From positions 1 through 17,618 of the forward strand of contig CAYXVC010000041.1 in NCBI GenBank assembly GCA_964468225.1: 17,618 nt of DNA, written 5' to 3'. The translations under genes were made by a program, and so were the position numbers. The notes beneath the pieces were generated by a model. That model made no database searches, was not told the DNA's origin, and saw only the letters and a list, made by a program, of their open reading frames with translations. How positions within the stretch are numbered: the first letter of the stretch is position 1; every line of letters begins with the position of its first letter. Source of the stretch: an uncultured Gammaproteobacteria bacterium. GTDB taxonomy: Bacteria > Pseudomonadota > Gammaproteobacteria > JAADGQ01. This document shows positions 1 to 17,618 of this stretch, one piece after another.

Positions 1-683
1 ATATCGCCCACCGGCCCACCTGCATTGGCACTGACCAGTACTTGGTGCAACGTGTCTAGCGGAATGCGATACGCCGCAAGACGAGCAGGATCCAGCATAA
101 TGCGAATTTCACGATCACGCCCACCAATGGTGTTTGCCACGGAGACACCTTCCAGTGGAATAATCTGCTCTTTAACACGCTCAGCAAGCTGTTTGAGTAA
201 CACTTCATCCACATCATTCGATGACAGCGTGATCACTGAAACCGGCACTTCATCGACATCCAGAGGTTTGATCAAAGGCTGTGAGGCTCCGGGAGGAATG
301 CGATCCAGATTTTGCATGATGCGGTCATAAAGCTTCACCAGACTGACTTCTTTATTCGCCCCCACTTCAAACATTACGGTGACTACCGCCAGCGAATCCA
401 TCGCCATTCCATAAGTGTGCTCCACGCCCGTCATCTCCCGAAGCACCATCTCCAGCGGTCTGACCACCAGATTTTGCACCTCTTCGGGACTGGCTCCCTG
501 CATCTGCACGATGACATTGGCGGCAGGCACATCAATTTGTGGATTCTCTTCTCGTGGTGTAATCATCAACGCCACCACTCCGATGATAAAAATCAGAGCG
601 CTGATGATCGGCGTGATATTTGATTCCATCGCCGCTTTGCCCAAGCGGCCTGCAATATTCAGTTTCGGTTCTGTATCAGCCAT
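1..683 (-). CDS. Efflux RND transporter permease subunit (AcrB/CzcA superfamily), N-terminal part only; gene runs off the left edge of the window
   Basis: Reverse-strand translation from the ATG at 683-681 gives MADTEPKLNIAGRLGKAAMESNITPIISALIFIIGVVALMITPREENPQIDVPAANVIVQMQGASPEEVQNLVVRPLEMVLREM... That is a short cytoplasmic N-terminus, TM1, then the first large periplasmic loop typical of RND pumps. It has no stop before window position 1. Its start lies 4 nt downstream of the adaptor gene stop (687), so it is not in the supplied ORF track only because it is edge-truncated. The plus-strand ORFs 25-330, 312-623 and 415-708 are antisense artefacts. Confidence 0.85.
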   Translation of the reverse strand, partial: MADTEPKLNIAGRLGKAAMESNITPIISALIFIIGVVALMITPREENPQIDVPAANVIVQMQGASPEEVQNLVVRPLEMVLREMTGVEHTYGMAMDSLAVVTVMFEVGANKEVSLVKLYDRIMQNLDRIPPGASQPLIKPLDVDEVPVSVITLSSNDVDEVLLKQLAERVKEQIIPLEGVSVANTIGGRDREIRIMLDPARLAAYRIPLDTLHQVLVSANAGGPVGD

Positions 684-686
684 CGG

Positions 687-1739
687 TTATTCCCCTTTAA
701 CCACTTGAAGGCCGCTTTTAATCTGTGGGAGTGCATCAGGATTCAATACAATACGTTGCTCTGAACTTAACCCCGCCACCACTTCGGTACCTGCAGATTG
801 CACTTGCCCCAAACGTACCAATCGGTAGCGTAAAATATTTTGATCATCCACTAGGTAAACGGCCGTCATTCCATGCCTGTGCGCGATACTTGATTCTGGA
901 ATGACCAGACCCTGACGCTGCCCGACGTTGAAGACCACCTCGGCAAACATGCCCGGGTGAATATTTTTACTGGCGGGCAGGGAGAGCTTCACCAGAAACT
1001 GATACGACCCCGCATCCGCCGCCTGCACCACTTGTCTAACCGTCGCTATAACGGGCTCCTCAATGGAAGCGATGTGCAACTGCACCGATTCACCGACTTG
1101 AATATCGGAAAGATACTGCTCGGAAATGTGTGTTTCTACCAAAAGGTGCGAAGGATCTTCCAGAACTAAAATCGGCATACCCGGTGATGCCAGATCACCA
1201 CTGTTCATTTTCTTCTGAACGATTACACCACTGAGTGGTGCGCGCACTTCGGCATAGGTTAACTGATTGCGTGCCTGAGCCACTTTCGACTTGGCAACTT
1301 TATAACGCAGCTCTGTTTTATCAAACTGCTGCTGGCTGATTGCATGGTCTGACAACAAACTTTTAAAGCGATCCCGATCTGACGCAGCATCGGCCAAATC
1401 TGCTTCGGCCTGCGCCAATGTCTGTTTGGCATCCACAGGATCGATACGAAACAGCACATCGCCTTTCTTGACTCGCGTGCCTTCACGCACTTTGATGCCA
1501 CGAATATAACCCGACAATCTTGAACTGATCGCCACCCGATGATCTGATGTTACGATACCGCTGGTGGTGTACTCAGAGACTAAATCCGTCGCTGTTACGG
1601 TATACAGTTCTGCTTTGATGGTTTCAGGGGTTGTTTCCATCAGAGTCTCTTCCGGGTCTGAACAGCCCGTGATACCACCAAGAACTAAAGTAACCGCGAT
1701 CATGGGAAACCACGCTCGATTCATAAAGTGACCTTTCAT
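687..1739 (-). CDS. Efflux RND transporter periplasmic adaptor subunit (membrane fusion protein), lipoprotein
   Basis: 350 aa. Signal peptide with lipobox (LVLGGITGC-SD). Biotinyl-lipoyl-like and beta-barrel motifs typical of HlyD/AcrA-family adaptors (GDVLFRIDP..., APLSGVIV...). Start ATG overlaps the upstream OMP stop (ATGA, 1736-1739). An RND pump gene follows 4 nt after its stop. Confidence 0.85.
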   Translation of the reverse strand: MKGHFMNRAWFPMIAVTLVLGGITGCSDPEETLMETTPETIKAELYTVTATDLVSEYTTSGIVTSDHRVAISSRLSGYIRGIKVREGTRVKKGDVLFRIDPVDAKQTLAQAEADLADAASDRDRFKSLLSDHAISQQQFDKTELRYKVAKSKVAQARNQLTYAEVRAPLSGVIVQKKMNSGDLASPGMPILVLEDPSHLLVETHISEQYLSDIQVGESVQLHIASIEEPVIATVRQVVQAADAGSYQFLVKLSLPASKNIHPGMFAEVVFNVGQRQGLVIPESSIAHRHGMTAVYLVDDQNILRYRLVRLGQVQSAGTEVVAGLSSEQRIVLNPDALPQIKSGLQVVKGE

Positions 1740-3091
1740 TGAACAATCTCCGGTGTTAATTTTCCTGCCGCCATAAAAAGTGCCGCCTGAGCCAGCGTGA
1801 CATCAAAGCCGGATCGGATAAATTCAACCCGGACGGAATCCGCCTGTGCTTGCGACATTAATAAATCTGTTGTGTTTTCCAACCCCTGATCATGACGAAG
1901 GGTGCGGATTCGCAACGCTTCTTCGGCCTGCTTAAGTCCTTGCTCCCGTGCTTGCTTTCGGTATCGGGCTTCTGATAACTGACGAGCGGCATCCATCACC
2001 TCTCGTCTGATTTGCTGCTGCTTATCTTGCAATTGATAACGCAGTTGTGAGCTTTGAGCAATCGCCACATCCAGCGCGGCTCTATCAGTACCGCCAGAAA
2101 ACAGATTCCACTCAACCACCCCTGCAATCATCGTATTGCCATTTTCAATGGCGATTGAATCACTGTTCCATGACTGTGCCGCTTTAATCGCCACTTGAGG
2201 TTTGAAAGCAGAACGCCGCTCGGCAATCGTACTCTGCGATGCTTTGATCTGCTGTTGTAGTGCGATCAAATCGGAACGATGTGTTGTAGCCCACTGCACC
2301 CAATCAGTAATTTTATGCTCATCAAAGTCTATTTGTAACTCAAAATGCTCTAGTTCAAGCTGCGTTTCAACACCAACGCCCAACAGGTCACGCAGGCGAT
2401 CTTCCGCTCGGGCTTGTGCGTGCTTTGATTGAGTCAGTGCAATATTGACATCCAGCAGATGCACATCGGCATCCATCAAATCACTTGTGATAACGATGCC
2501 TTTTTCCAGTAGTGCCTGGGTTGTTTTCTGATGATTTTTTGCTGCCTGATACGCTTTTTGAGTTGCCGAAATTTGAGCTTCGGCCTGAATGGTTTCGCTA
2601 TACGCTTTGATGACTTCAAATATGATTTGTTGCTGCAATCCCTGCCTGGCGGCAACACGGGCATCCGCCAAAGCTCCTGCTCTCTGCTGACCTGCTGCAA
2701 TGGCTCCCCCTCTGTAAACCGGCGCGACTATTTCCACTCGTGTCTGAAAGTTTGTCACTGCATCGGGATTATTCAGATTGTCTGGATCAAAATCATTTGC
2801 AGAAATACGAGACTGCTCCAGCTTGCTACCAAAAGCCTGAAGAGGAGAATCTGTTCGTGAAATAGAGCTATAAGCCGTCACCGTCGGCCAGCGAGAACGC
2901 TCCGCACGCAACACCCCTGCTTGAGCAGCATCCACTCCCGCTTGCTCTGCGGCAAGTAGATAGTTTTGGCTTAATGCCAAATCAATCGCTTGTTGAATCG
3001 TAAGTTTTTGCTCATTCGCTTGAGGTGCAAAAGAAACAATAAAGAGCACAAGAGTAAAAAAATAAAATCGTATAGAGCCAAACATATTCAC
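1736..3091 (-). CDS. TolC-family outer membrane efflux protein (OMP first in operon, czcC/cusC-like order)
   Basis: 451 aa. N-terminal signal peptide (FFTLVLFIVSFAPQANE). Two-repeat architecture with long Ala/Gln/Leu-rich coiled-coil helices typical of outer membrane factor proteins. Followed in an operon by adaptor and RND pump genes. The start is ambiguous: GTG at 3091 or ATG at 3085. Confidence 0.8.
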   Translation of the reverse strand: MNMFGSIRFYFFTLVLFIVSFAPQANEQKLTIQQAIDLALSQNYLLAAEQAGVDAAQAGVLRAERSRWPTVTAYSSISRTDSPLQAFGSKLEQSRISANDFDPDNLNNPDAVTNFQTRVEIVAPVYRGGAIAAGQQRAGALADARVAARQGLQQQIIFEVIKAYSETIQAEAQISATQKAYQAAKNHQKTTQALLEKGIVITSDLMDADVHLLDVNIALTQSKHAQARAEDRLRDLLGVGVETQLELEHFELQIDFDEHKITDWVQWATTHRSDLIALQQQIKASQSTIAERRSAFKPQVAIKAAQSWNSDSIAIENGNTMIAGVVEWNLFSGGTDRAALDVAIAQSSQLRYQLQDKQQQIRREVMDAARQLSEARYRKQAREQGLKQAEEALRIRTLRHDQGLENTTDLLMSQAQADSVRVEFIRSGFDVTLAQAALFMAAGKLTPEIVQ

Positions 3092-3123
3092 CCAATAACC
3101 ATTAGCAGTATCACATCAGGATA

Positions 3124-3163
3124 TAATATTACATCTAAATAATATTATCAATATATAATATTA
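3124..3163 (-). promoter_or_regulatory. AT-rich promoter/operator region of the efflux operon with three evenly spaced copies of the palindromic octamer TAATATTA
   Basis: TAATATTA lies at 3124-3131, 3140-3147 and 3156-3163, an exact 16-bp periodicity. The octamer is its own reverse complement. Several TATAAT-like hexamers fall in the same 90-bp AT-rich stretch upstream of the OMP start codon. Confidence 0.35.
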
Positions 3164-3378
3164 CCAGCCGCTATTTCCATTTCGGGTGATCCAGAACACC
3201 CCCCGTTGGACAAGTGGATGTCGGACGCATGGTATGTGCCTGCTTTGGTGTTGGTGTGAATACAGTGATGGATGCGATTGCCAAGCAAAAACTGACAACG
3301 CCGGAGATGATTGGGTACTGTTTCGCTACTCCAATGGTTCTTCAACGTAGCGAGGGAAAGCCATTGTGTGTCCATTCC

Positions 3379-3795
3379 TTAGTCATCAAAAACCCGCCCC
3401 CGCAACTTCTTCGTTTTACCTCTCTGGGTTTTGCTATCAAGTCGTTTTTTTTGAGAGCTTCGAGTGGCCTTGGTGGGCCGTCTGGCTTTCTGCACAACGG
3501 CTACACTTTTAATTAATTCCTGTAACCGTTCAAGAGCATCCTCCCTGTTTTTAATTTGAGTACGAAAGCGCTGCGCCTTAAGAATAATCACGCCCTCTTT
3601 ATTAATACGCCGATCTCTCAGGTTCAATAATCGTTGTTTATAGAACTCGGGAAGAGATGATGCATTGATGTCAAAAGACAAATGAATCGCTGAAGATACT
3701 TTATTGACATTTTGCCCCCCTGCTCCCTGCGCACGAATCGCTGAAAGTTCAATTTCATTAGAGGGAATCGAAATATTTTGGGAAATTTTCAGCAT
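3379..3795 (-). CDS. arfB: Alternative ribosome-rescue factor ArfB (YaeJ), peptidyl-tRNA hydrolase
   Basis: 138 aa. GGQ catalytic motif (AQGAGGQNVNKV). Basic Lys/Arg-rich C-terminal tail (RRPTKATRSSQKKRLDSKTQRGKTKKLRGR) characteristic of ArfB/ICT1. Confidence 0.9.
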   Translation of the reverse strand: MLKISQNISIPSNEIELSAIRAQGAGGQNVNKVSSAIHLSFDINASSLPEFYKQRLLNLRDRRINKEGVIILKAQRFRTQIKNREDALERLQELIKSVAVVQKARRPTKATRSSQKKRLDSKTQRGKTKKLRGRVFDD

Positions 3796-3921
3796 AATCA
3801 GATGATTTTAGTTTAACGTATAAAAGGATTGTGTGACAAAGTCACTGATTCTAACTACTCTATCGTGAGATGATACACTCCATTGTCACTCAAATATAAG
3901 AATAATCGGGGAACAATAACC

Positions 3922-5112
3922 ATGCAAAAACTTCGCTCATTTCACCTTCTCACCCTCCCCCTCTTATTAATATTTTCACTATTTATTACAAGCTGTGGTG
4001 GCAACAGTGATCCAAAGAGTGATGATATTGACAATACAATTGTAAAAATCAATTACGACACAGAATCAAAAAGCTGGTGGCTCCATTTTAATTCGGATGA
4101 ACCAGTGCTCTGTGCAGTTAATTTAGGCGAAGCAAATTCAGATGCAGAAATCTTTACCCAATTGCAATCAATGGATATGAGCAGCCCGGTCAAAGAGCAT
4201 AGCCTTGAACTCACACTCACGGCCGATATGCGCTACAGCGCCATGCTGACCACCTTTGATACGGCCAACAATGTACAACGTTCTCAAACCTTTCACTTTA
4301 CAGCCACCCGCAACCCGGACGGTGATATAAATCTCATTGAAAAAACAGTCACTCAACTGATGGATGTTGATAATTTAAGCAACGCATCTGAAATCTGGCA
4401 GGTCGCACCCAGTAGTTCAGAAGTCACTTCCAATAGCGCTACCATTCAATTTGAAACTGACAAAGCAACGCTTGCAAGTACAGCCTATGGAAAATCAGCA
4501 AACTTTGGCCTGTCGACACGCATGGCAGGTGGCATGGCCACAACAGAGCACTCCTTTCAACTTTTGGCACTTTCCGCTGAAACGACTTACCATTACAACA
4601 CCATCGTTGTCGACCCATCAGGAAAACTGTATCAATCAACAAACTTCACGTTCATGACCGAACAAGATACCCAACCCAAAATTAGTTTAGGGAGCAATGT
4701 TGCACTGAGTTCATTAGGTGCAAGCATCGCAAGCGTGAGCAGTAACTGGAATAATGGCAGTAACAGCAGCAACTTTGGAGCCAATAATGCCATTGATGAT
4801 GACCCTGACACAGAGTGGTCATCTAACGGTGATGGAAACAACGCAAGCATAGAAATTACTCTCGATAAACCATACACTATTACAGGCATCGGATTTTGGA
4901 CGAGAACGATGGAAAGCAGCGCCCAAATTGCGCGGTTTGAGGTTCTTACGACTGACGGTACTTCACTGGGTATATTTGACCTTCGCAATGCCAATCAACT
5001 CTATCAATTCGATATTCCTGACACTCAACAACAAACGTTAAAATTTCAGGTAATAAGCAGTAATGGTGGTAATACGGGTGCTAGAAGCATTGAGGTTTAT
5101 GGGTCACTCTAA
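3922..5112 (+). CDS. Lipoprotein with beta-rich FN3/Ig-like regions and a C-terminal discoidin (F5/8 type C)-like domain
   Basis: The ORF track starts at TTG 3883. The ATG at 3922 has GGGGA 9 nt upstream and gives a classic lipoprotein signal (MQKLRSFHLLTLPLLLIFSLFITSC-GG). The C-terminal approximately 120 aa (NAIDDDPDTEWSSNGDGNNASIEITLDKPYTITGIGFW...ARSIEVYG) resemble carbohydrate-binding discoidin domains. Very AT-rich relative to flanking genes. Confidence 0.7.
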   Translation: MQKLRSFHLLTLPLLLIFSLFITSCGGNSDPKSDDIDNTIVKINYDTESKSWWLHFNSDEPVLCAVNLGEANSDAEIFTQLQSMDMSSPVKEHSLELTLTADMRYSAMLTTFDTANNVQRSQTFHFTATRNPDGDINLIEKTVTQLMDVDNLSNASEIWQVAPSSSEVTSNSATIQFETDKATLASTAYGKSANFGLSTRMAGGMATTEHSFQLLALSAETTYHYNTIVVDPSGKLYQSTNFTFMTEQDTQPKISLGSNVALSSLGASIASVSSNWNNGSNSSNFGANNAIDDDPDTEWSSNGDGNNASIEITLDKPYTITGIGFWTRTMESSAQIARFEVLTTDGTSLGIFDLRNANQLYQFDIPDTQQQTLKFQVISSNGGNTGARSIEVYGSL

Positions 5113-5771
5113 TGAAAAACAATAACCTTTTAAAATCATTGGGTCTGTCACCTGTTCTTATATTCGTATTAGCACTTGTTCTAAACGCTTGCGCCAGTGA
5201 TAGTGCCAGCCACTTACCTTCACCACTCGAATTGCCTGGTGCAATTCTTGGCACGGTCATTGAAAATACCAGTTATAACGCGAAACGAAAAAAAGTTGAT
5301 GCCTATGTCACACAAAATTATCTCACTATTCGCCAGGATGTGATGCAAGGAGGAGGAAAAGTACTTGAGGGCGCACTTAGTGTTGCGGGAATAAAATCGA
5401 ATAAACGTGATGAAGCCAGGAATGACTTGATCACAAACAAATCAAACTATTTCCAAAATACTGAACTGGTGACCGATGCTTTAATAAACCGCTTTACATC
5501 TTTATACCCTGTTCGAAAACAAGATAAAAAAATCAATGGGTTTAGTTATACAGAAGCACTCCTTGTGATAAAAAACTATACCGATCAAAATTTCGAAGCA
5601 CTGCGGATAGCTATACAAAAAGGAGAGGGATCAGCATTAGAAGAATTAGCATCACAATTAAATATTGATGATACGAACAAGCGAGCACAGTTCAAACAAC
5701 AAACAAAATTGCTATATAAGACGATTTATCTGGAACCCGTAATTGTGGTCTTAATGGTGAATGCGTCATAG
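5112..5771 (+). CDS. Lipoprotein of unknown function, translationally coupled to the upstream lipoprotein
   Basis: 219 aa. Signal peptide plus lipobox (VLALVLNAC-AS). Start ATG overlaps the upstream stop (TAATG at 5110-5114). Lys-rich with no recognisable catalytic motif. Confidence 0.65.
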   Translation: MKNNNLLKSLGLSPVLIFVLALVLNACASDSASHLPSPLELPGAILGTVIENTSYNAKRKKVDAYVTQNYLTIRQDVMQGGGKVLEGALSVAGIKSNKRDEARNDLITNKSNYFQNTELVTDALINRFTSLYPVRKQDKKINGFSYTEALLVIKNYTDQNFEALRIAIQKGEGSALEELASQLNIDDTNKRAQFKQQTKLLYKTIYLEPVIVVLMVNAS

Positions 5772-5816
5772 CTAAATATGGCATGCCTCTTGGCATTTTC
5801 TGATAGTGAAACTGCG

Positions 5817-5841
5817 AATGCTCCGCAGTTTCTGGATAGGC
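5817..5841. terminator. Hairpin between convergent genes, a possible bidirectional terminator
   Basis: GAAACTGCG-aatgctc-CGCAGTTTC, a 9-bp perfect stem with a 7-nt loop. It lies between the lipoprotein operon stop (5771) and the stop of the minus-strand PLP-enzyme gene (5846). The U-tract is only partial (TTTC). Confidence 0.4.
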
Positions 5842-5845
5842 CAAA

Positions 5846-7075
5846 CTATATTAATGCCCGAGCAAAATCATCCAGCAAATCATTTTGGTCTTCAATGCCA
5901 ATCGACAACCGAATCATGCTGTCAGAAATTCCCATTGAAGCACGACGCTCTGGCCCCATTTCATAAAAAATAGTATGAGCCACTGGAATACCTAACGTCC
6001 GGTTATCGCCTAAATTACTCGAAGCAACCACAGCCTCCAATGAGTTTAGAAAGTCAAAACAATCCACTTGATCCGTCAGTTCGATACTCATTAATGAACC
6101 AAAACGTTTGAATAATTTCTGAGCACGCTCATGTTCTGGATGATTTTTAATACTCGGGTGAAATACTTTTTTAACTTTTGGGTGCGAATCAAAAAAATCA
6201 GCCAATACCACAGAATTCTCACAAGAACGTTCCATTCGCAATGCCAATGTTTCCGCACCAATCGCCAGATAATGAGCCGATTCGGGCGATATAGTCCCTC
6301 CTGTATCTCTAAGCCCTTTTTTCTTTATTTGTAAAAGCCCCCAGTTAGAAGTTGGCCCTTTTTTGTAGTTATCATAAATATTTTCAAATCGAGACCAATC
6401 GTAAATTCCTGTTTCAGTGACAGCACCACCCAACGCGTTACCATGACCACCGATGTATTTGGTTAATGAATTAATAATCAGCCCTGCTTTTACAAATTTA
6501 GGCAGGAAAAGATAAGGTGATGTGACAGTATTATCAACGATATAAAGTAGATTCCTGTTTTCACAAAAATCACCAATCCCTTCAAGATCACTCACTTGAG
6601 TGCATGGATTGGCAATTGTTTCAACAAACACCGTTTTGGTATTAGGCTGAACCGCCGCCGCCACATTATTCACATCCGTCGCATCAACAAAGGTGACTTC
6701 AATACCCAGCGTTTTTAGCGTATTAAACAGGCTGTTGGTATTACCAAACAAAAAAGCACTTGAAATCAGATGATCTCCCGCACGCAGCAAAGCAATTATG
6801 GTTGAAGTAATCGCCGACATTCCTGTTGCAAAGCAAATAGAATCCACGCCCCCTTCCATCAACGTTACTTTATCTTCCAGCGCTGATGTGGTCGGATTAT
6901 TTTGACGACCGTATGAATAACCACTCTTCTTTCCTTGAAAAACATCCGCCAGTGCCCGTGCATCACCATATTCAAATGCAACTGAAGTATGAATGGGTTT
7001 GTGCAGTGAGCCATGCTCAATCGTGCTTTGACGATCATTATGCAAAATTTTTGTAGTAAAACCTTCAGATTTCAT
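5846..7075 (-). CDS. PLP-dependent Cys/Met-metabolism family enzyme, O-acetyl- or O-succinyl-homoserine sulfhydrylase-like (MetY/MetZ family)
   Basis: 409 aa. N-terminus FTTKILHNDRQ resembles the xxTxxLHAG start of the family. The PLP-lysine motif SLTKYIGGHG is present. The C-terminus (GISDSMIRLSIGIEDQNDLLDDFARAL) is the canonical end of the trans-sulfuration fold. Confidence 0.85.
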   Translation of the reverse strand: MKSEGFTTKILHNDRQSTIEHGSLHKPIHTSVAFEYGDARALADVFQGKKSGYSYGRQNNPTTSALEDKVTLMEGGVDSICFATGMSAITSTIIALLRAGDHLISSAFLFGNTNSLFNTLKTLGIEVTFVDATDVNNVAAAVQPNTKTVFVETIANPCTQVSDLEGIGDFCENRNLLYIVDNTVTSPYLFLPKFVKAGLIINSLTKYIGGHGNALGGAVTETGIYDWSRFENIYDNYKKGPTSNWGLLQIKKKGLRDTGGTISPESAHYLAIGAETLALRMERSCENSVVLADFFDSHPKVKKVFHPSIKNHPEHERAQKLFKRFGSLMSIELTDQVDCFDFLNSLEAVVASSNLGDNRTLGIPVAHTIFYEMGPERRASMGISDSMIRLSIGIEDQNDLLDDFARALI

Positions 7076-7235
7076 GAGAATTTAAAAGTACCTTTTAATA
7101 AGATGGATGATTGAAACTTGCTGAAAAACTTGGTTTTCAACATACCTTTATCTTTATTAATGAATGATATAAATAGAGTAAAGCGACATGCTTTAATAAG
7201 CAATGCTCTACAATGATTTGTACAGTTTTTATTGA

Positions 7236-7259
7236 GTGGCTCGGCTTATTCCGAGCCAC
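7236..7259 (-). terminator. GC-rich hairpin directly after the SPFH gene stop, a putative terminator or stabilising 3' hairpin
   Basis: GTGGCTCGG-cttatt-CCGAGCCAC, a 9-bp perfect stem. It begins 7 nt after the stop at 7267-7269. There is no canonical U-tract on the minus strand, so the call is tentative. Confidence 0.35.
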
Positions 7260-7266
7260 CACTTAA

Positions 7267-8418
7267 CTATTTAATCAATGCTGGACTTTTCACTAAATCA
7301 GTCATAACCCCCTCTAAACCTGAATAGACGTGAATATTTCCAATACGCTCAGTGACTTTTTCCAAGACCTCGAGCTCTTTCAGACGCATCAATGTTGAGT
7401 TACCTTCCATCATTTTGGCCGTGTTATGCAGCAATCGTGTCGCTGCTGCTTCTTCACGCCGTTTAATCATATTAGCTTCCGCTGCCTTTTCAGCTTCAAC
7501 AACCTGGTTAAGAATAGTTTTCATATCTCCAGGCAAAATAATGTCACGTACACCCACACTTTTAATAGAAATGCCGTACTCCTCTACTCGTTGCCGAATA
7601 CCATCAATAATCACCTTATTCAGTGCATCTTTGTCACTCAAAAGTTGATCCAGAGTTTTGGTTCCAACCGCCTCACGCAGTTGTAACTGAAACTCTCGGT
7701 ACAGGTAGTCATTAAAGTCCGCCAACTTACTCTGTGCAAGTTGTGGATCACCGACTCGATAAGCAGCAGAAAGATTCAGCCTCAGGCTGACTCGATCTTT
7801 AGTCAGAATTTCCTGCCCACTCACTTCAATGTTTTGCAGGCGCAAATCAATGTGCCTAACTTCTACATTACGGTGATACTTCCAGAAACCATAGCTCCCT
7901 GGTTTCAACATCTCTTCGAGCTTACCATTAACCAGCAACAGCCCTACATGATGATCATTCACTTCAGTATAGTAAATGACCTGCCCTGCCTGCCGCGTCA
8001 ATAGCGCTTTATGACCTCGGCTCAGCAGAGCTAATACAGCCTTTGATACACGGAACTCCTCTGAAATTTCAATCCGTTTCAACTCAGTACGTTCGAGCCC
8101 TTTCCAATAAATTTTGAAACTACCTGGCGCAACGATATCTACAAGCTGGCCATCACGGTACAACAACCCTACTTCATAATCGCTGAGTTGATAGGCTTCC
8201 AGATAGTCACGGGTTTTATCCACGAAAGTTGATACCAAAAGTTTACCCAAACTATGATCCAGCTCATGACGAGTGATATCAAAGCGTTCGATTTTGATAT
8301 TGCCAAGTAGATCGAAATAACGATAACTTCCTGGCTCAAGGACTTTCGCAAAGCGATTCATCTTAAACAGGAAAGCCCTTTCGTTATCTGCAATTTCAAT
8401 TTTTTTAACGAAAAACAT
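7267..8418 (-). CDS. SPFH/band-7 (stomatin/prohibitin/flotillin/HflKC) domain protein with repeated N-terminal PGS[YF] modules
   Basis: 383 aa. The C-terminal half (QEILTKDRVSLRLNLSAAYRVGDPQ ... GISIKSVGVRDIILPGDMKTILNQVVEAEKAAEANMIKRREEAAA) is a typical SPFH core. The N-terminal half has three approximately 70-aa-spaced repeats: LEPGSYRYFDL..., VAPGSFKIYWKG..., LKPGSYGFWKYH... No N-terminal TM helix. Strong SD (AGGAGG) precedes the ATG at 8418. Confidence 0.75.
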   Translation of the reverse strand: MFFVKKIEIADNERAFLFKMNRFAKVLEPGSYRYFDLLGNIKIERFDITRHELDHSLGKLLVSTFVDKTRDYLEAYQLSDYEVGLLYRDGQLVDIVAPGSFKIYWKGLERTELKRIEISEEFRVSKAVLALLSRGHKALLTRQAGQVIYYTEVNDHHVGLLLVNGKLEEMLKPGSYGFWKYHRNVEVRHIDLRLQNIEVSGQEILTKDRVSLRLNLSAAYRVGDPQLAQSKLADFNDYLYREFQLQLREAVGTKTLDQLLSDKDALNKVIIDGIRQRVEEYGISIKSVGVRDIILPGDMKTILNQVVEAEKAAEANMIKRREEAAATRLLHNTAKMMEGNSTLMRLKELEVLEKVTERIGNIHVYSGLEGVMTDLVKSPALIK

Positions 8419-8665
8419 AGTGCCTCCTAAAATAACTGTTTTTTATAAAAAGTCGGGTGCTCTCCGCTGTAAAAACGGAATATCACATTTAATAAATAAG
8501 TACTGTATTGAGCGGTTAATAGAGTCACTACATTCATTTTCACCTTTACCAGCCCAAAAACATCAAGCAATAACTCGATCAACTTCAATACCATACGTAT
8601 TCACCAAAGCGGTCACATTCGGCAATTACACCGCTGCTTGAAATACGATATAACCGCATATCAAA

Positions 8666-8757
8666 CAAAAGCACCCTTGGTTTACTACTAAAAGGGAGTC
8701 GAACCCCAGCCTATACAGGCTTTACCATTAAACACGTTCCAATAACGTGTGCTTTTG
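8666..8757 (-). ncRNA. tRNA-like element A: cloverleaf-like fold closed by a 9-bp stem, with a T-arm-like GGTTCGACTCC loop
   Basis: CAAAAGCAC at 8666-8674 is the exact reverse complement of GTGCTTTTG at 8749-8757, giving a 9-bp closing stem. Three hairpins lie between them: ACACGTT/AACGTGT at 8732-8750, AGCCT/AGGCT at 8708-8721, and the T-arm-like GGGGTTCGACTCCC at 8694-8707. On the minus strand the closing 3' strand continues into a U-rich tail (GUGCUUUUGUUUGAUAU). Arm lengths do not fit a canonical tRNA (7-bp D-like stem, 19-nt spacer after the T-arm). The 5' end shares 9 nt with the 3' end of element B. Confidence 0.35.
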
Positions 8758-8823
8758 GCCGGACTCGAACCGACAACAAACGAATTAATATTTCACCGCT
8801 CTACCTTATTGAGCTACCAAGCA
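8749..8823 (-). ncRNA. tRNA-like element B: 75-nt tRNA-shaped sequence, either a pseudo-tRNA or a tRNA mimic
   Basis: Minus-strand read 5'-TGCTTGG-TA-GCTC-AATAAGGTA-GAGC-G-GTGAA-ATATTAA-TTCGT-TTGTT-GTCGG-TTCGAGT-CCGGC-CAAAAGCA-3'. The D-arm is canonical (A14, G18G19). The T-arm is canonical with a TTCGAGT loop. The anticodon stem is weak and the anticodon would be AUU, which is not a normal bacterial anticodon. The acceptor stem needs a 2-nt AA bulge. No CCA is encoded. Lies 150 nt 3' of rtcB on the same strand. Confidence 0.5.
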
Positions 8824-8970
8824 GGTGTTTAGCCTCTTGACTGTGTTGGTACACATATCGCCAACGGCGGATGCGCCAGACCGGACATAGAGCCGGAACC
8901 GCTAACACAGGCAAGTCATGCCAAACTCTTTTGGTTTGCACGTTTTCCAACATGCAAACAACATTCTTTA

Positions 8971-10209
8971 TTATCCCTTTACACAAACCACCTGACGCAG
9001 CGTATGCACAATTTCAACCAGATCTTTTTGCGCCGCCATCACCGCATCAATTGATTTATACGCGGCGGGTGTTTCATCAATCACACCTGCATCTTTACGG
9101 CATTCCACCCCCGCCGTGGCCTCCAGATGCTCATCCAGACTGACAATTTTCTTTGCCTGAGTGCGGGACATCACCCTTCCCGCACCATGGCTGCAACTAT
9201 GGAAACTTTCATCGTTACCCAAGCCACGAACAATAAAAGAACGGGCTCCCATGCTGCCGGGAATAATGCCTAACTCACCCACTCGGGCACGCACCGCACC
9301 TTTACGTGTCACCAGAACGTTTTCACCGTAGTGGTTTTCACGAGAAACATAGTTGTGGTGGCAGTTCACGGCCTGTGCTTGTGCCTCAAATGCAATCGAT
9401 ATTTCATTGCGCATTGCAGCAATCACTCGCGCCATCATCACTTCGCGGTTAATTCGTGCATACTCCTGCGCCCACTCCACCGCTTCTACATACTGCGTAA
9501 AGTGATCGCTCCCCTCGGGTAGATAGGCCAGATCTTTATCTGGCAAGTTCACAAACCAACGCTCCATATCTCTCTTGGCTACGTCTATAAAGTGTGTGCC
9601 AATGCGATTACCAACACCGCGTGAGCCGCTATGCAACATAAACCAGACGTCATCACTCTCATCCAGACACACCTCAATAAAATGGTTACCTGTTCCCAGC
9701 GTTCCCAGATGATTGACGTTATTGGTTTTTTTCAACAGATTATGCTGTTCGCACAAACGATCAAACCCCGGCTTCAAGGCCTTCCACGCCTGTGCAACAT
9801 CCTCGGGCAAATCACCCCAGGCGCCTTTATCACGCTTAGGCATACGACGACCACGCGAGGAAGATCGCCCATGTGGCACTGCCGTTTCAATTGCAGCACG
9901 AACACCACTCAGATTGTCTGGCAGTTGATCTGCCTTTAGCGACGTTTTCACAGCCATCATTCCGCAACCAATATCAACGCCTACTGCGGCTGGAATCACC
10001 GCTCCAATGGTGGACACCACACTGCCAATGGTCGCACCTTTACCCAGATGTACATCCGGCATGACTGCCACCCATTTATGAATAAAAGGCAGGCTCGCAA
10101 TATTTCTCAGCTGCTGACGTGCTTGCTCCTCAAATGGAACACCCAGAGTCCAGGATTTAATAGGAACCCCTGCATGGTCATCCATCACTTCATAAGATTT
10201 TTCGCACAT
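8971..10209 (-). CDS. rtcB: RNA-splicing ligase RtcB (3'-phosphate/2',3'-cyclic phosphate with 5'-OH RNA ligase)
   Basis: 412 aa, collinear with E. coli RtcB. Matches include PDVHLGKGATIGSV, AAVGVDIGCGM, HLGTLGTGNHFIE, MLHSGSRGVGN, NCHHNYV, GIIPGSMGARSFIVRGLGN and the C-terminus VMAAQKDLVEIVHTLRQVVCVKG. SD AAGGAGA lies 8 nt upstream of the ATG. Confidence 0.95.
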   Translation of the reverse strand: MCEKSYEVMDDHAGVPIKSWTLGVPFEEQARQQLRNIASLPFIHKWVAVMPDVHLGKGATIGSVVSTIGAVIPAAVGVDIGCGMMAVKTSLKADQLPDNLSGVRAAIETAVPHGRSSSRGRRMPKRDKGAWGDLPEDVAQAWKALKPGFDRLCEQHNLLKKTNNVNHLGTLGTGNHFIEVCLDESDDVWFMLHSGSRGVGNRIGTHFIDVAKRDMERWFVNLPDKDLAYLPEGSDHFTQYVEAVEWAQEYARINREVMMARVIAAMRNEISIAFEAQAQAVNCHHNYVSRENHYGENVLVTRKGAVRARVGELGIIPGSMGARSFIVRGLGNDESFHSCSHGAGRVMSRTQAKKIVSLDEHLEATAGVECRKDAGVIDETPAAYKSIDAVMAAQKDLVEIVHTLRQVVCVKG

Positions 10210-10250
10210 GGCTTTGTCTCCTTCTTTCTGTTGTTTGTTACAAACAGCTA

Positions 10251-10267
10251 TTGCAGATAGCGTGCCA
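10251..10267 (-). promoter_or_regulatory. Sigma-54 (RpoN) -24/-12 promoter of rtcB
   Basis: Minus strand reads TGGCACGCTATCTGCAA. The spacing is GG-N10-GC, matching the TGGCACG-N4-TTGCW consensus with one mismatch in the -12 box. It lies about 45 nt upstream of the rtcB ATG and is divergent from the sigma-54 activator gene rtcR. Confidence 0.8.
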
Positions 10268-10412
10268 GTTTTTTAAAAAAACATGAAAATAATCACAAGA
10301 TATTGTTTTTAATTGATTATTTTTTAGATCAACAAATATCTGGATTCATAAGTAAAATCCCATCATAATTAAAAACATATCTATTTCGATATTTTTGTAT
10401 TTATTTTGATAT

Positions 10413-12002
10413 ATGAAAACAGTAGCAATCAGTTTGTTAGGGACGGTTCTGGATCAAAGAGGAGGAAAGAGGCGCCGGAAGAAGTGGCGGCCCACGATCT
10501 CCTTATGCCAACAGGAAGATTTATTGATTGACCGCATGGAGCTGGTTTTTCAGCCACACTTCCAGCGCCTTGCTGATCAAGTCACCAAAGATATCCAGAG
10601 CATATCACCCAACACTGAAGTCAGACATCATCATATTGAGCTGACAGACCCATGGGATTTTGAAGAGGTTTATGGCTGCCTGCATGACTTCGCTCGCCAA
10701 TACAGCTTTGATCGAGATAAAGAAAAATACTTGATTCACATCACCACAGGCACACATGTCGCACAAATCTGTCTCTACCTTCTAACCGAAGCACACTATC
10801 TGCCAGGCCGTTTAATACAAACTTCACCTGCTCAAGACCACAGCGAATCGGGCACACACCATATCATCGATCTGGACTTGTCAAAGTATGACCAAATTGC
10901 ATCTCGTTTTTCGCGGGAACATAGTGAAGGCACTGTTTATTTAAAGGGCGGTATCGAAACCAAAAACATAGCATTCAATAACATCATCACCCAATTGGAA
11001 AAAATTTCCATCAACTCTGATGATCCCATTTTACTCACAGGCCCTACTGGAGTTGGCAAATCACTACTGGCTAAACGCATCTATCAGCTCAAACAAAACC
11101 GCGGACAAGTTCAGGGCCGATTAGTTGAAGTTAACTGCGCAACCTTGCGCGGCGATAGCGCCATGTCCGCCCTGTTTGGCCATAAAAAAGGGGCGTTCAC
11201 AGGGGCTTCCACACAACGCGCCGGCCTACTGCTGGAAGCACATGATGGCATTCTGTTTTTAGATGAAATTGGCGAGCTGGGTCTGGATGAGCAAGCGATG
11301 CTATTACGTGCAATTGAAGATAAAGACTTTATGCCGTTTGGATCAGACACTCCCGTTAACAGCAACTTTCAACTGATTTCTGGCACTAATCGAGACCTGC
11401 TTTCCGACAGCCGTAAAGGTAAATTCCGTGAAGATCTGTTAGCCCGAATCAATCTCTGGAGCTATCGCCTACCCTCGCTCAAAGAGCGTATCGAAGATTT
11501 AGAAAGCAATCTGGATTACGAGCTTGATCGCTTTACCCAGAAAGCAGGCACTCTTGTCAGTTTCAACAAAGCTGCACGTACACGTTATATGAAATTTGCA
11601 CACAGCGCTGATGCCACTTGGCGCGCCAATTTTCGTGACCTCAATGCCAGCGTCACTCGCATGTCAACCCTTGCAGACGGTGGCCGCATTACAGAAGAAG
11701 TAGTCAATGATGAAATTAATCGTCTAAAGCACGATTGGTCTGTTACCTCACAAAAGTGGAACCCCAAAGCCGTGACCGCAAAATTTCTGGACGCAGAAAT
11801 GCATGCGAAGCTGGATCTATTCGAACACATTCAGCTATCAGGTGTCATTAAAGTATGTGAAAATGCAAAATCGATGGCGGAAGCAGGACGAATGTTGTTT
11901 GATCAAAGTCGGGAACAGAAAAAATCAGTGAATGACAGCCATCGACTGAAACAGTTATTAGGGAAATATGACCTGAATTTTAATCAGCTCATGAGCAAAT
12001 AA
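10413..12002 (+). CDS. rtcR: Sigma-54-dependent transcriptional activator RtcR (CARF-like sensor, AAA+, HTH)
   Basis: 529 aa, collinear with E. coli RtcR. N-terminus MKTVAISLLGTVLD...KWRPTISLCQQEDLLIDRMEL. Walker A GPTGVGKSLLAKRIY. Sigma-54 contact motif GAFTGA. Further matches VNCATLRGDSAMSALFGH, LFLDEIGELGLDEQAMLLRAIEDK, REDLLARINLW. C-terminal HTH region. Confidence 0.95.
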   Translation: MKTVAISLLGTVLDQRGGKRRRKKWRPTISLCQQEDLLIDRMELVFQPHFQRLADQVTKDIQSISPNTEVRHHHIELTDPWDFEEVYGCLHDFARQYSFDRDKEKYLIHITTGTHVAQICLYLLTEAHYLPGRLIQTSPAQDHSESGTHHIIDLDLSKYDQIASRFSREHSEGTVYLKGGIETKNIAFNNIITQLEKISINSDDPILLTGPTGVGKSLLAKRIYQLKQNRGQVQGRLVEVNCATLRGDSAMSALFGHKKGAFTGASTQRAGLLLEAHDGILFLDEIGELGLDEQAMLLRAIEDKDFMPFGSDTPVNSNFQLISGTNRDLLSDSRKGKFREDLLARINLWSYRLPSLKERIEDLESNLDYELDRFTQKAGTLVSFNKAARTRYMKFAHSADATWRANFRDLNASVTRMSTLADGGRITEEVVNDEINRLKHDWSVTSQKWNPKAVTAKFLDAEMHAKLDLFEHIQLSGVIKVCENAKSMAEAGRMLFDQSREQKKSVNDSHRLKQLLGKYDLNFNQLMSK

Positions 12003-12071
12003 AGAGCCTACATACACCCGCTTTTTTGTTACACTCGAAATCAAAACTCCAGCTAAAAACAACATAAAGCT

Positions 12072-12548
12072 ATGTCAAAAAACAGATTTATCGGCGTCAT
12101 ATCTGATACTCACGGGCTTGTGAGACCTGAAGCCATTGCAGCCATGCAAGGTGCAGAGCTGATTATTCATGCTGGTGATATTGGTGGAGAAAATATCATC
12201 CAGAAATTTTCAGAAATAGCGCCCATGATGTATGTGCGTGGCAATACCGATTATTGCGGCTGGTCACTCCAACATGCCCCTGAAGTTGATGTGATCCAGC
12301 ATGAAAACTTCCACTTTTATGCGATTCACATCCTCAGAGAGATTGATATTGACCCTGCTGCTGCCGGTTTTGATGTGGTGGTCAGCGGACATACTCACAA
12401 ACCACTGATTGAATATAAAGATAATGTACTTTACATCAACCCGGGAAGCTGTGGCCCTCGGCGCTTTGATCTGCCCATTTCAGTGGGGCGCATTGATATC
12501 ACTTCAACGGGCTTAAAAGCTAAAATTATCGAATTGCTATCATGTTAA
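12072..12548 (+). CDS. YfcE/MJ0936-family metallophosphoesterase (phosphodiesterase)
   Basis: 158 aa. Metal-binding motifs in the correct order: GVISDTHG, GDIGG, RGNTD, SGHTH, NPGS. Confidence 0.85.
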   Translation: MSKNRFIGVISDTHGLVRPEAIAAMQGAELIIHAGDIGGENIIQKFSEIAPMMYVRGNTDYCGWSLQHAPEVDVIQHENFHFYAIHILREIDIDPAAAGFDVVVSGHTHKPLIEYKDNVLYINPGSCGPRRFDLPISVGRIDITSTGLKAKIIELLSC

Positions 12549-13495
12549 ATACACTATTAAAAAAAACAGACAGCTCTCATAATATCGATAATAAAAGAGA
12601 AAGTAGTGTGACTATTTCTCTTAAGTCACTGATTAAACTACACCATCAATCCCGACAATTATCGTTTGGCACTCGCCGCAAGGTTAGCAGTGCACTATCA
12701 GGAAGTTATGCCTCTTCATTTAAAGGACGAGGTATGGATTTTGATGAAACACGCATTTATCAGCCGGGAGATGATATTCGCAGTATGGACTGGCGCGTTA
12801 CCGCTCGCACTGGCCAGCCCCATACCAAAATATTTAAAGAAGAACGTGAGCGCCCTGTTTTTTTTGTTACCGACCTCAGCGCCTCCATGCACTTTGCAAC
12901 ACGCGGTGCATTCAAATCAGTGATTGCAGCGCAGGCTACGGCCTTATTAGCGTGGGCAGCGGCAGATCATGGTGATCGCGTAGGCGGGATTATTTTTTCG
13001 GATGAACAGCATGTTGAGCTGCCTCCAAAAGCCCGACAACATGGCGTGTTGCGCCTTTTGAAAACATTAGAGAGACTAGATTCAAATTTAGACAATGATT
13101 CGTCTGCACAGGGATTAGTTCAAGCGCTCAACCGATTAAGAAAAATCACTCATCCTGGTAGCCTTATTTTTATTTTAAGTGACTTTTACCACCTGGATGA
13201 AGAGGCAAAGCGCCATTTCAGTTATCTATCCAGACACAATGATATTGTCGGTATTTTAATTCGTGACCCACTGGAAATTGCACCACCACCACCTGATCGT
13301 TATAGCATCAGCAACGGTCAAAACATATCTGTACTCAATATTCACAATAAAAAACTCCGGAATCAGTACCACGCTTACTTTCAGGAAAAGCATGAGCGTA
13401 TTAATAGTGTTTTTCGCAAACACGGCGCACGCCTAATTGAACTTTCAACCCATCAGGATGTTTTTAGTACGTTGCGTCACCAGCTTAAAACCTAG
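12542..13495 (+). CDS. DUF58 domain protein (vWA-like fold; the family is usually associated with MoxR AAA+ ATPases)
   Basis: 317 aa. Family hallmarks present: GMDFDETRIYQPGDDIRSMDWRVTART, the aspartate box FFVTDLSASM, GDRVGGIIFSD, and LIFILSDF near the C-terminal third. Start overlaps the upstream phosphoesterase stop by 7 nt. Confidence 0.75.
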   Translation: MLNTLLKKTDSSHNIDNKRESSVTISLKSLIKLHHQSRQLSFGTRRKVSSALSGSYASSFKGRGMDFDETRIYQPGDDIRSMDWRVTARTGQPHTKIFKEERERPVFFVTDLSASMHFATRGAFKSVIAAQATALLAWAAADHGDRVGGIIFSDEQHVELPPKARQHGVLRLLKTLERLDSNLDNDSSAQGLVQALNRLRKITHPGSLIFILSDFYHLDEEAKRHFSYLSRHNDIVGILIRDPLEIAPPPPDRYSISNGQNISVLNIHNKKLRNQYHAYFQEKHERINSVFRKHGARLIELSTHQDVFSTLRHQLKT

Positions 13496-13525
13496 TAACC
13501 TATCACATTAAAAAATAGCCATTAT

Positions 13526-13534
13526 TGATATAAT
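13526..13534 (+). promoter_or_regulatory. Candidate extended -10 promoter (TGATATAAT) for the tlpA-DUF4266-DUF3570-apbE operon
   Basis: TGnTATAAT match, 36 nt upstream of the ATG at 13570, in a 74-nt AT-rich gap. No good -35 element. Confidence 0.35.
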
Positions 13535-13569
13535 GAATAATCAAATTAAAGCAAACAAGGGATATATAA

Positions 13570-14064
13570 ATGTTTAAAAGAACAGTGACCACCCTCATAA
13601 TTTCCAGCCTTCTACTCCTGTTTTTTTACTCATCGACTGTATCTGCAGCCAACAAAGCGCTTCGCTTTCAGATGCCAGGAGCAGCAGGCACCGTAGATTT
13701 GGCCAAATTTCATGGTAAGGTGGTCTATCTCGATTTCTGGGCTTCATGGTGTATACCGTGCCGCAAATCATTCCCCTGGATGAACACACTTCAAGATCAC
13801 TATCAAGACAAAGGGCTGGAAGTCATTGCTATTGCCCTTGATGAGTCTCCTAAAGATGCAATCGCATTTCTGAAAAAATACTCAGCGAACTTTACCATCG
13901 GATTTGATCGGGAAGGAAAATCAGCCGAAGCTTATGGAGTGAAGATAATGCCCACCTCTTATCTTATCGACAGACAAGGTTACATAATAAAAACCTATCA
14001 AGGCTCCATTGAAGGTCATAAAAAAGAGATTGAATCCATGATTAAAAAACTGGTGGCCAAATAA
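13570..14064 (+). CDS. TlpA/ResA-like periplasmic thiol:disulfide oxidoreductase (thioredoxin fold)
   Basis: 164 aa. Signal peptide. Redox motif WASWCIPCRKSFP (CxxC). Typical redoxin-family length. Confidence 0.85.
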   Translation: MFKRTVTTLIISSLLLLFFYSSTVSAANKALRFQMPGAAGTVDLAKFHGKVVYLDFWASWCIPCRKSFPWMNTLQDHYQDKGLEVIAIALDESPKDAIAFLKKYSANFTIGFDREGKSAEAYGVKIMPTSYLIDRQGYIIKTYQGSIEGHKKEIESMIKKLVAK

Positions 14065-14294
14065 TGAATATATTCCAATGCACTCTTGCTGGTACATTAC
14101 TGCTAATGCTGCAAGCCTGTACAGCATTTCAGGTGGAACCTGTGAAACCATGGCAAAAAGGGGCGCTTTCTGAAGAAGCTATGCTTCTGGATGACGACCC
14201 CATGGAAAGCTATGTTGATGACCATATTTACTTCAGCAAAGAGGCTTCTACCGGCGGAAAAGGTATCGGTGGTGGCGGATGTGGATGTAATTAA
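14064..14294 (+). CDS. DUF4266 family small lipoprotein
   Basis: 76 aa. Lipobox LLLMLQAC-TA. Family-typical HIYFSKEASTGG core. C-terminus GIGGGGCGCN. Start overlaps the tlpA-like stop (TAATG). Confidence 0.75.
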   Translation: MNIFQCTLAGTLLLMLQACTAFQVEPVKPWQKGALSEEAMLLDDDPMESYVDDHIYFSKEASTGGKGIGGGGCGCN

Positions 14295-14315
14295 CAAGGA
14301 CGCTTAAAGATAATT

Positions 14316-15581
14316 ATGAAATCAATTCGCAATAAACTGGCCATTGCTGCTTGCACAGTGCTATCTCAAGGGGCGCAGCAGGCAGCCGCTACTGAAACAG
14401 ACATCTCTCATCTGTTTTATAGCGAAGCTGATGATCGAGTGCTCGTCAATAAAACCATCGCCAAATTCAAAGCTCCACTGGGAGGTAATAACGTAATATC
14501 AATGGAAGCTGTTTATGATGCAATAACGGGAGCCACTCCCACCGGAGCTGTCGAAGCTGATAAATTTGTCGAACCAACTGATGAGACAGCACCTGCTGCT
14601 GATATAGTGACAGTCACGACCCCTTCCGGGGGAAGTATTATAAATATAGGCACAAACAATCCTGACGCCCCGGTTATTCCCCAAAGCACCCCTACTCTAA
14701 TTGAATTTGACGACACTCGTATAGGTGTTGACCTTGGATTGACACACAGCTATAGCAGGACTTTAAAAATAAACTACGGTATTAGCACCTCACTTGAAAG
14801 TGATTATGAAGCCTATGGTGGTAGTGTGACTATTGATAAGGAAACATTTAACCGCAACCTGACTTTCAGCGCAGGCATTGCCGGCTCCTATGACACCATT
14901 TTTCAATCTTCTGGAACAACGCCAGGCCCAAGGAGTAATCTGAAAAAATCACAGTTTTTTGGTAAAGGAAAAAAGCGTGGTTTTGAGGGAATGCTTGGTG
15001 TATCAGGAGTCACCAATCGCCGAACCGTCACACAATTCAACTATTCTATCAAATCACAAGAAGGATATCTGACAGATCCCTACAAATTGATAAGTATGAT
15101 TAATGCCGATGGTGCAGAGACGGATGTCTATTATGAAAGTCGACCGGAAAGTCGTTTACAACAAACTCTGTACAGCGCTTTGGTGCATAAATTAAACAAC
15201 AAGGATGTCATTCATTTATCCTACCGCTATTACTTTGATGATTGGGATATTAACTCGCATACCATTGACTATCGACACCGCAAAAATTTCGCCAATGGCC
15301 AACATCTGGAACCTCATCTGCGTGTCTATAATCAAACTGCTGCTAATTTTTACCAAAACAACCTGAATGATGATGGTCAACCACTGCCAGAATATGTCAG
15401 TGCTGACTACCGGCTGGATGAGTTAAGCAGTGTCACCATCGGAGCAAAATATGGCATACCGGCTTGGGGAGGCACCCTGAGATTCCGTCTGGAATATCTC
15501 TATCAATCATTTTCTGAAGCAGAATTTGATACCAACAAGGCTGTTATTTTCCAGGCAAGTTACAAAAAAAAGTTTAATTAG
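14316..15581 (+). CDS. DUF3570 family secreted protein with an ApbE-type flavinylation motif
   Basis: 421 aa. Sec signal peptide (cleavage near AQQA-AAT). DAITGAT at residues 68-74 matches the Dxx[ST]GA[ST] FMN-attachment motif of RnfG and NqrC. Encoded immediately upstream of apbE. Confidence 0.7.
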   Translation: MKSIRNKLAIAACTVLSQGAQQAAATETDISHLFYSEADDRVLVNKTIAKFKAPLGGNNVISMEAVYDAITGATPTGAVEADKFVEPTDETAPAADIVTVTTPSGGSIINIGTNNPDAPVIPQSTPTLIEFDDTRIGVDLGLTHSYSRTLKINYGISTSLESDYEAYGGSVTIDKETFNRNLTFSAGIAGSYDTIFQSSGTTPGPRSNLKKSQFFGKGKKRGFEGMLGVSGVTNRRTVTQFNYSIKSQEGYLTDPYKLISMINADGAETDVYYESRPESRLQQTLYSALVHKLNNKDVIHLSYRYYFDDWDINSHTIDYRHRKNFANGQHLEPHLRVYNQTAANFYQNNLNDDGQPLPEYVSADYRLDELSSVTIGAKYGIPAWGGTLRFRLEYLYQSFSEAEFDTNKAVIFQASYKKKFN

Positions 15582-15589
15582 AGGTCACT

Positions 15590-16474
15590 TTGCCCCCCCG
15601 ATTGACTAGAGAAAAAGGTTACTGGCGCGGTTTTTTTCGCGCCATGGCCAGCCCCTGCGAAATTCTGTTCGCCACACAAAATCGCTCTCTGGCCAAAGAG
15701 CTTCTACAACAAAGCTATGCCGAAGCAAAACGAATTGAGAAAAAATTCAGCCGTTACCGAACGGACAACTGTATTTACCAAATTAACAAAAGCAATGGCA
15801 CTCCCGTTTCAGTGGACGATGAGACTACTCATCTACTGAACTTTGCACAACAATGTTATCAAATCAGCGAGCATAAATTTGATATTACTTCCGGTGTATT
15901 ACGTGAGGTGTGGACGTTTGACGGCAGTGACAATATTCCTGACCCAGCCGTAGTCAAATCAATATTGCCACGTATCGGTTGGAATAAGGTCGAATGGCAC
16001 AACTCAATCATCACTCTACCTTCCGGTATGGAAATTGATCTGGGAGGAATCGGCAAGGAATACGCAGTCGATCAGACCGCCAGACTGATCTTCAGAAAAT
16101 TAAAAACAGGTGTGCTAATCAACTATGGTGGTGATCTGCATGCTCTGGGCCCACAAAAAAGTGGGAAACCATGGGGTGTGGGGGTTGATGACCCTGAAAA
16201 AAGTGGCATCAAACAGATTGGTGCAGTCAACCTGTCAAAAGGCGGATTAGCCACCAGTGGTGATGCACGACGCTATTTGCTTAAAAGCGGTATCCGTTAC
16301 GGTCATATTCTTGACCCAGCCACCGGCTGGCCTGTTCCAGACACCCCCCGAGCCGTGACCGTCATTGCAGATACCTGCCTGGAAGCAGGAATGCTCTCGA
16401 CCATGGCTATGTTGCGGGGAAGCCAAGCTCGCCATTTTCTTGAAGCTCAGCAGGTTGATTTTTGGTGCGTCTGA
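15590..16474 (+). CDS. apbE: FAD:protein FMN transferase (ApbE family)
   Basis: 294 aa. Conserved ApbE motifs: GIGKEYAVD, GHILDPATGWP, DLGGIGK. Probable TTG start at 15590 with GAGG 5 nt upstream. No signal peptide is visible. Confidence 0.85.
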   Translation: MPPRLTREKGYWRGFFRAMASPCEILFATQNRSLAKELLQQSYAEAKRIEKKFSRYRTDNCIYQINKSNGTPVSVDDETTHLLNFAQQCYQISEHKFDITSGVLREVWTFDGSDNIPDPAVVKSILPRIGWNKVEWHNSIITLPSGMEIDLGGIGKEYAVDQTARLIFRKLKTGVLINYGGDLHALGPQKSGKPWGVGVDDPEKSGIKQIGAVNLSKGGLATSGDARRYLLKSGIRYGHILDPATGWPVPDTPRAVTVIADTCLEAGMLSTMAMLRGSQARHFLEAQQVDFWCV

Positions 16475-16475
16475 C

Positions 16476-17618
16476 TCAGGAGAACATTGGACCCTCTCCC
16501 GCAACTGTCTCATCAATTTTATTCTCTCCCTCAGGAGAATATTCATCATCCCTAGTCAATACTTCAGGGTTCTGCACACCAAAATATGAGTACATCGTTG
16601 CGGCGATTGCAGTTGGTTCAAACTGATAACTATCCTCAGTGGGTTGAGTAAACTGACGGTTTTGTTTGGAATCGCCAAAACGCTCTGTTTTTCCAACAAT
16701 TTTCCCTAACGTGCCGGGACGAATTTCCTCACCACCAAAGGTATAGAAATTTTGATTGTTACCATGATCCCAACCCATGGAGTTGTTCAAGTTAACATTA
16801 CGACCAAAATCACCGAATACATTGATAATGATATTTCCAGTTCCACTTCCATCCGCCCGTTTGGAATATTTGATGTGCTTGGTAGCCGCCCGCAGCGTTG
16901 TCATCAAAGACTCCATTCGTTCGGTATACTTATCAATAGCAGAGTCATGATCATCCCACCCCCCTAAGCCACCACCTACAGTAATAAACATACTGTCAGG
17001 ATTCGCTATCGCCAATGTAACCGCTGCTTTTATTCGATCTCTATGGCGCGTGTCAGGGTATTGTAGAATTCCATCTTCCCCTGCATCAACATCACCAGCA
17101 GGAAGAGATGGAAGTGATGAATTAAGTGCTTCAGAAAAGCCTTCAATACGTCCCTCCATATCTCTGCGAGCTTCGAAGCCATCAAATGCTTTGGAATATC
17201 GCCCATCAGCTCCTGTATTCATTTGAGAGACCAGATTTTCCAACACTGCATCAAACCCGTTATATTCACGAGAATAGGGATTATTAAATTTTTGATCCAG
17301 GCTGACCGCACGCATCGTTAGAGGTAATAGATTGTTTTTATCTAAAAAAGCGGTCGAGACACCCTCGAATGACACAAATGGCAGCACATAATCATCTATC
17401 GATTTATTCAACAAAGTTTGATTGTTGTACAAAACTGTTGCCAGTGTTGTACCCATACCAGGGCTATTATTGATATTCAGATTTCCAGTGAGGCAAGAAA
17501 AAATACTGGGACGGTGAGAACGAGTGTTGTTTTTAAGGCGATTCACCGTTCGATAGATTGACATATCCCCTGATGCCAACATATCCTCCATCGCCTCACC
17601 GCCCGCATCACTCCAAAA
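16476..17618 (-). CDS. DUF1501 domain protein (sulfatase-like fold), N-terminus beyond the right edge of the window
   Basis: GGGLGGWDDHD and FGDFGRNVNLNNSMGWDHGNN...FGGEEIRPGTLGKIVG match DUF1501 signatures. The reading frame stays open upstream of the first Met (FWSDAGGEA-MEDML...) to position 17618, so the true start, probably a Tat signal, is outside the window. The stop is 1 nt from the convergent apbE stop. Confidence 0.75.
   Translation of the reverse strand, partial: FWSDAGGEAMEDMLASGDMSIYRTVNRLKNNTRSHRPSIFSCLTGNLNINNSPGMGTTLATVLYNNQTLLNKSIDDYVLPFVSFEGVSTAFLDKNNLLPLTMRAVSLDQKFNNPYSREYNGFDAVLENLVSQMNTGADGRYSKAFDGFEARRDMEGRIEGFSEALNSSLPSLPAGDVDAGEDGILQYPDTRHRDRIKAAVTLAIANPDSMFITVGGGLGGWDDHDSAIDKYTERMESLMTTLRAATKHIKYSKRADGSGTGNIIINVFGDFGRNVNLNNSMGWDHGNNQNFYTFGGEEIRPGTLGKIVGKTERFGDSKQNRQFTQPTEDSYQFEPTAIAATMYSYFGVQNPEVLTRDDEYSPEGENKIDETVAGEGPMFS

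Follow-up and report, generated by a model that had tools for sequence, protein, structure and literature searches.

The closest described counterpart of the RNA analyzed here is the b7a-tRNA, a predicted tRNA-like non-coding RNA encoded beside a Band-7 protein and RtcB (Burroughs & Aravind, NAR 2016, as outlined in bioRxiv 10.1101/312249) that substitutes for YrlA/Rsr in RNA-repair operons and was unvalidated as of the 2018 preprint (10.1101/312249). This RNA is not taken up in the later papers of the Aravind group, nor in those on CoCoNuT and RlaP; in the papers on the rtc locus of P. aeruginosa, the SPFH gene (PA4582/PaFlo8) figures as a gene without assigned function and no RNA is mentioned, and the literature search did not find experimental work on the b7a-tRNA/SPFH pair. 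Rfam contains no family for the b7a-tRNA, and PGAP leaves it unannotated at the related E. coli locus. The pair was predicted ten years ago; the RtcB/RtcR repair loci are actively studied, yet their accessory components are unexplained.

The present analysis concerns an rtcB locus within a stretch of gammaproteobacterial DNA of 17.6 kb (in the following, the window) and the RNA encoded between rtcB and the next gene downstream. A first-pass annotation, made by reading the letters, had proposed two tandem tRNA-like elements at this site; it missed both the coupling of the RNA to an SPFH gene and the existing class name b7a-tRNA. To the earlier prediction, the analysis adds a calibrated covariance model and covariation support for a real, structured RNA, the coupling of this RNA to the SPFH gene rather than to rtcB, and a second T-arm module together with a large closed leader domain as features (Table 1).

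Table 1. Features of the RNA-SPFH locus (positions counted along the window).
Feature	Positions	Strand	Basis
Soluble SPFH/Band-7 ('slipin') gene, 383 aa, conserved partner gene of the RNA	7267..8418	-	Pfam Band_7, 107 bits
Spacer, ribosome-binding site AGGAGG and ATG of the SPFH gene	8416..8454	-	AGGAGGCAnnATG conserved in the clade alignment
Rod-like closed domain of the SPFH leader (predicted)	8455..8676	-	RNAalifold, 7 clade members
Module 2, second part: second T-arm T2, GGGG-TTCGACT-CCCT	8693..8707	-	24-member alignment
Module 2, first part: single-stranded TGGTA(AA), then hairpin H2 (AGCC-TGTATA-GGCT)	8708..8727	-	24-member alignment
Optional linker hairpin H1, ACACGTT-ATTGG-AACGTGT	8732..8750	-	Alignment pair counts
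Module 1: tRNA-like cloverleaf (b7a-tRNA)	8750..8823	-	ARAGORN, Rfam, model R1, covariation counts, loop table
Leader AACACC, directly 5' of the cloverleaf	8824..8829	-	(A/G)ACACC in most members
rtcB RNA ligase	8971..10209	-	Pfam RtcB, 441 bits
Sigma-54-type promoter (candidate) TGGCACGCTATCTGCA	10252..10267	-	GG-N10-GC spacing; pattern search, consensus match
rtcR (CARF and sigma-54 activator)	10413..12002	+	Pfam RtcR, 275 bits; Sigma54_activat, 158 bits

Organization and probable transcription of the locus

In the window, rtcR lies upstream of rtcB and diverges from it, while rtcB is followed on the minus strand by a 552-nt non-coding stretch and then by the SPFH gene. The first-pass annotation had placed its elements on the rtcB strand directly downstream of this gene and had listed no rsr; strand and position were correct, and Pfam and homologue searches of the 17.6-kb window retrieved neither rsr nor rtcA. 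The nearest relative, L201, is likewise devoid of rtcA; the window represents a new family member in an rtcA-less variant of the locus.

A sigma-54-type site lies 43 nt ahead of the rtcB start codon, in the gap between the divergent genes rtcR and rtcB; this site and all other sigma-54-type sites mentioned here are consensus matches that are backed by position alone. The pattern search gave no comparable site before the RNA or the SPFH gene in the window, and the stretch TGGCATGACTTGC at about position 8920, which on reading resembles such a site, was rejected as its GG-GC spacing is wrong. The U-rich tail that had been assigned to the downstream element is not conserved as a terminator: the terminator search found none conserved between the RNA and the SPFH gene, the sole terminator-like match being the second T-arm itself. 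Judged from this arrangement of sites, the RNA most likely arises by read-through from the sigma-54/RtcR promoter of rtcB, with one transcript spanning rtcB, the RNA and the SPFH gene. In A. baumannii, tigecycline raised the expression of both rtcB and the hypothetical gene that follows it, possibly a slipin gene, 252-fold (PMC7652931). Promoter arrangements differ elsewhere: L015, in which the RNA and SPFH gene form a detached unit, possesses its own sigma-54-type site about 95 nt upstream, and the slipin leaders of Citrobacter, E. coli and Burkholderia contain sigma-54-type sites of their own.

The tRNA-like cloverleaf

The upstream one of the two proposed elements (8749-8823, minus strand) had been described as tRNA-like, with D-arm, T-arm, an AUU-presenting anticodon loop, a bulged acceptor stem and no encoded CCA, and it was recovered with all of these properties. 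ARAGORN calls a tRNA-Asn(ATT) at 8751-8823 (-), and the Rfam tRNA model RF00005 matches 8750-8822 (-) with 41 bits (cut-off 29); in this alignment, the acceptor stem lacks one base in its 5' strand and includes non-standard pairs. The D-arm (TAGCTCAATAAGGTAGAGC) precedes the T-arm (T1, GTCGG-TTCGAGT-CCGGC), the acceptor stem being open, as in ordinary tRNA topology; the anticodon loop AUAUUAA (anticodon AUU) is formally canonical in the window. The acceptor stem of the window cloverleaf carries a 2-nt bulge and is followed by ACA, not by the CCA that is encoded in most gammaproteobacterial tRNA genes. Such a weak acceptor stem could impair recognition by RNase P or by the CCA enzyme.

A conserved RNA family

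For the comparative analysis, 80 rtcB loci from reference genomes were scanned together with the window (81 sources). In the closest gammaproteobacterial loci, ARAGORN gives tRNA-like calls with odd, varying anticodons about 1.2-1.7 kb downstream of rtcB, and downstream of each such call the order of the window recurs: a hairpin, (T)GGTAAAG, a short hairpin and GGGGTTCGAnTCCCC. The covariance model R1, built from 13 sequences, detected the RNA in 15 of the 81 sources at 98-128 bits (101 bits for 8691-8829 of the window), all other matches (ordinary tRNAs, tandem tRNAs and YrlA among them) scoring at most 68 bits; L012 and L013, which stand outside the seed alignment, reached 102 and 98 bits, respectively. 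By covariance model, the family comprises 24 members (85-128 bits), and the position of the RNA and its flanks are conserved across orders of Gammaproteobacteria. Metagenomes scanned for pairs of T-arms 44-74 nt apart yielded mostly tRNA arrays, att scars and tRNAs beside permuted tmRNA genes; L115 and L129 were the only new members, and L190 is a variant. No DNA-level match to the RNA was obtained in plasmids, and none to the SPFH protein in phages.

In the 24-member alignment, 94.6% of the cells form standard pairs, versus 34-45% when the strands are slid, and both-side changes occur in 25 of 34 pairs; none of 500 shuffles reached any of the observed pairing or covariation measures. These pairing figures are somewhat inflated, since the alignment was fitted to the model; an independent MAFFT-based check gave the same pairing pattern, the pair counts themselves being made on the model-based alignment because the MAFFT alignment A1 misaligned the short H2 hairpin. 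The D-stem GCUC/GAGC is invariant across the 24 members, as are the equivalents of U8, A14, G18-G19 and T54-T55-C56-A58. The acceptor stem is the weakest helix (82.6% paired), being bulged or mismatched in the window and its closest relatives. No obvious covariation was noted by eye between the AACACC leader and the TGGTA strand. On these alignments, the element belongs to a conserved RNA family, real and structured. Of the stems that the first-pass annotation had singled out for a covariation check, those of the D- and T-arms are invariant among the 24 members; the 9-bp stem closing the second proposed element is not conserved (see below).

The anticodon loops behave differently from the remainder of the cloverleaf. 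Their length is 7 nt in 16 members, 6 nt in six, 9 nt in one and 28 nt in one; U33 and R37 occur together in 11 of the 24 loops, and these present eight anticodons (CAT in four, GTT, AGT, TAG, TTT, ATT, GAA and GAT). Even close relatives of the window differ from each other (AUU, GUU, a 6-nt loop, UUG, CUG without U33, a 28-nt insert). A functional or recently decayed tRNA-Asn (AUU), or a scar left when an element inserted itself into a tRNA gene, is for these reasons given a practically negligible probability. It is true that both ARAGORN and Rfam call a tRNA and that some homologues are near-canonical (e.g. L012, with 71.7 bits, anticodon CAU and encoded CCA); yet the window combines the bulged acceptor stem and the missing CCA with an anticodon that is not conserved, and the conservation of position and flanks across orders speaks against a stray tRNA gene or scar. 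The decayed tRNA or integration scar, which had been kept as the alternative to a mimic, was in addition rejected on the two T-arms: T1 (GTCGG..CCGGC) differs from T2 (GGGG..CCCT), each of them being conserved across species, whereas the genuine att-type scars found in L118, L133, L148 and L161 contain a second copy of the tRNA's own 3' half, with the same T-arm.

Anticodon loops that are hypervariable on an otherwise fixed cloverleaf would also suit a sentinel or decoy for anticodon nucleases, i.e. a tRNA mimic that is cut by tRNA-targeting toxins or inhibits them competitively. RtcR is activated by damaged tRNA fragments, a decoy role has been proposed for YrlA (PMC7790460), and tRNA-gene arrays adjoin the module in L009, L207 and L208. 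However, 8 of the 24 loops are not 7 nt long (6-nt loops and the 28-nt insertion among them) and therefore mimic no real anticodon loop; furthermore, the RNA is situated in most loci downstream of the promoter that it would have to induce, and YrlA is not cleaved by the Salmonella nuclease (PMC7790460). A sentinel role is weakened by the many non-canonical loops and appears improbable.

The second module and the closed leader domain

A second GGGGTTCGACTCCCT hairpin is present 3' of the cloverleaf. The first-pass annotation had folded the surrounding region into a four-way cloverleaf containing this hairpin and closed by a perfect 9-bp inverted repeat. The T-loop hairpin proved to be real (8707-8693) and is nearly invariant in the 24 homologues, and the inverted repeat exists (CAAAAGCAC at 8757-8749, GTGCTTTTG at 8674-8666); the cloverleaf closed by it had to be abandoned, as the 9-bp stem is perfect in the window only, is interrupted by a C.C mismatch at its center in L201 and does not exceed shuffled sequence in the 22 other members. 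Its 3' strand participates instead in a covarying long-range helix with 8464-8455.

Between the two T-arms, the alignment resolved a linker hairpin (H1) that is found in most members, missing in three and doubled in two (90% of cells paired, both-side changes in 5 of 5 pairs). The following A-rich, single-stranded part of module 2 keeps its GG in 24 of 24 members. Hairpin H2 is 95.8% paired and covaries in 4 of 4 pairs (AGCC/GGCT, AGGC/GCCT, AACC/GGTT, GGTC/GACT), appearing across the members as a 4-bp hairpin with GNRA- or UUCG-type loops, and T2 is near-invariant (GGGG/GAGG-TTCRANT-CCCC/CCTC in 24 of 24). Module 2 may be interpreted as a reduced second tRNA 'elbow'; in Photobacterium, a complete second cloverleaf is located at its position.

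Downstream of T2, the leader of the SPFH gene is predicted to fold into a rod-like closed domain. Its closing helix, in which GGGTGCTTTT (8676-8667) pairs with GAGAGCACCC (8464-8455), encloses about 220 nt, includes the GTGCTTTTG strand of the inverted repeat, is 100% paired and covaries in 6 of its 10 pairs. The domain as a whole comprises 87 predicted pairs (RNAalifold, seven clade members): 91.3% of the cells pair versus 39-47% when slid, and 38 pairs show both-side changes versus 8-17, these controls being only partly independent, as the same seven sequences had served to derive the structure. Other clades align poorly; the single helix recovered from them was an analogous closing helix (AGGCCCAU/GUGGGCCU or GGGCUCC/GGGAGCCC). 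The rod ends about 35 nt before the ribosome-binding site of the SPFH gene. A local hairpin 'H3' (8684-8662) was set aside for the covarying long-range helix. Single-sequence folding gave z-scores of -0.1 and -0.9. No Rfam family matches the rod domain; a permissive E-value search of 8380-9010 returned the tRNA match, a sub-threshold YrlA match and spurious miRNA matches only.

Coupling to the SPFH gene and mutual exclusion with Rsr/YrlA

The RNA is coupled to the SPFH gene and not to rtcB as such. An SPFH homologue is encoded directly downstream in 14 of the 15 RNA-bearing rtcB loci, versus none of the 66 others; in the one exception, L009, the sequence ends before the expected position of the SPFH gene. 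Over the whole family, RNA and SPFH gene are found together in 22 of 24 members, with the RNA 280-400 nt upstream, the sequence of the other two ending before the expected SPFH position or showing no homologue. The SPFH start follows the second T-arm by 275 nt in the window, and the distance between T2 and the SPFH start is constant within its clade (about 276-306 nt). Conversely, the RNA was present in all seven loci for which the SPFH protein had been the sole query, 350-400 nt before the gene, and the unit of RNA and SPFH gene remains intact where it is detached from rtcBA (L015, L115, L207, L208), the pair in L015 being divergent from rtcR.

Rsr was found in 23 loci, and the RNA in none of these; no Rsr homologue was tabulated in the window or the other 14 RNA-bearing rtcB loci. 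The distribution suggests that the RNA together with the soluble SPFH/slipin protein probably holds the place of Rsr(Ro60) and YrlA in RtcR/sigma-54 RNA-repair loci. The core of the first-pass annotation, a non-decoding, Ro/Rsr-independent tRNA mimic with two tRNA-derived modules in an RtcR-controlled rtcB locus, agrees with these results. Its comparison with YrlA-type Y RNAs did not extend to identity. A Y RNA of this type, binding a Ro60/Rsr protein encoded elsewhere in the genome, would share the locus type and the D-arm sequence of the YrlA consensus, and one GNCGAAnG-like motif is present at 8623; this motif, however, has a chance expectation of about 0.3 occurrences, and only 3 of the 7 clade members contain it in exact form. 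RF02553 gives 19.5 bits versus a cut-off of 69, and the modules follow the normal, not the permuted order, whereas genuine YrlA copies (69-82 bits) occur upstream of rtcB in Rsr-containing loci, with the T-arm before the D-arm. With no Rsr in any of the 15 RNA-bearing rtcB loci tabulated, this identity is regarded as highly improbable.

Variation among slipin leaders

The leaders of slipin genes vary considerably in their RNA modules. In L190, a YrlA-type permuted module, a second T-arm and a hairpin precede the SPFH gene; the Burkholderia leader consists of a stem-closed T-arm module, followed by a cloverleaf and a hairpin; the Subdoligranulum leader contains two T-arms and hairpins without a D-arm; and the leaders of Citrobacter and E. 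coli, which are conserved and contain a sigma-54-type site, hold only a lone T-arm and a hairpin. The R1 search of enterobacterial slipin leaders gave no match, the cloverleaf being absent there. The common denominator of the slipin leaders is therefore at least one T-arm plus a hairpin, and the cloverleaf, by these sequence comparisons, is frequent yet exchangeable. As the enterobacterial leaders lack the cloverleaf, the tRNA-like module is dispensable for the SPFH gene; this is compatible with a leader acting in cis and equally with a ribonucleoprotein acting in trans.

The main rival to the trans-acting reading, and one compatible with it, is indeed a purely cis-acting mRNA leader, in which cloverleaf, T2 and rod would govern the processing, stability or translation of the SPFH mRNA without any ribonucleoprotein in trans: RNase P, for example, could separate the SPFH mRNA from rtcB(A), and access to the ribosome-binding site could be gated by the rod. 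The RNA is always located upstream of the SPFH gene, on the same strand and at a near-constant distance, no terminator separates the two, and the covarying closed domain ends close to the Shine-Dalgarno sequence; in the enterobacterial and Subdoligranulum leaders, T-arm, hairpin and sigma-54 site are retained without the cloverleaf. On the other hand, the invariant nucleotides of tRNA tertiary contacts and a D-arm identical to that of YrlA exceed the needs of a processing signal, and the mutual exclusion with Rsr and YrlA points to an RNA-protein pair of equivalent role. A leader acting in cis only is considered possible, though unlikely.

The SPFH partner protein

The sequence of the SPFH protein contains no hydrophobic or transmembrane segment. 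Its AlphaFold model (pLDDT 82.4) displays three five-stranded beta units, an SPFH core and a helix of about 60 residues, and is matched by Foldseek to stomatin, HflK and the major vault protein (MVP). Whereas the rings of stomatin, HflK and prohibitin match about 230-275 columns of the model, MVP alone among the solved folds aligns over the whole length of the model (411-471 columns, E about 1e-10). Relatives of the protein form rings of 16-26 subunits, and a ring- or cage-forming protein is accordingly predicted by analogy. Deletion of the P. aeruginosa SPFH gene paFlo8 produced no phenotype under non-inducing conditions (PMC13086221). Among complete E. coli genomes, about 30% contain related slipin operons with sigma-54-type sites, and such operons are also present in P. 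aeruginosa, Burkholderia and Citrobacter; tractable hosts are therefore available.

Proposed role of the RNA-SPFH pair

In the reading preferred here, which is somewhat more likely than not, the RNA and the SPFH gene form a co-transcribed pair, with the RNA as the tRNA-shaped partner of the SPFH protein in RNA-repair loci. The RNA would consist of four parts: a cloverleaf that keeps the features of the tRNA L-shape, with a free-running, non-decoding anticodon loop; an optional hairpin; a reduced second tRNA-like module composed of the GG-containing strand, a short tetraloop hairpin and the second T-arm; and the closed rod of about 220 nt before the SPFH ribosome-binding site. Enzymes of tRNA processing may excise a stable tRNA-shaped RNA, which would work with the ring- or cage-forming SPFH protein as scaffold, cofactor or decoy, presumably during the tRNA-damage response and in parallel to YrlA with Rsr.

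A more far-reaching version appears doubtful: the functional RNA would be a composite of about 370 nt (cloverleaf, second 'elbow' and the rod of about 220 nt) that forms the RNA component of a soluble, vault-like cage of the MVP-like SPFH protein and is switched on by RtcR upon tRNA damage. In such a composite, the T-arm and hairpin would be the part tied to the SPFH protein, because they persist in lineages without the cloverleaf, and the tRNA-like module would be an exchangeable effector, because a YrlA-type module replaces it in L190.

Comparison with known systems

As compared with the b7a-tRNA, the window RNA shares the tRNA resemblance (the ARAGORN call, the RF00005 score of 41 versus 29 bits and the invariant tertiary-contact nucleotides) as well as the adjacent Band-7/SPFH gene in an RtcB repair locus with rtcB and rtcR; no feature contradicts its membership, the window being without rtcA. 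By sequence and gene context, the window RNA is a member of this already named class.

With YrlA (RF02553), it has in common the nature of a tRNA mimic without decoding function in RtcR-regulated rtcB loci, an identical D-arm sequence (GUAGCUCA...GGUAGAGC), a canonical T-loop and the pairing with a ring-forming protein, the ring of the window SPFH protein being predicted from its relatives. It differs in that YrlA has a circularly permuted order (T-arm, closed acceptor hairpin, D-arm) as well as a Ro-binding stem and is located upstream of rtcB, next to rsr, whereas the window RNA lies downstream of rtcB with no rsr nearby.

In the tRNA-tufB operon, tRNA genes are situated inside an mRNA operon, and RNase P cleavage would part the flanking mRNAs. 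A cloverleaf inside a polycistronic transcript is the feature shared with the window RNA; the tRNAs of this operon, however, are genuine decoding tRNAs, while the anticodon loop of the window RNA is non-conserved and often non-canonical in the family.

The vault consists of the major vault protein, vault RNA and the TROVE protein TEP1 and is a soluble SPFH-type assembly with a small structured RNA. The SPFH model shares with MVP the beta repeats, the SPFH-like shoulder and the long helix, at an identity of about 15% and a TM-score of about 0.4 that denote resemblance and not membership, assembly and RNA binding being predicted at most for the protein of the window. If it is true that an MVP-like SPFH protein cages or scaffolds a tRNA-shaped RNA, the pair would be a bacterial counterpart of both the Ro/Y-RNA and the vault ribonucleoproteins.

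Rod domain and leader of the RNA

Between the tRNA-like modules and the ribosome-binding site of the SPFH (Band-7, "slipin") gene, the RNA of the window forms a rod-like closed domain of about 220 nt, the covariation of which was strong among the seven clade members (see table for coordinates); a closing helix analogous to that of this domain was also seen in other clades, and no family matching the domain was found in Rfam. The hexanucleotide AACACC, which directly precedes the cloverleaf of the band-7-associated tRNA-like RNA (b7a-tRNA), is kept at the homologous positions of most members and is unusual as a tRNA leader; no partner with which it could pair was found.

Coordinates of the RNA elements, genes and comparison loci (L-numbers)
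Feature	Location	Strand	Remark
Rod-like closed RNA domain	window 8455-8676	-	about 220 nt; between tRNA-like modules and SPFH ribosome-binding site
AACACC	window 8824-8829	-	directly 5' of cloverleaf; kept in most members
Metallophosphoesterase (Metallophos_2) and DUF58/vWA protein genes	window 12072-13495	+	downstream of rtcR
tRNA array and HNH endonuclease loci	L009 7262-8632; L207 1341-2907; L208 1786-2843
tRNA genes beside rtcB	L057 632-3963; L070 54-370; L076 3531-3895
RlaP/zf_Tbcl accessory genes	L010 6332-7129; L202 4231-5001; L017 3275-3787; L206 1162-1581
Slipin island	L212 3501-5954		E. coli WAT

Gene order and accessory genes

Both the window (at 8824-8970) and its nearest relative L201 (at 2454-3000) are devoid of rtcA between rtcB and the RNA, and all slightly more distant relatives (L001, L002, L202-L205, L209) exhibit the order rtcB-rtcA-RNA-SPFH: the missing cyclase gene is a lineage-specific loss. 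Further accessory components that recurred at the rtc loci L010, L202, L017 and L206 were genes for RlaP nucleotidyltransferases and, positioned between rtcB and rtcA, a small gene encoding a treble-clef zinc finger (zf_Tbcl).

Arrays of four to seven ordinary tRNAs together with an HNH endonuclease gene were located immediately upstream of the b7a-tRNA/SPFH unit at three loci, in L009 as an insertion between rtcA and the RNA. Large tRNA arrays also lay directly 5' of acidobacterial rtcB genes (in L057 the array counts 22 tRNA genes, the anticodon loop of one of them being atypical), and a tRNA-Pro just upstream of rtcB in several, mostly alphaproteobacterial loci (L030, L031, L074, L075). As chance finds of the metagenome scan for double T-arms, four loci (L103, L191, L197, L147) revealed a tRNA followed by an apparent permuted (two-piece) tmRNA gene, the candidate consisting of a T-arm plus CCA piece and then GGGG..CUGGUUUCGACAGGG.

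Slipin loci with other neighbors

An island of slipin and nucleotidyltransferase genes is present between yjbD and lysC in 1629 of the 5426 complete E. coli genomes (about 30%); its conserved leader combines a sigma-54-type site with a hairpin and a single T-arm, and no RNA is annotated there by PGAP. In Citrobacter (L210, L211), the same gene pair adjoins a second rtcR, without rtcBA. In the variant locus L190 (203-4279), two proteins with WYL/WCX domains are encoded beside the SPFH gene in place of Rtc genes, and the SPFH gene is preceded by a second T-arm and a permuted tRNA module resembling that of the Y RNA YrlA.

Follow-up and report, generated by a model that had tools for sequence, protein, structure and literature searches.

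The window, by which we mean the whole stretch of DNA that was analysed (17,618 nucleotides), contains a complete copy of the published Trx-like/DUF4266/DUF3570/ApbE flavinylation cluster in its DsbD-less form. The DUF3570 protein encoded there is an ordinary new metagenomic member of a described system, whose role as an ApbE substrate was already known. Taken as a whole, the account that we regard as probable is that of a DsbD-less cluster in which ApbE places FMN on Thr74 of an outer-membrane barrel before the barrel is exported, and in which a thiol relay feeds the flavin. Recognizing DUF3570 as an ApbE substrate re-derives a published result, and therefore no new biology follows from that point. 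Less documented are the prediction that the protein is an outer-membrane barrel with its flavin site in a strand, and the consistent absence of an export signal from the linked ApbE.

The system was described by Méheust et al. 2021 (eLife, PMC8238504), who reported the Trx-like/DUF4266/DUF3570/ApbE cluster with or without DsbD, including 316 clusters without a co-located DsbD, together with conserved [S/T]GA[S/T] motifs in DUF3570 and a CXC motif in DUF4266. [quoted passage not shown] Produced in E. coli without its signal peptide, this protein went to the insoluble pellet, as is expected of an outer-membrane protein. The earlier note on this DNA had taken the function of DUF3570 to be undescribed; its flavinylation, its motifs and its cluster had in fact been published in that eLife paper. 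Our search of the literature on DUF3570, DUF4266 and flavinylation in connection with the outer membrane or beta-barrels returned the 2021 paper as the sole functional study, and in two papers from the group that described the system we found mention neither of a beta-barrel or porin nor of a linked ApbE without a signal.

The gene cluster and its conservation

The cluster consists of four co-directional genes at positions 13570-16474:

13570..14064, + strand: TlpA/ResA-like periplasmic thiol-disulfide oxidoreductase of 164 aa, opening the cluster (Pfam, NCBIfam)
14064..14294, + strand: DUF4266 small lipoprotein, 76 aa (Pfam PF14086, 2.6e-20, profile positions 1-50 of 50)
14316..15581, + strand: DUF3570 protein, 421 aa, predicted 16-stranded outer-membrane beta-barrel and predicted ApbE substrate
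15590..16474, + strand: ApbE-family FAD:protein FMN transferase, 294 aa (PF02424, 232.8 bits)

The Trx-like protein matches Redoxin (5.3e-24), AhpC-TSA and Thioredoxin_8 in Pfam and is ResA/TlpA-like in NCBIfam; it has the active site C61-I-P-C64 and a hydrophobic N-terminal signal sequence with a KD maximum of 2.93. Its stop codon overlaps the start of the DUF4266 gene by 1 nt. The DUF4266 protein carries the lipobox L-Q-A-C19 and a glycine-rich C-terminus that finishes with C73-G-C75-N (end of the protein: GGGGCGCN). The DUF3570 reading frame matches PF12094 with 287.7 bits (cut-off 25), residues 7-401 aligning to profile positions 3-400 of 427, and has 884 homologues at E <= 1e-5; NCBIfam holds no model for DUF3570 and none for DUF4266. 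The apbE gene directly follows, as the earlier note had read it, with a gap of 8 nt between the DUF3570 stop and the apbE start. DsbD (PF02683) was not found among the open reading frames of at least 138 aa in the 17.6-kb window, nor does the window encode another inner-membrane electron input. A promoter and terminator scan of positions 13300-16800 found sites no more often than in shuffled sequence, and operon boundaries are not inferable from it.

We compared gene order across 80 independent genome loci, with denominators of 76, 69 or 63 depending on the type of neighbour. The tightest partner of DUF3570 is DUF4266, which lies immediately upstream in 75 of 76 related loci; a Trx-like gene is found at most 1 kb upstream in 54 of 69, and the immediate downstream neighbour is DsbD_TM in only one of 63. 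The co-occurrence of DUF3570 and apbE that the earlier note had proposed for checking holds in part: apbE is present within the locus in 38 of 69 cases, in 32 of them directly downstream of DUF3570, and is absent from the other 31, so the linkage of the two genes is not obligatory.

The flavinylation motif

ApbE recognizes the motif D-x-x-[S/T]-G-A-[S/T] and attaches FMN to its last residue; seven residues are sufficient, and flexible termini or loops are the most favourable places for attachment (2025 ApbE review, PMC12052999). This agrees with the motif rule given in the earlier note. The DUF3570 protein of the window contains one such motif:

14517..14537, + strand: predicted flavinylation site 1, D68-A-I-T-G-A-T74 (from the sequence, its conservation, its place in the strand of residues 59-75, residue alternation and the motif definition)

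Read directly, the codons GAT GCA ATA ACG GGA GCC ACT spell DAITGAT in frame with 14316..15581, as the earlier note had stated, and the last of them (14535-14537) encodes Thr74, the predicted acceptor of the FMN phosphoester. D..[ST]GA[ST] has a single match in the six-frame translation of the whole window, and residue shuffles of the DUF3570 protein contain the motif in 0.43% of cases (P = 0.004); together these rule out an origin by chance. The description of the motif as RnfG/NqrC-type stands over the seven residues, the RnfG motif being DAISGAT, and does not extend to the domain: DUF3570 gave no match to FMN_bind (PF04205), and the Pfam scan returned DUF3570 alone.

The conservation of [ST]GA[TS] that the earlier note had asked about is borne out by 141 DUF3570 representatives obtained by clustering at 50% identity. 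All 141 have D68, G72 and G77, position 74 is S or T in 140 and position 71 in 139, and the canonical [ST]GA[ST] is present in 116; the remaining 25 have a non-canonical core residue (e.g., SGST or TGSS). Site 1 is also essentially invariant among 119 closer homologues. Considered separately, the idea that non-canonical variants track the absence of apbE was rejected: they are somewhat commoner there (SGST, SGSS or TGST in 10 of 31 loci without apbE, versus SGST, SGSS or TGSS in 7 of 32 loci with adjacent apbE), but the two groups do not separate cleanly.

A second site, for which the C. luteolum protein is the published precedent, has decayed in the window:

14616..14636, + strand: remnant of flavinylation site 2, T101-T-P-S-G-G-S107, not canonical (alignment with relatives)

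Many relatives have [ST]-G-A-S-G-G at this position. The canonical second site occurs in 79 of 119 close homologues but in only 13 of the 141 broad representatives, and no member of the clade to which the window protein belongs has it (P0001-P0014, a count that excludes P0015, a 265-aa fragment). The window protein thus has one canonical site, site 1, rather than two.

Because the site is conserved across the family, because the gene is linked to apbE, and because a homologue was studied experimentally, Thr74 is a probable ApbE target, and it is very likely that flavin is covalently attached at the DAITGAT sequence. The candidacy of DUF3570 for flavinylation at the last Thr, put forward in the earlier note, is upheld on the same grounds. 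An alternative explanation is that the motif is kept for structural reasons, for instance because strand 3 ends in a tight turn there, that it is unmodified in the window clade, and that apbE is no more than inherited synteny. The invariance of G72, P75 and G77 would fit this explanation, glycine and proline being typical turn formers, as would the decay of the second published site in the window clade and the 25 of 141 representatives in which the alanine or acceptor positions are off the ApbE consensus. However, an acceptor that is S or T in 140 of 141 sequences combined with an invariant Asp is the pattern that ApbE recognizes, a homologue has been shown to be flavinylated (PMC8238504), and the conserved active-site motifs are still present in the local ApbE. 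We consider the structural explanation extremely improbable.

Predicted export and barrel fold of DUF3570

The N-terminal part of the protein contains two further features:

14316..14390, + strand: predicted Sec signal peptide, residues 1-25 (from the sequence, with putative cleavage after A-A-A25)
14541..14696, + strand: long disordered loop 2, residues 76-127, 52 residues (pLDDT below 50 at residues 91-123)

The N-terminus, MKSIRNKLAIAACTVLSQGAQQAAA followed after the putative cleavage point by TE, resembles a Sec signal (KD maximum 2.61). In the AF2 model residues 4-16 form a low-confidence helix, and the first barrel strand starts at residue 26. The distance of about 45 residues from cleavage site to Thr74 in the earlier note is roughly right; counted from A25 it is about 49. 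The remainder of the model is a closed all-beta barrel of 16 strands, with strand 3 formed by residues 59-75, and its structural neighbours are integral outer-membrane barrels only. Hydrophobicity alternates in 16 of 16 strands, and the C-terminal residue is F, W or Y in 106 of 141 relatives; the window protein ends in K-F-N, with the Phe in penultimate position. The prediction that DUF3570 is an integral outer-membrane beta-barrel is thus a high-confidence one. The term secreted flavoprotein used in the earlier note is apt as regards the signal-like N-terminus and imprecise as regards the predicted barrel.

In the model Thr74 is one of the last residues of strand 3, just before the 52-residue loop. 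It shares its register with the lumen-facing residues S62, E64 and D68 and is just past Y67 of the aromatic girdle. Loop 2 holds clade-specific insertions that, in our alignment, are unique to the window protein, and it shares one side of the barrel with all the other long loops, a side that would be extracellular under standard OMP topology. Predicted model, standard OMP topology rules and residue alternation, rather than coordinates, place Thr74 on the loop side and suggest that it faces the lumen; given this register, a flavin on Thr74 should point into the lumen near the rim with the long loops.

Could DUF3570 instead be a soluble secreted or periplasmic flavoprotein, similar to RnfG and NqrC, that receives its FMN in the periplasm from an exported ApbE of the conventional kind? 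The combination of signal peptide and canonical motif is what one would find in such a protein, most characterised ApbEs are periplasmic lipoproteins (PMC12052999), and the system was termed 'extracytosolic' without a membrane being specified (PMC8238504). Nevertheless, we find this very unlikely: DUF3570 has no FMN_bind domain, its model is a confident 16-strand barrel whose structural neighbours are all integral outer-membrane barrels, the amphipathic strands and the C-terminal aromatic signal point to the same location, and the linked apbE leaves no space for a signal peptide to be encoded, either in the window or in about 41 relatives.

An ApbE without export signal

The window apbE starts with a TTG that follows AGAGG; 4 codons before this start the reading frame is closed by a stop. 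The ApbE domain begins at residue 21 and the N-terminal KD maximum is 1.27; we found no signal peptide, lipobox or hydrophobic segment in the N-terminus of the protein. A reading frame extended at its N-terminus or fused by frameshift to DUF3570 was considered and rejected: the frames differ, the stop is 4 codons upstream, and the intergenic distances vary among relatives. In phmmer comparisons with solved ApbEs the best documented alignment is to 1vrm (2.8e-36), with DLGGIGKEYAVD, TSGDARRY and HILDPATGWP aligned; across 1vrm, 7esa, 3pnd and 4xdr the blocks DLGGI-K-YA-D, TSGD--RY and HI-DP-TG-P are conserved. Judged by its sequence, the window ApbE is intact.

The missing signal is not peculiar to the window. 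In about 41 related loci the linked ApbEs show no hydrophobic N-terminal segment, and most have a stop 3-26 codons upstream of the conserved start. Their median 10-residue KD maximum is 1.46, versus 2.89 for the Trx-like and 2.66 for the DUF4266 signal sequences of the same loci, and a signal-less ApbE is also found in the distant relative L084. The lack of a signal peptide in the linked ApbE suggests that FMN is attached before export.

Alternatively, the barrel might be flavinylated in the periplasm, either because the local ApbE is exported by an unrecognised route or because a second, exported ApbE from another place in the genome acts on the unfolded precursor before its insertion by BAM, in which case the local enzyme would serve another, cytoplasmic target. 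In the 31 of 69 related loci with no apbE nearby, an ApbE encoded elsewhere must suffice, and many genomes encode several ApbEs (PMC8238504). [quoted passage not shown] Against this, the signal-less apbE adjoins DUF3570 with translationally tight spacing in 32 loci, the cognate C. luteolum ApbE flavinylates its DUF3570 in the E. coli cytoplasm (PMC8238504), and the single six-frame motif match leaves no other candidate substrate motif in the window. We consider periplasmic flavinylation of the barrel unlikely, though a serious competitor to attachment before export.

Proposed mechanism

In the account that we favour, the adjacent ApbE would take FMN from FAD and link it by a phosphoester bond to Thr74 of the window DUF3570. 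The acceptor would most likely be the unfolded precursor, probably in the cytoplasm and before Sec export, since the motif lies within a strand after folding and no export signal is seen on the linked ApbE; with the flavin site inside a barrel strand, modification would have to come before folding. This is the weakest step of the account, and we know of no precedent for cytoplasmic flavinylation followed by Sec export of the FMN-bearing chain. Folded into a 16-stranded outer-membrane barrel, the protein would hold its flavin in the lumen near the rim with the long loops, and electron exchange between this flavin and a thiol relay, whose genes lie upstream, is probable. In the relay, the TlpA-like CXXC reductase of the periplasm would hand electrons to the lipoprotein DUF4266, whose CXC tail would pass them on to FMN. 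The outcome would be a thiol-to-flavin redox module at the outer membrane, for which iron reduction has been proposed in the literature as the terminal step.

If the barrel and the signal-less ApbE both hold, they raise the questions of where flavinylation happens and whether Sec and BAM handle a flavinylated chain, and they would open a possible flavin-based electron route to or through the outer membrane. We suggest only tentatively that this could be the first known outer-membrane barrel with a covalent lumenal flavin, loaded as an unfolded precursor by a dedicated cytoplasmic ApbE subfamily, its chain passing through Sec and BAM, and forming with DUF4266 and the TlpA-like reductase a heme-free thiol-to-flavin conduit for electrons across the outer membrane.

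Comparison with known systems

The classical substrates of ApbE, NqrC and RnfG (and NqrB and RnfD), share with DUF3570 the seven-residue motif, whose terminal Thr or Ser receives FMN from an ApbE-family transferase. However, they are small periplasmic FMN_bind domains or inner-membrane subunits, whereas DUF3570 is a predicted outer-membrane barrel without FMN_bind. The 16-stranded outer-membrane barrels of PelB, PgaA and BcsC, which function in exopolysaccharide export, and of CdiB/FhaC resemble DUF3570 at the level of the fold only: identities are 5-11%, DUF3570 has no TPR or POTRA domains, and its gene has no polysaccharide or two-partner secretion genes nearby. In the MtrAB-C porin-cytochrome conduits of Shewanella the cofactor is heme, whereas in DUF3570 it would be flavin, and the two have no sequence relationship. 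The window ApbE resembles the cytoplasmic ApbE of K. pneumoniae in lacking a signal peptide; the substrate of the latter is cytoplasmic, whereas the only candidate substrate in the window bears a signal peptide and is predicted to reside in the outer membrane.

The closest counterparts are the DUF3570 protein of C. luteolum and the 'DsbD system' of PMC8238504, in which the same Pfam families are clustered with an adjacent apbE and a C-terminal CXC in DUF4266, as in the window. Both DUF3570 proteins have [S/T]GA[S/T] in their N-terminal quarter. They differ in the acceptor, which is Thr in the window and Ser in C. luteolum (the latter as given in the published description), and in the number of canonical sites, one in the window, where the second reads TTPSGGS, versus two in C. 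luteolum. The Trx-like protein belongs to Redoxin, AhpC-TSA and Thioredoxin_8 in the window, versus PF13899 in PMC8238504. As a whole, the cluster in the window matches the DsbD-less class of PMC8238504.

The DUF3570 gene cluster

The codons GAT GCA ATA ACG GGA GCC ACT at 14517-14537 (+) are in frame with the 421 aa DUF3570 ORF and encode D-A-I-T-G-A-T, the last Thr being residue 74. The ApbE motif is D-x-x-[S/T]-G-A-[S/T], seven residues with FMN on the last (2025 JBC review, PMC12052999). When the window is translated in all six frames the full motif matches once, and it arises in 0.43% of residue shuffles of the window DUF3570; its presence in this protein is real and not due to chance. The genes for a redoxin and for DUF4266 both lie 5' of DUF3570 and are co-directional with it and with apbE:

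Features of the cluster and its downstream neighbor
13570..14064, +, TlpA/ResA-like redoxin, signal sequence, C61-I-P-C64 active site
14064..14294, +, DUF4266 lipoprotein, 76 aa, lipobox LQAC19, C-terminus ...GGGGCGCN
14316..15581, +, DUF3570, Pfam PF12094 (287.7 bits)
15590..16474, +, ApbE, Pfam PF02424 (232.8 bits)
16476-17618, -, DUF1501-like protein, cut by the window end
L004:10121-11716, DUF1501-like protein, an example among related loci

The earlier note's observation of this motif, with Thr74, directly upstream of apbE is confirmed by the sequence, by the Pfam matches, and by the 8 nt separating the DUF3570 stop from the apbE start. No DsbD is found among the window ORFs of 138 aa or more, and the cluster therefore belongs to the DsbD-less class. 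The contig is from a metagenome (uncultured gammaproteobacterium), its nearest named relatives are Chromatiales/Gammaproteobacteria MAGs, and identical copies occur on three short public contigs. An RtcB RNA ligase (8971-10209, -), divergent from the sigma-54 activator RtcR (10413-12002, +), forms a routine RNA-repair module that has no connection with the DUF3570 finding; the genes farther upstream encode an SPFH/Band 7 protein, a Cys/Met PLP enzyme, and an OEP and HlyD efflux pair.

ApbE-dependent flavinylation of DUF3570 is already known. Méheust, Huang, Rivera-Lugo, Banfield and Light (eLife 2021, PMC8238504) identified DUF3570 as an ApbE substrate, described two conserved [S/T]GA[S/T] motifs in ApbE-associated DUF3570s, and found that the Chlorobium luteolum protein is UV-fluorescent on SDS-PAGE only if co-expressed with its cognate ApbE, the signal being lost only if both serines are mutated. 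Their cluster of ApbE, DUF3570, a thioredoxin-like protein, and DUF4266 with a CXC motif occurs 227 times with and 316 times without DsbD, and they proposed a hybrid thioredoxin/flavin relay, possibly iron-linked. The interpretation in the earlier note is partly supported: it had the chemistry right, but the localization was imprecise and the novelty was mistaken, since flavinylation of DUF3570 was published in 2021, including the experiments it suggested. A literature search turned up no subsequent functional study of DUF3570 or of DUF4266; a 2023 preprint by Haft only notes that DUF4266/DUF3570/TlpA genes sometimes adjoin JDVT-CTERM proteins. In a distant relative, the gene 5' of the Trx-like one (L084:3-1112) encodes a beta-helix-like surface protein whose hydrophobic C-terminal tail resembles a sorting signal, which fits that neighborhood.

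Conservation of the motif and gene neighborhood

Among 119 full-length homologues with 38-70% identity (the close set), D68 is kept in 118 and G72, P75, and G77 in all; position 74 is Thr in 117 and Ser in 2, and position 73 is Ala in 82, Ser in 34, and Pro in 3. An exhaustive HMMER search with a cut-off of E <= 1e-3 returned 1,699 members of the family, and the broad set comprises 141 aligned full-length representatives clustered at 50% identity. Family-wide conservation, which had been proposed as a refutation test, holds here as well: D68, G72, and G77 do not vary, the acceptor position is S/T in 140/141, and [ST]GA[ST] is present in canonical form in 116 and in relaxed form in 136. The core deviates from the published ApbE consensus in 25/141; Ser, Gly, Pro, or Val replaces the core Ala in a sizeable minority (homologues P0017, P0080, P0086, and others; e.g., D-T-M-S-G-S-T).

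A second site, [ST]GAS-GG about 16-20 residues past the first, is found in 79 of the 119 close homologues but in only 13 of the 141 broad representatives. Because this site is absent from the window protein, as from all other members of its clade (P0002-P0014; these proteins read TTPSGGS or TTPSSGG), the window DUF3570 is predicted to carry a single flavin. The second site is common in loci without apbE (18/31) and rare in those with apbE directly downstream (3/32; loci L004-L083), which is probably a clade effect. The divergent DUF3570 P0198 (L086:3766-5235, 489 aa) has a non-canonical first site (SGPS) and, in a later loop, NTVTGASG three times in tandem and then an acidic insertion; its neighbors include RimK/CorA genes and no DUF4266, Trx, or ApbE. 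P0198 may be a multi-flavinylated barrel variant.

We analyzed 80 loci from different GTDB species by tblastn with the four window proteins. DUF4266 is immediately upstream of DUF3570 in 75 of the 76 loci with enough flank, and 54/69 have a Trx-like gene no more than 1 kb upstream. In 32 of 69 loci apbE follows DUF3570 directly on the same strand; in 6 it lies elsewhere in the locus, and 31 loci have none. The share of loci with apbE among the surrounding genes, 55% for a span of about 16 genes, is far above the expectation from one to a few copies per genome, this expectation being an estimate. The barrel's obligate partner is the CXC lipoprotein DUF4266, not apbE. In the census of immediate flanking genes, a divergent DUF1501-like protein (31-46 bits), convergently oriented, directly follows the cluster in 28 of 63 loci and immediately precedes it in 3 more; the 2021 paper (PMC8238504) does not mention this neighbor. 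The same census contained one DsbD_TM neighbor and no VIT1 among the top families.

Predicted barrel fold and position of Thr74

The AlphaFold2 model of the window DUF3570, built from a 39-sequence alignment (mean pLDDT 85.1, pTM 0.80, 290 residues at 90 or above), has a low-confidence N-terminal helix at residues 4-16 followed by 16 long beta-strands. Family-averaged hydrophobicity alternates in 16/16 strands, and 106/141 relatives end in F, W, or Y; F420, invariant in the alignment, is the penultimate residue of the window protein (...K-F-N). In view of the model, strand alternation, and C-terminal aromatics, the protein, previously put forward as a secreted flavoprotein, is better described as a predicted outer-membrane beta-barrel flavoprotein. 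The C. luteolum DUF3570 made without its signal went to the insoluble pellet (PMC8238504), the behavior anticipated when an outer-membrane protein is produced in the cytoplasm. A barrel is described neither in the eLife 2021 paper, from which the words "barrel" and "porin" are absent (PMC8238504), nor in the same group's 2024 AlphaFold survey, where DUF3570 is missing from the structural figure and there is a single allusion to "the outer membrane".

In the model, the motif forms the end of strand 3 (residues 59-75); residues 76-127 after it make up a 52-residue loop modeled at low confidence. The long loops (52, 22, 28, and 29 residues) are all on one side and the turns of 2-5 residues all on the other. 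By the standard rule for outer-membrane proteins the termini and short turns are periplasmic; since the long loops are on the side of the site, Thr74 would lie at the extracellular rim of the barrel. The odd positions 61, 63, 65, and 67 of strand 3 are hydrophobic or aromatic and probably face the lipid; even positions are polar (62, S/T/N; 64, K/R; 68, invariant D). Because G72 and S/T74 share the even, putatively lumen-facing register, the flavin is predicted to project into the lumen of the barrel, immediately above the aromatic girdle.

The signal-peptide region (14316-14390) is unusually conserved (across 39 sequences, A11 and L16 are invariant and I4, L8, and C13 reach at least 90%) and weakly hydrophobic, with a median 10-residue KD maximum of 1.99 versus about 2.7-2.9 in neighboring exported proteins. 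These properties may be relevant to slow, post-translational export.

The flavin transferase

The window ApbE is intact: it aligns with the solved ApbEs 1vrm, 7esa, 3pnd, and 4xdr and keeps the DLGGI-K-YA-D, TSGD--RY, and HI-DP-TG-P blocks. Its TTG start is preceded by AGAGG, an in-frame stop lies four codons upstream, and the Pfam domain begins at residue 21. The window ApbE (15590-16474, +) has no signal peptide or lipobox, and its N-terminus, LPPRLTREKGYWRGFFRAMASPCE, contains no hydrophobic stretch. An export signal is likewise missing from DUF3570-linked ApbEs at over 40 further loci (among L004-L083, and in L084:3087-3983), one of them from an Elusimicrobiota MAG and another from the distant relative (L084); in most, a stop lies 3-26 codons upstream of a start with the conserved sequence ...GYWxGRFxAMASPCE.... 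For linked ApbEs the N-terminal hydrophobicity maximum has a median of 1.46, versus 2.89 and 2.66 for the Trx-like and DUF4266 signal sequences of the same loci. The Cys of SPCE is conserved in linked ApbE N-termini. A run of seven C at 15593-15599, just past the TTG start, and the 98% identity of apbE to the public contig L001, where neighboring genes are 100% identical, could reflect assembly noise or a slippage-prone tract.

The window ApbE thus appears cytoplasmic, and its sole candidate substrate, DUF3570, is exported. Cytoplasmic ApbEs with cytoplasmic targets are known in K. pneumoniae, and flexible segments are the best ApbE targets (PMC12052999). As the motif would join a transmembrane strand on folding and the enzyme looks cytoplasmic, we suggest, with less confidence than for the other steps, that the simplest reading is attachment of FMN to the unfolded precursor before Sec export. 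We know of no precedent for this order of events. Alternatively, the modifying enzyme would be an exported ApbE whose gene lies elsewhere, or the linked ApbE would leave the cytoplasm by an unrecognised route.

Proposed mechanism

FMN transfer by ApbE to the terminal Ser/Thr of the motif has been shown for a homologue (PMC8238504). In the window DUF3570, Thr74 would be the single FMN acceptor; after export of the modified chain, BAM would fold it into a barrel of 16 strands that holds the flavin in its lumen, near the loop side. The TlpA-like CXXC protein would reduce (or oxidise) the CXC tail of DUF4266, and this lipoprotein would exchange electrons with the flavin, a chemistry that can be likened to the dithiol-flavin couple of flavoprotein disulfide reductases; electrons would presumably enter via a DsbD-type protein encoded elsewhere. 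That a lumen-flavinylated, cytoplasm-loaded outer-membrane barrel acts as a heme-free trans-outer-membrane redox module is a tentative proposal that we consider rather unlikely.
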